From Candidatus Latescibacterota bacterium (lineage in GTDB: Bacteria; Latescibacterota; UBA2968; UBA8231): 64,000 nucleotides of DNA. The position numbers and the translations under genes were made by a program. The notes under the pieces were generated by a model. It saw only the letters and a program-made list of their open reading frames with translations, had not been told where the DNA came from and made no database searches. The DNA lies in NCBI GenBank assembly GCA_965217585.1, contig OZ244561.1, forward strand, positions 416,001-480,000. The letters run 5' to 3'. Positions 1-64,000 of this stretch are shown here, piece after piece. Position 1 is the first letter of the stretch. Each line of letters begins with the position of its first letter.

Positions 1-327
1 CTGTTTATCATGAATCTCAACGACTCGCCGACCTTGTTGCGCAACGACAGCGGGGATCGCAACAACTGGCTGGGGCTGGAGCTAGTGGGCGTGGAGAGCA
101 ACCGAGACGCCATCGGTGCCCAGGTGCGGGTACAGGCCGGCGGCCTAGAACAGGTGCGAGAGGTACACCGGGGCTACGGCTTTCAGGCCCAGCACGATCC
201 GCGTCTACTATTCGGCCTGGGACCGCACAAGCGGGTAGATTGGGTCGAGGTCCGCTGGCCTTCAGGCCGGCGTCAGGTGCTGAGAAACCCGCCCCTGCGG
301 CGCTACCTGAAGGTGCGCGAAGCTTGA
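1..327 (+). CDS. 3' end of a CRTAC1-family protein (ASPIC/UnbV C-terminal domain), truncated by the window edge
   Basis: NWLGLELVG..SNRDAIGAQVRV...GYGFQAQHDPRLLFGLG...VEVRWPSG is the ASPIC/UnbV signature; closely similar to the same domain in 25145..27910. Confidence 0.85.
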   Translation: MFIMNLNDSPTLLRNDSGDRNNWLGLELVGVESNRDAIGAQVRVQAGGLEQVREVHRGYGFQAQHDPRLLFGLGPHKRVDWVEVRWPSGRRQVLRNPPLRRYLKVREA

Positions 328-400
328 CAAGCCTCCTGCAGTCTTCTTTGTCGGTGAGACGGCAATCGCTTTCTTCCATCTTCAGCAGGGATAAATCATC

Positions 401-2377
401 ATGTCGAAACAAGCCAAGCAAACTGCCAGCGACGAACTAGTGCGGATCGCGGCCGACATTCCCTTCATATCGCCGCCCCAGTGGGCCATTCTCGAGCGCA
501 GCCTCATCGACCTAATGAACCGAGCCATCGAACCCGTGCTGGCCCGCTACGTACACGGCGACGGCTCGACCATGTGGCCGCCGACCGACGAGATGACCAA
601 CTGGGACGGGTTGGACGACGCGTACGAGAGCTTCCACAACTGGCCCCTATTCTACCTGCTCGGCGGCGACGACCGCCTGCTCGAAGTGTCGAACCGGGAA
701 TTCAACGCCATCACGCTGCAATTCACCCGCTACCAATCCGGCCACGGCCATCCCATGGTCATCAAGGAGTACGAACAGGGCTACGACTGGATGCACCAGG
801 GCGAGGGGTACGTATTCTTTTATCTGTTGTGCATGGCCGACCCGACCAATACCACCAACCGCCGCCGAGCGCGGCGCTTCGCCGGATTCTATCTGAACGA
901 GGATCCAGAGGCGCTCAACTACGACGAGCAGCACAAGATCATCAAATCCCCGCACAACGGCAGCAAAGGTCCAGCACAGCGCAACTTCGAGCGCTACTAC
1001 ACCAAGTACCGCTATGAAGAATGGCAGAAGTGGCCCCTGCCCTTTTACGACGTGCCCGGCTGCCAAACGGTCGAAGACCTGCGGGATCCGGAGATCGAGG
1101 ATCGGATGGGTCAGGCGGTGATAGAGCGCTTCGCTCGCGGCGACTGCGCCGCCAATCTGGCGGCCACCAGCATGGTCACCAACGCGTACCTATTCACCGG
1201 GGACGTCAAATGCAAACAATGGGTGGAGGAGTACGTCGGCGCTTGGATGGAACGACTAGCGGCCAACAACGGCATTCTGCCGGACAACGTGGGGCTGTCG
1301 GGCGAGGTTGGGGAGTACTTGGGCGGCCGGTGGTACGGCGGGTACTACGGCTGGACCTGGCCCCACGGCTGGCACACCATGGGCGATGCTGTGCTCAGTG
1401 GTGCCGAGAACGCCATGCTGGTATCCGGCGATCTGCAGTATCTAGAACTCGCCCGTTCGCAGATCGACGTGATGATGGAAAACGGCGAAATCCGCAACGG
1501 CACCCTGTACGTGCCCCACTTCCACCACGACAAGGGCTGGGACGGGTATAGTCCCATGCAGACCCGCTTTATGGCGCACTTGTGGAGCATTTCGCTGGAT
1601 CCGGCGGATATGGAGCGCATCGACCAACAACGCGACCGCCAAGCCCGGGACTGGGAAGCGGTGCAGGTCCTCTCGCCCAAGGATCGCGGCGGTCACGAAG
1701 CCCCCTGGCTGGCGTACCTACGCGGCGAGTTCCCCGACTATCCCGAGGAGATTCTGCGCTATAACCACGCCCAAGTGTACCAGCGGCTGGCGTACATGGC
1801 GCACGACGGGCAGGACCCCGCCACGTACGGCGATCACTACCTGCAGGTGCGCAACCCGATCACGACCGAAGGCCTAGTGCAACTGACCATGGGCGGGCCG
1901 CTCTTCAACTTCAACGGTGGGCTGCTGCTGGTGCGGCTGCGCTATTTCGACTGGCAGCGCCGGCGGCCGGGGTTGCCCCGAGACGTGGCCGCGTTGGTGG
2001 AAAAGCTGGCACCCGAGAGCGCGGTTTTGCGGCTAGTCAACCTCAGCGCCGTGGAGGAACGGGAACTGGTCGTCCAGGCCGGCGCTTTTGGCGAGCACCA
2101 GTTTACCACGGCGCGTTTCCAGACCCTAGCGGCTGGCCGGAGTCACGATGTGTTCAGCAGCGCCGAGTGGTTGGACGAGGACGCGTACAGGACGGCGATG
2201 GCCCGTGAAGTCGAGGAGTGCGAAGTGGCCATCAACGCTCCCTGCTTCCGGGTCGCGCTCCGTCCAAGCTCCGAGATAAGACTGGAGCTGGGGATGAAGC
2301 GCTTTGTCAACACCCCCTCGTACAAGCTGCCTTGGGCTGCCACCGAGGAGCGGCCCGGTCCCAGCGACAAAAGCTAG
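401..2377 (+). CDS. Hypothetical protein, 658 aa, aromatic-rich, possibly a helical-barrel glycosidase/lyase-like fold
   Basis: Long ORF with GC-rich codon usage and AGGGA upstream; motifs DDAYESFHNWPLFY, YDWMHQGEG, GRWYGGYYGWTWPHG; function not assignable. Confidence 0.7.
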   Translation: MSKQAKQTASDELVRIAADIPFISPPQWAILERSLIDLMNRAIEPVLARYVHGDGSTMWPPTDEMTNWDGLDDAYESFHNWPLFYLLGGDDRLLEVSNREFNAITLQFTRYQSGHGHPMVIKEYEQGYDWMHQGEGYVFFYLLCMADPTNTTNRRRARRFAGFYLNEDPEALNYDEQHKIIKSPHNGSKGPAQRNFERYYTKYRYEEWQKWPLPFYDVPGCQTVEDLRDPEIEDRMGQAVIERFARGDCAANLAATSMVTNAYLFTGDVKCKQWVEEYVGAWMERLAANNGILPDNVGLSGEVGEYLGGRWYGGYYGWTWPHGWHTMGDAVLSGAENAMLVSGDLQYLELARSQIDVMMENGEIRNGTLYVPHFHHDKGWDGYSPMQTRFMAHLWSISLDPADMERIDQQRDRQARDWEAVQVLSPKDRGGHEAPWLAYLRGEFPDYPEEILRYNHAQVYQRLAYMAHDGQDPATYGDHYLQVRNPITTEGLVQLTMGGPLFNFNGGLLLVRLRYFDWQRRRPGLPRDVAALVEKLAPESAVLRLVNLSAVEERELVVQAGAFGEHQFTTARFQTLAAGRSHDVFSSAEWLDEDAYRTAMAREVEECEVAINAPCFRVALRPSSEIRLELGMKRFVNTPSYKLPWAATEERPGPSDKS

Positions 2378-2464
2378 GACTTAGTGGTCTTTCAATTAAG
2401 TTTATTGCCTGAATCCACTGGATTCCCGCTTTCGCGGGAGTGACGTCATTTGTATGTTGCAAAA

Positions 2465-2645
2465 GCCTTTCAGATTGGCCAATCTGAAAGGCCTGCGTGA
2501 GGGGCGCGTCGTCCGTCATTGGGTGAGCAGGCACGACAGTGCCCACGGCACCGTGCGGGAGTAAGACACCCCTCACGCTAGGTTGTCGCTCCGAACAGAT
2601 ACAGGGGCCTTGGGCCCGTATTACAAGTGTGGAGGACAGCACCCA
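2465..2645 (+). ncRNA. Putative IS110 bridge RNA (ends approximate)
   Basis: 5' hairpin 2465-2492; target-binding loop closed by 2495-2504/2569-2578 with guides TCCGTCATT and GCGGGA; donor-binding loop closed by 2582-2592/2631-2640 with guides ACAGATAC and TACAAGT. Confidence 0.8.
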
Positions 2646-2667
2646 TTATAACAGGGAGGCTACCAGC

Positions 2668-3609
2668 ATGAAAGTCGTTGCCGGTATAGACGTAGGAAAA
2701 AGCAGTCTGGACGTGTCGGTGTCGGCGGGTCCGGTGCGTCGATTCGACAACGCCCCCGCGGGCCTTTCGGCCCTGGTGGGCTGGTTGGAGCGCGAGGGGG
2801 CGACCCACGTGGTGTGTGAATCGACCGGGGGCTATGAGCGGGAAGTGGTGCGACGGTTGCGGAGCACGGCATGGTCGGTGCACATAGCGCACCCCAACCG
2901 AGTGCGCCACTTCGCGCGGGCGGCTGGCCGCCAAGCCAAGACCGACGCGCTGGACGCGCAGATGCTGTCGCGGTATGGGCAGGTATTCGAGGTGCCTAGC
3001 TCGGTGGCGGCGGCGGCGGACAGTGAGGTCCTGCAAGACCTGCTGCGCCGACGCAAGCAGTTGGTGGACCAGCGCGTGCAGGAGCGCCATCGGCTGGACC
3101 AAGGACGGACCGAAGCCGCCCGCACCTCTACCCAGCGGCACCTCCAGTGGCTGGATGAAGAGATCGGACGGTTGGAAGAGGAATACCGCAAGGCGTTGGA
3201 AAACAGCGGCGAGTTGTCCGAGTCCGCGGCCCTGTACCGGAGTGTGCCGGGCGTGGGCGAGCTGACCGCGGCCACGCTGGTAGTGTATCTGCCGGAGTTG
3301 GGGCAGTACCGTGGAAAGGAGTTGACCTCGCTGGTGGGACTGGCCCCGTGGTCCAACGACAGTGGGCGCCAGCAGGGGTATCGCTCGATCCGGGGCGGAC
3401 GGGGAACCGTGCGTAGGGTGTTGTACCTGGCCGCCTTGTCGGCGATACGCTACAACGACGACCTGAGCCGTTTCTATCAGGGACTGCGCCAGCGGGGCAA
3501 GACGGGCAAGGTGGCGGTGGTGGCGGTGATGCGCAAGCTGCTGCTGTTGCTGAACGCCATTGCCCATCGAGGAACGCCCTGGGTGGAACACCAGGCCCCA
3601 GCAGGGTAG
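2668..3609 (+). CDS. IS110-family transposase/bridge recombinase (DEDD RuvC-like domain + Transposase_20)
   Basis: GIDVGK, VCESTG, KTDALDA (D-E-D-D), SVPGVG, GLAPWSNDSG (catalytic Ser), VAVMRKLL; RBS GGGAGG before ATG 2668. Confidence 0.95.
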   Translation: MKVVAGIDVGKSSLDVSVSAGPVRRFDNAPAGLSALVGWLEREGATHVVCESTGGYEREVVRRLRSTAWSVHIAHPNRVRHFARAAGRQAKTDALDAQMLSRYGQVFEVPSSVAAAADSEVLQDLLRRRKQLVDQRVQERHRLDQGRTEAARTSTQRHLQWLDEEIGRLEEEYRKALENSGELSESAALYRSVPGVGELTAATLVVYLPELGQYRGKELTSLVGLAPWSNDSGRQQGYRSIRGGRGTVRRVLYLAALSAIRYNDDLSRFYQGLRQRGKTGKVAVVAVMRKLLLLLNAIAHRGTPWVEHQAPAG

Positions 3610-3750
3610 AAAAGGGCTGGACGCAGAACACAGATACTCCCGCGAAAGCGGGAATCCAGACTAAAAGACCAAAATAAAAATGGTAACTAACTTTTTTGAA
3701 ACACCACTTAGTTTCCCACCTGAATGCTGTAAACAGACGGAGCCAGACGC

Positions 3751-5715
3751 ATGCCCAAGAATCTGTTGCCCAATGCGAGTTTCGAACTGGATTTCGGCGA
3801 GGGATTGTGCACCAACTGGGGGGATTTGCAAAACGAATTGACCCTGCCGCTCTCCCTCACGGATCAGCAGGAGCGCACGCCGCCCCGCATCGAGGCCCGC
3901 GACGATGCCGTGGACGGCGAACACGCCGCCCGCCTAGCGCTCGACCCAACAGCGGACAGCGGCGCGGTCGGCCACCTCACCTCGCCGGTCGTAGCGGTCA
4001 AGCCGGGACAGGTCTATACCCTGTCGGTGTACGCCCGCAGCGACGACCCTTCAGCCCAGCTCGAACTGGGCCTGTGGACGCGGCCGCTGGACTTTCGGCA
4101 GAAGCCGAGTAGGGTCAGCCAACCCCGGCAATTGTCCGCGGACTGGGCCCAGTATCAATTCACTCTAGTCACCGACGAGTTGGAAGACCGGGCCGTAGCG
4201 GACCTGACCGTGCGCGCCGACCAAGCCGGCGCGGCCCACTTCGACGCCGTCCAACTGGAGGAAGGTCCACGGGCCACCGAGTTCGAGACGCGCTGGCCCG
4301 TGGAAGTGGCCCTGCGTAGCAGGCGGAAAAATATCCTGCATCTCGCTGGCGAACCTTTCGAACTATCCCTCACCGCGTACAATAGCACGGACGAGCCAGT
4401 AGAAAAACACGTGGAGATGACCATTGCCAGCGTGCCCGAGGGCGTGCAGGTATTCGAACACGCCGTGTCCGAGCCGGTTCCGCCGGGCCGGCGGGAAGGC
4501 CCACTGCGCCTAAACTTTTCCTTGGTGGGTGCCTTTCGCGCCCGGGTCTACGACCACGGCGGCCGACTGACCTCGGTCGACGACCACCTGTTCAGCGTCC
4601 ATCCGGTGATCGAACGGGACTTTCAGGGCATTCTCTACTCCCGTCATGGCGAGCTGCAAAAGCCGCTGCCGGCCGAGCGCGTCTGGCTGCCCTGGACCAA
4701 CGAGAAGAGCTGGTACGCCGACCCGCCCGCCGGGCTTACCCTCACCGACGCCGGCACCATCTACGTGGCCGCCAGCGACGGCACCAGCCTATTGCATACC
4801 CGCGACGGCGGCCGCACTTGGGACGTCCTCGAGGTGGAGTGCCCGGTCCTGACCGTCTTGCGCGACGGCGCGCTGGTGGGCCAGACCGTCGAAGACGGCG
4901 ATGTGGTGCTCTATCGCTCGACGGACGAGGGCCGCACTTTTCAGCCGCTCAGCCGCCTAGCCGGGCTCGGGGCCGTGCAGGTGGGTCCCATAACCGAATT
5001 GGCGGACGGCGCGCTGATCTGGCCGATCGGCCGGGAAGCTCCCGAAGGCCACGGTCCCTCTATTGTGTACGCTTATCGCTCTGCCGACGAGGGTGCCACT
5101 TGGTCGGAGGGGGGCCCTATCTGTCCCGGCGGCGAACCGCAGATCGCCGAACTGTCGTCCGGTCGCCTGTTGGCGGCCGTGCGCAACAACCCTTCGCTCC
5201 ATGCCGACGACTGGCGGCGCGCCTTTGCCAACGAGATGCCCTGGCACCTGTGGATGCGCGCCTTTGGCTTTACCAACGTCACTTCCTACACCAAGCGGAT
5301 CATGTTGGCCGACTCCGACGACCGCGGTCTGACCTGGAACAATGTGCGGCCGGGCACCTTTCTCCTCGATGAAATGCACGGCCAAGTCCTGCCCCTGCCC
5401 GACGACCGCGTCGTCCTGCTCTACACCCATCGCGGTCCCTGGCCGCGCGGCGGCGAGCGAGCCAAGGTCAGCCGCGATCAGGGCCAAACCTGGGCTCAAG
5501 AACTCTATTACCTGAATGCGACCCCGGCCTATCCGGGGTATTCGGCCAGTTGCGTGCTGCCGCCCGACCTAGCCGATGGAGAACCTAACATGGTCCTCAG
5601 CGTAGTCGGCGAACGATCCGAGCGGATATGGGGCCATCCCGGTACCCAGCCGACCGCGGAGGGCATTGAAATGGCCCCGCGCATGCAGGCCATTCGCTGG
5701 CGTCCCCTGCGGTGA
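3751..5715 (+). CDS. Sialidase-family (BNR/Asp-box) protein with an N-terminal carbohydrate-binding-like module
   Basis: N-terminal NLLPNASFE...FDAVQLEEG CBM-like pattern; five Asp-boxes (TRDGGRTW, STDEGRTF, SADEGATW, SDDRGLTW, SRDQGQTW). Confidence 0.75.
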   Translation: MPKNLLPNASFELDFGEGLCTNWGDLQNELTLPLSLTDQQERTPPRIEARDDAVDGEHAARLALDPTADSGAVGHLTSPVVAVKPGQVYTLSVYARSDDPSAQLELGLWTRPLDFRQKPSRVSQPRQLSADWAQYQFTLVTDELEDRAVADLTVRADQAGAAHFDAVQLEEGPRATEFETRWPVEVALRSRRKNILHLAGEPFELSLTAYNSTDEPVEKHVEMTIASVPEGVQVFEHAVSEPVPPGRREGPLRLNFSLVGAFRARVYDHGGRLTSVDDHLFSVHPVIERDFQGILYSRHGELQKPLPAERVWLPWTNEKSWYADPPAGLTLTDAGTIYVAASDGTSLLHTRDGGRTWDVLEVECPVLTVLRDGALVGQTVEDGDVVLYRSTDEGRTFQPLSRLAGLGAVQVGPITELADGALIWPIGREAPEGHGPSIVYAYRSADEGATWSEGGPICPGGEPQIAELSSGRLLAAVRNNPSLHADDWRRAFANEMPWHLWMRAFGFTNVTSYTKRIMLADSDDRGLTWNNVRPGTFLLDEMHGQVLPLPDDRVVLLYTHRGPWPRGGERAKVSRDQGQTWAQELYYLNATPAYPGYSASCVLPPDLADGEPNMVLSVVGERSERIWGHPGTQPTAEGIEMAPRMQAIRWRPLR

Positions 5716-6056
5716 CTGCGCCCCGCGGACCCGTGCAGGCGCAGCACGCAATTGCGCTCAGCTGCTTCTTCCTCTCCGGCTTTTCGGGTCTGGTGTACGA
5801 AGTGGCTTGGATCCGCAAGGCTTCCCTAGTCTTCGGGGCCACGACCTTTGCAGTCAGTACGGTTCTAGCGGTCTTTTTCCTCGGACTCGCCTGCGGCAGT
5901 TACCTCTTTGGCCGCATTGGTCAGAGGATTTCGCAGCCCCTGCGTCTGTACGACGTCATCTCACTCGAAGTCGGGCAACTCCACCGCCCCGGCGTGGCAT
6001 TCTTCTATACCGCTAATTTTTATCACCGCGCCCGGCAGTCAGTGTCGCAGCCATAA
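5712..6056 (+). pseudogene. Internally deleted remnant of a fused MFS-like/spermidine-synthase gene
   Basis: FFLSGFSGLVYEVAWIR..LVFG.T..AVSTVLAVFFLGLA.GS (family N-terminus) joined at PLRLY|DVIS to the late SAM-domain motif YDVI...FYT..FY; only 114 aa. Confidence 0.7.
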
Positions 6057-6073
6057 CTCCGACGCAGTCCCTG

Positions 6074-7909
6074 TTATTCGTAAGAGATTGCCCTTGCTTC
6101 TTCGACGATTAGGACCGTATTCACCGGAAGATCTCGGAAGCACTGCAGGCGACCGCCGGGCCATTCGACCTCGAGCAGGTCAATGGCTTCCCCACTACCC
6201 AAGCCAATGTGGAGTCGGGGATCGCTGGCGGAGAGATAGCTGGACCCGCGGCGCACTTGGCGAATCTGGCTCCGGTCGCCAGCGACCAGTCGCACCCTAG
6301 CCCCCACGGCATCTTTGTTGCCGCGCCTTCCCACTACGCGGATCGTGGACCAGTTCTGCGCATTGCCGTTCTCGTTGCGCACCAGTCTAGCGGCACCGCC
6401 GCAGTTATTGACCAGAAGGTCGAGGTCGCCGTCCTCGTCGTAGTCGCCAAACGCCGCGCCCCGGCTGATTTGTTTACGCGCAAACCAGTCCCCCGCTGCG
6501 GCCGAGACATCGGCGTAGCGACAGGTTCCGTCGTTGCGGAAGAGTTGGTGCTCTTGGGCGTACTCCACGCCGGGCTGGAACAGGGCGATCCGGTCAAGGA
6601 CGTGGCCATTGGCCACGTATAGATCGAGGTCGCCGTCGTTGTCGTAGTCGAGAAAATTTGTGCCAAAGCCGAGCAAGCGCCAGCTTGGCTGCCCCAAGCC
6701 CGCAACGGTGGTCACATCTTTGAAACGACCGGCGTCATTGCGGTAGAGGGTATTGGTTTCGTGGGAAAAATTGGTGACGAAGAGATCGAAGTCGCCGTCG
6801 TTGTCGCAATCGCCAATATCCACGCCCATGCCGGCCTCGCTCTCGCCCATCAGGTTGTAGGCCACGCCGGCCTGCAGGGCCACATCGACAAAGGTCCCGT
6901 CGCCCTGGTTCTGGTAGAGGAAATTGGCCACCCCGTCGTTGGCCACGTACAGATCCTGGTCGCCGTCCTCGTCGTAGTCCCAAGCCAGCACCCCTAGGCC
7001 CTTGCCAGCGGGATTGGCGATACCGGACTGGATGGATACGTCGGCGAAAGCGCCGTTGCCCTCGTTGTGGTAGAGGACGTCGGGCACACCCTGGTACTCG
7101 CTGGGCGCACAGTACGAGCGCGTACCGCGCCCAATGGCGCGCAAACCCTCGGCATTGGTCTGGATAAAACCGCCGCAGACCTTGTTGGTGGCAATGGTAA
7201 AATCGACGTAGTTGGCGATGTACAGATCGAGATGGCCGTCGTTGTCGTAGTCGAAAAAAGCCGCACTGGTACTCCACTGGGGGGCTTGTACCCCGGCTGT
7301 AGTGGTCGCATCGACAAAAGTGCCGTCTCCTCGATTGCGGTACAGGGTATTGCGGCCGTAATTGGTCACATAGAGGTCCTGGTCGCCATCGTTGTCGTAG
7401 TCGGCCACCGCACATCCCATGCCATAGCCCTTGTCGTCAACCCCGGCTGCGGCACCCACCTCGACAAAGGTCCCGTCCCCCTCGTTGCGGTAGAGGGCAT
7501 TGCCGGAGATTTCCACGCCGGCTGCGGGTGCCAGAGACACTGCATAGGCCGCTGGATCCCCAGAGCGGGGCGTGCCGATCGGTTGGGATTTGCGCACCCA
7601 GTAGTAGGCCGAATCCCGCCGGGCGAGATTGACCGGATGGGCGTAAATGCCGCTCAAGTCGAAGCCGTCAATCAAGTAGATGTCTAGATCGCCATCCCCG
7701 TCGAAATCCGCAAAAGCACCCCCTGACCCCATGGTCTCGATGAGGAAATAATGCCCGGCCGCGCCGTTTTCGTGCGCAAAGGAAATGCCCGAGTGATCGG
7801 TTGCGTCGAGGAAGCGAACTTCTGGGGGTGGGGTGCGGCATCCTGCGATGCTGCCAAGCGCTAGCGCAAGTACCAGATGCCTCGAGCAGAAGAGCCGCAT
7901 GCGGGCCAT
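6074..7909 (-). CDS. CRTAC1-family protein (FG-GAP/VCBS repeats + ASPIC/UnbV), probable lipoprotein
   Basis: Multiple DYDNDGDxDLYV repeats; C-terminal SYLSASDPRLHIGLG..EVEWPGG; IAGC lipobox. Confidence 0.9.
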   Translation of the reverse strand: MARMRLFCSRHLVLALALGSIAGCRTPPPEVRFLDATDHSGISFAHENGAAGHYFLIETMGSGGAFADFDGDGDLDIYLIDGFDLSGIYAHPVNLARRDSAYYWVRKSQPIGTPRSGDPAAYAVSLAPAAGVEISGNALYRNEGDGTFVEVGAAAGVDDKGYGMGCAVADYDNDGDQDLYVTNYGRNTLYRNRGDGTFVDATTTAGVQAPQWSTSAAFFDYDNDGHLDLYIANYVDFTIATNKVCGGFIQTNAEGLRAIGRGTRSYCAPSEYQGVPDVLYHNEGNGAFADVSIQSGIANPAGKGLGVLAWDYDEDGDQDLYVANDGVANFLYQNQGDGTFVDVALQAGVAYNLMGESEAGMGVDIGDCDNDGDFDLFVTNFSHETNTLYRNDAGRFKDVTTVAGLGQPSWRLLGFGTNFLDYDNDGDLDLYVANGHVLDRIALFQPGVEYAQEHQLFRNDGTCRYADVSAAAGDWFARKQISRGAAFGDYDEDGDLDLLVNNCGGAARLVRNENGNAQNWSTIRVVGRRGNKDAVGARVRLVAGDRSQIRQVRRGSSYLSASDPRLHIGLGSGEAIDLLEVEWPGGRLQCFRDLPVNTVLIVEEARAISYE

Positions 7910-7921
7910 TGCTAGGCCCTT

Positions 7922-9604
7922 TTAAACGGAGGGTGTTTCTGCGGGAAGTTCGATTTGGGGAAGCATCTCTGCGAAGATCTGCACCTGATCGGCGTATTCT
8001 TCCCTGAACTGGTCCACCAATTGATTGAAGCGTTGTTCTGTCTCGACAAGGCGCATAATGGCCCTTATGCGCTCGTGCTCGTATTCGAGGGAGCGCATAA
8101 GGCCACCCGTCCGGTCGTTGACGCGAAAAATGGAATAGCCGCCCTTCACGGCTACTGGACCGACCAGCTCGCCCAACTCTGCCTCCATCGCGGAGCGCAT
8201 CAACTGCTCGCCGTACAGGCTCTTCTCGTACGAGTGGAGGTGCACCTTGCCCTTGCTTGCGGACGCGCCGTAGCGCGCGCTCAGATGGGCTAAATCAGCT
8301 ATAGTTTCCCCTTGGTCCAGACGCTGGCGCAGCTCCTTGGCCCGGTCGAAATCGTCCACCAAGATTTCCTCGATGTATATCTCCACTGGGGTGCGGAAGT
8401 GTTCGCGGTGGTCTTCGTAGTACTGAGCGATTGCCTCGTCCTCGATGACTACCCGATCACTGATCTCGACCTGACGCAGGGCCATAATGAGCAATTGCTC
8501 GGCCTTGCGCTGTTTCCACAAGCGCATCTCCTCGGAATCCAAGTAGCCGGCCGACTTGGCCGCTTCCCAGACCATGGCCTTGGGGATGGGCAGCTTCCAG
8601 GCCGCGCGAATCACTTGGACACTGTCGCCTAGGGCGGGTTGTTCCTCGGCTTGGCGGAATGAATCGATGTAATCGCCCACGGTTATTTGGCCGCCACTGT
8701 ACACAAAGAGCTGCGTGCTGGCTTCTGCTGGAGAGAGGTGGGGATAAGTTCCGGCCTCGGCATCCTTGGCGACTAGCACGGCGAGTCCGGCGGATACAGG
8801 ACGCAGGTCGCGGGTGGTTGCCTGCTCCTCGAGCAGAGCGCGGTGTTGGGCGACAAATTCTTCCTTCCACATACTCTTGTAGAGTTCCTCGCGGTACTTG
8901 GCAAATTCTGCTTCTCGCTCATCCGCACAATAAATCAACTCGAAGCCGCCATCCACGGGCACAACCTCGGAAACAGCACCCGGACTCAATGCGACAAAGA
9001 CTTGCGGTGCAATGCCGGCCTGTACTGCGCTCACGCGATTGAGATACCCCAAGTGCCCTCCTCTGGGCGGGACTCTCCCGTCGCGGGAGTAGGCCTTGGC
9101 CAAGGAGTCAAGCGCAACGCCCTGCGCTATTTGCCGGCGAATTTCCCGGGCTTCCTCTAAACTATCTACCACCAGTCGGCTCAGGGACTTTTCGCGCTGG
9201 TACTGTCCTTGGTCAAAGCGCTGCCGCATTTTCTCGTCGGTGATCTCGATACGGGCGTACACGGTCCTAGCTTGATAGGTATTGATCACTTTTTCGCGAA
9301 ACCTTGCGGCGAGCTGCTCATCAAACATCTGGGTCTTGTCCAGCCCGCGGGCCCGTGCGGCGAGGACTAGCAGTTTCTGGTCTATGAGCGACTGCAAGTA
9401 ATCGCGGCGGGCGGCATCACCACTTTCCTTGGAGCGCAAACCAGGCCCCAGCGAAGCGATCAGCCTTTCCACATCCTTCTTGTAAATGGGCTCGTCGCCT
9501 ACCTGGGCGACGACGAGATTGACGGGAGCTTGCTCTTGTGCAGCACACCCGAGCAGCACCCAGCCCCAGCCCAAGTACAAACTTGAGATCATCTTGCTCC
9601 ACAT
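7922..9604 (-). CDS. PpiC/SurA-type peptidyl-prolyl isomerase/foldase with two parvulin-like domains
   Basis: VVAQVGDEPI N-terminus, LAKAYS..GGHLGY, GELVGPV..GGYSIFRV; LLGC lipobox. Confidence 0.75.
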   Translation of the reverse strand: MWSKMISSLYLGWGWVLLGCAAQEQAPVNLVVAQVGDEPIYKKDVERLIASLGPGLRSKESGDAARRDYLQSLIDQKLLVLAARARGLDKTQMFDEQLAARFREKVINTYQARTVYARIEITDEKMRQRFDQGQYQREKSLSRLVVDSLEEAREIRRQIAQGVALDSLAKAYSRDGRVPPRGGHLGYLNRVSAVQAGIAPQVFVALSPGAVSEVVPVDGGFELIYCADEREAEFAKYREELYKSMWKEEFVAQHRALLEEQATTRDLRPVSAGLAVLVAKDAEAGTYPHLSPAEASTQLFVYSGGQITVGDYIDSFRQAEEQPALGDSVQVIRAAWKLPIPKAMVWEAAKSAGYLDSEEMRLWKQRKAEQLLIMALRQVEISDRVVIEDEAIAQYYEDHREHFRTPVEIYIEEILVDDFDRAKELRQRLDQGETIADLAHLSARYGASASKGKVHLHSYEKSLYGEQLMRSAMEAELGELVGPVAVKGGYSIFRVNDRTGGLMRSLEYEHERIRAIMRLVETEQRFNQLVDQFREEYADQVQIFAEMLPQIELPAETPSV

Positions 9605-9719
9605 AAACCCTCTAAGATGCAGTAAAAATTGTCATGGCTCTAAACCGCAGATTCTGTATTATACCGGCTGTTTGCGCGAGAAAATACCCTTTCCTCTTAT
9701 AAAGAGCAACCAGACTGGC

Positions 9720-11609
9720 TCACTGCACTACCGGGATAAGTCCGCTGCGCTCTTCCCGTCCCCCATCCGCGTCCACCTGCACCCGATACAGGTAGAGCCC
9801 CGGCAACACGGATCGGCCATCGTCCCCCAGACCGTCCCACACCCGTCCATACTGCCCGCTGCTGTCCTCGCCCTGGTACACCCGGCGCACCCGGCGACCC
9901 GCCAGATTGAATATATCCACCTTCACCTCTCCGGCACCTGCCAGTTTCAGCATAGTGTACTCAATGCGCACTTGGTCGTTGGTCCCATCTCCATTGGGCG
10001 TGAAAATCCGCGGATGCACCGCCACCTCGCTCACGAGCTTATCCCCCAGCTCAATGCCCACGAACCGCTGGTTGCTGTCCAGTCGGAAGGTCGCATCTCC
10101 GTCCTCGACGAACTGACCCACCTCCAGCGGCCGTTCGCGGTCGAATACCTGCCCCGAAAACACCGTGCCGAAATGGTATACCCGCCCCCGAAAAAATACC
10201 TCCACCAGTCTGCCGCTCTTGAGCCGGTCCATCCGTGGCACACCCAGCACCATTCGCTGGTCTGCCAGAGGTTCCAGCAATGCCCACTCGTCATCGGCCA
10301 ACCGCTCCTCATTGATTCGGACCGAGTCCACCCCGGTAAACTGTCCGGTCGTCTCCAGCACGATCCGGTCAAATCCGCTTTCGCCCCCAAAAAAAGTCGG
10401 CAGCATGGCATAGACGAAGGGGGTCTCCTGACCCGGCATCACTTCGGCGGGCCAAATCTCGCCGACCACCTGCCCGACCACCGGCGGCGAGGTAATGTAA
10501 AACTCGATAAAGTCCACCCCGGCACCATCCAGACCGCTGGGCACAAAGTCCAACTGCAACTGGAAGAACTGCCGCGGACTCGGGGAGGTGATGGGGGTGC
10601 CCAGACTGTCGCCTAAGTCGTAGGGTCCCGACCAGCTACTCCAGTGGTCTAGGTCCGTGGTGATGCCGCCTTTGCCACCCTGGAGGTTGTTGTAGTCGGT
10701 CAGCGTCAGGGGCTGCCCGTCGTCGTTGCGGAAGCTCCTTTCCTCGCCGCGGCCGGTGAAGCGCCAGTAGCGATTGGGATCTTCGTCGCTGCCTGTGCGG
10801 GTGCGGATCCGCAACTTGGCATCCCGGTCCTTAAAGCCGGAAAAGCGGAGCTCGCCTAGGGCGGACGCGGATTCCAGTTCAAAGACCCTGGACCGGTACA
10901 GCGCCGTCAGCACATAACCGTGGCCGTATACTTCGAACTCGGCTATTTCCCAGGGCTGGATTAGCGAGGCAAATGCGGGATGCGGGTTGTCGGAAAAACT
11001 CAACCGGAAGCGCTGGATATACTGGGTCGATAAGGATATATCGACGATCTGCTCCCGATTTTCTCTGATTGACCTGACCAGTTTCCAGTTGTCTCCTTGG
11101 TACACCCGCAGGTCAAAGCGTTCTATGAAGAGGGAAGACTGAGGGGTGGGGTAGAAGCGGACCCGATTTACGGGAAAGTACACACCCAGGTCCATGACGA
11201 ACAGGGTGAACATGTGATGATGGGCCAGATCCTCGCTGCTCAGGGCGGTCGTCGGATCGCCATCGACCGTCAAGTCGACAAAATCCGCCTTGGCCTCTCC
11301 TTGGTGTCTTACGCCGAAGGGGCCACCGCCTCTGTTCGCGGCGGCGAGCGCCAAGTTTTCATCCGGCGTGATGAATTTAGGCCGCAGTTTGCCTGTCTTT
11401 ACTTCTAGGCCCTCCATTTGGCCGCCTGGACCCCGGGCAAACTCCTCCCAGCTCAAAGGGACGACCACCACCTCGTCGCTTTCTGCTTCCTCGGAGTGGG
11501 ATAGGGCGTCGCCGCCAATCCGATAAATGGTGAGACTCCAGGCAAAGCTCCAACTCAGGACATTCGCTGCTAGTACAGCCGGGAAGATCGACCGCCTGAA
11601 AAGCCTCAT
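9720..11609 (-). CDS. Secreted discoidin-like + FlgD-Ig C-terminal domain protein (paralog 1 of 7)
   Basis: Signal peptide; DGDPTT, FPVNRVRFYP, WEIAEFEVYG; C-terminal IFTPNGDGTND...IFNLAGRRVR...WDG...PGLYLY. Confidence 0.8.
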   Translation of the reverse strand: MRLFRRSIFPAVLAANVLSWSFAWSLTIYRIGGDALSHSEEAESDEVVVVPLSWEEFARGPGGQMEGLEVKTGKLRPKFITPDENLALAAANRGGGPFGVRHQGEAKADFVDLTVDGDPTTALSSEDLAHHHMFTLFVMDLGVYFPVNRVRFYPTPQSSLFIERFDLRVYQGDNWKLVRSIRENREQIVDISLSTQYIQRFRLSFSDNPHPAFASLIQPWEIAEFEVYGHGYVLTALYRSRVFELESASALGELRFSGFKDRDAKLRIRTRTGSDEDPNRYWRFTGRGEERSFRNDDGQPLTLTDYNNLQGGKGGITTDLDHWSSWSGPYDLGDSLGTPITSPSPRQFFQLQLDFVPSGLDGAGVDFIEFYITSPPVVGQVVGEIWPAEVMPGQETPFVYAMLPTFFGGESGFDRIVLETTGQFTGVDSVRINEERLADDEWALLEPLADQRMVLGVPRMDRLKSGRLVEVFFRGRVYHFGTVFSGQVFDRERPLEVGQFVEDGDATFRLDSNQRFVGIELGDKLVSEVAVHPRIFTPNGDGTNDQVRIEYTMLKLAGAGEVKVDIFNLAGRRVRRVYQGEDSSGQYGRVWDGLGDDGRSVLPGLYLYRVQVDADGGREERSGLIPVVQ

Positions 11610-11846
11610 CTGGGACAGTACTCCCGTTCAACTCAGCCCTAGGTACAGGTTTGAGCGCGTCTATCCTCTAAGCCGTAGGAAAAAGTTTGTCAGGAGGCGA
11701 AAATCGTTGTAAAATGCAGAGTTATGTTACAATCGGGTGGGGCGGCTTGGTCGGGAATGTAATCATCTCCTGTGCAAAGGGCAAAAAACCAGCCGGTCTG
11801 TGGTTCCATACCAAGGTTTTGCAACAAATGGGGAAAGCAGACAACA

Positions 11847-13739
11847 ATGATGCGCGCTCTTTTGCTCCTGTTGCTGCTTCCAGGTCTTGCTGGGAGCTTG
11901 ACCATATATCGGATCGGTGGTGAAGATCTGCCGCTGCCTGACGCCGCCGAACTCGAAGATGTAGCGCTTGTCCGCCTGAGCTGGGCAGACTTTGCCCAGG
12001 GCTTCGGAGGAGGAATGGACAACCTAGACACCACCGACGGCCGGATCGCGCCTTTGCTAGTCTCGCCGCAGGACAACCTGTCCCTCAAAGCCCTTGAACG
12101 AGGGGGCGGTGCCTTTTTCACTAAAACGGACTATGTGGAGATTAGACAAGATTTCATCGACTGGTCAATTGACGGCGATCCTGCAACCGGCGTCGTGGCT
12201 GCCGCCTTGAGCAGTCTCCGCCTCGACGCGCAGTACATCGTGCGCTTGGGGGGACGCTTTCCGGTGAACCGGGTGCGCTTCTATCCTGTGATACCGGAAG
12301 GGATTATGAAAACCTTTCAGCTCTTGGCCTACTCGCCCGATCCGACCCATCCTTCGGGATATGCATGGGAAACCGTTGCCCTTGTGGAACCGAGGCAGGA
12401 AAACATCTGGCCGATGGTCGAGATTGAGTTCCCGACCCGGGTCGTCGAATGGTTCCGCATGAGGATAGACAACTGGCGGTCTGGACAGGGATATGTCCCC
12501 AGCCACCCGTGGGAGATCGCCGAATTCGAAGTCTACGGAGAGGGCTACGTCCCGGAGGCGAACTACACGTCACAGGTATTCGACCTGCAAGCGCCGGGCA
12601 GTTTGGCGCGGATCCGCTGGTCCGGATTTCGCCAAGGCAGAGCTCGGGTTACCCTCCGCACTCGCAGTGGCAGCGACGAAGATCCCAACCGCTACTGGCG
12701 CTTCACCGGCCGCGGCGAGGAAAAGAGCTTCCGCAACGACGACGGGCAGCCCCTGACGCTGGCCGGCTACAACAACCTCCAGGGCGGCAAGGGCGGCATC
12801 ACCACGGACCTGGACCACTGGAGCAACTGGTTCGGGTTCGCGCTCGAGAAGGGTGCGGGCACCGTCCTTTCTCTGCCTCCACTCGGCCAGTTCCTGCAGC
12901 TAGATGTGAACTTCGTGCCCTCGGGTCTGGATGGGGCCGCAGTGGACTTTATAGAGTTCTGGGTGTCGCAGCCGCAGGCGGCCGGCCGCCCTGTGGCGGA
13001 GATCTGGCCGCTACAGGTGAAGCCTGGCGAGGTGGCCTCGTTTGTCTATGCGATGCGGTCAACCCTAGGCCCGCTGGAAAGCGGCTTCGACCGCCTAGTC
13101 TTGCGCACACCAGGTGAGTTTGTCGAAATCGACTCGGTGCACATCGGAGATCTGAGAGCCCGGACAGAGGTCGTGGTGGAAACCCATCGCGCCGTGATCG
13201 ATCTACCCCGCCTGCAGGGTCAGGTGGACAGCAACAGGCCCGTGGAGGTATTCTTCAAGGCCCGAGTATTCCGCATGGGCACCGAATTCACCGGCGAGTT
13301 ATTCGATTCAGACCGTCCTCTAGAGCTGGAGTTGGGACTAGGACAGCCCGTTGAGGAGGGAGATGCCACCTTTCGGCTGGATGGCAACCAGGTTTCAGTC
13401 GATATCGCCCTTCGAGGTGATGTGCTCCATTCGGTTGGGGTGCGTCCCACAGCCCTTACTCCCAATGGAGACGGGGTCAACGATGTGGCGCACATCGAGT
13501 ATACCTTGCTAAAACTGGCAGGGGCCGGAGACGTGAAGGTAGATATATTCGATCTGGCGGGTCGCCGGGTGCGCGCGCTGTTCCGGGGTCGGGATAGCAG
13601 TGGACAGTATGCGCAACCGTGGGACGGTCTGCGGGACGACGGCCAGATGGTGGTACCGGGGATGTATTTCTATCGGGTGCGGGTGGACACCGACGCAGAC
13701 GCCGAGCAACGCAGCGGCCTAATCTCTGTTGCGTGGTGA
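11847..13739 (+). CDS. Secreted discoidin-like + FlgD-Ig C-terminal domain protein (paralog 2 of 7)
   Basis: Start moved to MMRALLLLLLLPG (signal peptide); same motif series as 9720..11609. Confidence 0.8.
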   Translation: MMRALLLLLLLPGLAGSLTIYRIGGEDLPLPDAAELEDVALVRLSWADFAQGFGGGMDNLDTTDGRIAPLLVSPQDNLSLKALERGGGAFFTKTDYVEIRQDFIDWSIDGDPATGVVAAALSSLRLDAQYIVRLGGRFPVNRVRFYPVIPEGIMKTFQLLAYSPDPTHPSGYAWETVALVEPRQENIWPMVEIEFPTRVVEWFRMRIDNWRSGQGYVPSHPWEIAEFEVYGEGYVPEANYTSQVFDLQAPGSLARIRWSGFRQGRARVTLRTRSGSDEDPNRYWRFTGRGEEKSFRNDDGQPLTLAGYNNLQGGKGGITTDLDHWSNWFGFALEKGAGTVLSLPPLGQFLQLDVNFVPSGLDGAAVDFIEFWVSQPQAAGRPVAEIWPLQVKPGEVASFVYAMRSTLGPLESGFDRLVLRTPGEFVEIDSVHIGDLRARTEVVVETHRAVIDLPRLQGQVDSNRPVEVFFKARVFRMGTEFTGELFDSDRPLELELGLGQPVEEGDATFRLDGNQVSVDIALRGDVLHSVGVRPTALTPNGDGVNDVAHIEYTLLKLAGAGDVKVDIFDLAGRRVRALFRGRDSSGQYAQPWDGLRDDGQMVVPGMYFYRVRVDTDADAEQRSGLISVAW

Positions 13740-13873
13740 TGCGACAGGTACTGTGACGGACTCCCCGCAGTTCCAAGTTTCTTCGCAGGCAAGTAAAAGA
13801 GGGTCCAGCGTGAATTCTCGAACATTCGTCTACTTTGTCGCCTCCAGCCGACATTCTCCACGAAAGGTTTCTC

Positions 13874-15460
13874 ATGACGACCAATCCCACCCGCAATCTA
13901 TCCATCCTCGGCGATGCCGGGCACTTCATCAGCACCTTTCGCGCGATCTATCTCAACAACCCCGACGGCCGCGCCTTCGCCTTCACCGCGCACCGCTACA
14001 TGTGGCCCACCCGCTGGGAAGGCGATGGCCAAGTGAGCCTCTTCGGCCCCGAAGGCAAGGAAGTGGCCCGCGGCCAGATCGCGGGCGAAGAGGAGAGCGT
14101 GACCGTACAGATCCCGGCCGGCCCAAAAGGAGTGTATGCCGTCCGCATTGAGGGCCTGGGCTATCACCTGATGTGGTTCGAGTGTACCCTAGAGCAGATG
14201 GTGATCGACTGCGGCGACTGGGAGCAGCGAAAAGGGCGTCAGGAGACCTTCGACATGCACACCGTCACGGTGCCACGGCGCTGGTACTTTTTCGTGCCGG
14301 AGGGAGTGAACGAATTCCAGATCGGCAGCCGGCACGGGGGAGCCCACCGCCAGGACTCGGGCTTGGTGGTCTTTACCCCCCGAGGCCAGCCGGTGGCCGC
14401 CCATTTCGGCAGCCGGCCGCGGCCGTGGGGGGCGTCCTTTACCGAGCGCTTCAACATGACGCCGGCCTGGGATATCGTCAACCAAGAACCGGAAATGCAC
14501 GTCATGCACATCGAGACCGATCCGGGCAGCACCGGCCGCTTCTGGTCCATCTGGCTGTGCGGCGGCGACGGCCACTGCTATAGCCCGATGCAGGTCTTGC
14601 TCAATGGAGTGCCCACCTACTTATCTTCTATGCCCGAACAGTGGTTCAACCCGCAGACCGGCCGGTCGGCCCCGGTGGTGCAATACGACTTTCACGTCGG
14701 GCCCTCGCAGCGCACCAGCGAGACCTTCTGCGCGCCCAGTCCGCTCTTGGGCGATACCGATACCGGCATGCGCGGGGCGCACGCGGTTTACTTACACAAC
14801 CCGGAAAACCGCCCCTTCGACTTTTGCGCCACGGGCTACATTATCCCGGAGGACCAGTACATCCCCGTGCAGTTCCGGGCCAGCGGGCCCCAAGGCCAGG
14901 CACTAGGCCAAGCCGAGGGCTCGTTCACCCACAAATCCCCACCAGAGCCAGCGCTGATCAGCGTACCTGCCGCGGGCGCGGGCGTGTACAAGGTGGAGGT
15001 AGACGCCGCCCGTTGGTACGGCTGGAGCGAACCGACCATGGGGATGGTACTGGCGGGCAATCCCACTGCCGACGGAGGGGCGCGGTTCTCGCTGATGCTG
15101 GCCCTGGGACGGCACTGGTTCTTCGGCGTGCCCAAGGGCACCAGGGAATTCCGGGTGCGGGTCGACCTGGCCGATCCCAACCACGTGTTGCACGTCGAGG
15201 TGCACGGACCGGACCGGATCGCGCAGGTCTTGTACGCGCACGGGGGCACGCCGCGGGAAGCCGTGGTGCCAGTGCCGGCGGGGCTGGATGGCAAGGTGTG
15301 GTTTTTGAAGCTGTCGGTGGGCAGCGCCACCCGCCTGCTCGGGCAGGGGGCGCACAACCGGCGCACCGTGCAGGTGGATCCCGATATAGAGTTGCACGGG
15401 GTGCCCGGGTACATCGCCCCCACCTGGGAGCAGTGGTTCAATCCGGATGAGGTGGGCTAA
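13874..15460 (+). CDS. Hypothetical beta-rich protein made of two internally repeated halves
   Basis: RRWYFFVPEGVNEF...GVPTYLSSMPEQWFNP and RHWFFGVPKGTREF...GVPGYIAPTWEQWFNP; AAAGG before ATG 13874. Confidence 0.7.
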   Translation: MTTNPTRNLSILGDAGHFISTFRAIYLNNPDGRAFAFTAHRYMWPTRWEGDGQVSLFGPEGKEVARGQIAGEEESVTVQIPAGPKGVYAVRIEGLGYHLMWFECTLEQMVIDCGDWEQRKGRQETFDMHTVTVPRRWYFFVPEGVNEFQIGSRHGGAHRQDSGLVVFTPRGQPVAAHFGSRPRPWGASFTERFNMTPAWDIVNQEPEMHVMHIETDPGSTGRFWSIWLCGGDGHCYSPMQVLLNGVPTYLSSMPEQWFNPQTGRSAPVVQYDFHVGPSQRTSETFCAPSPLLGDTDTGMRGAHAVYLHNPENRPFDFCATGYIIPEDQYIPVQFRASGPQGQALGQAEGSFTHKSPPEPALISVPAAGAGVYKVEVDAARWYGWSEPTMGMVLAGNPTADGGARFSLMLALGRHWFFGVPKGTREFRVRVDLADPNHVLHVEVHGPDRIAQVLYAHGGTPREAVVPVPAGLDGKVWFLKLSVGSATRLLGQGAHNRRTVQVDPDIELHGVPGYIAPTWEQWFNPDEVG

Positions 15461-15493
15461 TGTGGTCTTCTGGATCGCGGGAGCACTCGCTGT

Positions 15494-17397
15494 ATGCGTA
15501 GCTTCACAGTGACTTTCTTTTTGGTTGCGCTGGCCGCGAATCTGCTGGTTCCGGACTCGGGTGGGGGCCTGACCATCTATCGGATCGGTGGCTCCGATAT
15601 GGACCCGCCCCCGGAAGCGGGCATGGAGGGGGTGGAATTCGTGCCGCTGAGTTGGGAGGGAGCCGCCCAGGGCTTCGACGGGCAGGTGCAAGGGCTGACG
15701 ACAGAGGGGGAGCAAATCGAACCGTTGCTGATTACACCGGATGACAACGTGATGCTCGGCGCCCTGGCCAGGGGTGGGGGTGCCGTCGGCTTCACGATCT
15801 CAGGTGATGCCTATTTCAAGTTTGAACTGCTCGACGCCATGACTGACGGCGACCCAGCAACCACATTTAACCTGCGCGATGCCGGCAAAGGTCTGGAGCG
15901 ATACCCCCGCACCGCAAGCTCGAGGGTCCTCTTCGACCTGGGGACGCGCTTTCCGATAAACAGGGTGCGAATGTATCCGGACCCCCGGTTCCCGGAACGG
16001 TATGCCGAGGAATTCTCTGTGATGGCCGTGGTCGGGCCCTTGACGCCAAGGCTCTTTCCCGGCGAAGCTACCAAAGTGCTCAGGTCGGAGACGGCCAATC
16101 GGAACCAGGTCGTCGATTTCACCTTCCCTCGCCGCAACCTCGCCCAGCTTCTGTTGCACGTGCGCTCGCCGGGCTTTTGGGAGATCGCCGAGTTCGAAGT
16201 CTACGGCGACGGCTACGTGCCGGAAGCGACGTACCGCTCCGCGGTGCTGGATCTGGGGGGGGCTCGACCCTGGGGCCGCTGCGCTGGATCGGCTTCCGGG
16301 ACCGCGACGCCCGGGTCAAGATCAGCACCCGCAGTGGCCTGGACGAGGACCCCAACCGCTACTGGCGCTTCACCGGCCGTGGTGACGAGCGGACTTTCCT
16401 CGATGAGCAGGGCCAGCCCTTGACTCGCACGGCCTACGAGAGTCTGTCGTCCGGCCGGAGCGACATCACCCCCGACCTGGACCACTGGAGCGCCTGGTCG
16501 GGGGTCTACGATTTCGCCGACAGCGCCGCTACGGCTATGGTCTCGTCGAGCCCGCGGCGGTTCCTGCAGCTGCAAGTGGAGTTCGTGCCCAAGGGACTGC
16601 ACGGCGGCGGACTCGAGATGATGGAGTTCAGGGTATCGCAGCCGCCGGTGAGTGGCCCAGTGGTGGGAGAGATCTGGCCAGTGGAAGTGGAGCCGGCCGC
16701 GGTGACATCGTTCGTCTATGCCTTGCGGCCGGAGCTGGGGCCGGAGACGACCGGGTTCGACCAGCTGGTGCTGGAGACCTCGGGGAAGTTCACCGGCCTG
16801 GACTCGGTGTGGATCAACCAGGAACGCGCCGACATTGATTTGCTAAGCGTGCAAGACCAGCATCTGGTAGTGGGACTGCCGCGGATGGGACCGACCGACA
16901 ACCGCAAGCTGGTGGAGGTATTTTTCCGGGCGCAGGTCTACTACTTCGGCACCATGTTCCAGGGGCAGGTGTTCGACTCGGAACGGCCGCTTGAAGTGGG
17001 GCAGTTGGTGGAGGCGGAGGACGCGACCTTCCGGCTGGACAGCACGCAGCTGTGGGTAGGCATCCAGCTTGGAGGTGGACTGCTGCGCCAAGTGGGGGTT
17101 CACCCGCCGGTGGTCACCCCCAATGGGGATGGCATCAACGACCAAGTACACATCGAGTACACCGTGCTGAAACTGACGGAGGCCGGCGCGGTGGAGGTGG
17201 CCATACTCGATCTGTCGGGCCGCCGGGTGCGGCAGGTCTACCAGGGCCGGGACCGCAGCGGGCGTCATGGCCGGGCATGGGACGGCCGGGGCGAGGACGA
17301 GCGCGTGGTGGCGCCGGGCTTCTACATGTATCAGGTGCAATTGGACGCGGACGAGGGGCGGGAAGAGCGCAATGGGCTCATCTCGGTGGTGTATTAG
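15494..17397 (+). pseudogene. Discoidin-like/FlgD-Ig paralog 3 of 7, frameshifted at a G8 tract (16255-16262)
   Basis: ORF 15494..16423 carries the N-terminal motifs and ORF 16177..17397 the C-terminal motifs; the frame switches at GATCTGGGGGGGGCTCG. Confidence 0.85.
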
Positions 17398-17565
17398 CCG
17401 CTTGAGGAAAATTCGGTTTGCATCATTTTATCCAACCTCAATTTTACCTAAATTAAAACTACGAAGTGATTGTACCACAAATAAAAAAGACCGCCCACTC
17501 GGGGAAGCCCTCTCAAACTTCCCGGTGCGCCCCGAACCCGAGCGGTGAAACGCGAGGAGGCGAAC

Positions 17566-19017
17566 ATGCGACGCCCGAGAACCATCTACTTCAACGATGC
17601 GCGCCACTACTACCTGTTCGTCTTTGAGCCACCCATGCGCTTGGAAGATGCCTGGAGGCCCATAGACGAAGTTGCCGGCACGGCCGTGGATACCTTCATC
17701 TACGGCGTGTCCCGGGGCGATGGCCTGTTCTATCCCTCGGACAAGGGACGGCGTTTCGGCACCGGCCTAAATTCCTTTGCCATGGCGGCGTACTGGCGGG
17801 TGTGGGAGAACATGCAGAGCCTGATCGACCGGGGACTGGATCCACTGCAAGTGCTGGTCGACCGGGCCCACGAGCAGGGCATGGATTTTTTCGCCAGTTT
17901 GCGCATGGGCGATTTCCCGGGACTGGACGGCAAGTACACCCTGTCCGGAGGCGGGCGGGGGTACGTCCACCGGGAAGTGCGCGAGCACCAGCTAGGCGTG
18001 CTGGAAGAGCTGGCCACCCAGTACCCGGTGGAGGGGGTGGAGCTGGACTTTGCCGCGGCCCCGGCCGGCACTTCTCACTGGCTCAAGCCCGAGGATGTGG
18101 AGGAGTACACCCCGCTGATGACCGAGTACGTCCGCCAGATTTCCCAGACCGTGCGGCAGCGGCCCGGGCAACCGGGCCAGCTCGGGGCGCGGATCTATCC
18201 CACCGAGGCCTTGAACCGCCGCACGGGCTTGGATGTGCGCACTTGGCTGGAGGAGGGCCTGGTCGACTATGTGGTGCCCCTGGTGTACGCCTATTTCGTC
18301 CTCGATTCCCAAATGCCCATCGACTGGCTGGTGCGGGCCGCCCACGCCCATGAGGTATCCGTGTACGCCATGTTGCAGCCTTATTACACCGAAGAAAACC
18401 GCAGATTTCACACCGTGTCCAATGCCACCCCGGCCATGATGCGGGCCGCTGCGGCGAATTTCCAGGCCAAGGAGGTCGATGGGCTCTACACCTGGTTCAT
18501 GGCCTGGCCCCTCGGAGAAGCCGAGCGCAACACCCTCACGGAACTGGGCCACCGCGATCTGACTGAGGAAGGCGACAAACACTACTTTCTCTGCCGCAAG
18601 CCCGAGTCCGAGCACGTGCTCGGGTACGAGGCCCTGCTGCCGATCCAGATCGACCGCGACGATTTGGGCAAAGCCTTCTCAATCCCCTTCTCCGTGGCCG
18701 ACGACCCCCAAAATCTCCAGGTCCAGAGCATGGTGCTCAGGCTCAATATCGCCGACCTGGTCGGGGCGGATCGCCTCGAGGTGGCGCTGAACGGCGAATC
18801 TCTCGCAGGGGAAGTGTGCCGGCGCTCGAGCGCCCGCCAGGTCGATCCGTACACCGGGCAATGGCTGGAATTCCACCTGGAAAAGGTGCGGCCAAGACGA
18901 GGAGACAACCTGCTGGAATTGACGCTGCTGGAGCGGCCGGCCAATCTGCACGGCGGGGTCGTGGTCGAGGATGTGGAGATCGTGGTCAAATACGGTACTT
19001 ATCCGGCGGGCCTGTGA
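17566..19017 (+). CDS. Glycoside-hydrolase-like (GHL10-type) TIM-barrel protein with a C-terminal beta domain
   Basis: IYFNDARH, DPLQVLVDRAHEQGMDFFASLRM, YPVEGVELDF; GAGGAGG RBS; homologous to 46359..47918. Confidence 0.65.
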   Translation: MRRPRTIYFNDARHYYLFVFEPPMRLEDAWRPIDEVAGTAVDTFIYGVSRGDGLFYPSDKGRRFGTGLNSFAMAAYWRVWENMQSLIDRGLDPLQVLVDRAHEQGMDFFASLRMGDFPGLDGKYTLSGGGRGYVHREVREHQLGVLEELATQYPVEGVELDFAAAPAGTSHWLKPEDVEEYTPLMTEYVRQISQTVRQRPGQPGQLGARIYPTEALNRRTGLDVRTWLEEGLVDYVVPLVYAYFVLDSQMPIDWLVRAAHAHEVSVYAMLQPYYTEENRRFHTVSNATPAMMRAAAANFQAKEVDGLYTWFMAWPLGEAERNTLTELGHRDLTEEGDKHYFLCRKPESEHVLGYEALLPIQIDRDDLGKAFSIPFSVADDPQNLQVQSMVLRLNIADLVGADRLEVALNGESLAGEVCRRSSARQVDPYTGQWLEFHLEKVRPRRGDNLLELTLLERPANLHGGVVVEDVEIVVKYGTYPAGL

Positions 19018-19033
19018 GGTGCCCTAGGCACCT
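19017..19033. terminator. Small hairpin between convergent genes
   Basis: AGGTGCC-CTA-GGCACCT, 7-bp stem, no clear U-tract. Confidence 0.3.
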
Positions 19034-19048
19034 TGAAATACCCAAGGG

Positions 19049-20752
19049 CTAGGCTTTGGCCTTGCGCAGAGCCGCGGTACCCGCTTCGTCCACAGTCCAA
19101 GTCCCGGTATCGATAACCACGCCGTACAGGGCCTTGGCCGCCTCGACCGAAACCAGTTCCTGGCGCACGTCCTCCAGCACCCTGTGCGGCTCGCGCTGCC
19201 GGGCCGGCCCGTACCCACCCCCACCCGGCAGCCTCAGGGTGACCGATTCACCGGGCCGCAGCAAGTACTTGGATTTGGGATGCAGCGGCTCTCCCTCCTG
19301 CAAAAACAACTCGCCCGTGGCCCCGTCCAGGCCGCCGTGGAAGCCCCTGGCCGGGTGAATGGTCCGGTCGTACATGCACGAGTGCAAAGCCGGCCCCTCG
19401 CCGCGCACCTCCAGGACCATCTCCTGCCCCAGACCGCCCCGGAATTTCCCGGCCCCGCCCGAATCGGGGCGCAGGGCCCGCCGGTGTATGAGGATCGGCG
19501 ATACGGCCTCGATGGCCTCGGCCGGCACGCCGCGGATGCCGCTGGGGAAGGCCGTGGCGGAAAGCCCGTCAGCGCCGGGCCGGGCACCCATGCCGCCGGC
19601 GGAAAAGAAGATATAGGCGAATACCCGGCCATCCCGATCGCGGCCCTCGAACTGGCTGTTCCACAACCCGGCCGAACCATCGGCGATGACGCGCTCCGGC
19701 AGGGCCTGGGCCAGTGCCCCGAATATGACCTGCGAGAGAAAGTGGCCCACCAGATGGCGCGCGCCCACCGCGGCCGGAAAAGTGCAGTTGAGGATGGAGC
19801 CTTCGGGGGCCTTTACCGCGACCGGGCGAAAACTGCCCTCGTTGTTGGGCACGGCCGGACCAATGGCGCAGATCAACGGATACGTGGTGTACGCATGGGT
19901 GTAGTTGAACACCACGTTGATGCCCCGGTCGATCTGGGGCGAAGTGCCGGCGTAGTCGACCAGCAGATCGCTGCCCCGCACGGCGACGCTGGCGCGGATG
20001 GTCAAGGGCGCGTCAAAACCGTCAATGCTCACCTCGTCGCGGTACACCCCATCGGGAATTTTGGCAATGGCGCTGCGCAGGGCTTCTTCCGTGCGGGTGA
20101 GAATGAGCGTCGACAGCTCCTCGAGATCGTCGAGATCGCACTCCTCCATCATCTCGACCAACTTGGCGCCCCCCACGTCATTGCCCGCCTGCTGGGCGTA
20201 CAGATCCCCCACCACCTGGTCCGGCTCGCGCACGTTGGCTTTGACAATGGCGATCAAATCTCGGTTGATCTGCCCGCCGCGGAACAGTTTCATCATGGGG
20301 ATGTGGAGGCCCTCTTCGAATACTTCGCGGGCGTCCGCCCCCAGGGTGCGCCCGCCAATGTCGATGGCGTGGCAGGTATTGGCGAACCAGCCAATGCCGC
20401 GGCCCCGATAAAACACCGGCGTCACCACCGTGATATCGTGCAGATGCCCCGAGCACAGCCAGGGGTCGTTGGTCAGCAGGCTGTCGCCGGGCTCGAGGGA
20501 AGCGAGCGGATGGGCGCGGACAAAGTCGCGGACGCAATTGGCCATGGTATTGATGTGGCCGGGGGTGCCGGTCACGGCCTGGGCCAGCATATTGCCCTCG
20601 GCGTCAAAGACTCCGGCCGACAGATCGCCGGCCTCGCGCACCACCGTGGTAAAGGAGGCGTGCATCAGCACCGCGGCCTGTTCGTCGACAATGGAAATGA
20701 GCCGGTTCCACAGTACTTCCAGCGCAATGGGATCAATCTGGGCGTCATTCAT
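19049..20752 (-). CDS. Hydantoinase B/oxoprolinase family protein
   Basis: DPIALEVLWNRL, REAGDLSAG, NDPWLCSGHLHD, HAIDIGG, SGGAGKFRGGLG, PGGGGYG. Confidence 0.92.
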   Translation of the reverse strand: MNDAQIDPIALEVLWNRLISIVDEQAAVLMHASFTTVVREAGDLSAGVFDAEGNMLAQAVTGTPGHINTMANCVRDFVRAHPLASLEPGDSLLTNDPWLCSGHLHDITVVTPVFYRGRGIGWFANTCHAIDIGGRTLGADAREVFEEGLHIPMMKLFRGGQINRDLIAIVKANVREPDQVVGDLYAQQAGNDVGGAKLVEMMEECDLDDLEELSTLILTRTEEALRSAIAKIPDGVYRDEVSIDGFDAPLTIRASVAVRGSDLLVDYAGTSPQIDRGINVVFNYTHAYTTYPLICAIGPAVPNNEGSFRPVAVKAPEGSILNCTFPAAVGARHLVGHFLSQVIFGALAQALPERVIADGSAGLWNSQFEGRDRDGRVFAYIFFSAGGMGARPGADGLSATAFPSGIRGVPAEAIEAVSPILIHRRALRPDSGGAGKFRGGLGQEMVLEVRGEGPALHSCMYDRTIHPARGFHGGLDGATGELFLQEGEPLHPKSKYLLRPGESVTLRLPGGGGYGPARQREPHRVLEDVRQELVSVEAAKALYGVVIDTGTWTVDEAGTAALRKAKA

Positions 20753-20783
20753 GGCATTGACCTATATCGACGGTACATGCGGC

Positions 20784-22883
20784 CTAGCCCGGCCGCGCCA
20801 GCAACAGCTCTCCATTCTCGCCGACGCGGCACTGCCAGTCCGGCCGCACCACGGTCGTGGATTCGGCCTCTTCAATGATGGCCGGCCCCTCTATACTGAA
20901 ACCCTCCTCCAAGAGGTAGCGATCGTACACCGGCACATCTCGGGCACCTTCACCCGCGGCAAAAACGACCCCTCGGTGGCCCTTCAAAGCCCCGGCCTTG
21001 CCAGCGGACCGGTCCCGGCGAATCTCGACGCGCCCCGGCCGGGGCCGCGGGCCGGTGACCGCGACCCGCCAGTGCACTGACTCGATGGGCACGCCAGCGC
21101 ACAGACGGCCGTACAGACGCTGGTAATCGGCTTCGAAAGCCTCTTCAATACGGGATGCCATCCGCTCGTCAAAGGGGACATCCGGCAACTCCACCCGAAT
21201 CTCAAAGCCCTGTCCCACATAGCGCATATCAGCGCTGCGCCGCACCTCGATATCGGCCGCGGTCACCCCCGCGGCCTCGACAATGCCGCGGCCCTCCGCT
21301 TCGAGGGCGCGCAGCAAATTGCCCAGCTCATCGATGTCGAGGTCTTCGAGACGCACCACGTACGTGCGCACAAAGTCGAACAAAATCGGCGCTAGCATCA
21401 AGCCAAAGGCCGATCCCACGCCAGCCGCCGGGGGCACGATGACCGCGTCGAGACCCAGCCGCTGTGCTAGGCCGCAGGCGTGCACGGGCCCGGCGCCCCC
21501 GGTTGCCACCAGCGTGTGCGAGCGGATGTCGAGGCCGCGCTCGGCCGCGTGCACGCGGACGGCATTGGCCATATTCTCGTCCACTAGCTGGTGGATCCCC
21601 CAAGCCGCGCGCTCAAGGCTCATATCCAGGGCCGCTCCCCAATCCGCCACGGCCCGCTGCGCGGCCTCCGGGTCCAGGACCATGCTCCCACCCAGGAAAT
21701 AGTCCGCGTTGAGCAGGCCCAGGACCAGATCCGCATCCGTCACGGTGGGCCGGGTCCCGCCCCGCCCATAGCAGGCTGGCCCCGGGTCGGCCCCGGCGCT
21801 TTCCGGGCCCACCACGGGCAGGCCCATATCGCTCAGCCGGGCGATGCTGCCGCCGCCGGCCCCTATTTCAATCATGTCCATCACCGGCACCAGCAGGGGC
21901 AGGCCGCTCCCCTTCTTGAAGCGGTATACCCGCGCCACTTCCGATTCCGAGGCCAAGGCAAAATCGCCACCCGCGGTGAGGATGGCCTTGGCCGTGGTAC
22001 CGCCCATATCAAAGGCCAAGACTTCTCGCCGCCCGGCGATTTTGCCCCAGTATGCCGCTGCCAGGGCACCGCCGCAGGGGCCCGATTCCACCAGCCGCAC
22101 GGGAAATTCAGCGGCCGTGTCCACCGAGCACGAACCGCCGTTGGACAGCATGATGTGCAGCGGCACCCGCACGCCACTGGCGCCCAATCCCTCTTCCAGG
22201 CCCTTCAGGTAGCGCGCGGCCAAGGGCTGGACATAGGCATTGGCCACCGTGGTCGAGGTGCGTTCGTACTCGCGGAATTCCGGCGCTACCTGGTGGGATA
22301 CAGCCACCGCCACATCGGGCAACTGCCGGCGCACTAGGGCCCGGGCGCGCTGCTCGTGTGCGGAATTCAGGTACCCGTGCAAAAAGACGATGGCCACGGC
22401 CTCGACCCCTTCGGCCCGGAAAAAGGCGCAGGCTTGCCGCACGGCCTCTTCGTCGAGGGGCGTCAACACCGCCCCGCTCGCATCCACCCGCTCCGCCACT
22501 TCCCGCCGCCAGCGGCGCTCGACCAGAGGCGCGGGCCGCTCGAGGAACAGGTCGTATATATCGTAGCGGCCCTCGCGTCCGATTTCCAGCGCGTCGCGAA
22601 AGCCGGCCGTGGTAATCAAGCCCGTGCGGCTCCCCTTGCGCTCGATGAGGGCATTGGTAATCAGCGTGGTGCCGTGCACGGTCCGCCCCACGGAGCCGGC
22701 CTCCACCTGCCACTCCTCGAACAGGTCTTGCACCCCTGCCAGCACGCCGGCGGAGGGATCGGGATACGTGGTGAGGACCTTGCTGGCCACCAGCGCGTCG
22801 GCAGACGGATCGAGCAGCACCAGATCGGTGAAGGTGCCGCCTATGTCGATGGCCAGCAAATGCCCGTTGATCGAATCAGTCAC
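20784..22883 (-). CDS. Hydantoinase A/oxoprolinase family protein
   Basis: IDIGGTFTD, HGTTLITNALIERKG, REYERTSTTVANAY, DMGGTT, IGAGGGS, GPESAGADPGPACYGRGG; GTG start with GGGAGG RBS. Confidence 0.92.
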   Translation of the reverse strand: MTDSINGHLLAIDIGGTFTDLVLLDPSADALVASKVLTTYPDPSAGVLAGVQDLFEEWQVEAGSVGRTVHGTTLITNALIERKGSRTGLITTAGFRDALEIGREGRYDIYDLFLERPAPLVERRWRREVAERVDASGAVLTPLDEEAVRQACAFFRAEGVEAVAIVFLHGYLNSAHEQRARALVRRQLPDVAVAVSHQVAPEFREYERTSTTVANAYVQPLAARYLKGLEEGLGASGVRVPLHIMLSNGGSCSVDTAAEFPVRLVESGPCGGALAAAYWGKIAGRREVLAFDMGGTTAKAILTAGGDFALASESEVARVYRFKKGSGLPLLVPVMDMIEIGAGGGSIARLSDMGLPVVGPESAGADPGPACYGRGGTRPTVTDADLVLGLLNADYFLGGSMVLDPEAAQRAVADWGAALDMSLERAAWGIHQLVDENMANAVRVHAAERGLDIRSHTLVATGGAGPVHACGLAQRLGLDAVIVPPAAGVGSAFGLMLAPILFDFVRTYVVRLEDLDIDELGNLLRALEAEGRGIVEAAGVTAADIEVRRSADMRYVGQGFEIRVELPDVPFDERMASRIEEAFEADYQRLYGRLCAGVPIESVHWRVAVTGPRPRPGRVEIRRDRSAGKAGALKGHRGVVFAAGEGARDVPVYDRYLLEEGFSIEGPAIIEEAESTTVVRPDWQCRVGENGELLLARPG

Positions 22884-22906
22884 TGTCCTCCCGTGCCCTC
22901 CCTCCT

Positions 22907-23914
22907 TCAGACATTCCACACCCGCTCGAAGAGACTCATCCAGTTTCCGCCCAACAGCTTGGTGATCTCCTCGGCCCTGTACCCGCGATTGGCGAGCGCC
23001 TCCGCCAGGTTGGGGAACTCCGCCGGGCTGTCGATCCCCTTTGGTTGAAAACTCAGCTCCGTGTACGGCACCGACCCATCGGCAAAGGTCGAGGGAAATT
23101 TCGTGCCCTGCTGCGATACGATGTAATGCCAGAATTCGAGCGGCTGATCGTGGGTGGAATCAGTGCCGATGGCCACGTGATCGAGACCGATCCGCTCCAC
23201 CATGTCGTCGATGGCATCGACGAAATCCTCGACCGTCGAATCGAATCCCTTGGGAAGAAAGTTGGCAAAGGACGTGGCACCCACGACGCCCCCCTTTTCG
23301 GCGAGGAGCTTGAGCGCCTCTTCTTCCTTGTTGCGCGGATGGCCGCAAAAACTGCGGGCATTGGCATGGGTGATCGCAACCGGCTGCTCGGACATCTCAA
23401 TGGCATCCATCGTCGTCTTCGGACCAACGTGCGACAAGTCGATGACAATGCCGAGCCGGTTCATCTCGCGCACCGCATCGACGCCGAAGTTGCTCAGGCC
23501 ACAATCGTTCCGCTCCCAACAGCCGCTGCCCAGCAGATTGGTCTCGTGATAAGTCAGTTGAATCACCCGCACCCCGAGGGCGAGGAAAAGCCCCAGGCGA
23601 TCCAATTCGTTCTCGATGGGCGAGGCGTTCTGAAAACTGAGGATGATCCCGGTCTTGCCGAGCGCTTTGGCGGCGTGAATGTCGGCCGTCTCCTTCACCT
23701 GCACGATGTCGTGGCGCTCGCGAAAACGCCGCATCCACGCCGCCAGGTGCGCCATGGTCTGCACAAAATTTTCCCACGTTGCCACCGTGGCGTTGATAGC
23801 GGTGATATTGCCGGCTCGCAAACGCTCGAACACCGCGTCGCTCTCCCAGTTGCTGACGTTCAGACCATCTATGACAATCGCCTCGTCGTAGACCTTCCTC
23901 GCTTCACTCGACAT
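22907..23914 (-). CDS. Membrane dipeptidase (peptidase M19 family)
   Basis: LGVRVIQLTY, GLSNFG..VREMNRLGIVIDLSH, THAN, HPRNK, DHVAIGTD, KLLGGNW. Confidence 0.9.
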   Translation of the reverse strand: MSSEARKVYDEAIVIDGLNVSNWESDAVFERLRAGNITAINATVATWENFVQTMAHLAAWMRRFRERHDIVQVKETADIHAAKALGKTGIILSFQNASPIENELDRLGLFLALGVRVIQLTYHETNLLGSGCWERNDCGLSNFGVDAVREMNRLGIVIDLSHVGPKTTMDAIEMSEQPVAITHANARSFCGHPRNKEEEALKLLAEKGGVVGATSFANFLPKGFDSTVEDFVDAIDDMVERIGLDHVAIGTDSTHDQPLEFWHYIVSQQGTKFPSTFADGSVPYTELSFQPKGIDSPAEFPNLAEALANRGYRAEEITKLLGGNWMSLFERVWNV

Positions 23915-23974
23915 CGCGCACCTCCTCTCTCAGTTGAAATCCACAGGGTTTAATCCAGCAGAGATGGGCTGAGT

Positions 23975-24292
23975 TCAGCAACAGCCCTTCACTTCTTGGT
24001 CGGTGGGCGCTTGGCAGCGAATGAATTCGTAGAACAGCGCGCCGGCTGCTAGGGCCGGGCCTAAGCTGCGGGCTGGATTCATCGAGGACCCACACAACGG
24101 CCCAGCGAACATGGCCTCCAGTCCCACGGTGCCGCCAATAGCTAGACCGGCCGCTGGCCCCACGGCGCGAAAATCGGTCGCCATGCTCATAATGACCAGC
24201 ATCAGCAAAAAGGTCAACATGAATTCTCACACTAGGGCCGTAGCGAACGAGCCGTCCACTGGTAGGGAGACCCCCAAGTTCAGTAGCCGCAT
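23975..24292 (-). pseudogene. Aquaporin/MIP-family remnant
   Basis: EFMLTFLLMLVI...GSSMNPARSLGPAL (second NPA box); in-frame TGA at 24227-24229; N-terminal half and most of the last helix missing. Confidence 0.8.
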
Positions 24293-24443
24293 CCGCAAAA
24301 AAACTATATAAATGTAGCGGGCCATGCTGCCTCGCTCAACAACTGCACTCATTGACTCTACCCGTCGTTTGTTATACTTTTTTGTGAAATGTATAACATC
24401 CATATCCCGCTATCGATGGATTAACCTAACAGAACGGAGAATC

Positions 24444-24677
24444 ATGGCATCGGCCCGCATATCGGCCAAAGGCTGGGTCGTCATTCCGGCACCGCTGCGC
24501 AAGAAATACCGCCTACAGCCCGGCGACCAAGTGCGCATTGTCGATTACGGCGGCGGCTTGGCCCTCGTGCCCGCCCTTGGCGATCCCATCGAAGAAGCCC
24601 AAGGGATGCTCGCGGGGCCAACATCCCTAGTGGAAGCCCTGCTTTCCCAGCGCGCTGAGGACCGTCGGCTTGAATGA
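24444..24677 (+). CDS. AbrB/MazE/SpoVT-family antitoxin
   Basis: ARISAKGWVVIPAPLRKKYRLQPGDQV; GGAGA RBS; overlaps the downstream PIN gene. Confidence 0.88.
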   Translation: MASARISAKGWVVIPAPLRKKYRLQPGDQVRIVDYGGGLALVPALGDPIEEAQGMLAGPTSLVEALLSQRAEDRRLE

Positions 24678-25086
24678 CCCCGGAGACCGCGTGCTCGATA
24701 GTTACGCGCTTTTAGCCTATCTGGAGAATGAAGCGGGTGCCCTTCAGGTTAAATCCCTGCTCAGCCAGACAGAAACAGGCCCAAGCCGCCTGTGGATGTC
24801 CATCGTCAATTTGGGAGAAGTCCTCTATATCACTGAGCGTGAACGGGGCTTGGCCCACAGCCGCAATGTCCTAGCGGCTGTGGAGCAATTGCCGGTGGAC
24901 ATGGTCCTCGCCGACCGCGCCCATACTTTGTCTGCCGCCCATATCAAGGCCCGTTTCCCGCTCTCCTATGCCGATGCCTTCGCCGCCGCTCTGGCCCAGA
25001 CCAAGGGCGTCCCTCTCGTGACCGGCGACGAGGAATTTAGCCGGGTCGAATCCCTCGTCGCCATTGAGTGGCTTCCTAGGCATTAG
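24670..25086 (+). CDS. vapC: VapC-family PIN-domain toxin
   Basis: VLDSYALLAYL, SIVNLGEVLY, LSYADAFAAALA, LVTGDEEF. Confidence 0.9.
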   Translation: MNDPGDRVLDSYALLAYLENEAGALQVKSLLSQTETGPSRLWMSIVNLGEVLYITERERGLAHSRNVLAAVEQLPVDMVLADRAHTLSAAHIKARFPLSYADAFAAALAQTKGVPLVTGDEEFSRVESLVAIEWLPRH

Positions 25087-25144
25087 TTCGTTGGCAGTTC
25101 CGTGGGGCAGTCAGTTTCGACAATTTGAATCCATAGGTGGCAAT

Positions 25145-27910
25145 GTGTCTAGGGCACTGCTTGGCTGCGCTCTGATTAGCGCAATTCTGGTGGTTGGATG
25201 CGCCCCTGCGGAACAGCCGCAGTCGGCCTCGGTCCAATCCCCCGCTCACCTGTCCCCAACGAGTACGGTCGAGGAGAACCACCCCGTGTTATTCGCCGAT
25301 GTGGCGGCCCAAGTCGGCCTAGATTTCGTCAATCTCTCGGGGCACGACGACCCGAGGCTTTTGATGGAAACCACGGGTACCGGCGCGGCCTTCCTCGACT
25401 ACGATGACGATGGGTGGCTGGACCTCTTCTTCGTCAACGGCACCTTGCTAGACGCTGATCCGCCACAAGCGACCAACCGCCTCTTCCACAACGAACCCGA
25501 CCCCAGCACCCAAAGACACTTCCGCGAAGTAACCCGTCAAAGCGGCCTGCTATCCAAGGGTTGGGGCATGGGTTGCGCTACTGGCGATATCGACAACGAT
25601 GGCGATACCGACCTATTGGTGACCTATTGGGGTCCCAATCTGTTGTACCGCAATAACGGCGACAGCACCTTTGACGAAATCGCCGCCCAGGCCGGAGTGG
25701 ACCACCCCGGTTGGGGCACCAGTGCGGCTTTTGCCGATTTAGATGGCGACGGCTGGCTGGACCTCTACGTGACCAACTACCTCCACATCGACCTAGACCA
25801 TCCCCCCAAGGACGGCCAACCTTGCCAATACAAGGGGCTGGCCGTACCGTGCGGCCCACAGGGGGTTCCAGCCCAAGCCGATGTACTCTATCGCAACAGA
25901 GGCGACGGCACCTTCGCCGATATGAGTGCAAGCAGCGGCCTAGACCAGTGGAGCTATGCCGGTTTGGGCGTTGCGTTTGGCGACTTCGATAACGACGGCG
26001 ACCTGGATATGTACGTTGCCAACGACAGCGAGCCCAATATGATTTTGCGCAACGACGGCGACTGGTACTTCAGCGAAATCGGCCAAGCGGCCGGGGCAGC
26101 CTATAGCGAGAGCGGGCGGCCCCAGGCCGGCATGGGGGTCCACAGCGGCGATTATGACAACGATGGCGACCTCGATTTGTTTGTGACCAATTTCTCCGAA
26201 GACTACAATACCCTGTACCAGAACCAAGCCCCGACGACGATTGACTCCATGTGCTTTGTCGATGTTTCGCACGCCACCGGCTTGAGTGCCGGCGATCGGC
26301 CTTATCTGGGTTGGGCGACCGCTTTCTGGGATTACGACAACGATGGCTGGCTGGACCTATATGTAATTAACGGCCACGTTTATCCACAGTTGGGAGTACA
26401 TGCTTCGGGATTGACCTACCGACAGCGCAACCTGCTCTATCAAAATCAGCACGGGCGCTTTATAGAAGTGGGTCGCCGGGCCGGAGCAGCTTGGCAGCTC
26501 GAAGCGGCCAGTCGTGCGGCGGCCCAAGGTGACTACGACAACGATGGCGACCTCGATCTGGCCGTAGTAAATCACAACGCAGCACCAACCCTGTTGCGCA
26601 ACGAAGGAGGAAACTTCAATAACTGGCTGGGTCTTGAACTGGTGGGGCATATCAGCAACCGGGATGGCATCGGCACCAGGATCTGGATTTTTACCGCTGA
26701 TCAGGTGCAAATGAGAGAAGTGTTCCGGGGTTATGGTTTTCAAAGCCAACACGATCCTCGTGTGTTGATAGGACTAGGTGCGAACCAAACCGTAGATCGA
26801 GTCGAAATACACTGGCCATCGGGCTCCCGTCAAACAATTGCTGCACCGCCAGTGCGGCGCTACCTCAAAGTACACGAGGGCCGCGATGGCTTCGAGCAAG
26901 GACCGGCTATTCCCCCGCCCCAGAGCGAATATCCTATCGCTTTGTCACAGACATCGAACTGGAGCGCTGCGGATTTCGCGGCCCTTGGGAACCAATACTA
27001 TCAGGCCGGACACTACGGTGAAGCCCACGCCGCCTTCTATCGGGCCTTGGCCTTGGATCCGACCCATAAGCTGGCCAACCTGGGCATGGGCACATTGCTC
27101 TATGCCGGCATGGGTGCTGCCGATGAGGCGCTTTCATATGTGGAAGAGGCGGCCCGCCGCGATTCATCCTCGGCGGAGAGCTTTCTCGTGCTCGGCAAAG
27201 TCTATATGGACTTGGATCGGCCCGAGTCAGCTATCCGAGCTTTTGCGCGGGTCGCCAGATTGCGGGCACAGGATTGGGAGGCGTACTTCTGGCTGGGTCG
27301 GGCCTATGCGCAAAGTAATCGTTTGACCGAGGCGGCAAATGCTTTTGGCAACGCCACAAGGTGGGCACCTTGGGAACCCGAGCCGCTGTTGGCATTGGCC
27401 CAGCTTTACGCAAGGCAAGGCAATGAAAAAGCGGCTGAGGAAGCAAACAAACGGTTTGCACGGTATCGCCGACTCGAGCAACGCGTCGAATCCCTGCAGT
27501 CCCAGATTGACCGTGAGCCGCAAAACGAAAAGGCCCTTTTAGATCTAGGTCTGGCGTATATGGCGCAAGGAAGGCTGGATCGGGCTGCGACGCACTACCA
27601 AGGGATGGTAGACCGAGCACCGCAAAGTGCGCTTGGTCTGTACGGCCTTGGCCTCCTCTGCTTGCGCCGCAATGATCCCCAGGGTGCCCTCGGCTATTTG
27701 CATAAAGCAGCGATCTACTCACCAGATGACGCCGAGATTCGCGGTGCCTTGGGCCAGGCATATTTCCAGTTAGAGCGCTACCACGAAGCCGTGGTGGAGT
27801 GGGAACAAATCGCGGACACAACCCGCATCGGTCGCATGTTGGAGCGAGCGCGTGCTCGAATAGCATCCACAGCAGAAGGTCGCCCGACCGATGCCCAAAG
27901 GGGGCGTTAG
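25145..27910 (+). CDS. CRTAC1-family FG-GAP/ASPIC-UnbV protein with C-terminal TPRs, probable lipoprotein
   Basis: DYDDDGWLDL-type repeats, ASPIC domain, about 300 aa of TPRs; VVGC lipobox after GTG 25145. Confidence 0.88.
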   Translation: MSRALLGCALISAILVVGCAPAEQPQSASVQSPAHLSPTSTVEENHPVLFADVAAQVGLDFVNLSGHDDPRLLMETTGTGAAFLDYDDDGWLDLFFVNGTLLDADPPQATNRLFHNEPDPSTQRHFREVTRQSGLLSKGWGMGCATGDIDNDGDTDLLVTYWGPNLLYRNNGDSTFDEIAAQAGVDHPGWGTSAAFADLDGDGWLDLYVTNYLHIDLDHPPKDGQPCQYKGLAVPCGPQGVPAQADVLYRNRGDGTFADMSASSGLDQWSYAGLGVAFGDFDNDGDLDMYVANDSEPNMILRNDGDWYFSEIGQAAGAAYSESGRPQAGMGVHSGDYDNDGDLDLFVTNFSEDYNTLYQNQAPTTIDSMCFVDVSHATGLSAGDRPYLGWATAFWDYDNDGWLDLYVINGHVYPQLGVHASGLTYRQRNLLYQNQHGRFIEVGRRAGAAWQLEAASRAAAQGDYDNDGDLDLAVVNHNAAPTLLRNEGGNFNNWLGLELVGHISNRDGIGTRIWIFTADQVQMREVFRGYGFQSQHDPRVLIGLGANQTVDRVEIHWPSGSRQTIAAPPVRRYLKVHEGRDGFEQGPAIPPPQSEYPIALSQTSNWSAADFAALGNQYYQAGHYGEAHAAFYRALALDPTHKLANLGMGTLLYAGMGAADEALSYVEEAARRDSSSAESFLVLGKVYMDLDRPESAIRAFARVARLRAQDWEAYFWLGRAYAQSNRLTEAANAFGNATRWAPWEPEPLLALAQLYARQGNEKAAEEANKRFARYRRLEQRVESLQSQIDREPQNEKALLDLGLAYMAQGRLDRAATHYQGMVDRAPQSALGLYGLGLLCLRRNDPQGALGYLHKAAIYSPDDAEIRGALGQAYFQLERYHEAVVEWEQIADTTRIGRMLERARARIASTAEGRPTDAQRGR

Positions 27911-28068
27911 AAGCTTGAGAAGCCCTTAGAGGCGGTCCGCCCAAAAGCGGATTGCCAGCACCCGCTGTGGTGTACAGAGGTTACAATCTATATTTTCCCC
28001 TAGGGGAAGCGGCTTAATCCATCCCTGTTTTTCCCCTACTTCCGTCCGACCAAGACAAGGAGCGCGCC

Positions 28069-30228
28069 ATGGCAGGGCTTCTGTCCTTTTTCGTTTTTGC
28101 TATGCTGCTCAGTGCTGCGCACGTATTTGGTGCAACCGAATACCGTCTGGGCGGGATTAACGGCAACGATTGGCAGGCGGCCCTGACCGCAGAGAGCTTC
28201 TTCCAGATCCGGGATGCCGACGGCCAGCCACTGCGACAAGTACCGGTGGGGATATCGCCCTTTGGCGCGGGAGCCGACACGCTGGTCGATTTCTCCGGCA
28301 CAGCGATCCAACCCCGTTTGATTGACTCCTCCGTCAATATCGCCCGGGCCGATGTGGACGCCAGCAAGACCCAGATCCCCCTGCCCTATATGCCCAGTTC
28401 GAGAGTCCTTACTAATAATTGCGGTCAGGCGCAATTACACGCCAATACGATCAAGCTAATGCTGGACGGCGATCCCGCTACGGCCACTTTTCGCACCTTT
28501 GTGCAACGGGCCGGGGGCCGGCCTGGCGATGGCTTTACCTGGCGGGGGGCCGTGGTCTTTGATTTTGGCGGCGCAATCCCGATCAATCGCATCCGCTTCT
28601 ATCCTCGCCTGAGTCAGCGCGAAGATCGCCAACTGATCGAATCCCTGCGGGAACCGGCTCCAGATATCGAGCGCTTTGGCCAAGACAGCTTCCTCGACAA
28701 TTTCCTCGCTTGGTACGAGATCCGCACCGGCGACAATTCGGTCGTCTTTGCCCCAGATCCATGCAGCGGCACCAGCACCTTCCTCTTTGACAGCTCCAAG
28801 CGCGACATAGGCGCTGTGGCCACCAGCAAGCGACGCACCGTCTTGGGCGACTTGCGGTGGGTGCGGAGCGGCGATCCATTGCTGACGGTGCTGAAAACCA
28901 CCCATGAAAACCTCGACCCGGTCGTCGACCTGCGCTTTCCCACCCGGTCGACCCGCTGGCTCACCTTGCGTGCCTTCCCCTTGCGCGACTATGAAGTCGC
29001 CGAATTCGAAATCTACGGCGAGGGCTATGTCCCCGAGACCACCTACCTCACCCCCATCCTCGACTTCGGCCAAGCCGTCACTTGGGGCAAAATCCGCTGG
29101 GAAGGCGAAGTGCCCGACGGCACCCGCATCGAAATTCGCACCCGCACCGGCCACACCTCTGATCCGCTGCTCTACTTCGCACCCAATATCAACGACGACC
29201 TCATACCCATCACCCACGCCGAACACGCCAAAATCGATATCGCCGCCCGACTAGTCCCCACCTACGATGCCGACCACTGGAGCTTCTGGTCGTCGCCCTA
29301 TGAATTTGCCGCCGGCCAGCGCAATCCCAACCAGCCCGCCCGCGCCTGGCAGGACGGCATCCTGCTGTTGTCGCCCGGTCCCAGCCGCTACATCCAAATC
29401 GCCATCAAGCTCTTCGCCGACTTCAACGTGGCCCCTCGCCTCGACCAACTCACCCTGCAGTTGAGCGAGACCCTGTCGGCGCAGGCCCTCGTCGGTGAGA
29501 TCTGGCCCATTGAGGTCGCCTCCTTTGAACCGACCCCCTTTACCTATGTGGTCCTACCCACCCTCATAGACGACAATGCCGGCTTTGACCGCTTGGAAAT
29601 CCGCACCCATATCCGGGCGCACGCGGTGCGTTCGGTGCGCCTTGATGGCCAGCCAGTGGACTTAGACCTGTTCGTCCCGCACCTGCTCGATGATCGCCTC
29701 ATCGTGTCCTTCCCGCCGCTGACCGGCAGCGCCGACAGCTTCAAGCAGGTCGAGGTCGACTTCGACGTGCCGGTGCTGCGTTTCGGCACCGAGTTCAGCG
29801 GTTGGGTGTTCAGCAGCACGGATCCCGATCAGATCCGGCAGCGCATCGATCCGGGCAACGCCACGTTCCGCTTTGCCGGCAACTTGCTGGCGGTCAACAC
29901 GCCGGTGGGGGGTGACTTGCTGGTGGATGTGCGGGTGCCCGAGGTGTTCACGCCCAACGGCGACGGGATCAACGAGACCTTACCCATCGCTTACAAGCTG
30001 CGCGAAGTCACAGTCGATCGGCCGGTACAGGTGCGCATCTACGACTTGGCGGGTCGGCTGGTGGCGCACCTACCCGTGTTCAAGGCCCGCAGCGGGGTCT
30101 TTATCCAAGAGTGGAACGGCCGCGACGGGCAGGACGCCTTGGTCCAACCCGGCACCTATATCTACGAATTGACCCTCGATTCCGAGGAGCAACACACCCA
30201 ACAGGGCGTCTTTGCCGTCGCCTATTGA
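28069..30228 (+). CDS. Secreted discoidin-like/FlgD-Ig protein, tandem array copy 1 (paralog 4 of 7)
   Basis: Signal peptide, PINRIRFYP, YEVAEFEIYG, VFTPNGDGINE, IYDLAGRLV; AAGGAG RBS. Confidence 0.88.
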   Translation: MAGLLSFFVFAMLLSAAHVFGATEYRLGGINGNDWQAALTAESFFQIRDADGQPLRQVPVGISPFGAGADTLVDFSGTAIQPRLIDSSVNIARADVDASKTQIPLPYMPSSRVLTNNCGQAQLHANTIKLMLDGDPATATFRTFVQRAGGRPGDGFTWRGAVVFDFGGAIPINRIRFYPRLSQREDRQLIESLREPAPDIERFGQDSFLDNFLAWYEIRTGDNSVVFAPDPCSGTSTFLFDSSKRDIGAVATSKRRTVLGDLRWVRSGDPLLTVLKTTHENLDPVVDLRFPTRSTRWLTLRAFPLRDYEVAEFEIYGEGYVPETTYLTPILDFGQAVTWGKIRWEGEVPDGTRIEIRTRTGHTSDPLLYFAPNINDDLIPITHAEHAKIDIAARLVPTYDADHWSFWSSPYEFAAGQRNPNQPARAWQDGILLLSPGPSRYIQIAIKLFADFNVAPRLDQLTLQLSETLSAQALVGEIWPIEVASFEPTPFTYVVLPTLIDDNAGFDRLEIRTHIRAHAVRSVRLDGQPVDLDLFVPHLLDDRLIVSFPPLTGSADSFKQVEVDFDVPVLRFGTEFSGWVFSSTDPDQIRQRIDPGNATFRFAGNLLAVNTPVGGDLLVDVRVPEVFTPNGDGINETLPIAYKLREVTVDRPVQVRIYDLAGRLVAHLPVFKARSGVFIQEWNGRDGQDALVQPGTYIYELTLDSEEQHTQQGVFAVAY

Positions 30229-30340
30229 AATCGGAAGCGTGGAAGAAATTTTGTTTCTAAACGCTGAGCTTGGGTGTATACTTACTCTTCGCAACCTTTG
30301 AACTGCGCGTTTGTATTGGTGAAGCAGCAAGGAGGGCGTT

Positions 30341-32494
30341 ATGGCAGGCATAGTGTTGCTGTGTTTTTGCAGCGTCTTGCTCGGTGCTGTGCCCGTGTTG
30401 GGGGGGACGGAATACCGTCTAGGCGGGACCGATGGCAACCCTTGGCAGGCCATCCTAGCCGGGGAAAGCGCCTACCAAGCCTTTGCCGCTGACGGCCAAG
30501 TCGAGCGCCAAGTATCGGTGGGGGTTTCGCCCTTTGGGGCAGGGGCCGATACGCTGGTTGACTTTTCTGCTACCTCGATCCAACCTCGGCTTATTGACCC
30601 CAGCGTCAATATCGCCCGGGCCGATGTCAATGCCGGCAGGACCACCATCCCCTTGCCCTATATCCCCGGCTCCAGAGTCCTCAACAACAATGGTTGCTGG
30701 TCCTGGGGCAATTTTCAACCTTCGATCAAGCTAATGCTGGATGGCGATCCGACCACAGCCGCCTTCCGCACCTTTGTCCAAAAGGTCGGCTCGCCGCCGG
30801 GCGTGGGCTATACCTGGCGCTCGTCGGTGGTGTTCGATTTTGGTGCTGGTGTGCCCATCAACCGCATCCGCTTCTATCCTCGCCTGAGCCGGAGAGAGGA
30901 TCACCAGTTGATCCAGACTATGGACGTACCCACGCCGGAGGCGGAGAGCTTTGGCGAAGACAGCTTCTTGGCCAACTTCCTCGCTTGGTATGAGATCCGC
31001 ACTGGTGATAACTCCATCGTCTTTGGCAATGACCCCTGTAGCGGCGACGGCCGTAGCGGCGCCAGCAGCCGCAACGGCAGTGTGGCGACGAGCAAACGGC
31101 GCACCGTCTTGGGCGACTTGCGGTGGGTGCGCAATGGCGATCCCCTGCTGACGGTGCTGGAATCCACCCGCGAAAACCTCGACCCCGTCGTCGATATGCG
31201 CTTTCCCGTCCGCTCGACCCGCTGGCTCACCCTGCGCGCCTTCCCCTTGCGCGACTATGAAATCGCCGAATTCGAAATCTACGGCGACGGCTACGTCCAC
31301 GAGACCACCTACCTCACCCCCATCCTCGACTTCGGACAAGCCGTCACCTGGGGCAAAATACGCTGGGAAGGCGACGTGCCCGCCGGCACCCGCATCGAAA
31401 TTCGCACCCGCACCGGCCACACCCCCGATCCGCTGCTCTACTTCGCTCCCAATATCAACGACGAAATCGTACCCATCACCCGCGCTCAATACGACGAAAT
31501 CGACAAAGCCGCTCAATTGCTGCCTGTCTACGATGCCGACCACTGGAGCTTCTGGTCGTCGCCCTACGACTTTGCCGCCGGTCAACGCAATCCCAACCAG
31601 CCCGCCCGCGCCTGGCAGGACGGGATCCTACTGCTGTCGCCCGGTCCCAGCCGCTACATCCAAATCGCTATCAAGCTCTTCGCCGACTTCAACGTGGCAC
31701 CTCGCCTCGACCAACTCACCCTGCAGTTGAGTGAAACCCTGTCGGCGCAGGTCCTCGTCGGTGAGATCTGGCCCATTGAGGTCGCCTCCTTTGAACCGAT
31801 CCCCTTTACCTATGTGGTCCTACCCACCCTCATAGACGACAACGCCGGCTTTGACCGCTTGGAAATCCTCACCCATATCCGGGCGCACACCGTGCGCGCG
31901 GTGCGCCTTGATGGGCAGCCAGTGGACCTAGACCAGTTCGTCCCGCATCTGCTCGATGATCGCCTCATCGTGTCCTTCCCACCGCTGAGCGGCAGCGCTG
32001 ACAACTTCAAGCAGGTCGAGGTCGACTTCGACGTGCCGGTGCTGCGCTTTGGCACCGAGTTCAGCGGCTGGGTCTTCAGCAGCACAGATCCCGATCAGAT
32101 CCGGCAACGCATCGATCCGGGCAACGCCACGTTCCGCTTTGCTGGCAACTTGCTGGCCGTCAACACGCCGGTGGGGGGTGATCTGCTGGTGGATGTGGCT
32201 GTGCCCGAGGTGTTCACGCCCAACGGCGACGGGATCAACGAGACCTTGACCATCACCTACAAGCTGCGCGAGGTCACCGCCGACCGGCCGGTGCAGGTGC
32301 GCATCTACGACTTGGCGGGCCGACTGGTGGCGCATCTACCGGTGTTCAAGGCCCGCAGCGGTGTCTTTGTCCAGCAGTGGAACGGCCGCGACGGGCAGGA
32401 CGCCCTGGTCCAACCCGGCACCTATATCTACGAATTGACCCTCGATTCCGAGGAGCAACACACCCAACAGGGCGTCTTTGCCGTCGCCTATTGA
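30341..32494 (+). CDS. Secreted discoidin-like/FlgD-Ig protein, tandem array copy 2 (paralog 5 of 7)
   Basis: C-terminal two thirds nearly identical to copy 1; N-terminal region of the alternative type. Confidence 0.88.
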   Translation: MAGIVLLCFCSVLLGAVPVLGGTEYRLGGTDGNPWQAILAGESAYQAFAADGQVERQVSVGVSPFGAGADTLVDFSATSIQPRLIDPSVNIARADVNAGRTTIPLPYIPGSRVLNNNGCWSWGNFQPSIKLMLDGDPTTAAFRTFVQKVGSPPGVGYTWRSSVVFDFGAGVPINRIRFYPRLSRREDHQLIQTMDVPTPEAESFGEDSFLANFLAWYEIRTGDNSIVFGNDPCSGDGRSGASSRNGSVATSKRRTVLGDLRWVRNGDPLLTVLESTRENLDPVVDMRFPVRSTRWLTLRAFPLRDYEIAEFEIYGDGYVHETTYLTPILDFGQAVTWGKIRWEGDVPAGTRIEIRTRTGHTPDPLLYFAPNINDEIVPITRAQYDEIDKAAQLLPVYDADHWSFWSSPYDFAAGQRNPNQPARAWQDGILLLSPGPSRYIQIAIKLFADFNVAPRLDQLTLQLSETLSAQVLVGEIWPIEVASFEPIPFTYVVLPTLIDDNAGFDRLEILTHIRAHTVRAVRLDGQPVDLDQFVPHLLDDRLIVSFPPLSGSADNFKQVEVDFDVPVLRFGTEFSGWVFSSTDPDQIRQRIDPGNATFRFAGNLLAVNTPVGGDLLVDVAVPEVFTPNGDGINETLTITYKLREVTADRPVQVRIYDLAGRLVAHLPVFKARSGVFVQQWNGRDGQDALVQPGTYIYELTLDSEEQHTQQGVFAVAY

Positions 32495-32606
32495 AACTGG
32501 AAGCGTGGAAGAGATTTTGTTTCTAAACGCTGAGCTTGGGTGTATACTTACTCTTCGCAACCCTTGAACTGCACACTTGTATTGGTGAAGCAGCAAGGAA
32601 GGCGTT

Positions 32607-34757
32607 ATGGCAGGCATCGTGTTGCTCTGTTTTTGCAGCGTCTTGCTCGGTGCTGTGCCCGTGTTGGGGGGGACGGAATACCGCCTGGGCGGGCCCGATG
32701 GCAACCCTTGGCAGGCCATCCTATCCGGGGGAAGCGCCTACCAAGCCTTTGCGGCCGATGGTCAAGTCGAACGCCAAGTATCGGTGGGGATATCGCCCTT
32801 TGGGGCGGGGGCCGATACGCTGGTCGATTTCTCTGGCACAGCCATCCAGCCCCGTTTGATTGACTCCTCCGTCAATATCGCCCGGGCCGATGTGGACGCC
32901 AGCAAGACCCAGATCCCCCTGCCCTATATGCCCGGTTCGAGAGTCCTTACCAATAGTTGCGGTCAGGCGCAAGGACATGCCAATACGATCAAGCTAATGC
33001 TGGACGCCAATCCCGCTACGGCCACCTTCCGCACCTTTGTGCAACGGGTCGGAGGCCGGCCTGGGGATGGCTTTTCTTGGCGGGGGGCTGTAGTCTTTGA
33101 TTTTGGCGGCGCGATCCCGATCAATCGCATCCGCTTCTATCCCCGCCTAAGTCAGCGCGAAGACCGCCAACTGATCGAGTCCCTGCGGGAACCGGCTCCG
33201 GATATCGAGCGCTTTGGCCAAGACAGCTTCCTAGCCAATTTCCTCGCTTGGTACGAGATCCGCACCGGCGATAACTCGGTCGTCTTTGCCCCAGATCCAT
33301 GCAGCGGCACTGGCCGTAACAGCGCCTACAGCTACAACGACGTTGTGGCGACGAGCAAGCGACGCACCGTCTTGGGCGACTTGCGGTGGGTGCGGAGCGG
33401 CGATCCACTGCTGACGGTGCTGGAATCCACCCGCGAAAACCTCGACCCCGTCGTCGATCTACGCTTCCCCGTCCGCTCGACCCGCTGGCTCACGCTGCGC
33501 GCCTTCCCCCTGCGCGACTATGAAGTCGCTGAATTCGAAATCTACGGCGACGGCTATGTCCCCGAGACCACCTACCTCACCCCTATCCTCGACTTCGGCC
33601 AAGCCGTCACCTGGGGCAAAATACGCTGGGAAGGCGACATGCCCGCCGGCACCCGCATCGAGATTCGCACCCGCACCGGCCACACCCCCGATCCACTGCT
33701 CTACTTTGCCCCCAATATCAACGACGAAATCGTACCCATCACCCGCGCCGAACAAGCCAAAATCGATATCGCCGCTCAACTGCTGCCCGTCTACGATGCC
33801 GACCACTGGAGCTTCTGGTCGTCGCCCTACGAGTTTGCCGCCGGCCAGCGCAACCCCAACCAGCCCGCCCGCGACTGGCAGGACGGAATGCTGCTTTTGT
33901 CGCCCGGTCCCAGCCGCTACATCCAACTCGCCATCAAGCTCTTCGCCAACTTCAATGTGGCACCCCGTCTCGACCAACTCACCTTGCAGTTGAGCGAGAC
34001 CCTGTCGGCGCAGGCCCTCGTCGGTGAGATCTGGCCCATTGAGGTCGCCTCCTTTGAATCCACCCCCTTTACGTATGTGGTTCTGCCCACCCTCAGCGAC
34101 GATAATGCCGGCTTTGACCGCTTGGAAATCCTCACCCATGTCCGGGTTCACGCGGTGCGCGCGGTGCGCATCGACGGGCAGCCAGTAGACCTAGATCAGT
34201 TCGTCCCCCACCTGCTCGATGATCGCCTCATCGTGTCCTTCCCATCGCTGACCGGCAGCGCCGACAGCTTCAAGCAGGTCGAGGTCGATTTCGACGTGCC
34301 GGTACTGCGCTTTGGCACCGAGTTCAGCGGCTGGGTCTTCAGCAGCACAGATCCCGATCAGATCCGGCAGCGCATCGATCCGGGCAACGCCACGTTCCGC
34401 TTTGCGGGGAATTTGCTGGCCGTCAGCACGCCGGTAGGGGGCGATCTGTTGGTGGATGTGCAGGTGCCTCAGATGTTCACGCCCAATGGCGATAGGATCA
34501 ACGATATTTTGACCATCACCTACAAGCTGCGCGAGGTCACCGCCGACCGGCCGGTACAGGTGCGCATCTACGACTTAGCGGGCCGGCTGGTGGCGCACCT
34601 GCCCGTGTTCAAAGCCCGCAGTGGTGTCTTCATCCAAGAATGGAACGGCCGCGACGGGCAGGACGCCTTGGTTCAGCCCGGCACCTATATCTACGAATTG
34701 ACCCTCGATTCTGAGGAGCAGCACACCCAACGCGGCGTCTTTGCCGTCGCCTATTGA
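32607..34757 (+). CDS. Secreted discoidin-like/FlgD-Ig protein, tandem array copy 3 (paralog 6 of 7), chimeric
   Basis: First ~60 aa resemble copies 2/4; the following variable region resembles copy 1. Confidence 0.88.
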   Translation: MAGIVLLCFCSVLLGAVPVLGGTEYRLGGPDGNPWQAILSGGSAYQAFAADGQVERQVSVGISPFGAGADTLVDFSGTAIQPRLIDSSVNIARADVDASKTQIPLPYMPGSRVLTNSCGQAQGHANTIKLMLDANPATATFRTFVQRVGGRPGDGFSWRGAVVFDFGGAIPINRIRFYPRLSQREDRQLIESLREPAPDIERFGQDSFLANFLAWYEIRTGDNSVVFAPDPCSGTGRNSAYSYNDVVATSKRRTVLGDLRWVRSGDPLLTVLESTRENLDPVVDLRFPVRSTRWLTLRAFPLRDYEVAEFEIYGDGYVPETTYLTPILDFGQAVTWGKIRWEGDMPAGTRIEIRTRTGHTPDPLLYFAPNINDEIVPITRAEQAKIDIAAQLLPVYDADHWSFWSSPYEFAAGQRNPNQPARDWQDGMLLLSPGPSRYIQLAIKLFANFNVAPRLDQLTLQLSETLSAQALVGEIWPIEVASFESTPFTYVVLPTLSDDNAGFDRLEILTHVRVHAVRAVRIDGQPVDLDQFVPHLLDDRLIVSFPSLTGSADSFKQVEVDFDVPVLRFGTEFSGWVFSSTDPDQIRQRIDPGNATFRFAGNLLAVSTPVGGDLLVDVQVPQMFTPNGDRINDILTITYKLREVTADRPVQVRIYDLAGRLVAHLPVFKARSGVFIQEWNGRDGQDALVQPGTYIYELTLDSEEQHTQRGVFAVAY

Positions 34758-34796
34758 AATCGAAAACAGGGAAGAATTTTTGTTTTTAAACGCTCA

Positions 34797-34879
34797 GTGG
34801 TCTTTCAATTAAGTTTATTGCCTGAATCCAGACTAAAAGACCAAAATAAAAATGGCAACTAACTTTTTTGAAACACCAC
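34797..34879. mobile_element. 83-bp MITE (short, empty copy)
   Basis: Same ends as 2384-3707; TCA duplicated at 34794-34796 and 34880-34882; absent from the paralogous spacers near 30262 and 32528, which read CGCTGAGCT. Confidence 0.9.
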
Positions 34880-34956
34880 TCAGCTCGGGTGTATATTTAA
34901 TCTTCGCAACCTTTGAACTGCACGCTTGTATTGGTTAATCAACCAAGGAGGAAGTT

Positions 34957-37113
34957 ATGGCAGGCATAGTGTTGCTGTGTTTTTGCAGCGTCTTGCTGGG
35001 TTCTGCGCCCGTGTTGGGGGGGACGGAATACCGCTTAGGTGGGACCGATGGTAACCCTTGGCAGGCCATCCTGGCCGGGGAAAGCGTCTACCAGGCTTTT
35101 GCTGCTGACGGCCAAGCGGAGCGCCAAGTATCGGTGGGGATTGCGCCCTTTGGGGTGGGAGCCGACACCCTAATCGACTTTTCCGGCACCTCGATCCAAC
35201 CTCGGCTCATTGACCCCAGCGTCAATATCACCCGGGCCGATGTGGACGCCGGCAGGGCCACCATCCCCTTGCCCTATATCCCCGGCTCCAGAGTCCTCAA
35301 CAACAATAGTTGCTGGTCCTGGGGCAACATGCAACCCTCGATCAAGCTGATGCTGGACGGCGATCCGACCACGGCCGCCTTTCGCACCTTTGTCCAAAAG
35401 GTCGGCTCGCCGCCGGGCGTGGGCTATGGCTGGAGCAATTCCGTGATATTCGATTTTGGAACTGGTGTGCCCATCAACCGCATCCGCTTCTATCCCCGCC
35501 TGAGCCGGCGGGAAGACCGCCCGTTGATCGAAACCATGAGCGCTCCCACCCCCGCCGTCGAAACCTTTGGCCAAGACAGCTTCCTCGACAATTTCCTCGC
35601 CTGGTACGAGATCCGCATCGGCGATAATTCGATTGTCTTTGCCAATGACTCATGCAATGCCAACGACTACGGCAGCGGCGGAGCTCGCAATAGCAACGTT
35701 GTGGCCACCAGCAAGCGGCGCACAGTGCTGGGCGACTTGACCTGGGTGCGCAATGGCGACCCCAGACTGACGGTGCTGAAAACCACCCGCGAAAATCTCG
35801 ACCCCGTCGTCGATCTGCGCTTCCCCGTCCGCTCGGTCCGCTGGCTCACCCTGCGCGCCTTCCCCCTGCGCGACTATGAAATCGCCGAATTCGAAATCTA
35901 CGGCGACGGCTACGTCCAAGAGGCCACCTACCTCACCCCCATCCTCGACTTCGGCCAAGCCGTCACCTGGGGCAAAATCCGCTGGGAAGGCGAAGTGCCC
36001 GCCGGCACCCGCATCGAAATTCGCACCCGCACCGGCCACACCCCCGATCCACTGCTCTACTTTGCCCCCAATATCAACGACGACCTCATACCCATCACCC
36101 GCACCCAATACGACGCAATCGATATCGCCGTTCAATTACTTCCCATCTACGATGCCGACCACTGGAGCTTCTGGTCGTCGCCCTACGAGTTTGCCGCCGG
36201 CCAACGCAACCCCAACCAACCCGCCCGCGCCTGGGAGGATGGAATCCTGCTTTTGTCGCCCGGTCCCAGCCGCTACATCCAACTCGCCATCAAGCTCTTC
36301 GCCGACTTCCATGTAGCACCTCGCATCGATCAACTCACCTTGCAGTTGAGCGAAACCCTGTCGGCTCAAGCCCTCGTCGGCGAGATCTGGCCCATTGAGG
36401 TCGCCTCCTTTGAACCGATCCCCTTTACCTATGTGGTCTTGCCCACCCTCAACAACGACAACGCCGGCTTTGACCGCTTGGAAATCCTCACCCACGTCCG
36501 GGTTCACGCGGTGCGCTCGGTGCGCATCGATGGCCAGCCCGTCGACCTAGACCAGTTCGTCCCCCACCTGCTCGATGATCGCCTGATCGTGTCCTTCCCG
36601 CCGCTGACCGGCAGCGCCGACAGCTTCAAGCAGGTCGAGGTCGACTTCGACGTGCCGGTGCTGCGCTTTGGCACCGAGTTCAGCGGCTGGGTGTTCAGCA
36701 GCACGGATCCCGATCAGATCCGGCAGCGCATCGATCCGGGCAACGCCACGTTCCGCTTTGCTGGCAACTTGCTGGCGGTCAACACGCCGGTGGGGGGTGA
36801 TCTGCTGGTGGATGTGCGGGTGCCCGAGGTGTTCACGCCCAACGGCGACGGGATCAACGAGACCTTGCCCATCGCCTACAAGCTACGCGAGGTCACCGCC
36901 GACCGGCCGGTACAGGTGCGCATCTACGACTTAGCGGGCCGACTGGTGGCGCATCTACCGGTGTTCAAGGCCCGCAGTGGTGTCTTTATCCAGGAGTGGA
37001 ACGGCCGCAATGAGCAGGACGCCTTGGTTCAGCCCGGTACCTATATCTACGAATTGACTCTCGATTCCGAGGAGCAACACATCCAACAAGGCGTCTTTGC
37101 CGTTGCTTACTAG
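34957..37113 (+). CDS. Secreted discoidin-like/FlgD-Ig protein, tandem array copy 4 (paralog 7 of 7)
   Basis: N-terminal region of the copy-2 type; conserved C-terminus ending GVFAVAY; AAGGAGG RBS. Confidence 0.88.
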   Translation: MAGIVLLCFCSVLLGSAPVLGGTEYRLGGTDGNPWQAILAGESVYQAFAADGQAERQVSVGIAPFGVGADTLIDFSGTSIQPRLIDPSVNITRADVDAGRATIPLPYIPGSRVLNNNSCWSWGNMQPSIKLMLDGDPTTAAFRTFVQKVGSPPGVGYGWSNSVIFDFGTGVPINRIRFYPRLSRREDRPLIETMSAPTPAVETFGQDSFLDNFLAWYEIRIGDNSIVFANDSCNANDYGSGGARNSNVVATSKRRTVLGDLTWVRNGDPRLTVLKTTRENLDPVVDLRFPVRSVRWLTLRAFPLRDYEIAEFEIYGDGYVQEATYLTPILDFGQAVTWGKIRWEGEVPAGTRIEIRTRTGHTPDPLLYFAPNINDDLIPITRTQYDAIDIAVQLLPIYDADHWSFWSSPYEFAAGQRNPNQPARAWEDGILLLSPGPSRYIQLAIKLFADFHVAPRIDQLTLQLSETLSAQALVGEIWPIEVASFEPIPFTYVVLPTLNNDNAGFDRLEILTHVRVHAVRSVRIDGQPVDLDQFVPHLLDDRLIVSFPPLTGSADSFKQVEVDFDVPVLRFGTEFSGWVFSSTDPDQIRQRIDPGNATFRFAGNLLAVNTPVGGDLLVDVRVPEVFTPNGDGINETLPIAYKLREVTADRPVQVRIYDLAGRLVAHLPVFKARSGVFIQEWNGRNEQDALVQPGTYIYELTLDSEEQHIQQGVFAVAY

Positions 37114-37199
37114 TCTCGCGTCCCAGCGATAACAGGTGGTAATTCTGGCGCTAAGGCCCTCGGCTCAGATTGCAAGAATATAACACTCCAAACAGCCTC

Positions 37200-39188
37200 T
37201 CAGGGCTGTCGCCACTGCAATCGCGCCAAAGCGCGCTGGGCTTTGGCGTACTCAGGGGCCAAGCTCAGGGTCAGGCGGTAGAACTCGTCCGCTTTGTCGA
37301 ATTGGCCCAAGTCGTGGTAGGCCGCCCCTAAATTAAAGGCGATTAAGTGATTGCCGGGCGCGGCTTTTAGAGCTATGGCAAAATAATCAACCGCCCGCTC
37401 CAACGCCCCTTGCCGAACCTCAATCAAGCCCAATTCATTGGCCGCCTGCGCCCGCACCTCGTCCCCGCTTAGCGCCGCCGCAAAGGCTTCCCGGGCCTGC
37501 TTTGTTGCCCCCATTTTCTTATAGACCCGTCCCAGAGACAGAAAAACCGCTGCGTCGGCCTCTTGTGCCAAAGCTTGGCGGTAGTGCTCCACCGCTTGCT
37601 CGTATCGTCCCGTAGCCCGGTACAGAGCCGCCAAGTTGAGGTGCAACCCTCGATCGTCGGGCGCTTGCGCCAAGGCCTGCCGATAAACCGCCTCGGCTTC
37701 GCCGTAGCGCCTCATGGCCGCCAGCGCCGCGCCTAGATTATGGTGGGCCCGCAGGTATGCTGGATCGAGTTGCACGGCGGTCCCAAAGGAGCGCACCGCA
37801 GCCGCGTACTGCCCCCGTTGGGCCTGGACGCGCCCCAGATCAAAGTGTATTTCCGCGTCGGCCAAGGGGTCGGTCGGCCGCAAGCCAGCGTTGGCGGCTA
37901 CCCCTAGCAAGACGACAAAAGCCAAACCGATTCCCAAGGAACGCCACTGCCGGTCCTGCCCCTGTTGCACCAGCCAGATCAGGGTGTACCCGGCAAAGAG
38001 CAGCAGCATCGGCACCACGGGCAGGCGATAGCGGCCGGTAATAAAAAAGACAAGAAGCGAAGCGCTGTACGCCCCCGTGCAGAGCAGCAGCAAGCCCGCC
38101 TGGAGTCGGTGCCGCCAAGCCAGCACCATGCCCAGAGCGGCCAAGGGCCCCAGCAGCCCAAAAGGAAAGGCGAAGTGATGGATTTTCCACAGCAAGACGC
38201 TCATCAGCCAAGAATAGGTGCGGGCGAAGTACACGTCTTGGTTGCGCTTGATTTCCTCACCCCGCGCCAATAAGAACGCCTTGTACCCCAACAACCGCAC
38301 AAAATCCACGGGCGCACTAGCGATCCAGTCGCCGGCTTGCCGGTAGAAATAGGCCGAGCGCTCCGCGTACCCCACTTGGCCCGCTGCCATCGGCTGCTCC
38401 ATTAAGGCCTCCCATTCCGGCCCGGGGCGGATCCCCACCAAGCGGTCGTAATCGGGATGATTGCCCAAGTAGAAATTCACGCCGCCGTTCCAGGACAAGG
38501 GGATGAACTCGCCGCTGACCGCCCAGTTTCTCGCCGTCACCGCGCCGACCACGGCGCTGGCGGCCGCCGCAAAAAGCAGGCACCAGCCCAGCTTGGTTCG
38601 CGCTGCTCGCTCGGCGCTCTTCCAGTACCACAGGCAGGCGCAGGGAGCCAACAGGGCCGCATTGGGCACGGCGACTATGGCCAAGCCTTGGACGAGGCCA
38701 GCGGCTAGGGCCTGTCCCCATCCCCGGCCGGGCTGGAGCAGGATAAAGAGCAACAGGAGATTGAGAAAAACAGCTAGCGCGGTGGGTAGCAGCTCGCCTT
38801 CAAAATAGATGGAGGGTCCGTATAGACAGGCCATGACCCCAGCGAGGAGACCGACTCGGGCACCAAAAACCTGCTGGCCGATGCCAAAAACTAAGGCACA
38901 AGAGGCCGCTCCCAAGAGGAACTGAATAAATCGGGGCGTCCAGAACAAGTCGCCGGAAACGGCGTAAATTGAGGCGAGAAAATAGGGGTATAGAGGCGGC
39001 TGCCAAAAGGGCTTGTCCCCCACCCAAGACACCTCGGCGATCTGCCGCGCCTGAGCCACATAGGAGTGGGCGTCCACTACCGGCGCAAAGAAAAAGGGAT
39101 TGTCCCCGCTGTGCCCCAGATAGACCAGGCGCACGACCAAAGCTAGGAGCAAGAGACCACCTGCCACCCCCAGCTCGCGCCGGCTCAT
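37200..39188 (-). CDS. GT-C fold (family 39/PMT/ArnT-like) membrane glycosyltransferase with C-terminal TPRs
   Basis: VVDAHSY..QA, PFWQPPLYPYFLA, many TM segments, RYRLPVVP, then TPRs; start reassigned to ATG 39188. Confidence 0.8.
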   Translation of the reverse strand: MSRRELGVAGGLLLLALVVRLVYLGHSGDNPFFFAPVVDAHSYVAQARQIAEVSWVGDKPFWQPPLYPYFLASIYAVSGDLFWTPRFIQFLLGAASCALVFGIGQQVFGARVGLLAGVMACLYGPSIYFEGELLPTALAVFLNLLLLFILLQPGRGWGQALAAGLVQGLAIVAVPNAALLAPCACLWYWKSAERAARTKLGWCLLFAAAASAVVGAVTARNWAVSGEFIPLSWNGGVNFYLGNHPDYDRLVGIRPGPEWEALMEQPMAAGQVGYAERSAYFYRQAGDWIASAPVDFVRLLGYKAFLLARGEEIKRNQDVYFARTYSWLMSVLLWKIHHFAFPFGLLGPLAALGMVLAWRHRLQAGLLLLCTGAYSASLLVFFITGRYRLPVVPMLLLFAGYTLIWLVQQGQDRQWRSLGIGLAFVVLLGVAANAGLRPTDPLADAEIHFDLGRVQAQRGQYAAAVRSFGTAVQLDPAYLRAHHNLGAALAAMRRYGEAEAVYRQALAQAPDDRGLHLNLAALYRATGRYEQAVEHYRQALAQEADAAVFLSLGRVYKKMGATKQAREAFAAALSGDEVRAQAANELGLIEVRQGALERAVDYFAIALKAAPGNHLIAFNLGAAYHDLGQFDKADEFYRLTLSLAPEYAKAQRALARLQWRQP

Positions 39189-39203
39189 TGGGGCTGCTGA
39201 GCC

Positions 39204-39234
39204 AATTCGTAATTCATAATTCGCAATTCGTAAT
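39204..39234. repeat. Heptamer tandem repeat (AATTCGT)x4, degenerate
   Basis: AATTCGT AATTCAT AATTCGC AATTCGT AAT. Confidence 0.85.
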
Positions 39235-39255
39235 GTGGAGCCGCCGATCGTCGGC

Positions 39256-40182
39256 CTAGGGCACGTACTCGTGTAGATCCGCGATCCAGTTGTACCCTTC
39301 TTGGTCCTCCCACTTGTGGGCCCCGCCCATGACGAAAATTCGCTCGCCGACATTCGCAGTGGCCATCCAGGCCTTTTTCACCGGCATGGGGGTCTCGCTC
39401 GACCAAATGCCGGCGTCGATATCGTACACTTCGACCTCGGTGTGATAGGGCACTGATCCGCCCCAGCCGCCAAAAACATAGATCTTGCGCCCCACGGCCA
39501 AACAGCCCGGATCGCAGCGCGGCGTGGGAATGGGCGGCAGCGGCGACCAACGGCCGGAATCTGGGTCGAAGACATTGAAGTCGGGCCGGGGCCCGTCGCC
39601 GCCGATCCCGGTCGCGGCGTAGATCTTGTCGTCCACCACGGCAACTCCAGGTCCCTGGACCGCCACGGGCAGGGGCACTCCCAAGGTCCAGCAGGCCGCG
39701 TCTGGAGCGAAGACCTCGACGCGGTCCAAGTGCCGCTGGCCGATCTCGGGCTCGGCGTTCATGCTGTTGCCGCCGACCGCGTAGATCTTCCCCTTGCAGA
39801 CAACGGCCACCAGACCGGCCCGGGGTTTGCTCAAGGGCGCGGCTGTGGACCAAGTCTGCGTCTTTAGATTCAAAACCTCGACACTGTCGCGGATTTCAAA
39901 GTGGTAGTCGTCGCCGCTTTGCCGCTTTTCCTCCTCCGTGCGCACCCGCTTGCCGCCACAGGCGTAAATCTCGTCGCCAATCCGCGCCGCACCGAACCAC
40001 CCCCGCTGCGTGGGAATGGGCGGTCCCTGCCGCCAGGTGTCGCTGGCTACGTCGTAGATTTCAACCGCGTGGACCGTCTGGTCTCCGGCCCCGGAAATGG
40101 CATAGATCTCGCCGTCGACAGCAATGGCCTGCAGGTCGTGCCGATTGGTCGGCATGGGTGCTTTTTCGATCCACACTCCCAT
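39256..40182 (-). CDS. Kelch-repeat beta-propeller protein
   Basis: About six repeats of IYxxGG...VEVYD....W....PMP. Confidence 0.9.
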   Translation of the reverse strand: MGVWIEKAPMPTNRHDLQAIAVDGEIYAISGAGDQTVHAVEIYDVASDTWRQGPPIPTQRGWFGAARIGDEIYACGGKRVRTEEEKRQSGDDYHFEIRDSVEVLNLKTQTWSTAAPLSKPRAGLVAVVCKGKIYAVGGNSMNAEPEIGQRHLDRVEVFAPDAACWTLGVPLPVAVQGPGVAVVDDKIYAATGIGGDGPRPDFNVFDPDSGRWSPLPPIPTPRCDPGCLAVGRKIYVFGGWGGSVPYHTEVEVYDIDAGIWSSETPMPVKKAWMATANVGERIFVMGGAHKWEDQEGYNWIADLHEYVP

Positions 40183-40324
40183 CTGGTCCTCCTGACGCGC
40201 TCGTTGCAGTTAGACTTAAATTTCTGCTAAAGATAGGCCCAGCGACGACTAGCTCCAACAACCGCACGAGCCGTTTTATGTGATCGCACCCAACGGGAAT
40301 GCGGTCAGTGTGGCGTATTGAATA

Positions 40325-40389
40325 AATTAGGAATTGACCAATTGACCAATTCCTAATTCCTAATTCCTAATTCCTAATTCCTAACTCTC
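40325..40389. repeat. Heptamer/octamer tandem repeat with (AATTCCT)x5 and an inverted lead unit
   Basis: AATTAGG AATTGACC AATTGACC (AATTCCT)5 AACTCTC. Confidence 0.9.
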
Positions 40390-40398
40390 AATCCTCGC

Positions 40399-42435
40399 TC
40401 ACCATATCAACACGAAATTGCCCTGCTTCCCGGTGATAAAATCAATCACCAGCCAAGTGCCGGCCACCACAAAGGCACCCAAGATCATGCCGACGAAAAA
40501 GTACCGGGTCTGACGGTACAAAACGCCGCCGCCGTATTTGAGCACCACGCCCTTTATCGCCCAGGCCAAAAAGACGTTGAACCACATCACCCCCGAGGTG
40601 AAGACCGTCCCGGTCATGGCCAAACCCAGCGGATGAATGGGCCACCACATGACCCGCTGATGCACCCCGATCAGCAGCCACATCAGCCCAGCGCCCACAC
40701 CCGTAAACAGCCAGCCGCCTAGATCCGTAGTCGAGGGACTGCTCATCATCATCGAGATATAGGAGAGGGGAACGGAGGAAGAGGTGAACCAAAACCAGCC
40801 ATTGAGATTGATCCCGCCGTGCCGATAGGACAGGTACAGCACAATCCAGAACGCGCCCGCCAAAGTAACCACCAAGGCCAGCACCATGCCCCAGAAAAAG
40901 GCCCGCTTTCTCCCCCGCACCACCTCGTGGATCATCTTCAGGCTATTGGCGCAAGCCGCCATCGGGAAGGTGACGATATCCGCAGTCCACGGATAGGTGT
41001 AGGCCAGTCCGGTCAAGCCCTTTGGCCCGAGGAAGGAGGAGCCCATGCTGGCCATGACAAAATCGGGCGCGATCAGCGGCGCCCTCACCAGTGCCACCCC
41101 AGCCTCGGCGACAATCCGCGACAAGGCGATGAAAATCAGCATCGCCACCGCGACTAAGAGCAATACCGCCACCAAAGGGATGCCCAAAGCCTCGAGCCAC
41201 ACTACCATGACAACCAAGCCCACCAGCACCGTCCACAAGGCCGCCCGGTACGACATAATCTCGTCGCCATCGTCGCCACCGCCGCGGCTGAAAGCCCGAC
41301 GCGCCACCGCCAGCAAGTGGGAGCGGGCCTTCCACAAAGTATATAGCGCAAATACCAGCATGGCCCCGAGGGCCTGATGGGTCAGATAGGGGGAACTGGG
41401 ATTGCTAAACCAGCCCAGTTTTTCCGTACTGTGGACGCCGAGAATATTGAAACAGCCTTGCTCGACCAAGGCCAGCAAATAGAAAAACCAGATTCCCAAG
41501 GCTAGGTTGCGGTTGATGAAATAGGAAAAACCCACCAGCGAAAAAGAAAACTCAAAGGGCAAGTTGATGGTATCGCGGAACAAGTACATACTGGAGCGAA
41601 AGTACAGCGACGGCCATTGCGGATAGTAATTGTGCAGGGCGTTGCAGCAGCCCACTAGAACGGGCAGGGCAAAACCGATCCACATCTGCGGCTGGCGGAA
41701 GACCGCGCCCACCAAGGACGCCCCCTCGCGTCCGTTGATCATCTCAATGGGAACCTGCATCATCGGATAGAGCAGGCGTTCCCCGTCCATCCACGGCCGG
41801 CGCAAAAGCACCATCAGGCCAATCGACACTAGGTAGAGGGCGATGAGGAAAACGGCCCAATAGCCCAACGCCTCCAACCAGCCTTCCCAAGGCACCGGCA
41901 TCCCCTTGGGCAGGCCCTCGTAGAAATCTTGGATCAATTGCTCATCGCTGGGGGCGATCCAAGCGGGAACATAGGGCTGGATCAGCTCACCCCAATTGTT
42001 TTCGGGGGTGGCGTAATAGAAGACCCCCGTGATCATGGGCAGCAAGTGCTCGACCAAGCCAAAGGTGGGAATCGAGGCCGACACCATCATCATGACGTAG
42101 ATCAGCACCAACTCTTCCCGCCTCAGCGCTAAATTGCGGGCCAAGGTTCCCACCAGGATATTGCCCAACACTAGGTAGAAGAACAGGAAGAGAGCGACTG
42201 GGTTGCTGAAGCACCAAGCCATGAAGGTGCCCTGGATGATGGCGTTGGCGTAGATGGTGCCGACGCCAATGAGCAGGCACAACAGGGCTCCCAACAAAAA
42301 GGCCCGGATGGAAAGGGGCTGGCTCTCCTCGGCAGGAGTTTCTCTCAAGCTGGCCTGTCTGATAAAGGTCTCAGCCATTCGCTCCGACCTCGCCCGTCGG
42401 GCATCCGACTCGCTATGGGAGCCTCTAGGAGCCAT
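40399..42435 (-). CDS. Polytopic membrane protein, DUF6785/DUF6784-like putative transporter
   Basis: More than 14 hydrophobic segments; LRREELVLIYVMM, YYATPENNW, WMDGERLLYP, WWPIHPLG, VLKYGG. Confidence 0.7.
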   Translation of the reverse strand: MAPRGSHSESDARRARSERMAETFIRQASLRETPAEESQPLSIRAFLLGALLCLLIGVGTIYANAIIQGTFMAWCFSNPVALFLFFYLVLGNILVGTLARNLALRREELVLIYVMMMVSASIPTFGLVEHLLPMITGVFYYATPENNWGELIQPYVPAWIAPSDEQLIQDFYEGLPKGMPVPWEGWLEALGYWAVFLIALYLVSIGLMVLLRRPWMDGERLLYPMMQVPIEMINGREGASLVGAVFRQPQMWIGFALPVLVGCCNALHNYYPQWPSLYFRSSMYLFRDTINLPFEFSFSLVGFSYFINRNLALGIWFFYLLALVEQGCFNILGVHSTEKLGWFSNPSSPYLTHQALGAMLVFALYTLWKARSHLLAVARRAFSRGGGDDGDEIMSYRAALWTVLVGLVVMVVWLEALGIPLVAVLLLVAVAMLIFIALSRIVAEAGVALVRAPLIAPDFVMASMGSSFLGPKGLTGLAYTYPWTADIVTFPMAACANSLKMIHEVVRGRKRAFFWGMVLALVVTLAGAFWIVLYLSYRHGGINLNGWFWFTSSSVPLSYISMMMSSPSTTDLGGWLFTGVGAGLMWLLIGVHQRVMWWPIHPLGLAMTGTVFTSGVMWFNVFLAWAIKGVVLKYGGGVLYRQTRYFFVGMILGAFVVAGTWLVIDFITGKQGNFVLIW

Positions 42436-42437
42436 TG

Positions 42438-43268
42438 CTAGCAGAAAGCCCGGTACGCTTCCACCAGTTTGGTCGCCCCCTCCAAGATCAGGTTGCGCTC
42501 GTCCTCGGCCTCAAAGAACAAGGCTCCCTGTTCCACCCAGCGCCGGGCCGCCTCTGGCCCCGAAGCCGTGGTGCCGAACGGGATCCCGTGCTTTTTGCAC
42601 AATTGTAGGATCTCTTCCATCGGACCGCGCACAGCCGGGTGGTCCGGCTGCCCCGGCTGCCCCATTTCCACGGAAAAATCGCCCGGCCCGACATAGACCA
42701 TATCTACCCCCGGCGTCGAGACGATTTCCTCGGCCCGCTCGTAGGCCCGTCGCGTCTCTATGTGTACCACGAGGGATATTTCCTCGTCCTGTGTCGCCAT
42801 CCAAACCCGGTGGTCCGCGACTTTGCAATAGTCGCTGTTGCCGTACCCCGGCGCGGCGGCCCGGGTGCCCAAGGGTGGAAACTTGAGATAGCTGCGCAAG
42901 GTCTTGATGTCCGCCCGCGATTCCGTGCGCGGAAGCTGTAGCCCCACCACGCCGCATTCCAACAGCTTGGCCACTGCGGCTCGTTCTAGCTGCGGGGTTT
43001 TGGCAATGACCGGCAGGCCGTTGTCGCGTGCAGCTTGCACGGTATCGGCTAGCGCGGTTAAATCGAAATAGCCGTGTTCAAACTCGATGTAGATAAAATC
43101 GCAGCCGGCCTGCTGGAAACACTTGACCAGCGACGGCCGCACGTACTCGGCAATCATGCCACCCACCAATACCTCCCCGGCCCGCAAACGAGCCTTGAGC
43201 TGGCGTCCAGGGCCTCCTTCGGGATAGAGGTAGGTATTGAGCGGTTTGTCGGCGACAGGTTTGGGCAT
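42438..43268 (-). CDS. HpcH/HpaI aldolase/citrate lyase family protein
   Basis: GCDFIYIEFEHG, KFPPLGTR, VVHIET, VDMVYVGPGDFS. Confidence 0.88.
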   Translation of the reverse strand: MPKPVADKPLNTYLYPEGGPGRQLKARLRAGEVLVGGMIAEYVRPSLVKCFQQAGCDFIYIEFEHGYFDLTALADTVQAARDNGLPVIAKTPQLERAAVAKLLECGVVGLQLPRTESRADIKTLRSYLKFPPLGTRAAAPGYGNSDYCKVADHRVWMATQDEEISLVVHIETRRAYERAEEIVSTPGVDMVYVGPGDFSVEMGQPGQPDHPAVRGPMEEILQLCKKHGIPFGTTASGPEAARRWVEQGALFFEAEDERNLILEGATKLVEAYRAFC

Positions 43269-43288
43269 AGTCTACTTTCTCTTTCTCC

Positions 43289-43386
43289 AATAGATCATCG
43301 CGGCTACGGCGTCTTCAAACCGAGCGGTTGTCCAGCGCATAGGCGCGGTTATCGCCGCCGCGGAACAGCGAGCAGCGCTGGGCAGC
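43289..43386 (-). repeat. Duplicated 3' end of the PhyH gene (direct repeat of about 44088-44200)
   Basis: 43301-43359 is identical to 44099-44157 (59 bp); similarity continues after a 15-bp deletion. Confidence 0.9.
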
Positions 43387-43412
43387 CGGCGACTGCAAAA
43401 CCTTCGGCTGGC

Positions 43413-43772
43413 TTATTGGCTCTCCGGCACACGCCAGGTACTCTGTGCAATATCCCGCATGACCACTAGTAAACCGGGCCACTCCGCGTCGTCAAATTGC
43501 CGCAACGCTTGCATAATGCGTTGGTGTATCCTGTGTCGGTTCGGTCGCCGTAGCCGTATGATGATCACCCCATGATGTGCCATCGTCCGGTAATGCATGA
43601 ACCCCTTGTCAGTCGTAATCAATAGGTACTCTTCCCGCTGCGCCATCTCCCACAACGCGTCATCTTGCATCCCTTCATCTGGGGTACCGCGAATATCACG
43701 GACGGCATGCCCCATCATGCGCAGGACTTGGACAGTCATGAGGGGGATATGCTCATCGACAAATATCTTCAT
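43413..43772 (-). CDS. DUF5615 PIN-like toxin
   Basis: MKIFVDEHIP, QDDALWEMA, LLITTDKGF, HHGVIIIRL; overlaps the DUF433 gene. Confidence 0.85.
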   Translation of the reverse strand: MKIFVDEHIPLMTVQVLRMMGHAVRDIRGTPDEGMQDDALWEMAQREEYLLITTDKGFMHYRTMAHHGVIIIRLRRPNRHRIHQRIMQALRQFDDAEWPGLLVVMRDIAQSTWRVPESQ

Positions 43773-44011
43773 GCCTCGTCCGAGAGCAGCTCAAGAGGTG
43801 TTACCTGTTCTTCAGCCAATGACGCCGCATAGTCGAAGCAAGCGAGAATGTCTTCCAATTGCACAGAAGGATATTCTTGCAGGAGCGTTTCAATGGTATC
43901 CCCGTTGGCAAGCATCCGAAGGATTTGATGCACAGGAATGCGCGTCCCTTTAATACATGCTTGGCCGTGACACACTTTGGGATCAACGGTAATTCGGTTG
44001 TCCATGTTCAC
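43769..44011 (-). CDS. DUF433 antitoxin
   Basis: RITVDPKVCHGQACIKGTRIPV..IL..LA.G..IE.LLQEYP. Confidence 0.92.
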   Translation of the reverse strand: MNMDNRITVDPKVCHGQACIKGTRIPVHQILRMLANGDTIETLLQEYPSVQLEDILACFDYAASLAEEQVTPLELLSDEA

Positions 44012-44112
44012 ACCTCCTGACTTTATAGCGCAATCAATATCTACGTTGGTGGTCTGTCAATCAGCCGTTTTGGGGATGATTGCAAGAATAGAATATCACG
44101 GCTACGGCGTCT

Positions 44113-44925
44113 TCAAACCGAGCGGTTGTCCAGCGCATAGGCGCGGTTATCGCCGCCTATTTGCCAAGTGCCGCGGAACAATGAGCGGCGCTTGGGCAGC
44201 ATGGCCTCGATGATCTCGTGGCTGAGGTTGAGCCGGTGCCATTGGGCCCACAGGGAATTGTAGCAATTGAACACGGCGCAGCGCGGATTGTCCGAGTTGC
44301 GCCAATCGTTGGCTGCGTGTAGCAGGCTTTCGGTGAAGACAATGGCCGAACCGGGCGGGCAGCTATATTGGGCCATGGCCGCCCGCATGCGTCCCTCCCA
44401 GGGCGATTCGCCTATATTGGGCCGGTTGGGATCGGGGCCGCCGTAGTTGAAATGCGCCTTGTGCGAACCGGACAGAAACGTGGTGCCTCCCTGACCGGCT
44501 TTCACTTCTTCAAGCTCCCACACCACCCGCGTCAGCCCGGAAAATATCTTGTTGCCCGCCACTTGGTAGCGCATGGCATTGGCCTGTTGCGGCGGCCGCA
44601 CCACATGCGGCAGGCCGGTGCCCTTGTCGCTTTTCCAGCCGACCTGCCGCACCGTGATAAAGGAATTTTCGCAGCGGAAGCTGTAGTACTCGTCCCCGAG
44701 GTACGGCTCTTCAGCGAGGATCTCGGTGAGGATGCCGACCACCGCCGGATGGTCCAAAAGCTCCTGTAAGGCACCTTGGTAGCCCTGTTTGGTGCCGTCG
44801 TACACCTCGGCCTTCATCGCTGCGATTTCCGCTTCAGACAGCACCGAGGGCAACAAGATCCAGCCTTGGAGGTCGAAAAAAAACTTCTGCTCTTCGGTCA
44901 TGGGCACGGCACTATGCTCGCTCAT
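44113..44925 (-). CDS. Phytanoyl-CoA dioxygenase (PhyH) family Fe/2OG enzyme
   Basis: EEQKFFFDLQGW, GGTTFLSGSHKA, PPGSAIVFTESLLHA. Confidence 0.8.
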   Translation of the reverse strand: MSEHSAVPMTEEQKFFFDLQGWILLPSVLSEAEIAAMKAEVYDGTKQGYQGALQELLDHPAVVGILTEILAEEPYLGDEYYSFRCENSFITVRQVGWKSDKGTGLPHVVRPPQQANAMRYQVAGNKIFSGLTRVVWELEEVKAGQGGTTFLSGSHKAHFNYGGPDPNRPNIGESPWEGRMRAAMAQYSCPPGSAIVFTESLLHAANDWRNSDNPRCAVFNCYNSLWAQWHRLNLSHEIIEAMLPKRRSLFRGTWQIGGDNRAYALDNRSV

Positions 44926-45053
44926 AGTATTCTCCTGTGAGTCGCTTGAGCTTCTCTTGGTAGATTGTCGTCGAAGAAGCGGCGCTGTTTTTCCTCCAGT
45001 AGGACCAATTCCATTGCTGATTTTACCTCAATGTGTCGAGTGGACCTGAAGCT

Positions 45054-45515
45054 CTAGATCAACTCGGCTTCGCAGCGGGGACACTGTTCCCACGCCGGCG
45101 ATTCCACCGGCTTGTCGCAATCTGGGCACAAGCCGAGAGGATGCTCGTCCTCGCGGCAGCGACGGCCGTCTTTGTAGGTAATGCGACGCCAGACCGTCTC
45201 TCCGTCAGTAGCGTAAAAAGTCCAAGTCCCTGTCTTGCGTCCGTCCGTGCTCTTGCCGCGATATTCGTTGAATTGCCCGGTCTGTTTTCGTTTGCCGTTT
45301 TCATAGTAGGCCACGTGGTCGCCGGTGGGCTGGTTTTCTCGGTAGTGATTGATACTGGCTGGCTGGCCGTTTTTGTGGTACTCCACCCATTTACCCGTCT
45401 TTTTGCCCATGTCGAAAGCGCCTTCGCGCCGCTTGCCGCCGTCGGCGTAGTACAGCACCCAAGGGCCGTGTTTTTTGCCGTTTTTGTACTCGACGTCTTC
45501 GAGATGGCTGGCCAT
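45054..45515 (-). CDS. MORN-variant repeat (YwqK-like) protein with a C-terminal zinc ribbon
   Basis: YKNGKKHGPW..YYADG, GKWVEYHKNG, YYENGKRK; CPDC-x9-CPRC. Confidence 0.75.
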   Translation of the reverse strand: MASHLEDVEYKNGKKHGPWVLYYADGGKRREGAFDMGKKTGKWVEYHKNGQPASINHYRENQPTGDHVAYYENGKRKQTGQFNEYRGKSTDGRKTGTWTFYATDGETVWRRITYKDGRRCREDEHPLGLCPDCDKPVESPAWEQCPRCEAELI

Positions 45516-45550
45516 TAATTTATTTTCTTCGCATTAATTCGCCGGTGTGT

Positions 45551-46264
45551 TTACCGGTTGGCCTTCAGCGCCCCCCAACTGGTGTGGGTCACGGCGGTAG
45601 CAGCGGTAGTACGAGTGTACGCGCGGGTGCGGTCGATACCATCCAAGCCCAAGAAAGTAAGTAGAAGACTATCGCCTGCGATTTGGTACGTACCAGTGAA
45701 CTCCATTTGCCCTACCCAAAAGTTGATGGGAGGGGAAAAGAGTTGCTCTAAGTCGGCTCGGTGTTCCTCAGACATCGCTTCTCCATCGCCGATCTCGTAA
45801 ATATCCATAGTGGAAATTTCGGACCACTCGACCTCAGTATCACCCTCATATATGCTGATTTCGTCGATCTCGATCCACAGGCTGTCGCCAGCGGTGCGCC
45901 AAGTACCTATCCAGTCGTAGGTCGCAGCTTTGTTGAAGAGGTCCAATTCTTCTAAGTCCGCCAATGCTTCGTCGGTCAGACCGTCGAAGTAATCAACATT
46001 CAGGGAGTCGAGGCGAACGGTCCACTCTTCTCTAAAGGTCCCGTCTTCTCTGAAGGTCGCGCGGCGGGTAGATTGGCCCGCCAACGTGTCGTAGAAAACG
46101 GTGGCGTTTTCAAGGGTCAACTCGTCTAGGGCGTCGATATGTTTCCAAGCAAAGCCCACCACCTCGATTCCGTCTTGTCTATATTCCCAAGTACCCAGCA
46201 ATCCGTCTTGACCAGCGGCGGGCAAGGCCCAGAGGGCGCATAGGATAGTTATACGGCGCAGCAT
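45551..46264 (-). CDS. Secreted acidic lipocalin-like protein with a TAV...SWGALK tail
   Basis: Signal peptide MLRRITILCALWALPAAG, LLGTWEY, GTWRTAGDSL, GTYQIAGDSL; start reassigned to 46264. Confidence 0.7.
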   Translation of the reverse strand: MLRRITILCALWALPAAGQDGLLGTWEYRQDGIEVVGFAWKHIDALDELTLENATVFYDTLAGQSTRRATFREDGTFREEWTVRLDSLNVDYFDGLTDEALADLEELDLFNKAATYDWIGTWRTAGDSLWIEIDEISIYEGDTEVEWSEISTMDIYEIGDGEAMSEEHRADLEQLFSPPINFWVGQMEFTGTYQIAGDSLLLTFLGLDGIDRTRAYTRTTAATAVTHTSWGALKANR

Positions 46265-46358
46265 GACAGGTCTTCTCTCTATATGCGGAATGGTATAGGT
46301 ACAATCTACATCCCCTACCTTTCGGATCAAAGAATTTCCATTGCCGACATCGGTTCCC

Positions 46359-47918
46359 TCAAGTAACGCCGCATTCATAAGGCCCCAAGTCCGGGTCGGT
46401 GTTGTGCACGCCGCGATAAGTACTCTTGCCCCGCAAGTAGCGCACCTCCAATTCCACGTCCCGCACATAGATGAGCGGCGTAGCCTCCGGGTCGCGCTCG
46501 TGCAGGGTGCCCTCCACGACGTTGTTGCCCCGCACCGGCCAGTGGGCCTCGTCCAGCCGGAAGACAAACCAGTAACTCGAATGCGAGCGGTAGCGCGGCG
46601 CAGTCATCTGATAGATGTGGTCGATCTTGCGCGTGATATGCGCTGGCAGCTCGTCCCCGTTCAGCTTGAAGCTGAGGCGGTCGCGGTCGGTGGCACGCAT
46701 CAGCCGTATCCGCAAAATCACCTCGTGGACCCGGCCCGCCGCTCCCCAGCGCGGCAGGTCGTCGCTGATGGGCAGGTCTAGGGCTACGGGCTGGTCGAGC
46801 GACAGCGAAGCCGGTAGCTGCATGACGAGTCCCGGGTCGGTCGTCGGCTGTGCGGCTGAACGCCCCGTGGGCGTGGGGATCGCGTAGATTTTGTCTTTGA
46901 CCGCCATCACGTCCGGATGCGGCAGCTCGCGGAGTTGCTCGTAGAAAGACGGGCCGTACGGCCAACTGCCGGCCCAGTGGATTAAGTTTAGCCCATCGAC
47001 GCCCTGTGCCCAGTAGTTGGTCGCGGCGGCGCGCACCATAGCAATGGGGGCCGCGCCCAGCCGGTCCGAATCCACGTTGTTGCGGATGACTCCGTGCACC
47101 CGACACTCCGCGTCTTGGGCCGCCGCGATCAGGGGCCGGAAATCCGCGGTCGCGTCAATCAGGGACATGGACGCGAAGTTCTCCGCCACCAAAACATCGG
47201 CAATCTCCTCGCGAATCCACGTTTCGGGGTCCAGACCAATGGACCGACAACCGGCGATACTAGTGGGGATGCGCAGGGCCAGTTCGCGGTCGGGGCCGCT
47301 TTGCTTGACAGCCTCGCGTACGCGCTGAAGCCAATCGGTGAAGATCCCCCGGCCGCGCTCTATGTCGTCCGAGTGGAAGAAGGCACCGCCGGCGTAGTGA
47401 TTGAGGTTGAGTTCAAAGCCATCCACCGGGTAGTTTTGCAGGGTTTCCGCAATCAGGGCCAAGCGCCGCTCGCGGACCTCGGGTCGCGCAAAATCGGCCA
47501 AAAGGGTATCGCCGATCCGCAAGCTCTCGCCTAAGTCGGCCTGCACCTGCAGCGAGGGGTAGATCAGCAGCCCCTTGGCCCGTGCGCGGTCGCAGACGAT
47601 GTGCAGCAGGTCGTGGCCTTCGGCGATGAGCTGTTGGGCGTTGCGATAGGCGCGCTGGAAGACGAGATGGTCCCAGTGGTGGTCGCCCCCCGGCCGAAAC
47701 TGAGCGGTGGCTGCCGCCTCTGGACCCCAGTGATCGGCCACTTGGGTGTTGTGCAAAAAGGCGTTGCCGAAGCCGAGATTGAAGACCAGGGCCTCAATCG
47801 GCGTTCCCAACAGTTCATCGACCGCAGCCTCGCACCCTTCTTGCGCGACGGGTGGCTCACACATGTAGAGCAAGGTGTGGCGCGAGTCGTTTTCAAACAT
47901 CAGACGGGGTTTGGGCAT
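46359..47918 (-). CDS. Glycoside-hydrolase-like (GHL10-type) TIM-barrel protein
   Basis: LMFENDSRH, DFARPEVRERRL, YPVDGFELN; colinear similarity to 17566..19017; AAAGGAGG RBS. Confidence 0.65.
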   Translation of the reverse strand: MPKPRLMFENDSRHTLLYMCEPPVAQEGCEAAVDELLGTPIEALVFNLGFGNAFLHNTQVADHWGPEAAATAQFRPGGDHHWDHLVFQRAYRNAQQLIAEGHDLLHIVCDRARAKGLLIYPSLQVQADLGESLRIGDTLLADFARPEVRERRLALIAETLQNYPVDGFELNLNHYAGGAFFHSDDIERGRGIFTDWLQRVREAVKQSGPDRELALRIPTSIAGCRSIGLDPETWIREEIADVLVAENFASMSLIDATADFRPLIAAAQDAECRVHGVIRNNVDSDRLGAAPIAMVRAAATNYWAQGVDGLNLIHWAGSWPYGPSFYEQLRELPHPDVMAVKDKIYAIPTPTGRSAAQPTTDPGLVMQLPASLSLDQPVALDLPISDDLPRWGAAGRVHEVILRIRLMRATDRDRLSFKLNGDELPAHITRKIDHIYQMTAPRYRSHSSYWFVFRLDEAHWPVRGNNVVEGTLHERDPEATPLIYVRDVELEVRYLRGKSTYRGVHNTDPDLGPYECGVT

Positions 47919-48102
47919 GAGTGCGTCCTCCTTTAGTCGTCTGGTCGGACAAACGACGGGGCGGTAATCGAATGTATTGTCGGCCGCTTGCTTTCTCTTG
48001 CGCTTTGAGATCCTGCACGATCAAATCCAAATCGTATCCGAACCGCGCCGCATGTTCTTGCCTAATTCGCCGCACTTCGGCGACGATCGGATCGTCTCTC
48101 AT
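47893..48102 (-). CDS. Small hypothetical protein of a type often found beside PIN toxins
   Basis: DDPIVAEVRRIRQEHAARFGYDL motif; 69 aa. Confidence 0.6.
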   Translation of the reverse strand: MRDDPIVAEVRRIRQEHAARFGYDLDLIVQDLKAQEKASGRQYIRLPPRRLSDQTTKGGRTHAQTPSDV

Positions 48103-48163
48103 AGCTCATCTTCCGCGTATTAAAAATTTAGATTATATACCTGAGTGCCCAACCCGGCAAACA

Positions 48164-48200
48164 GAAGCCCCCGGACCCTGATGTAGGGACCGGGGGCTTC
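48164..48200 (-). terminator. GC-rich hairpin, probable intrinsic terminator
   Basis: GAAGCCCCCGGACCCT-GATGT-AGGGACCGGGGGCTTC followed on the minus strand by TGTTT. Confidence 0.6.
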
Positions 48201-48245
48201 CTTGTGAAGGAGCCTTTAGTTTCGCTCCGAAATTCGCCGAGGCTT

Positions 48246-48875
48246 TTACCAGCCGGCCTTGAGGGCACCCCAACTGATGGGGGCCACGGCCGTAGCGCCG
48301 GCAGGACGGGTGTACACGCGGATGCGATCCATGCCGTCCCAATCTGAGGAAGAAAGAGAAAGCATCTTGCTTTTGAGTTGGTACGTGCCGGCGAAAGATA
48401 GCTGCTCTTTGAAAAAGACGACGGCGATGGTGGCGAGTTCCTCAAAGGCGGCGATATCCTCCTTGGAGATCGGTTCCTCTTCCTCAGCGGCCATCTCGCG
48501 GATCTGACGGATAAACTCAGCGGGCATTTCGGATATGGTGATCTCGGTACCGCCTTGAGAAGATATAGTGGCTTTTTCTAACTCCAACCACAGGCTGTCG
48601 CCAGCGGTATGCCAAGTGCCCGTCCCACCGTAGGTCACTAGTTGGCTGTCACCAGAGACAAACCAAAGGTTCGTCCCGCCGTAAGTCGCGGAATCGGCGA
48701 GGCCCACATCTTCGTCTGATTTCGCAAGCCAGTCGTCAAGGTCGTCGCCGAAGTAATAAACGCTCACCACATCGAGGTGGAAGGTACCGTCTTCTTTGAT
48801 GGTCAAGCGGCGGGTGGATCGCCCGGCCTGCGTGTAGTAGTGAACGGTGCCATTTTCAAGGGATAATTCCTCTAA
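48246..48875 (-). pseudogene. 5'-truncated paralog of 45551..46264 (SWGALK tail), cut at the IS4 element
   Basis: LEELSLENGTV..TQAGRSTRR..EDGTF, GTWHTAGDSLW and TAVAPISWGALK align with the paralog; signal peptide and start missing. Confidence 0.8.
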
Positions 48876-50060
48876 CCGACCAAGATCAAAGGAGAGTCTT
48901 ATGAGCAGCAGCGAACAGGTATATACTCGATTGATGAGTACGTTGCAAGCGATCGTGCCGGTATCGAATCGCAAACAGTTGGTCAACTGGGCTTGGCTTG
49001 CGGTGGCTATTTTCCAAGCGAAGTCGATTGCCTTGAGTCAGATCGCCGTTTTTCTGCCGGGTTCGGCCAAGGCCGAGTCGCGAGTGATGCGGCTGCGGCG
49101 TTGGTTGTCGAGTCAGCAGTGCTCGGTGTGGGCGCTGTATCGCCCGCTGCTTGTGCATGTGCTGGCCCCGTTTGCCGGGCGGGCGGTGTATGTGATCTTG
49201 GATGGGACGTTGGTGTTCGGCAATCGCATGCAGATTTTTCGGTTGTCATTGGTGCATAAGAATCGAGCCATTCCTCTGGTATGGAAGGTCATCCCGGGTA
49301 AAGGCAACACCCGCGTGTCGCAGTTGGAAGGCATGTGGACGCAAGCCGCTGAGGTGCTCAACGGGTCGGTCGGCTCGGTGACCTTGTTGGCGGATCGGGG
49401 CTTCCGGGATCATCACTGGACGGCCTTATGTCTACGGCTCGACTGGCAGTACGTCCTGCGCCTACCGGCCAACACCTGGGTGAACCTACCCGATGGGTGG
49501 AGCGGGCGCATCGATCAGTGGGCGGTGCCCCAAGGCCGTCGTCGCTTTTATCCACAGGTTACGCTCACGAAAAAGGCGACGCTGACCACCGCCCTGTCGG
49601 TGGGTTGGACCCACCCCACCGCCAAGCAACCCGCCGAGCGGATCGCCGTCCGCTCCGATCAACCCGCCGGCCCCGCCCGCCGGCGCGCCTATGGCAAACG
49701 GATGCTGATTGAGCAGAGCTTCAAAGAAGACCAATCCGGCGGCTTCGATCTGGATCATACCCGCTTGCTCAATCCCCAACGCCTCGAACGCCTGCTGCTG
49801 GCGGTGGCGTTGGCCACCTTGTGGGCGCACGAGTTGGGCGAATAGGTCCTCCGAGGAGGCCCCGCCCGCCGACAGACCATCGATGCGGGCACCCGGCGCG
49901 AACTGAGTCTGTTTCAATTGGGTCTCCGGTGGCTCAAACGGTGTATCGCCCTCCAACTCCAGCGCTTGCCAGCGTTCAAAGGACGGTTGGCACCCACGGG
50001 AATAAGAACCGTTGGTAAAACCAACACAGCCACCACAAAGTAAAAGTGTAAGGGAATCAG
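48876..50060 (+). mobile_element. Degenerate IS4-family (IS10-like) element
   Basis: Transposase remnant plus right end GTGTAAGGGAATCAG (reverse complement CTGATTCCCTTACAC); no matching left end found. Confidence 0.75.
48901..50043 (+). pseudogene. IS4-family DDE transposase with a premature TAG at 49843-49845
   Basis: VILDGT, LLADRGF, YGKRMLIEQSFKE (YREK-like); the frame continues past TAG into RRELSLFQLGLRWL up to TAA 50043. Confidence 0.85.
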
Positions 50061-50183
50061 AGAATGTACAATATCTACCTTTGGGAACAAATTGGGAACA
50101 AATTAAAAATTTGGTGCGAAAAACCTAACTCCATATTATTCCCCCGATTCCCCTAGTCAATCACCCCCACCCTAGGAATCCCC

Positions 50184-51272
50184 ATGATCGAACTCCGCGC
50201 CACTGGCCTCATCTACCGCGACTCCACGCTCCACGCCTGGCACCCGACCCTAGCGCTATTGCCCAACGGCGACTTACTGGTCGCCTACGACTTGGGCGAG
50301 ACTATCGGTGCCCTTGATTATTGTACCTATCTTGCGCGCTCGACCGATGGCGGCCGGTCGTGGAGCGAGCCGGTGGCCTTTTTCGCCGATCCCGTTGCCG
50401 CGACCGCTCGCCGCACTGTCCGCATCAGCACCTTGGCCGACGGGACCTTGATCGGCGCGGGACGGCGCAGCTATTGCCACCACCCCGAGACCAGCGGGTG
50501 GAATCCCCAGACGTACGGCGTAGAGCAAGGTGACTGGTTCGTGCTCCGCAGCCGCGACGGGACCCACTGGCACGGCCCGCAGGAGATCGAGCCGCCGCTA
50601 GCTGGCCCCTACGAGGTCTGCCACGCCTTTGTCGAAACCGGCGACGGCCGGCTGCTCCTGCCCACGGGCCTGTTGCGGACCTGGGAAGGAGACGCGCCCG
50701 ACGGACTCAAGGCCTTGGCGTTAGTCTCTGGCGACCAAGGCCAGACTTGGCCCGAATATATCGAGCTATTCGCCGATCCCCAAGGCGAGGTAATCTACCA
50801 CGAGGTCAGTCTGGTGGAATTGGAGGGTGGACGGCTCCTCGCGGTGGCGTGGCCTTTTAACTCGGTGGTAGGCCAGACCGTGATAAAGGTGCCCTACGCG
50901 ATAGCGCCGGACGGCAGGACGTTCAGCATCCGCGGCTCGACCGAAATCGCTGGCGAGACGACCAAGTTGCTGCACTTGGGAGGCGACCGGCTCCTGTGCC
51001 TGATGCGCCGCACTGACGCGGCTGGCCTGTGGGCGGTGCTCGCCCAGATACAAGGAGACGAGTGGGTCCACCTCACAGAAGCCCCCTTGTGGCAAGGCGC
51101 GGCGTCGCGGATGCAGGGCGAGCGCGACGCCGCTACCGAGCTGGCCGAACTGCACTTTGGCTTCCCGAACCTCTTGCACCTGCCCGATGGCGACGTGCTG
51201 GCGGCCTTCTGGTGCCGCGAGGACCACATTCACAACATCCGCTGGCTGCGGATTAGCGTAGCGGACCACTAG
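50184..51272 (+). CDS. Sialidase-family (BNR) protein
   Basis: STDGGRSW, SRDGTHW, SGDQGQTW Asp-boxes; FGFPNLLHLPDGDVLAAFWC. Confidence 0.75.
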   Translation: MIELRATGLIYRDSTLHAWHPTLALLPNGDLLVAYDLGETIGALDYCTYLARSTDGGRSWSEPVAFFADPVAATARRTVRISTLADGTLIGAGRRSYCHHPETSGWNPQTYGVEQGDWFVLRSRDGTHWHGPQEIEPPLAGPYEVCHAFVETGDGRLLLPTGLLRTWEGDAPDGLKALALVSGDQGQTWPEYIELFADPQGEVIYHEVSLVELEGGRLLAVAWPFNSVVGQTVIKVPYAIAPDGRTFSIRGSTEIAGETTKLLHLGGDRLLCLMRRTDAAGLWAVLAQIQGDEWVHLTEAPLWQGAASRMQGERDAATELAELHFGFPNLLHLPDGDVLAAFWCREDHIHNIRWLRISVADH

Positions 51273-51281
51273 GAGACCACC

Positions 51282-53453
51282 ATGCACATCGGCGACCAAT
51301 GGATGCAGTTGCGCAGCCGCGACAAAGCCCTCGATCAGGCATTCGCCCGGCCCTTTCCGGTCGGCGTCGAATACTACCGCCCGCCCGTGCCGCCGCCGCA
51401 GTACTGGGACGAGGACTTTCGCCGGATTAGCGCCGCCGGACTGAGCATCGTCCGCGTCTGGTACTCCTGGGACTGGGTCGAGACCCTGCCCAACCACTAC
51501 GAGTTCGACGATCTGGACCGGCTTTTCGACCTAGCCGCCCAACACGGTCTAAAAGTCTGGGTCGATACCCCGCTGGGCACCCATATGGCCTGCCCGGCCT
51601 GGATGCTGCGCTCCCACCCGGACATGCGGATCGTCCGCCGCGATGGCAGTGTGCAACAGAATACGACCGGCGCGTTTGCTGCACACGGAGCGATGACCCA
51701 CAACTTCGACCACCCGATGTGGCGGGTTTACGTCGAGCGCTATCTGCGCCAATTTGTGCCGCGCTACAAAGATCACCAAGCCTTGGGCGTCTGGGGCACT
51801 TGGGATGGCATTGGCTACGCTGGCGCGTGGACGGCCCCTGAGCCGTATCCCCCCTACAACGACTATACCATTGCCAAGTACAAAGACTGGCTCCACCGGA
51901 ACTACACGCTCGACGCGCTCAACGAGCGGCTGCTGCGCCGCTACCGCTCGTGGGAGGATGTCGATGCGCCGCGCAGCAAGGCCGCGCCGGTGGAGATGAG
52001 GCTGTATTTGCAGTTTCACCGCGAGAACATGGCCGACCACTTAGGCTGGATGGCCGACTTGATTGACCGGCTCGATGGGACGCACGAGCAGCGTTCGCAC
52101 GGCGGCTCGTATCCAGCACCCCACCACGAGACAGTCAGTCCGCAGATCGACAGTTGGGGCCTCTCGCACCACTCGTCCAACCGGCTGACCACTGACGAGC
52201 CGTACAGTATCGCCTGCGAGGCCTATGGTTTCCAGTGGTGCCGCGCAATAGGTCGCAACAATCGGTGGTGGAACGAAGAGATCTACGGCAGCTTCGTCGG
52301 TGGGCTGCATCCGACCGAGAAGAAGACCTTGGGCCAAGAGTCGGCTCTCTATATCTGGCTGACCCTGATCGAGGGCGGTGCCGGGGCCATGTTCTGGCAG
52401 TATCGGCCGGAGTACATGACCTACGAAGCGCCCGGACTCAATATCGCCGCACTCGACGGCGAGCCGACCGAGCGGCTCCACGCGGCAACGACGACCATCG
52501 CCCAGATCGACCGCATCGCCGCCCACCTGCCGCTCGCCATTCCGCGGGCCGATGTGGCCATTGCCTACAGTGGCCCGAGCGACGACGCATTTGATTTTAA
52601 CGACCACGGCGTCCAGTTCATCCAGCACCACCGTGCGCTCTACCGCGCCCTGTGGGCACAGAGCGTGGCGATGGACCTAGTGACCCCGGCGATGGACTGG
52701 TCCGAGTACGCGCTGGTTTACCTGCCACACTTCGCGGTCCTCGACGAGGTGGCCATCGCCCGCCTGCGCGGCCTGCTGCAAGCGGCCGACGGGCCCCACC
52801 TCGTAGCCGACGGCTACTTTGGCACCTTTGCCGGCAAGGGCCACTGGAGCTTCAAGCCGCCCGAGGGTCTCAGCGACCTCATCGACTGCCGGATCGCCGA
52901 TTTTGATGTCGTCGCCGATTTCGATGTCCGGGCTGGCAAAAACGTCGTGCAGATGGAGTGCGGCACCTTTGCCCTGCCTGCGGGGACAACCTATTCAATC
53001 ATAGAACCTCAAGGCGACACTGCACCCATCGCTACCATCGGCGACGAAGTGGTTGGGGTGCGCTCGGCCGACGGGCGCTTCACTTGGTATGGGTTTGCGC
53101 TTTCGGCCACAGCCTCGTCGGAAGTAACCGGGCAACCGGGGGCACCAGCGCCGGTGGGGCTGGTGCACGACGAGGTAGCGGCCGCGCTACTGGCAACCGC
53201 AGGCGTCGAGCCGTGGTTTGAGCTTACCGGTGACCGCGTCGTCGCCTTCCGTCGCCGCTCGCGACAGGGTGGGTCGCTGATCTTCGCACTCAACGTAGAA
53301 AGGCGCACAGCGCAGGTGCGGGTGCAGCCGCGTTGGCAGATAGGCGCGGCCCGCGACCTGCTAGGGGAACGAGATCTCGCTCTCTACGACGGAGCCTTTG
53401 AGCTGACGCTAGGGTTTGGCGAGGTGGCGGTGATACACTGTGCGGATATCTGA
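51282..53453 (+). CDS. GH42-like beta-galactosidase with trimerisation domain
   Basis: GVEYYRPP, WDWVE...YEFDDLDRLFDLA..HGLKV, PAWM...HPD, GAMFWQYR; catalytic residues look divergent. Confidence 0.75.
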   Translation: MHIGDQWMQLRSRDKALDQAFARPFPVGVEYYRPPVPPPQYWDEDFRRISAAGLSIVRVWYSWDWVETLPNHYEFDDLDRLFDLAAQHGLKVWVDTPLGTHMACPAWMLRSHPDMRIVRRDGSVQQNTTGAFAAHGAMTHNFDHPMWRVYVERYLRQFVPRYKDHQALGVWGTWDGIGYAGAWTAPEPYPPYNDYTIAKYKDWLHRNYTLDALNERLLRRYRSWEDVDAPRSKAAPVEMRLYLQFHRENMADHLGWMADLIDRLDGTHEQRSHGGSYPAPHHETVSPQIDSWGLSHHSSNRLTTDEPYSIACEAYGFQWCRAIGRNNRWWNEEIYGSFVGGLHPTEKKTLGQESALYIWLTLIEGGAGAMFWQYRPEYMTYEAPGLNIAALDGEPTERLHAATTTIAQIDRIAAHLPLAIPRADVAIAYSGPSDDAFDFNDHGVQFIQHHRALYRALWAQSVAMDLVTPAMDWSEYALVYLPHFAVLDEVAIARLRGLLQAADGPHLVADGYFGTFAGKGHWSFKPPEGLSDLIDCRIADFDVVADFDVRAGKNVVQMECGTFALPAGTTYSIIEPQGDTAPIATIGDEVVGVRSADGRFTWYGFALSATASSEVTGQPGAPAPVGLVHDEVAAALLATAGVEPWFELTGDRVVAFRRRSRQGGSLIFALNVERRTAQVRVQPRWQIGAARDLLGERDLALYDGAFELTLGFGEVAVIHCADI

Positions 53454-53526
53454 TCCGTCTCAGAGCGGAAGAGACGAGCTATGGCAATTGAACCGCGAGC
53501 AATTCTTAGAGGACGAATTTCTCGTC

Positions 53527-54423
53527 TCAGAGGGGATTTATCAGCCCGATGGCATCCAAGACGGCACCGATCTTCTCCACCTCCTCGTCAGTGGCCGTAA
53601 CCATGGGCGGGCGCAACCAGCGCGAGGCAATACCGTTGAGTTCAAGCGCGGTGCGCCACACAGCCTGGCCGCCGCCTAGTACATCTGTGGCCACTCCCCA
53701 GAAGGGTTCTTCGATTTGGGTGATGATAGTCTGGGCCGTTTTGGCGTCGCCGTCTTGGAAGGCCCGCCAGTAGCTTTGTGCTACGTGGGGAGCAAACGAA
53801 GATGGATAGCAAAAGAAGGCGCGGATGCCGCAAGGCCATTGTGCGAAATTGCGCCATAGGCCCCCGCCGGTCATGAATTTCCACCGATCTCCATAGCGGC
53901 GCATAGTCGCCTTCGCGTATTCGAGTGTGCCGTCTTCTTTGAAGGCGCAGATGTTGAGCGCGTCGAGTAGCTCGTCGAGGATTTCATAGGGAGGACACCC
54001 CACCAACATCAGGGGCATGACTCGGGCTACTTTGCGGTATTGGACGACCTTACCCTGCGGTTGGGCTTGTTCCGGTGGCAGCACCATCAGCACGTCGGCT
54101 CCCCAACTGCGACAATACTCGGCGAATTGGACTGCCCGGTCGTCTGGCCAGCGCCGAGTAGCCGCCACCGCCAACGCCCGTCCTGCGACCCGGTCAACTA
54201 AAAAGCGGGTAAGCTGGGCGACCTCTTCGTCGCTAAGGAACTCGAACTGGCTGTCCCCATAGGTCAGCAAGCTAACCTGACTGCCGCTGGCGATGCCGAT
54301 GTCGATTATGTGGCCGATGCCCTCCCAGTCTAGCTGGCCGTTGGGTAAGAAGGTGGTGGGGATGGAGTTGACCGGGCCCTCGAGTAAGTTTTTGATCTCG
54401 TCCGGCGTCTTGGCTGATGGCAT
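53527..54423 (-). CDS. Dihydrodipicolinate synthase-family aldolase/lyase
   Basis: SIPTTF..GQLDW, TYGDSQFEFLSDEE, GADVLMVLPP, ICAFKED (Schiff-base Lys); AAAGGAG RBS before 54423. Confidence 0.8.
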   Translation of the reverse strand: MPSAKTPDEIKNLLEGPVNSIPTTFLPNGQLDWEGIGHIIDIGIASGSQVSLLTYGDSQFEFLSDEEVAQLTRFLVDRVAGRALAVAATRRWPDDRAVQFAEYCRSWGADVLMVLPPEQAQPQGKVVQYRKVARVMPLMLVGCPPYEILDELLDALNICAFKEDGTLEYAKATMRRYGDRWKFMTGGGLWRNFAQWPCGIRAFFCYPSSFAPHVAQSYWRAFQDGDAKTAQTIITQIEEPFWGVATDVLGGGQAVWRTALELNGIASRWLRPPMVTATDEEVEKIGAVLDAIGLINPL

Positions 54424-54582
54424 GGCACACTCCTTTCGCGAATAAAGGTAGAGGAAAAGCCCAGTACCCTCCAGCCTAAGACCTCCCAAGCAGGCATTGC
54501 TCAGAGTACTGCGAGATACCAGATTATGCGGTGGCCTTGTGCCGCTCGCGCAATACCACCCAAACGCCGCTGTTAGCTAAAC

Positions 54583-55872
54583 ATGAATGCCGATTCGCTC
54601 GAGATACAACCCTTACAAAAGCCACTCGACGCCGTGGTCTCCGTACCCGGTTCCAAAAGCTACACCAACCGGGCGTTGCTAGTTGCGGCACTAGCCAATG
54701 GGGAATCGCACCTTACGGGCGCACTCTTTAGCGACGATACCGACTACATGGTCCAAGCATTGCGCAAACTCGGCGTCTCCATAGAGGCCGATCCAAAGGC
54801 AGCCAGCTTTGCGGTCGCAGGCAACGGCGGACGGATTCCCGTCGATGGTGCCGAGCTGTACATCGGCAATTCAGGCACTACTTCGCGGTCGATCACGAGC
54901 TATGTCGCTCTCGGCAATGGGATCTTCATCATCGACGGCGACGCACCCATGCGCCAGAGCCGACCAATGGCCGATCTGCTCGACGCGCTCGGCCAACTCG
55001 GGATTGATGCACGCTCGCGCTTTGCCAACGGATGCCTGCCAGTAGAGGTGCGAGCCAAGGGGTTCAGAGGCGGAAAAACCCAGCTCGACGCCAGCAAAAG
55101 TAGCCAGTTCCTCACCTCGCTGCTGCTCGTCGCCCCTTACGCCGACAACTGCTTGGAAATCGAGATGGTCGGCGAGTTTAAGACCGAATATATCGACATC
55201 ACTATGGCGGTAATGCAGGCATTTGGGATCGAGGTAGAACACGACGATTACCGGCGTTTTCGCGTAGCCGGCGGTCAATGCTATAAGCCCCGCGCCTACG
55301 CTATTGAGCCGGATGCCTCCAACGCCTCGTATTTCTTTGCTGCCGCTGCGCTCAACGGCGGCCGGGTGCGCGTAGCCGACATTGCCGCCGACTCAGCCCA
55401 AGGCGATATCCATTTCGTCGATGTGCTCGAAAAAATGGGATGCACGGTCAACCGCTATGCCCACGGAGTCGAGGTAATCGGACCGGACCAACTCAGGGGA
55501 ATAGACGTCGATATGAAGGCCATATCGGATACCTCGCTGACGCTGGCCGCGATCGCACCTTTTGCCAAGGATCCAGTGCGCATCCGCAACATCGAGCACA
55601 CGCGCTGGCAGGAGACCGACCGGATTGCCGCTATGGTCGCCCAACTGCGTCGTCTCGGCGTGAAAGTAGAAGAACACAGAGATGGCGTTACTATCGCGCC
55701 GTCTAAGCCCAAAAGTAGCACCATCGATACTTATAAGGATCACCGAGTGGCTATGAGTTTTGCCCTAGTCGGACTGCGAGTGCCCGGAATCCGCATCAAC
55801 GATCCAATCTGCGTCGGCAAAACCTTTCCGACATACTTCGACGTCTGGGATCAGATAAGAGGATCGACGTGA
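54583..55872 (+). CDS. aroA: 3-phosphoshikimate 1-carboxyvinyltransferase (EPSP synthase)
   Basis: PGSKSYTNRALL, GNSGTT.R, SSQFLTSLL, EPDASNASYF, ETDRI, DHRVAMSF, KTFPTYF. Confidence 0.97.
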   Translation: MNADSLEIQPLQKPLDAVVSVPGSKSYTNRALLVAALANGESHLTGALFSDDTDYMVQALRKLGVSIEADPKAASFAVAGNGGRIPVDGAELYIGNSGTTSRSITSYVALGNGIFIIDGDAPMRQSRPMADLLDALGQLGIDARSRFANGCLPVEVRAKGFRGGKTQLDASKSSQFLTSLLLVAPYADNCLEIEMVGEFKTEYIDITMAVMQAFGIEVEHDDYRRFRVAGGQCYKPRAYAIEPDASNASYFFAAAALNGGRVRVADIAADSAQGDIHFVDVLEKMGCTVNRYAHGVEVIGPDQLRGIDVDMKAISDTSLTLAAIAPFAKDPVRIRNIEHTRWQETDRIAAMVAQLRRLGVKVEEHRDGVTIAPSKPKSSTIDTYKDHRVAMSFALVGLRVPGIRINDPICVGKTFPTYFDVWDQIRGST

Positions 55873-55901
55873 GAGGAAAGCGGCGCTAGTGGGGAACGGT
55901 C

Positions 55902-55954
55902 GAAGCACAGGTTGCCCTACCGGTCCGGTTTACCGGTAGGGCAACCTGTGCTTC
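55902..55954. terminator. Perfect 23-bp inverted repeat between convergent genes (bidirectional terminator or REP-like)
   Basis: GAAGCACAGGTTGCCCTACCGGT-CCGGTTT-ACCGGTAGGGCAACCTGTGCTTC. Confidence 0.75.
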
Positions 55955-55972
55955 TTACCGTTTGAAGGGTGC

Positions 55973-57334
55973 TTATTGAGTAAATTGGGTCACGTTGGCG
56001 ATCCCACCCGGCTGGGTCAACGCATAGACGATTAGGTTGACCCCGAACTGCAACCCGCGCTCTCGTGCATCGGCTAGGGGATCTCCCCAGTACCAGCTAA
56101 TATTTAGGTCGCTGAAGACCACCGCAACCCGACCACGCAGTTCCAGCATCTCCAAGTCGAAAACATTGCCAGCGGGTGCGCCACCCATCGGCGGACCATC
56201 GGGGAAATCCCAGAAGCTATAGTAGAGTGGATGACTCTTGGGCACTTTTTGCCACTTGGAGCCGTCGCTACCCAGCACCAGCGGATCTTTCATCAGGGCC
56301 TTGAACTGGCGGTCAAACGGCGTACCCGAAACCCCGGCTTCCTTGCCGGCAAGTCCGTTATCAGCGTCGCTTTGGCGGATCTCCTCGGCATAGAGAAAAC
56401 CACCGTTCTTGAGATATTCGCCTAGGTTGGTCTTCTCTGTATCGCTGATTTGCAAGACGGCATCGTTGCCCGTCACGTAAAGCATGGGGGCGTCCATGAT
56501 GCGCGGATCCGAAAATTCCAAGGTCGTGCCCTCAATGCGGGCATTGATTTCGGTATGGTCGCGCATATAGCGCATCAACTCCTCTACCGCAGTTGGGAAT
56601 CGATCGCGGTTCTTGTCTGCGATATCGTAGTCGATGACCGTCATGTTAAAGAAGCCACGTATAGCACGTTTATTGTCTGGATCCTGAATCAAGATCGCTT
56701 GGTAGCGACCGATGTCCAAGTCGCCGACATTGAGCAGTTCGTGCTTCAGGCTCAGCGCCTCTTGCACCGGGGCCGACGTTTCGCCCAGTTCGACCATCTC
56801 GACATCGTCGAAGGCGAAATCTTGGGCCTTGGCACCTGAAAAGGCACCCAAGACCTGCGTACCAGGCAAGACCGAACTCAGCAGGTCGCTACCTACCGCG
56901 CTAACATCAGCTATCGCCGATATATCCTGCGGCAAATCCGGCGGTGCCATCGACTGTAGCATCTCCATCTGCACTTCGGATATCTCGGGACGCTTGGCTA
57001 GATCGAAGTTCTTTTCGAGAATTGGCGGAGGAGCGCGGAAGATAATTAGCGACTCCTTTTTCTCTTCTACGCCAATGCCAAAGAGATAATCATAAACGAA
57101 GACGCCAGCGTGGATGGATACCGAGAGGACAAAGGCCACGCTCATGCTCAGCCGGCGGCCGGTGGTAGCCGTATATAGGGCGTATAACAGTACCCCAACA
57201 CCCGCCAAGCCGGCGGCGATCACCACCCACTTGGATAGGATGAAAAGCACGTGAATGATAAAGGCCGCGCCGACCGCTATATAGGCCGTTTTTTTGCGTT
57301 GGGCCTGTACTACTTTTTTATACTCGTCTACCAC
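55973..57334 (-). CDS. Membrane-anchored DUF4159-domain protein with a TonB-like SxxxH helix
   Basis: Three N-terminal TM segments incl. VLSVSIHAG; C-terminal PMLYVTG..EKTNLGEYLKNGGFLYA..HPLY..GRVAVVFS..GVNLIVYALT. Confidence 0.75.
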   Translation of the reverse strand: MVDEYKKVVQAQRKKTAYIAVGAAFIIHVLFILSKWVVIAAGLAGVGVLLYALYTATTGRRLSMSVAFVLSVSIHAGVFVYDYLFGIGVEEKKESLIIFRAPPPILEKNFDLAKRPEISEVQMEMLQSMAPPDLPQDISAIADVSAVGSDLLSSVLPGTQVLGAFSGAKAQDFAFDDVEMVELGETSAPVQEALSLKHELLNVGDLDIGRYQAILIQDPDNKRAIRGFFNMTVIDYDIADKNRDRFPTAVEELMRYMRDHTEINARIEGTTLEFSDPRIMDAPMLYVTGNDAVLQISDTEKTNLGEYLKNGGFLYAEEIRQSDADNGLAGKEAGVSGTPFDRQFKALMKDPLVLGSDGSKWQKVPKSHPLYYSFWDFPDGPPMGGAPAGNVFDLEMLELRGRVAVVFSDLNISWYWGDPLADARERGLQFGVNLIVYALTQPGGIANVTQFTQ

Positions 57335-57371
57335 AGTTCTTCCCCCTCTTGGAAGGGCCTAGAAACCTCAC

Positions 57372-57779
57372 TTAGTTGCGCTGCGGTTCCGTGGCGATGA
57401 CCTGATCGATGACACCCACTTGGCGAGCGATATCCATAATCTGGACGATTTGCCCGTGCGTGGAGCGCTCGTCTCCTTGGATGATGAGCATCGTGGTGTT
57501 GTCCAGCAGTTGTCTCTTCGCCTGCAATTCCTCTTTAAGGGTTGCAAAGGTCACCGACTTGTGGTTCAGCTTCATGTTACCGTCCTGATCCACGACGATA
57601 AAGAGGTTCTCCTTCTCCGGAGCCTGAGCCTCTTCGGACTCGGGCAATTTGATATCCAAACCCGGAGTGATGGCAAACACTGCGGTCACCATGAAGAAGA
57701 TGAGTAGCTGAAAGACCACGTCAATCATCGGCGTCAGATCGGGCATGGCCAGTTCTTTTTTTTCTACTCTCTCAGCCAT
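57372..57779 (-). CDS. exbD: ExbD/TolR biopolymer transporter
   Basis: DLTPMIDVVFQLLIFFMV, IKLPES, IQGDERSTHG.IV.IMD. Confidence 0.92.
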   Translation of the reverse strand: MAERVEKKELAMPDLTPMIDVVFQLLIFFMVTAVFAITPGLDIKLPESEEAQAPEKENLFIVVDQDGNMKLNHKSVTFATLKEELQAKRQLLDNTTMLIIQGDERSTHGQIVQIMDIARQVGVIDQVIATEPQRN

Positions 57780-57810
57780 TTTATCTCATGCCTCCTAAGA
57801 AGAGCCGCCC

Positions 57811-58464
57811 TTAGGCAGCCTGAGTGCCTTGCCAGCGGCGCAGCAGGGCGTCCACAAAACCGTGGCCGTATGCTTCAAACTCAACGGCCTTGCCTGTGGC
57901 GCGGTTGCTAAAGTACGTGAAGATGGCGATTGAAGGCACGGCGATCACCAGACCGGTAACTGTGGTGATCAGTGCTTCGGAAATACCTGCGGCGACGATC
58001 GTCGGCTCACCGAGACCCTTTTCCGCAATACCTTCAAAAGCGTTGATCATACCGTTGACCGTACCCAGCAGGCCGAGCAACACCACGGATTTGGACACGA
58101 AGTCGATAACGGCTAGATACCGTTCGAGATACCCCAAGGCGGCGCGTTCAACCGTGCCGTTCATTTCCTCGCGCATCTCCTCCATCGTGCGTTGCTCGCG
58201 CGACAAGTGCTCAAAGCGCTCGAGCCCCTCGCCGTACACCTCGCCTTCGAGCTTGCCGACTTCAGCGCAGTATTCCTTGAGTTGGTCAATGGAAGCACCC
58301 GAGTCTATACGCGCGTTGACGTCGTTGGTGATTTCGGCCAATTCGTCCTCGGAGCGCAGCCGTGCATACGTCCAAATGCGCTCGAGAAAGAACGCAATGG
58401 AAAGCATAGACCAGAGCCCCAAAGGCCACATGAAAGGTCCGCCTTCTTGAAACAGTTCAATCAT
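57811..58464 (-). CDS. exbB: MotA/TolQ/ExbB proton channel
   Basis: GGPFMWPL, LGLLGTVNGMINAF, AAGISEALITTVTGLVIAVP. Confidence 0.92.
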   Translation of the reverse strand: MIELFQEGGPFMWPLGLWSMLSIAFFLERIWTYARLRSEDELAEITNDVNARIDSGASIDQLKEYCAEVGKLEGEVYGEGLERFEHLSREQRTMEEMREEMNGTVERAALGYLERYLAVIDFVSKSVVLLGLLGTVNGMINAFEGIAEKGLGEPTIVAAGISEALITTVTGLVIAVPSIAIFTYFSNRATGKAVEFEAYGHGFVDALLRRWQGTQAA

Positions 58465-58507
58465 TTTCTTTATCCCTCCTTAAGTTAGGACGCAAAGAAA
58501 TCTAAGG

Positions 58508-61500
58508 TTATAGGACGCGAGCTTCCTGCATTACCTCTAGCTGTTCTCTGGCATAGTCCACCTGCGTCACGTACTTGGGGTTGTCGCCATAGTTGTCGAC
58601 AACTTCCTGAAAGACGGCACCGGCTTGGCGGAATTCCTCTTGTTTCATATAGGCGGCACCGATGTTGACCAGTGAGTTGACAGCTTGGTCGCTCTTGGGG
58701 TACTTCTGCCGCACCTCCTCGAAGATCGCCATTGCCTCGTCGAAATTGTCCTCAGCTAAGAGCTTTTCGCCCGTTGCATAAAGATTATAGGCGTCGATCT
58801 CAGCCAAATGTCCGAGCAGGGTCCTTGCCTTTTTTGGCAGCGCTCGATCTTGGGCAATCAGCTTGTCAGCGGGAAAGCGCTCCAAGAAAGTCTGGTAGCT
58901 CTCGGTGGCCTTCTCGTAATCCTTGAGGCCGTAATAGTAATCTCCGAGCGTAAATTGGCTGCGTGCCCCATAAGTACCATCGGGATATTCAGCGACGATT
59001 CGCTCAAAGACCGGCACCGCTTCTTCCTTGCGATCGAGGTTGATCAGGCACCAAGCCTTGTTGTAGAGCGCGTCGTCCGCATGGCTCGACCTAGCATAGC
59101 GCTTAATGATTCGGTCATAGAAGACCATGGCATCTAGGAAGTTCTGGTTTTTGTCCTCTAGGCCGCTCCTGTTGGTCATGTTAAATAGGGCATCGCCAGC
59201 GCGAAAAAGCGCCTCAGATGCATAGTGGGACTGCGGATAATTATCTGCTAGGCTAGCAAAAATATCGCTCGCAACGCGCCATTTACCCATCCGATAATGC
59301 GCCCAAGCATCGTAGTAATAGGCATGCACAGCGCGTTCATCCTCGGGATATTGAGTGTAATAGGTATTAAACGCCTTTGACATCGCTGGTAGCACATCGA
59401 CATTGCCGTTAGCCGATAGCCTGTTATAAGCTACGCCGATTTGGAACTGGGCGTTTTTGGCCCAAGCAATCTGCGGATAGTTTTCGATGATGGTGTTATA
59501 AGTGGCAATCGCTTGGACGAACTGCTCCGACCTGTAGAAGCAGTTGCCTTGGACAAAGAGCGCGTTGGCAATGCTCTCGGCATTGATGGCCAAGTCGATT
59601 AGCTCCTGAGCCGCTTCAATACTCTGCTGGAACTTATCCAGTTTGAAGTAGGCATTGGCCAAGCGAACGAGTAAGCGCTCCCGGTCTTCGCTAGAGGTAG
59701 TAGTAGCCAACATCTCCTCGTAGATGCGCACCGCTTCCTCTGGATTGCCCTTCTTTTCGGCCATTGAGATCTTCTGCAGCCGCGCCGAACGCACCAAGCT
59801 CTCGTCTCCTGAAGCAATGACCTCGTTCAGCAGCTTCTCCGCTTCGTCGTCGCTGCCTTCCGCAGAGTACGAGAGCGCCATCGAGAACGAGACCTTTAAC
59901 TGCATCGCCTTGGGGATCTTGGTGTCCAATAGCCACTTGTAATCGACCAGCGCGCGGTCGTAACGGCCCGAATAGTGGTAGGCCAATCCACGGCCATAGC
60001 GGGTGTCGCGAATGACAATGACATCGCTTTCTGGGTACTCTTCAAGCACCATGGTATAACGCTCAACTGCGTCGACGTAGTTTTTATTGTTGAGGTCGAG
60101 TTGGGCCATCTGGAAATGCGCCCTAGCCTCCAAATCGCGGTCGCCGGTCACGCCTTCCAGCAATTGATTGAGCAGTACACGTCCCTCGGTGATGCGATCT
60201 TGAGAAATGTAGATGTTGGCCGCCTCAATCAACGCGGCGATGTACGTCTCGCGGGCATCGCGATCAACCTTGGAAAAAGCAGCGATGGCCTCGTCTTTCT
60301 GCTCTTCGTCTCGGTAGAGAATACCAAGGCCATAGTATGCATCGGCCGTATGACGCGTATCTTGATAGCTCTCCGTTATAGCCTTGTAGGCCTCAATGGC
60401 CTCCTCAACCTTCTGCTGCTCGTAGCTGAGCCGGGCGATGCGCAACAGGCACAACGGCGCTTGGTCTGAGCGGGGGAAGTTGTCCACCGCCTGCGTGTAG
60501 CTCGCAATAGCTTGGTCCGCCACGCCGATTTTTTCGGCAGACCAGCCTGCGCTGTAGAGCGCTGCAGAGCGCAAACCCGTCTCGCTATCTGGGTAATCCG
60601 CCAGCAGTTTTAGGTAGTCTTCACGGGCAGCGGCATAGTCTGCGGCGAAGTACTTGGCTTCGCCTTTCTGATACTGAGCGTTGGCCGGATAAGGCGTATC
60701 CCCATAGAGTTCAATTACTTGGTTGTAAGCGGTCCACGCCTCGTCGAACTTATCCCACTCCATGTAGTTGTCACCGATTCTCATCTGCACTTTGGCCTTG
60801 TAAAAGCGCTCCTCGGCCGTTTCTTGGGCCGCGATCAACTCTTGGTAGGCTTGCTCGAACTGGTCTGTTTTGCGGAATATCTCAGCGACGCGCAACGAGG
60901 ATGTCTCGAAGAGCTCTCGATAGTTTTCAAAATCGACATTCTTACCTTCGCGAAACGAGCCGCGCAAGAGTTCAAACATCCGATCATAGAGGTTGCGTAC
61001 ATCGCGGTAGGCTTTAATCGCCTCCGCGTCACGTCCCATCTGGTCATAGGCTCTAGCCTTCAGGTATAGGGCTTGGGCAATGACCGGACTATTGGGATAC
61101 TTGTCGAGGACTATCTGGGTCATATCAACGGCTTTGCCGTATTCGCCCTTCTCGTAGAGAGCACTGGCGATGCGGTACTGGGAATCCGGAGCATAGCGAT
61201 CTTGCGGGTATGCCGCCAACATGCCGTTGAGCGTTTCGATGGACTGGTCGTATTCTTTTGTGTTAAACTCGCTCCAACCCGCATAAAAGTACGCTTTGCC
61301 AGCTTCCCTTGTCTCAGGAAACAACTCGACATAGCGCTTGTATTCCTTTGCTGACTCGCTGTACTCTTTGGCGAAGAAGCGGGTCTCGGCGACTTGGAAC
61401 TGCACCAATGACTTGAAATCCTCGGTTACAACAGTCCCTACATCAATAACTTGGCGATAGGCCTCCACCGCTTTTTCGTGTTGCCCACTCTTCTTGTAGG

Positions 61501-61762
61501 CATTGCCTAGCTGATACCAAGCCGCCGCGACTACGGGCAATTCCAGGTCCCTGCCAAACGTCACCCGTACACTATCGGTGCGCACGGCCCTGCTGTCGAA
61601 TTTGACGATCTTTGAGTACTCAATGATCGCCCCTTCAAACTCGCCAAGGGCGTAGAGAGATTGTCCGGCGTCAAAACTGGTCTTCAGATTTTGCGGCACC
61701 GGTAGGAAAAGGCTAGCTCCTAGCCCCAATCCCAGCGCGATAAGTCCAGCCCAGACCGTCAT
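58508..61762 (-). CDS. Large exported TPR protein (BamD/CpoB-type repeats), 1084 aa
   Basis: N-terminal hydrophobic segment; many units of the form YP.S..A..A.(Y/F)..G..(Y/F). Confidence 0.88.
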   Translation of the reverse strand: MTVWAGLIALGLGLGASLFLPVPQNLKTSFDAGQSLYALGEFEGAIIEYSKIVKFDSRAVRTDSVRVTFGRDLELPVVAAAWYQLGNAYKKSGQHEKAVEAYRQVIDVGTVVTEDFKSLVQFQVAETRFFAKEYSESAKEYKRYVELFPETREAGKAYFYAGWSEFNTKEYDQSIETLNGMLAAYPQDRYAPDSQYRIASALYEKGEYGKAVDMTQIVLDKYPNSPVIAQALYLKARAYDQMGRDAEAIKAYRDVRNLYDRMFELLRGSFREGKNVDFENYRELFETSSLRVAEIFRKTDQFEQAYQELIAAQETAEERFYKAKVQMRIGDNYMEWDKFDEAWTAYNQVIELYGDTPYPANAQYQKGEAKYFAADYAAAREDYLKLLADYPDSETGLRSAALYSAGWSAEKIGVADQAIASYTQAVDNFPRSDQAPLCLLRIARLSYEQQKVEEAIEAYKAITESYQDTRHTADAYYGLGILYRDEEQKDEAIAAFSKVDRDARETYIAALIEAANIYISQDRITEGRVLLNQLLEGVTGDRDLEARAHFQMAQLDLNNKNYVDAVERYTMVLEEYPESDVIVIRDTRYGRGLAYHYSGRYDRALVDYKWLLDTKIPKAMQLKVSFSMALSYSAEGSDDEAEKLLNEVIASGDESLVRSARLQKISMAEKKGNPEEAVRIYEEMLATTTSSEDRERLLVRLANAYFKLDKFQQSIEAAQELIDLAINAESIANALFVQGNCFYRSEQFVQAIATYNTIIENYPQIAWAKNAQFQIGVAYNRLSANGNVDVLPAMSKAFNTYYTQYPEDERAVHAYYYDAWAHYRMGKWRVASDIFASLADNYPQSHYASEALFRAGDALFNMTNRSGLEDKNQNFLDAMVFYDRIIKRYARSSHADDALYNKAWCLINLDRKEEAVPVFERIVAEYPDGTYGARSQFTLGDYYYGLKDYEKATESYQTFLERFPADKLIAQDRALPKKARTLLGHLAEIDAYNLYATGEKLLAEDNFDEAMAIFEEVRQKYPKSDQAVNSLVNIGAAYMKQEEFRQAGAVFQEVVDNYGDNPKYVTQVDYAREQLEVMQEARVL

Positions 61763-61819
61763 TTGTGCATCTCCTTGTCTAGGTTCCTAGTTTGGAGTTC
61801 ATCGGGGCTTTCTTTGCTG

Positions 61820-62755
61820 TTAGAATTCATAGGCAAAGGAAAACCGGTGCGCACCATTGGTCTCGGTCAGATCCAAGCCGATGTCATAGGCATAGTCGAA
61901 CATCAACTGGTTCCACTGATAGCCCAACCCCGCATTCAACCCCCCACCGGCGTCCTCAGACAACAAACGACGACCCCCCGCCCGCAACAACAACCCCTCC
62001 ACTAACTGCGTCTCCCCCCCAACAACCAACCCCTGATCCGATCCCTCCCCCGTCAAATCCCGACGCACGTATTGCACCGACACCAACGACTGACTGCTCA
62101 GACGATACCCCACCCCCACATGCACATCCATGGGCAACATACCCGCATCCGCGTCTCCTTCAACCTCACCATACGCCACATTCGGCTGATTGATATTCTT
62201 CAACAACACCCCCACCTGCGCCCCTTGCACCGGACTCTGCCACAGCAAACCCAAATCCACGCCTACGTTGCCTGCACTCTGGTTTGACAGCGGGTCGGGA
62301 CGCCCATCATCGTCGGGAATTGCCCCCACACTCCAAAACAAATACTTGGCCGACACCCCCACCTGAAGCCGACGCTGCACCTGATACGACAGCGACACAA
62401 ACGCCCCGTTCTCGCTCATCAGCGACGAGCCAATCCGCTCATAGCCCAAGCCCAAGCCCATCTTGTCGCCCAAAGGCTGCGCATAGGAAACCACGTGCTG
62501 ACCCAGATCGTCGCCTTCGATGCCCGCATACAGCAGCGACACGTTGGTGTAGGCCACCTGACGCTGCGCCACCTGACCTAACCCCGCCGGATTGGCAAAC
62601 ACCGCATCCGCGTTGTCGGCCACCGCCACAAAGCTGTTGCCCAACCCCTGGGCCCGTGCCCCCGAGCCGACATTCTGAATGTTGACGACCCCCTCGCTTG
62701 GTTGAGCGACGAACAGCAAGCCGACTAAAACACTAAGCATTTTCAGAGATTTCAT
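61820..62755 (-). CDS. PorV/PorQ/PorP-like outer-membrane beta-barrel
   Basis: Signal peptide; GARAQGLGNSFVAVADNADAVFANPAGL (FadL/PorV-type N-terminus); terminal HRFSFAYEF beta-signal. Confidence 0.75.
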   Translation of the reverse strand: MKSLKMLSVLVGLLFVAQPSEGVVNIQNVGSGARAQGLGNSFVAVADNADAVFANPAGLGQVAQRQVAYTNVSLLYAGIEGDDLGQHVVSYAQPLGDKMGLGLGYERIGSSLMSENGAFVSLSYQVQRRLQVGVSAKYLFWSVGAIPDDDGRPDPLSNQSAGNVGVDLGLLWQSPVQGAQVGVLLKNINQPNVAYGEVEGDADAGMLPMDVHVGVGYRLSSQSLVSVQYVRRDLTGEGSDQGLVVGGETQLVEGLLLRAGGRRLLSEDAGGGLNAGLGYQWNQLMFDYAYDIGLDLTETNGAHRFSFAYEF

Positions 62756-62790
62756 AATGCCAACTCCTCCTTGGTGGTCTCGCTTAAAGG

Positions 62791-63534
62791 CTAGTTTGCC
62801 TTAGCGACTTTAGGAACGACCGTGCCGTCCTTGTAAATCTTGCCGATATCTCGGACGAATTTATAGGAAATATTGGTGGTCTCCACCGGCTCGTTGCGAA
62901 AGTCAAATCGCAGGATTACGTCGAGCACTTGGACTTCGATATCACTCACGTCGGGGTGGAGCACGGGAAAAATGACAAAGCCTTCCGCCTCTTGGCCGCT
63001 GAAGATCTCCTCGTCTTTGAGCATCGTCCTCCGCAGCAAGTCGCGGCGCTCCTGGTAGCGAGCATATTCGTTGCCCCTATAGCCTATGGCATAGGCGCGA
63101 TAATAAGTATCGAGTTGCTCGAAGTTGAGACTCCAATACTCGCGATTATTGCTCGCTTTGACGACGATTTTGCTCGGATCGATTTTGACTTTGGGGTAGG
63201 CGTAATTCTTAATGCTGAGACGGAAGACGGTGAATCGCTGTTTTTCTTCGTCTGTCCCCCAAAATATCGTGTTGCCAAAGGTATAGGGGTTTGTAGACTT
63301 AGGACCCGCTTGGGAATTGTTGAAAAACTGGCGGTTCAACTCCTCGTCGGTCATCGGCTTGAGTCTCACTTCAAAGCGATCCTGGGCAAAGGTCAAGGTC
63401 CCATCATCTGCCACGCTGATCGACGAGGCTTGATGTTGGCCAGGCTGCAATGGGCCCGTGTAATAGCTATATCCACAGCCCAGCAAACCCGAGCCGATAA
63501 TCAAGGCCAAGCATAACACTCTTGTAACCATCAT
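62791..63534 (-). CDS. Hypothetical lipoprotein
   Basis: LLGC lipobox; overlaps the stop of the upstream gene. Confidence 0.7.
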   Translation of the reverse strand: MMVTRVLCLALIIGSGLLGCGYSYYTGPLQPGQHQASSISVADDGTLTFAQDRFEVRLKPMTDEELNRQFFNNSQAGPKSTNPYTFGNTIFWGTDEEKQRFTVFRLSIKNYAYPKVKIDPSKIVVKASNNREYWSLNFEQLDTYYRAYAIGYRGNEYARYQERRDLLRRTMLKDEEIFSGQEAEGFVIFPVLHPDVSDIEVQVLDVILRFDFRNEPVETTNISYKFVRDIGKIYKDGTVVPKVAKAN

Positions 63535-64000
63535 TCAGAAACTCCTCTGTGGTACAGCTCTGTGTACAAAGAGGCTTTCAAGCGCCCCCAAGACCTCGGC
63601 TCCACAGCCGTCACTTGAAAAGTACCCTCTAGCGGCATCAGGATCAAGTCGGTGAAGCGATCAGAAAAACGATTCGAGTTGTATTGGCCCGAAAGCGACC
63701 ACTTAGCATCAAAAAGCTCTGAATGCACATCAAAATCGTTGAACTCTACGTTAAAACCAAGGATTTCACCTTCCCGCAAGAGGTGCTCTTCGCTTTGAAA
63801 GACCGCATTGATATCGACGCGGTCAAAGGGCACAAGCATGACTTCGTAGTTCGTCACTCCCTCTCCTCCCAAGACACCTACAAACTCGACCGCCGCCCTA
63901 GTATAAGGTCCGTCGGATAATGCGTACCAAACGGCGGCGGACCAATTAACGAAAAAATCCTCATCGGGCGGCGGACCAGCCAAAACGAAGTGGTTGGCTT
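63531..64000 (-). CDS. 3' part of a CBM9/DOMON-like protein with a TAV...SWGRLK tail, truncated by the window edge
   Basis: YEVMLVPF...LREGEILGFNVEFNDFD pattern; TAVEPRSWGRLK. Confidence 0.6.
   Translation of the reverse strand, partial: ANHFVLAGPPPDEDFFVNWSAAVWYALSDGPYTRAAVEFVGVLGGEGVTNYEVMLVPFDRVDINAVFQSEEHLLREGEILGFNVEFNDFDVHSELFDAKWSLSGQYNSNRFSDRFTDLILMPLEGTFQVTAVEPRSWGRLKASLYTELYHRGVSE

Follow-up and report, generated by a model that had tools for sequence, protein, structure and literature searches.

The 1188-bp segment at positions 2451–3638 of the window (the whole 64,000-nt stretch of DNA that was analysed) is, with high probability, a complete insertion sequence of the IS110 group with an IS621-like mode of action. 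Its features are itemized in Table 1. Starting at the left, a non-coding end of 217 nt (2451–2667) passes into a recombinase gene of 313 codons for amino acids (2668–3609), which is followed by a right end of 29 nt (3610–3638). The longer non-coding end is on the left, as is characteristic of the IS110 group. The target is a palindromic repeat, comprising the left arm of a dRS3-like hairpin within short intergenic repeat units. For annotation, this settles the identity of the 1.2-kb insert, its limits, and the reason for its location in a repeat.

The ends of the element are defined by a second copy and by empty sites. The genome contains only two copies; the other (C1:5835843–5837030, 1188 bp) is 100% identical to that in the window and lies at a distance of 5.4 Mb. 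Each is located in a different repeat unit having its own uninterrupted paralogues, at C1:862557–862690 and 1979834–1979975 for copy 1, and at C1:1716793–1717008, 1359443–1359650 and 1109061–1109267 for copy 2. The flanks of the two copies agree over only 7 nt on the left (CGTCATT) and 10 nt on the right (CCCGCGAAAG). In the paralogue of copy 1 at 862557–862690 the two flanks join without a gap at 862622/862623, so that the insert is 1188 bp. Since the uninterrupted repeats read ...CGTCA-TT-CCCGC... (with ...GACGTCA-TT-CCCGC in the copy 1 type), the boundaries at 2451 and 3638 are exact. The first-pass annotation had proposed that removal of 2451–3638 would leave GACGTCA-TT-CCCGC, and that further genomic copies should share the flanks; the second copy and the empty paralogues bear this out. 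Insertion is precise around the second core base, a T common to target and donor, and there are neither long terminal inverted repeats nor a duplicated target. At the first core base the target has T and the donor C. The first core position is the less conserved one (PMC11208158). Paralogous empty sites were used because no orthologous empty site could be demonstrated in relatives, where the neighbouring gene is only ~74% identical (same-genus genomes) and the intergenic region is unconserved. Of 18 genomes of the same genus only 2 have the full element, and of 12 genomes of the same class none has it.

Table 1. Features of the insertion sequence and its target in the window
Feature	Position	Strand	Basis
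Upstream dRS3-like hairpin of the host repeat unit (ATTCCCGC-TTTC-GCGGGAGT), outside the element	2422–2441	+	Read from sequence; unit recurs at C1:862557–862690 and 1979834–1979975
Left target (LT): positions 1–7 GACGTCA (2442–2448) and target core TT (2449–2450)	2442–2450	+	Empty paralogous sites
IS110-group insertion sequence, 1188 bp	2451–3638	+	Two copies 100% identical; ends from flank divergence and empty sites
Right donor (RD) TGTAT (2451–2455); −10 box TATGTT (2453–2458); subterminal inverted repeat half GTT (2456–2458)	2451–2458	+	Alignment, promoter geometry
5′ stem-loop of bridge RNA	2465–2492	+	Predicted folds; in helix 1, 6 of 10 pairs changed on both sides
Target-binding loop hairpin: outer stem 2495–2504 with 2569–2578, inner stem-loop 2522–2552	2495–2578	+	Covariation
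Left target guide (LTG) TCCGTCATT, same sense as LT and core	2512–2520	+	Matches to insertion sites
Right target guide (RTG) GCGGG (2555–2559); core-binding AG (2560–2561); handshake guide TA (2562–2563)	2555–2563	+	
Donor-binding loop hairpin: outer stem 2582–2592 with 2631–2640 (one bulge), inner hairpin 2605–2617	2582–2640	+	Folds
Left donor guide (LDG) ACAGATAC, repeating LD positions 1–7 and the first core base	2595–2602	+	Identical to 3630–3637
Right donor guide (RDG) region: TACA (2622–2625); core-binding AG (2626–2627); handshake guide TG (2628–2629)	2619–2629	+	
Ribosome-binding site GGGAGG, 8 nt ahead of ATG	2654–2659	+	Read from sequence
Recombinase gene, 313 aa; catalytic D8, E51, D93, D96, S232	2668–3609	+	Pfam, NCBIfam, alignment to IS621 and ISCro4 proteins
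Junction promoter −35 box TGGACG, 17 nt from −10 box after end joining	3618–3623	+	Promoter geometry
Subterminal inverted repeat half AAC (3627–3629); left donor (LD) ACAGATA (3630–3636); donor core CT (3637–3638)	3627–3638	+	
Right target (RT) CCCGC (3639–3643), then remainder of dRS3-like hairpin CCCGCGAAAGCGGGAAT	3639–3655	+	Read from sequence; flank comparison

In the empty site ATT (2448–2450) and the hairpin remainder on the right side are rejoined, restoring the hairpin ATTCCCGCGAAAGCGGGAAT. This literally fits the dRS3 pattern ATTCCC-N8-GGGAAT (PMC1797815), and the earlier description of the target as a dRS3/REP-like palindromic repeat stands. At the site of copy 2 the hairpin is split by a 27-nt insert, and the upstream hairpin is absent. 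The last 7 nt of the left target are the same as the left flank of copy 2, and as LTG nucleotides 2514–2520. At the ends of the element itself, TGTATGTT on the left is invariant in 12 aligned orthologues, and ACAGATACT forms the terminus in all 28 insertions tabulated. Joining of the ends would create the circle donor ACAGATA-CT-TGTAT, as the first-pass annotation had proposed. The 14-bp donor is flanked by a 3-bp subterminal inverted repeat AAC/GTT, as described for the IS110 group.

The recombinase comprises an N-terminal DEDD RuvC-like domain and a C-terminal Tnp domain (PF01548, 1.2e-21; PF02371, 1.1e-15). It scores 202 bits against NCBIfam NF033542, ‘IS110 family RNA-guided transposase’, for which the cut-off is 140 bits. 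The five catalytic residues align, in the order listed in Table 1, with D11, E60, D102, D105 and S241 of IS621 (8wt6; phmmer E 1.5e-35). The best match to a solved structure is the ISCro4 transposase (PDB 9t56; E 4.5e-40, residues 5–305), compared at the level of the protein. The reading as a recombinase acting with a bridge RNA is supported in that every defining feature of IS110-group bridge-RNA elements open to inspection in sequence is found here.

The left end is predicted to fold as a 5′ stem-loop and then a pair of hairpins with internal loops, the first binding the target and the second the donor. The bridge RNA probably starts at about 2465, ~7 nt past the −10 box. The minimum-free-energy fold of 2451–2668 has −95.8 kcal/mol (z = −4.2), and none of 200 shuffles folded as well. 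Over the whole structure 90.5% of the cells are paired in 12 orthologues, compared with 43–50% when the partners are slid, and 17 of the 43 pairs change on both sides in a compensatory manner, a number reached by none of 500 shuffles. The outer stem of the target-binding loop is formed by the strands GCGTGAGGGG (2495–2504) and CCCCTCACGC (2569–2578). In this hairpin helix 3 has four compensatory pairs out of eight, with 95.8% of cells paired, and helix 4 six out of ten. The outer stem of the donor-binding loop is paired in 97.9% of cells with seven of its eight pairs invariant, and covariation therefore neither supports nor contradicts it. The 5′ hairpin, both outer stems and the inner hairpins GGCAC-GACA-GTGCC and GGGCC-TTG-GGCCC had been proposed at first reading and are all present at the same positions.

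Comparison with covariance models had also been proposed at first reading. A search of 2300–3800 against Rfam 15 with E up to 10 returned no bridge-RNA match; the only three matches (DUF805 RNA, FtrB and mir-1181, E 3.5–8.1) are unrelated families at chance level. Because no bridge-RNA family of Rfam 15 matched, a new covariance model (R1) was built, and it recovers a distant alphaproteobacterial element with E 1.4e-8. Two cyanobacterial loci (L034 and L047) that also start with TGTATGTT were left out of the RNA alignments A1 and A2; they do not align with the RNA despite that start. The truncated loci L027 and L039 were included in the alignments.

A sigma-70 promoter is predicted to form only across the circle junction. 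With −35 TGGACG, a 17-nt spacer and −10 TATGTT it matches the consensus at 8 of 12 positions. Such a promoter is found in all 11 elements compared, and at the same positions the orthologues have TTGACx in 10 of 10, with 9–10 of 12 matches; the −35 box of the present element is weaker than that in all ten. A scan of the integrated locus found no promoter-like site, and a terminator-like site on its minus strand is simply the target hairpin. The four sequencing runs compared consisted of contigs. Contigs from two metatranscriptome (RNA) libraries, X16 and X17, span portions of the element, among them 2465–2699, though contigs cannot show transcription, its start or its strand, DNA carry-over being possible, and the parts left uncovered prove nothing. 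The contigs of the four runs contain no circle junction. Three contigs of X1 have joints passing over 1188 bases (2449 to 3638); these were rejected as excision, being most simply uninterrupted copies of the repeat.

The promoter bears upon the activity of this copy. It is unlikely that the copy is readable but now inactive or barely active, with the guides and gene intact and expression of the bridge RNA from the junction promoter crippled. The TGGACG box favours this, given TTGACx in 10 of 10 orthologues, as does the presence of only two copies in a genome with 12 further, unoccupied target sites (CGTCATTCCCGC, a 12-mer), from which it follows that activity may be low. However, neither the reading frame nor any of the five catalytic residues is disrupted, and identity between the two copies, which lie at unrelated loci, is 100% over 1188 bp, so that at least one transposition was recent. 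Either this took place with the TGGACG promoter, or the −35 change arose before the transposition. The terms ‘intact’ and ‘programmable’, as applied to the element, are inferred from its sequence.

All four guides have the order and strand sense published for IS621, with LTG and LDG in the same sense as the left halves, core included; in this the first-pass annotation was correct, as it was in the positions of LTG and LDG. LTG matches both insertion sites in the genome at seven of nine positions, while positions 1–2 match neither; among the family, 6–9 of the nine positions match in 26 of 28 insertions. The RTG region is fully complementary to the right junction TA-CT-CCCGC (9/9 Watson–Crick pairs), and with the empty target TT-CCCGC it forms 7/7 pairs, of which one is G.T. 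The sequence GCGGGA (2555–2560) previously assigned to RTG is present, but the guide is one base longer (GCGGGAG, 2555–2561); RTG therefore reads the core as C-T, whereas LTG reads T-T. LDG is matched at eight of nine positions, the ninth being A versus T. The reverse complement of RDG with its handshake guide, CA-CT-TGTA, set against the left junction CA-TT-TGTA, gives seven Watson–Crick pairs and one G.T (8/8), and the upstream TAT (2619–2621) could extend the pairing discontiguously. A discontiguous RDG has been described for IS621 (PMC11208160, PMC11208158). Both right-hand guides read a C in the core where the target has T, leading to the G.T pair.

Handshake guides pair with positions 6–7 of the non-cognate DNA (PMC11208158). 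Here the target-loop dinucleotide TA can pair with LD positions 6–7 (TA), and the donor-loop dinucleotide TG with LT positions 6–7 (CA), 2/2 in each case. The previously proposed donor guide TACAAGT (2622–2628) is present, but its final T together with the next G (2628–2629) is better read as the donor-loop handshake. The significance of the guide matches was evaluated with 20 000 mononucleotide shuffles of the left end, the first 14 nt being excluded. The observed match lengths of 7, 6, 8 and 7 nt were attained one at a time by 482, 3380, 58 and 244 shuffles respectively, and all four jointly by none.

The guides vary together with the insertion sites in related elements. The 49 related loci include 26 in the insertion table, which with the two copies of this genome give 28 insertions; four are truncated (L026, L027, L039 and L053) and 19 more lie outside the table. 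In none of these 19 was an end with the ACAGATA motif found, and L034 and L047 alone among them showed a TGTATG left end. Elements with RTG GCGGG, 18 in number, are inserted at CCCGC in 17 cases and CTCGT in one, and the 10 Chloroflexota elements with RTG GCCGG at CCGGC in seven and CCAGC in three. In a same-genus genome LTG has the variants GTGGAT and GTGGTT, and three insertions are located at GTGGAT(T) sites. In the alphaproteobacterial element recovered by R1, LTG, RTG, LDG and the target-loop handshake all differ and match its own flanks and ends. L037 and L038 show guides that covary with natural insertion sites, and the target-loop handshake of L037, a distant element, is CA and pairs with LD positions 6–7 (TG). 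The left junction is TT in 26 of 28 insertions and the right junction CT in all 28, as it should be if the product is determined by the top strand. Two recent preprints discuss the role of the top strand in the product (10.1101/2025.10.25.684509, 10.64898/2026.08.31.748434).

This covariation also bears on the suggestion that the target is chosen mainly by recognition of the repeat hairpin by the protein, with the RNA matches secondary, which we regard as improbable. Most of the tabulated right flanks do start a hairpin, CCCGC-N4-GCGGG or CCGGC-N4-GCCGG, and according to a preprint the specificity of ISPpu10 is increased by a stem-loop at its target (10.64898/2026.03.19.712850). Yet at copy 2 that hairpin is interrupted and no upstream hairpin is present, some sites have no hairpin (e.g. 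L013 and L023), and RTG changes with RT in Chloroflexota, and LTG with LT in the same-genus genome. An origin of the two copies through segmental duplication, or of the guide-like matches through chance, has nothing in its favour beyond the small copy number and can be dismissed as refuted, by the comparison of the short shared flanks with the separate empty paralogues of each site, and by the shuffle test, the same layout being found in 12 orthologues.

The likeness to IS621 extends over protein and RNA. The proteins are homologous with their catalytic residues aligned, and the 5′ stem-loop of each element lies in a long left end, ahead of a target-binding and then a donor-binding loop. They share the guide order and strand sense, the option of a discontiguous RDG, handshake dinucleotides 3′ of the core-binding AG, T as the core base at position 9, palindromic intergenic repeats as sites and, as predicted here, a promoter re-formed over the RE–LE junction and an RNA of ~177 nt. 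In contrast to IS621, the target core here is TT and the donor core CT, so that the G of RTG and RDG wobbles with T before exchange; RTG has 7 nt, not 4 nt; the sequence targeted differs, being CGTCA-TT-CCCGC within a dRS3-like hairpin; the −35 box has less strength; and the host is apparently a member of the Latescibacterota. The similarity of the donors noted at first reading holds in part at those positions that are named in the text of the IS621 study (PMC11208158), where C8, T9, T10 and T12 are the same but A6 and T7 correspond to T6 and A7 here.

The ISPpu10 and ISPpu9 elements of Pseudomonas putida are likewise reported to be IS110 elements that target a single conserved palindromic repeat between genes (REP). 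The stem-loop for ISPpu10 is a 5′ extension of the target, whereas here the cut hairpin lies on the 3′ side and is interrupted at one of the two sites. The neisserial dRS3 repeats, compared by the ATTCCC-N8-GGGAAT pattern alone (PMC1797815), are sites for filamentous prophages that use a phage transposase, and belong to a different phylum; the resemblance may be only formal.

The transcription, RNA ends, circle and strand-exchange chemistry of the proposed cycle are inferred from IS621. The 313-aa DEDD/serine recombinase would excise or copy the element to give a circle. Joining of the right and left ends would create the sigma-70 promoter, with −35 contributed by the right end and −10 by the left, from which a bridge RNA of ~177–180 nt (~2465 to ~2642) would be transcribed. 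The first internal loop would bind the target CGTCA-TT-CCCGC, with LTG pairing to the bottom strand and RTG to the top strand, and the second would bind the circle junction ACAGATA-CT-TGTAT. The top strands would then be cut after the core T and exchanged, following which the handshake dinucleotides would pair with the incoming strands.

A bolder reading, less likely than not, is that the element is part of one conserved bridge-RNA lineage that has spread over three or more groups of phylum rank (Latescibacterota, Chloroflexota with Dehalococcoidia, and Binatia), in which the donor ends and the dRS3-like hairpin target have been kept. The target repeat is present in all of these genomes, and hence the insertion sequence may move, or be maintained, within one community along with the repeat that receives it; both occur in runs labelled sponge metagenome. 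As part of the same tentative reading, copies that share a genome but differ in their target guides appear to guide one another's insertion in trans. If it is correct, the fixed core difference (target T, donor C) would mark every natural product, with top-strand sequence at both junctions.

Bridge RNAs have been predicted for 85.7% of IS110-group elements (PMC11208160). The system was first described in 2024 and bridge RNA–target pairs have been reported by the thousand in the literature. This orthologue may already be among the thousands of IS110 elements surveyed. The element is a correct but fairly ordinary example, a clean specimen that has no new mechanism and leaves the known picture unchanged. 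It adds a compact (313-aa) bridge-recombinase orthologue from a little-studied phylum in which all the guides, including the handshake dinucleotides, are directly readable, and it offers natural examples of re-targeting among close relatives together with a natural T/C core mismatch.

On the evidence of its copies and empty sites, protein, RNA fold and guides, the insert itemized in the table below is supported as a complete element of the IS110 group whose bridge RNA can be read, in agreement with the overall reading of the first-pass annotation; every string quoted there was found at its coordinates. The genome is a single contig (C1) of 7.32 Mb with 59.5% G+C, the window being C1:416001-480000. 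In this genome the insert is found exactly twice, with 100% identity across 1188 bp, copy 2 being at C1:5835843-5837030. The same two copies are the sole genome matches both to R1, our covariance model of the bridge RNA (180 positions, 43 pairs; run over 24 sources), and to Pfam PF01548. Their left flanks share CGTCATT (7 nt) and their right flanks CCCGCGAAAG (10 nt), with divergence beyond. Both copies lie inside short intergenic repeat units, uninterrupted versions of which are found elsewhere in the genome; in one of the copy 1 type, the left and right flanks of copy 1 meet exactly at 862622/862623. Empty sites carry CGTCA-TT-CCCGC, from which it follows that the element went in precisely, that TT is the target core, and that CT (3637-3638) is part of the element itself. 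Identical copies, divergence of flanks and abutting flanks in the empty paralogous repeat thus bear out the boundaries originally proposed, and the flanking motif predicted for other copies is present at copy 2.

Features of the IS110-group element and of the repeat units that host it (window coordinates unless prefixed C1)
Feature	Position	Strand	Remarks
IS110-group insert	2451-3638	+	1188 bp, between two unrelated genes
Flanking ORFs of the insert	401-2377 and 3751-5715		unrelated genes
Non-coding left end			217 nt
Ribosome-binding site GGGAGG	2654-2659
Open reading frame	2668-3609		313 aa
Right end			29 nt
Left target guide (LTG) TCCGTCATT	2512-2520		last 7 nt equal left target (LT) + core at both insertion sites
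Right target guide (RTG) GCGGGAG	2555-2561		complementary to CT-CCCGC; one G.T pair with empty target TT-CCCGC
Left donor guide (LDG) ACAGATAC	2595-2602		equals left donor (LD) + first core base
Right donor guide (RDG) TACAAG	2622-2627		complementary to CT-TGTA
Uninterrupted repeat units, copy 1 type	C1:862557-862690; C1:1979834-1979975
Uninterrupted repeat units, copy 2 type	C1:1716793-1717008; 1359443-1359650; 1109061-1109267

The minimum-free-energy fold of 2451-2668 (-95.8 kcal/mol, z = -4.2, equalled by none of 200 shuffles) comprises a 5' hairpin and two long hairpins, the layout previously described for the left end. Protein relatives were gathered from one-genome-per-species contigs (49 loci), and 12 left ends were aligned with a mean column identity of 75%: those of the window, seven Latescibacterota loci (L005, L006, L025, L027, L032, L036 and L039), two from Chloroflexota (L007 and L011), one from Dehalococcoidia (L017) and one from Binatia (L019). 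RNAalifold returned the same helices as the single-sequence fold. The structure tested (43 pairs in 7 helices) was written by hand, partly from these same sequences. Standard pairs occupy 90.5% of cells, against 83.3% after shuffling and 43-50% with the partners slid, the latter contrast being inflated by the origin of the structure. Two-sided changes occur in 17 of the 43 pairs, a number reached in none of 500 shuffles. Compensatory changes cluster in three places, affecting 6/10 pairs of the 5' stem-loop, 4/8 of the outer stem of the target loop and 6/10 of its inner hairpin; covariation is uninformative for the outer stem of the donor loop, where 7 of 8 pairs are invariant. A weak partial match to R1 elsewhere in the window (23689-23737, minus strand; model positions 59-106, 11.2 bits, E 0.68) is most likely due to chance.

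All four guides are located in the left end as claimed. In the E. coli element IS621, as described in PMC11208160, the donor is read by LDG and RDG in the same way as the target by LTG and RTG, all four pairings take in the core, LTG is 9 nt and RTG 4 nt (with longer RTGs in other orthologues), and RDG pairing is discontiguous. From its sequence the present element fits each of these rules, in keeping with the likeness to IS621 noted at the outset; upstream of RDG, skipping one U might allow TAT to pair as well. The observed match lengths were reached singly in 482, 3380, 58 and 244 of 20000 shuffles of the left end, and all four together in none. According to PMC11208158, the dinucleotides that follow the core-binding nucleotides of RTG and RDG on the 3' side are handshake guides, which pair with the other DNA at its positions 6-7 once the top strands are exchanged. 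Here the target-loop handshake guide TA (2562-2563) is complementary to LD positions 6-7 (TA), so that GCGGGAGTA complements the right junction TACTCCCGC perfectly over 9 nt, and that of the donor loop, TG (2628-2629), is complementary to LT positions 6-7 (CA). In the same paper, the T of the core at position 9 hardly ever varies, conservation is lower at the first core position, and an RNA G facing position 8 is held by the protein; it is therefore no surprise that target (T) and donor (C) differ here while RTG and RDG keep their G.

The circular form of such elements rebuilds a sigma-70 promoter over the junction of right and left ends, with an RNA spanning ~177 bp of the left end (PMC11208160). 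Joining the ends in silico places a -35 box TGGACG (3618-3623) 17 nt from a -10 box TATGTT (2453-2458), and 10 of 10 orthologues have equivalent geometry with -35 TTGACx. The change to TGGACG is present in both genomic copies. A promoter scan of the integrated arrangement gave no promoter-like site. The bridge RNA would start at the base of the 5' hairpin (2465), ~7 nt past the -10 box; with the donor-loop stem ending at 2640, its length would be ~177-180 nt. A 3-bp inverted repeat, AAC (3627-3629) and GTT (2456-2458), exactly brackets the 14-bp donor, in keeping with PMC11208160, which gives the IS110 group a subterminal repeat of 2-3 bp.

The protein contains the Pfam domains DEDD_Tnp_IS110 (1.2e-21) and Transposase_20 (1.1e-15), and scores 202 bits against NCBIfam NF033542, 'IS110 family RNA-guided transposase' (cut-off 140), a name that already covers it. 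Among solved structures it aligns over residues 5-305 with the ISCro4 transposase (9t56, 4.5e-40) and the IS621 transposase (8wt6, 1.5e-35). In the printed alignment D8, E51, D93, D96 and S232 face D13, E62, D104, D107 and S243 of the 8wt6 chain. These appear to correspond to the IS621 catalytic residues named in PMC11208158 (D11, E60, D102, D105 and S241), as the numbering suggests two additional N-terminal residues in the chain.

The guides were compared with 28 insertions, namely the two here and 26 loci whose two ends could both be located. Every one of the 28 has CT as its right junction core; at the left junction the core is TT in 26, L017 having TC and L036 AT. Between an element's own LTG and the flank to its left, 6-9 of 9 positions agree in 26 insertions, and 4/9 in each of L032 and L036. 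Ten Chloroflexota elements have RTG GCCGG, with sites CCGGC (seven) or CCAGC (three, one mismatch); the remaining 18 have GCGGG, with CCCGC at 17 sites and CTCGT at one (L036, two G.T pairs). L032 and L036 lie in one MAG, the same-genus genome G008, whose elements L056 (=L036), L060, L061 (=L032) and L062 were compared. L032 has LTG ..GTGGAT, yet is inserted at a ..GTCATT site; L036 has ..GTCATT, yet is inserted at ..GTGGAT. A third G008 element has GTGGAT at a GTGGAT site, and the 343-bp derivative L062, with both ends and no recombinase gene, has GTGGTT at GTGGATT, so that guide variants ..GTGGAT/..GTGGTT coincide with three insertions at ..GTGGAT(T). The swapped pairs could most simply reflect trans action of bridge RNAs among elements whose donor ends are identical, or recombination between copies.

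At E 1.4e-8, R1 also picked up a far more divergent RNA, located upstream of the recombinases of L037 and L038 (37% identical in protein) in an alphaproteobacterial MAG. This distant IS110 element is present in two identical copies on one contig (L037 and L038, 1268-2439), comparison of which defined the ends. Its guides are entirely unlike those of the window element and match its own flanks: the left flanks ..CTGCAC-CT and ..CCCAC-CT correspond to LTG TTTGCAC, and the right flanks CT-CAGGAC and CT-CGGGAT to an RTG whose complement is CT-CAGGAG. Its LDG, ATGGTTG, is the sequence of the right end. The target-loop handshake guide CA is complementary to LD positions 6-7 (TG); that of the donor loop pairs at just 1/2 positions. 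Directly upstream of a Chloroflexota copy, L008 has a truncated second left end (1180-1280) that stops right after its own LTG (..GTCCGTCATT). Since guide and target sequence are the same, the LTG itself may have been the point of insertion or breakage.

The hairpin struck by the insertion reads ATTCCCGCGAAAGCGGGAAT in the empty site and fits the dRS3 pattern ATTCCC-N8-GGGAAT given in PMC1797815, in agreement with the dRS3-like target first suggested. The pattern ATTCCCGC-N3-5-GCGGGAAT has 38 strand-wise matches in the genome, which, the pattern being palindromic, correspond to ~19 hairpins; the 12-mer CGTCATTCCCGC has 12 copies against 1.55 expected from base composition. A partial copy of the ~135-bp unit hosting copy 1 lies without insertion at window 34793-34880 (C1:450793-450880; 97-98% identity in pieces of 38-57 bp). 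In the right flank of copy 2, the dRS3-like hairpin loop holds a 27-nt nested hairpin (L001 2699-2725), whose exact string recurs at C1:2966009 and C1:4085927 (three occurrences in all). Related elements in Dehalococcoidia (L017, L018, L030 and L040) and Latescibacterota (L036) have near-identical composites at their flanks; thus repeat variants, besides the element itself, are common to several phyla.

Unlike the short host repeats, which recur in many of 30 relatives' genomes, the full-length element is found in only two of 18 same-genus genomes and none of 12 same-class genomes: G014, at 85% identity and in the locus also numbered L005, and G008, at 69-72% identity with pieces besides three near-full copies. 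At least part of the stretch is contained in 20 of 23 listed public runs, five of the 20 being RNA libraries and three of those five labelled sponge metagenome. Contigs were compared from X16 and X17 (RNA) and from X1 and X5 (kind not on record). Those from the RNA libraries cover parts of the gene, and in X17 also 2465-2523 and 2494-2699 with 0-4 differences; as these are contigs, and such libraries can contain DNA, the cover is no proof of transcription. Summed contig depth over the host-repeat bin 2402-2452 is 3757-56012 across the four runs, against 0 to a few hundred over the element, and the repeat family is therefore extremely abundant in those communities. Both X16 and X17, laden with this repeat, carry the sponge metagenome label.

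By analogy, the element's mode of action is most likely that of IS621. The layout of the RNA, the handshake guides, the promoter at the junction and the targeting of repeats have all been published already, with bridge RNAs predicted for 85.7% of IS110-group elements in PMC11208160 and covariation over 5,511 RNA-target pairs in PMC11208158. Modest extra interest lies in donor and target being conserved over three groups of phylum rank (Latescibacterota, Chloroflexota with Dehalococcoidia, and Binatia), the natural guide variants of G008, the fixed T/C core asymmetry and the weakened -35 box of this very element.
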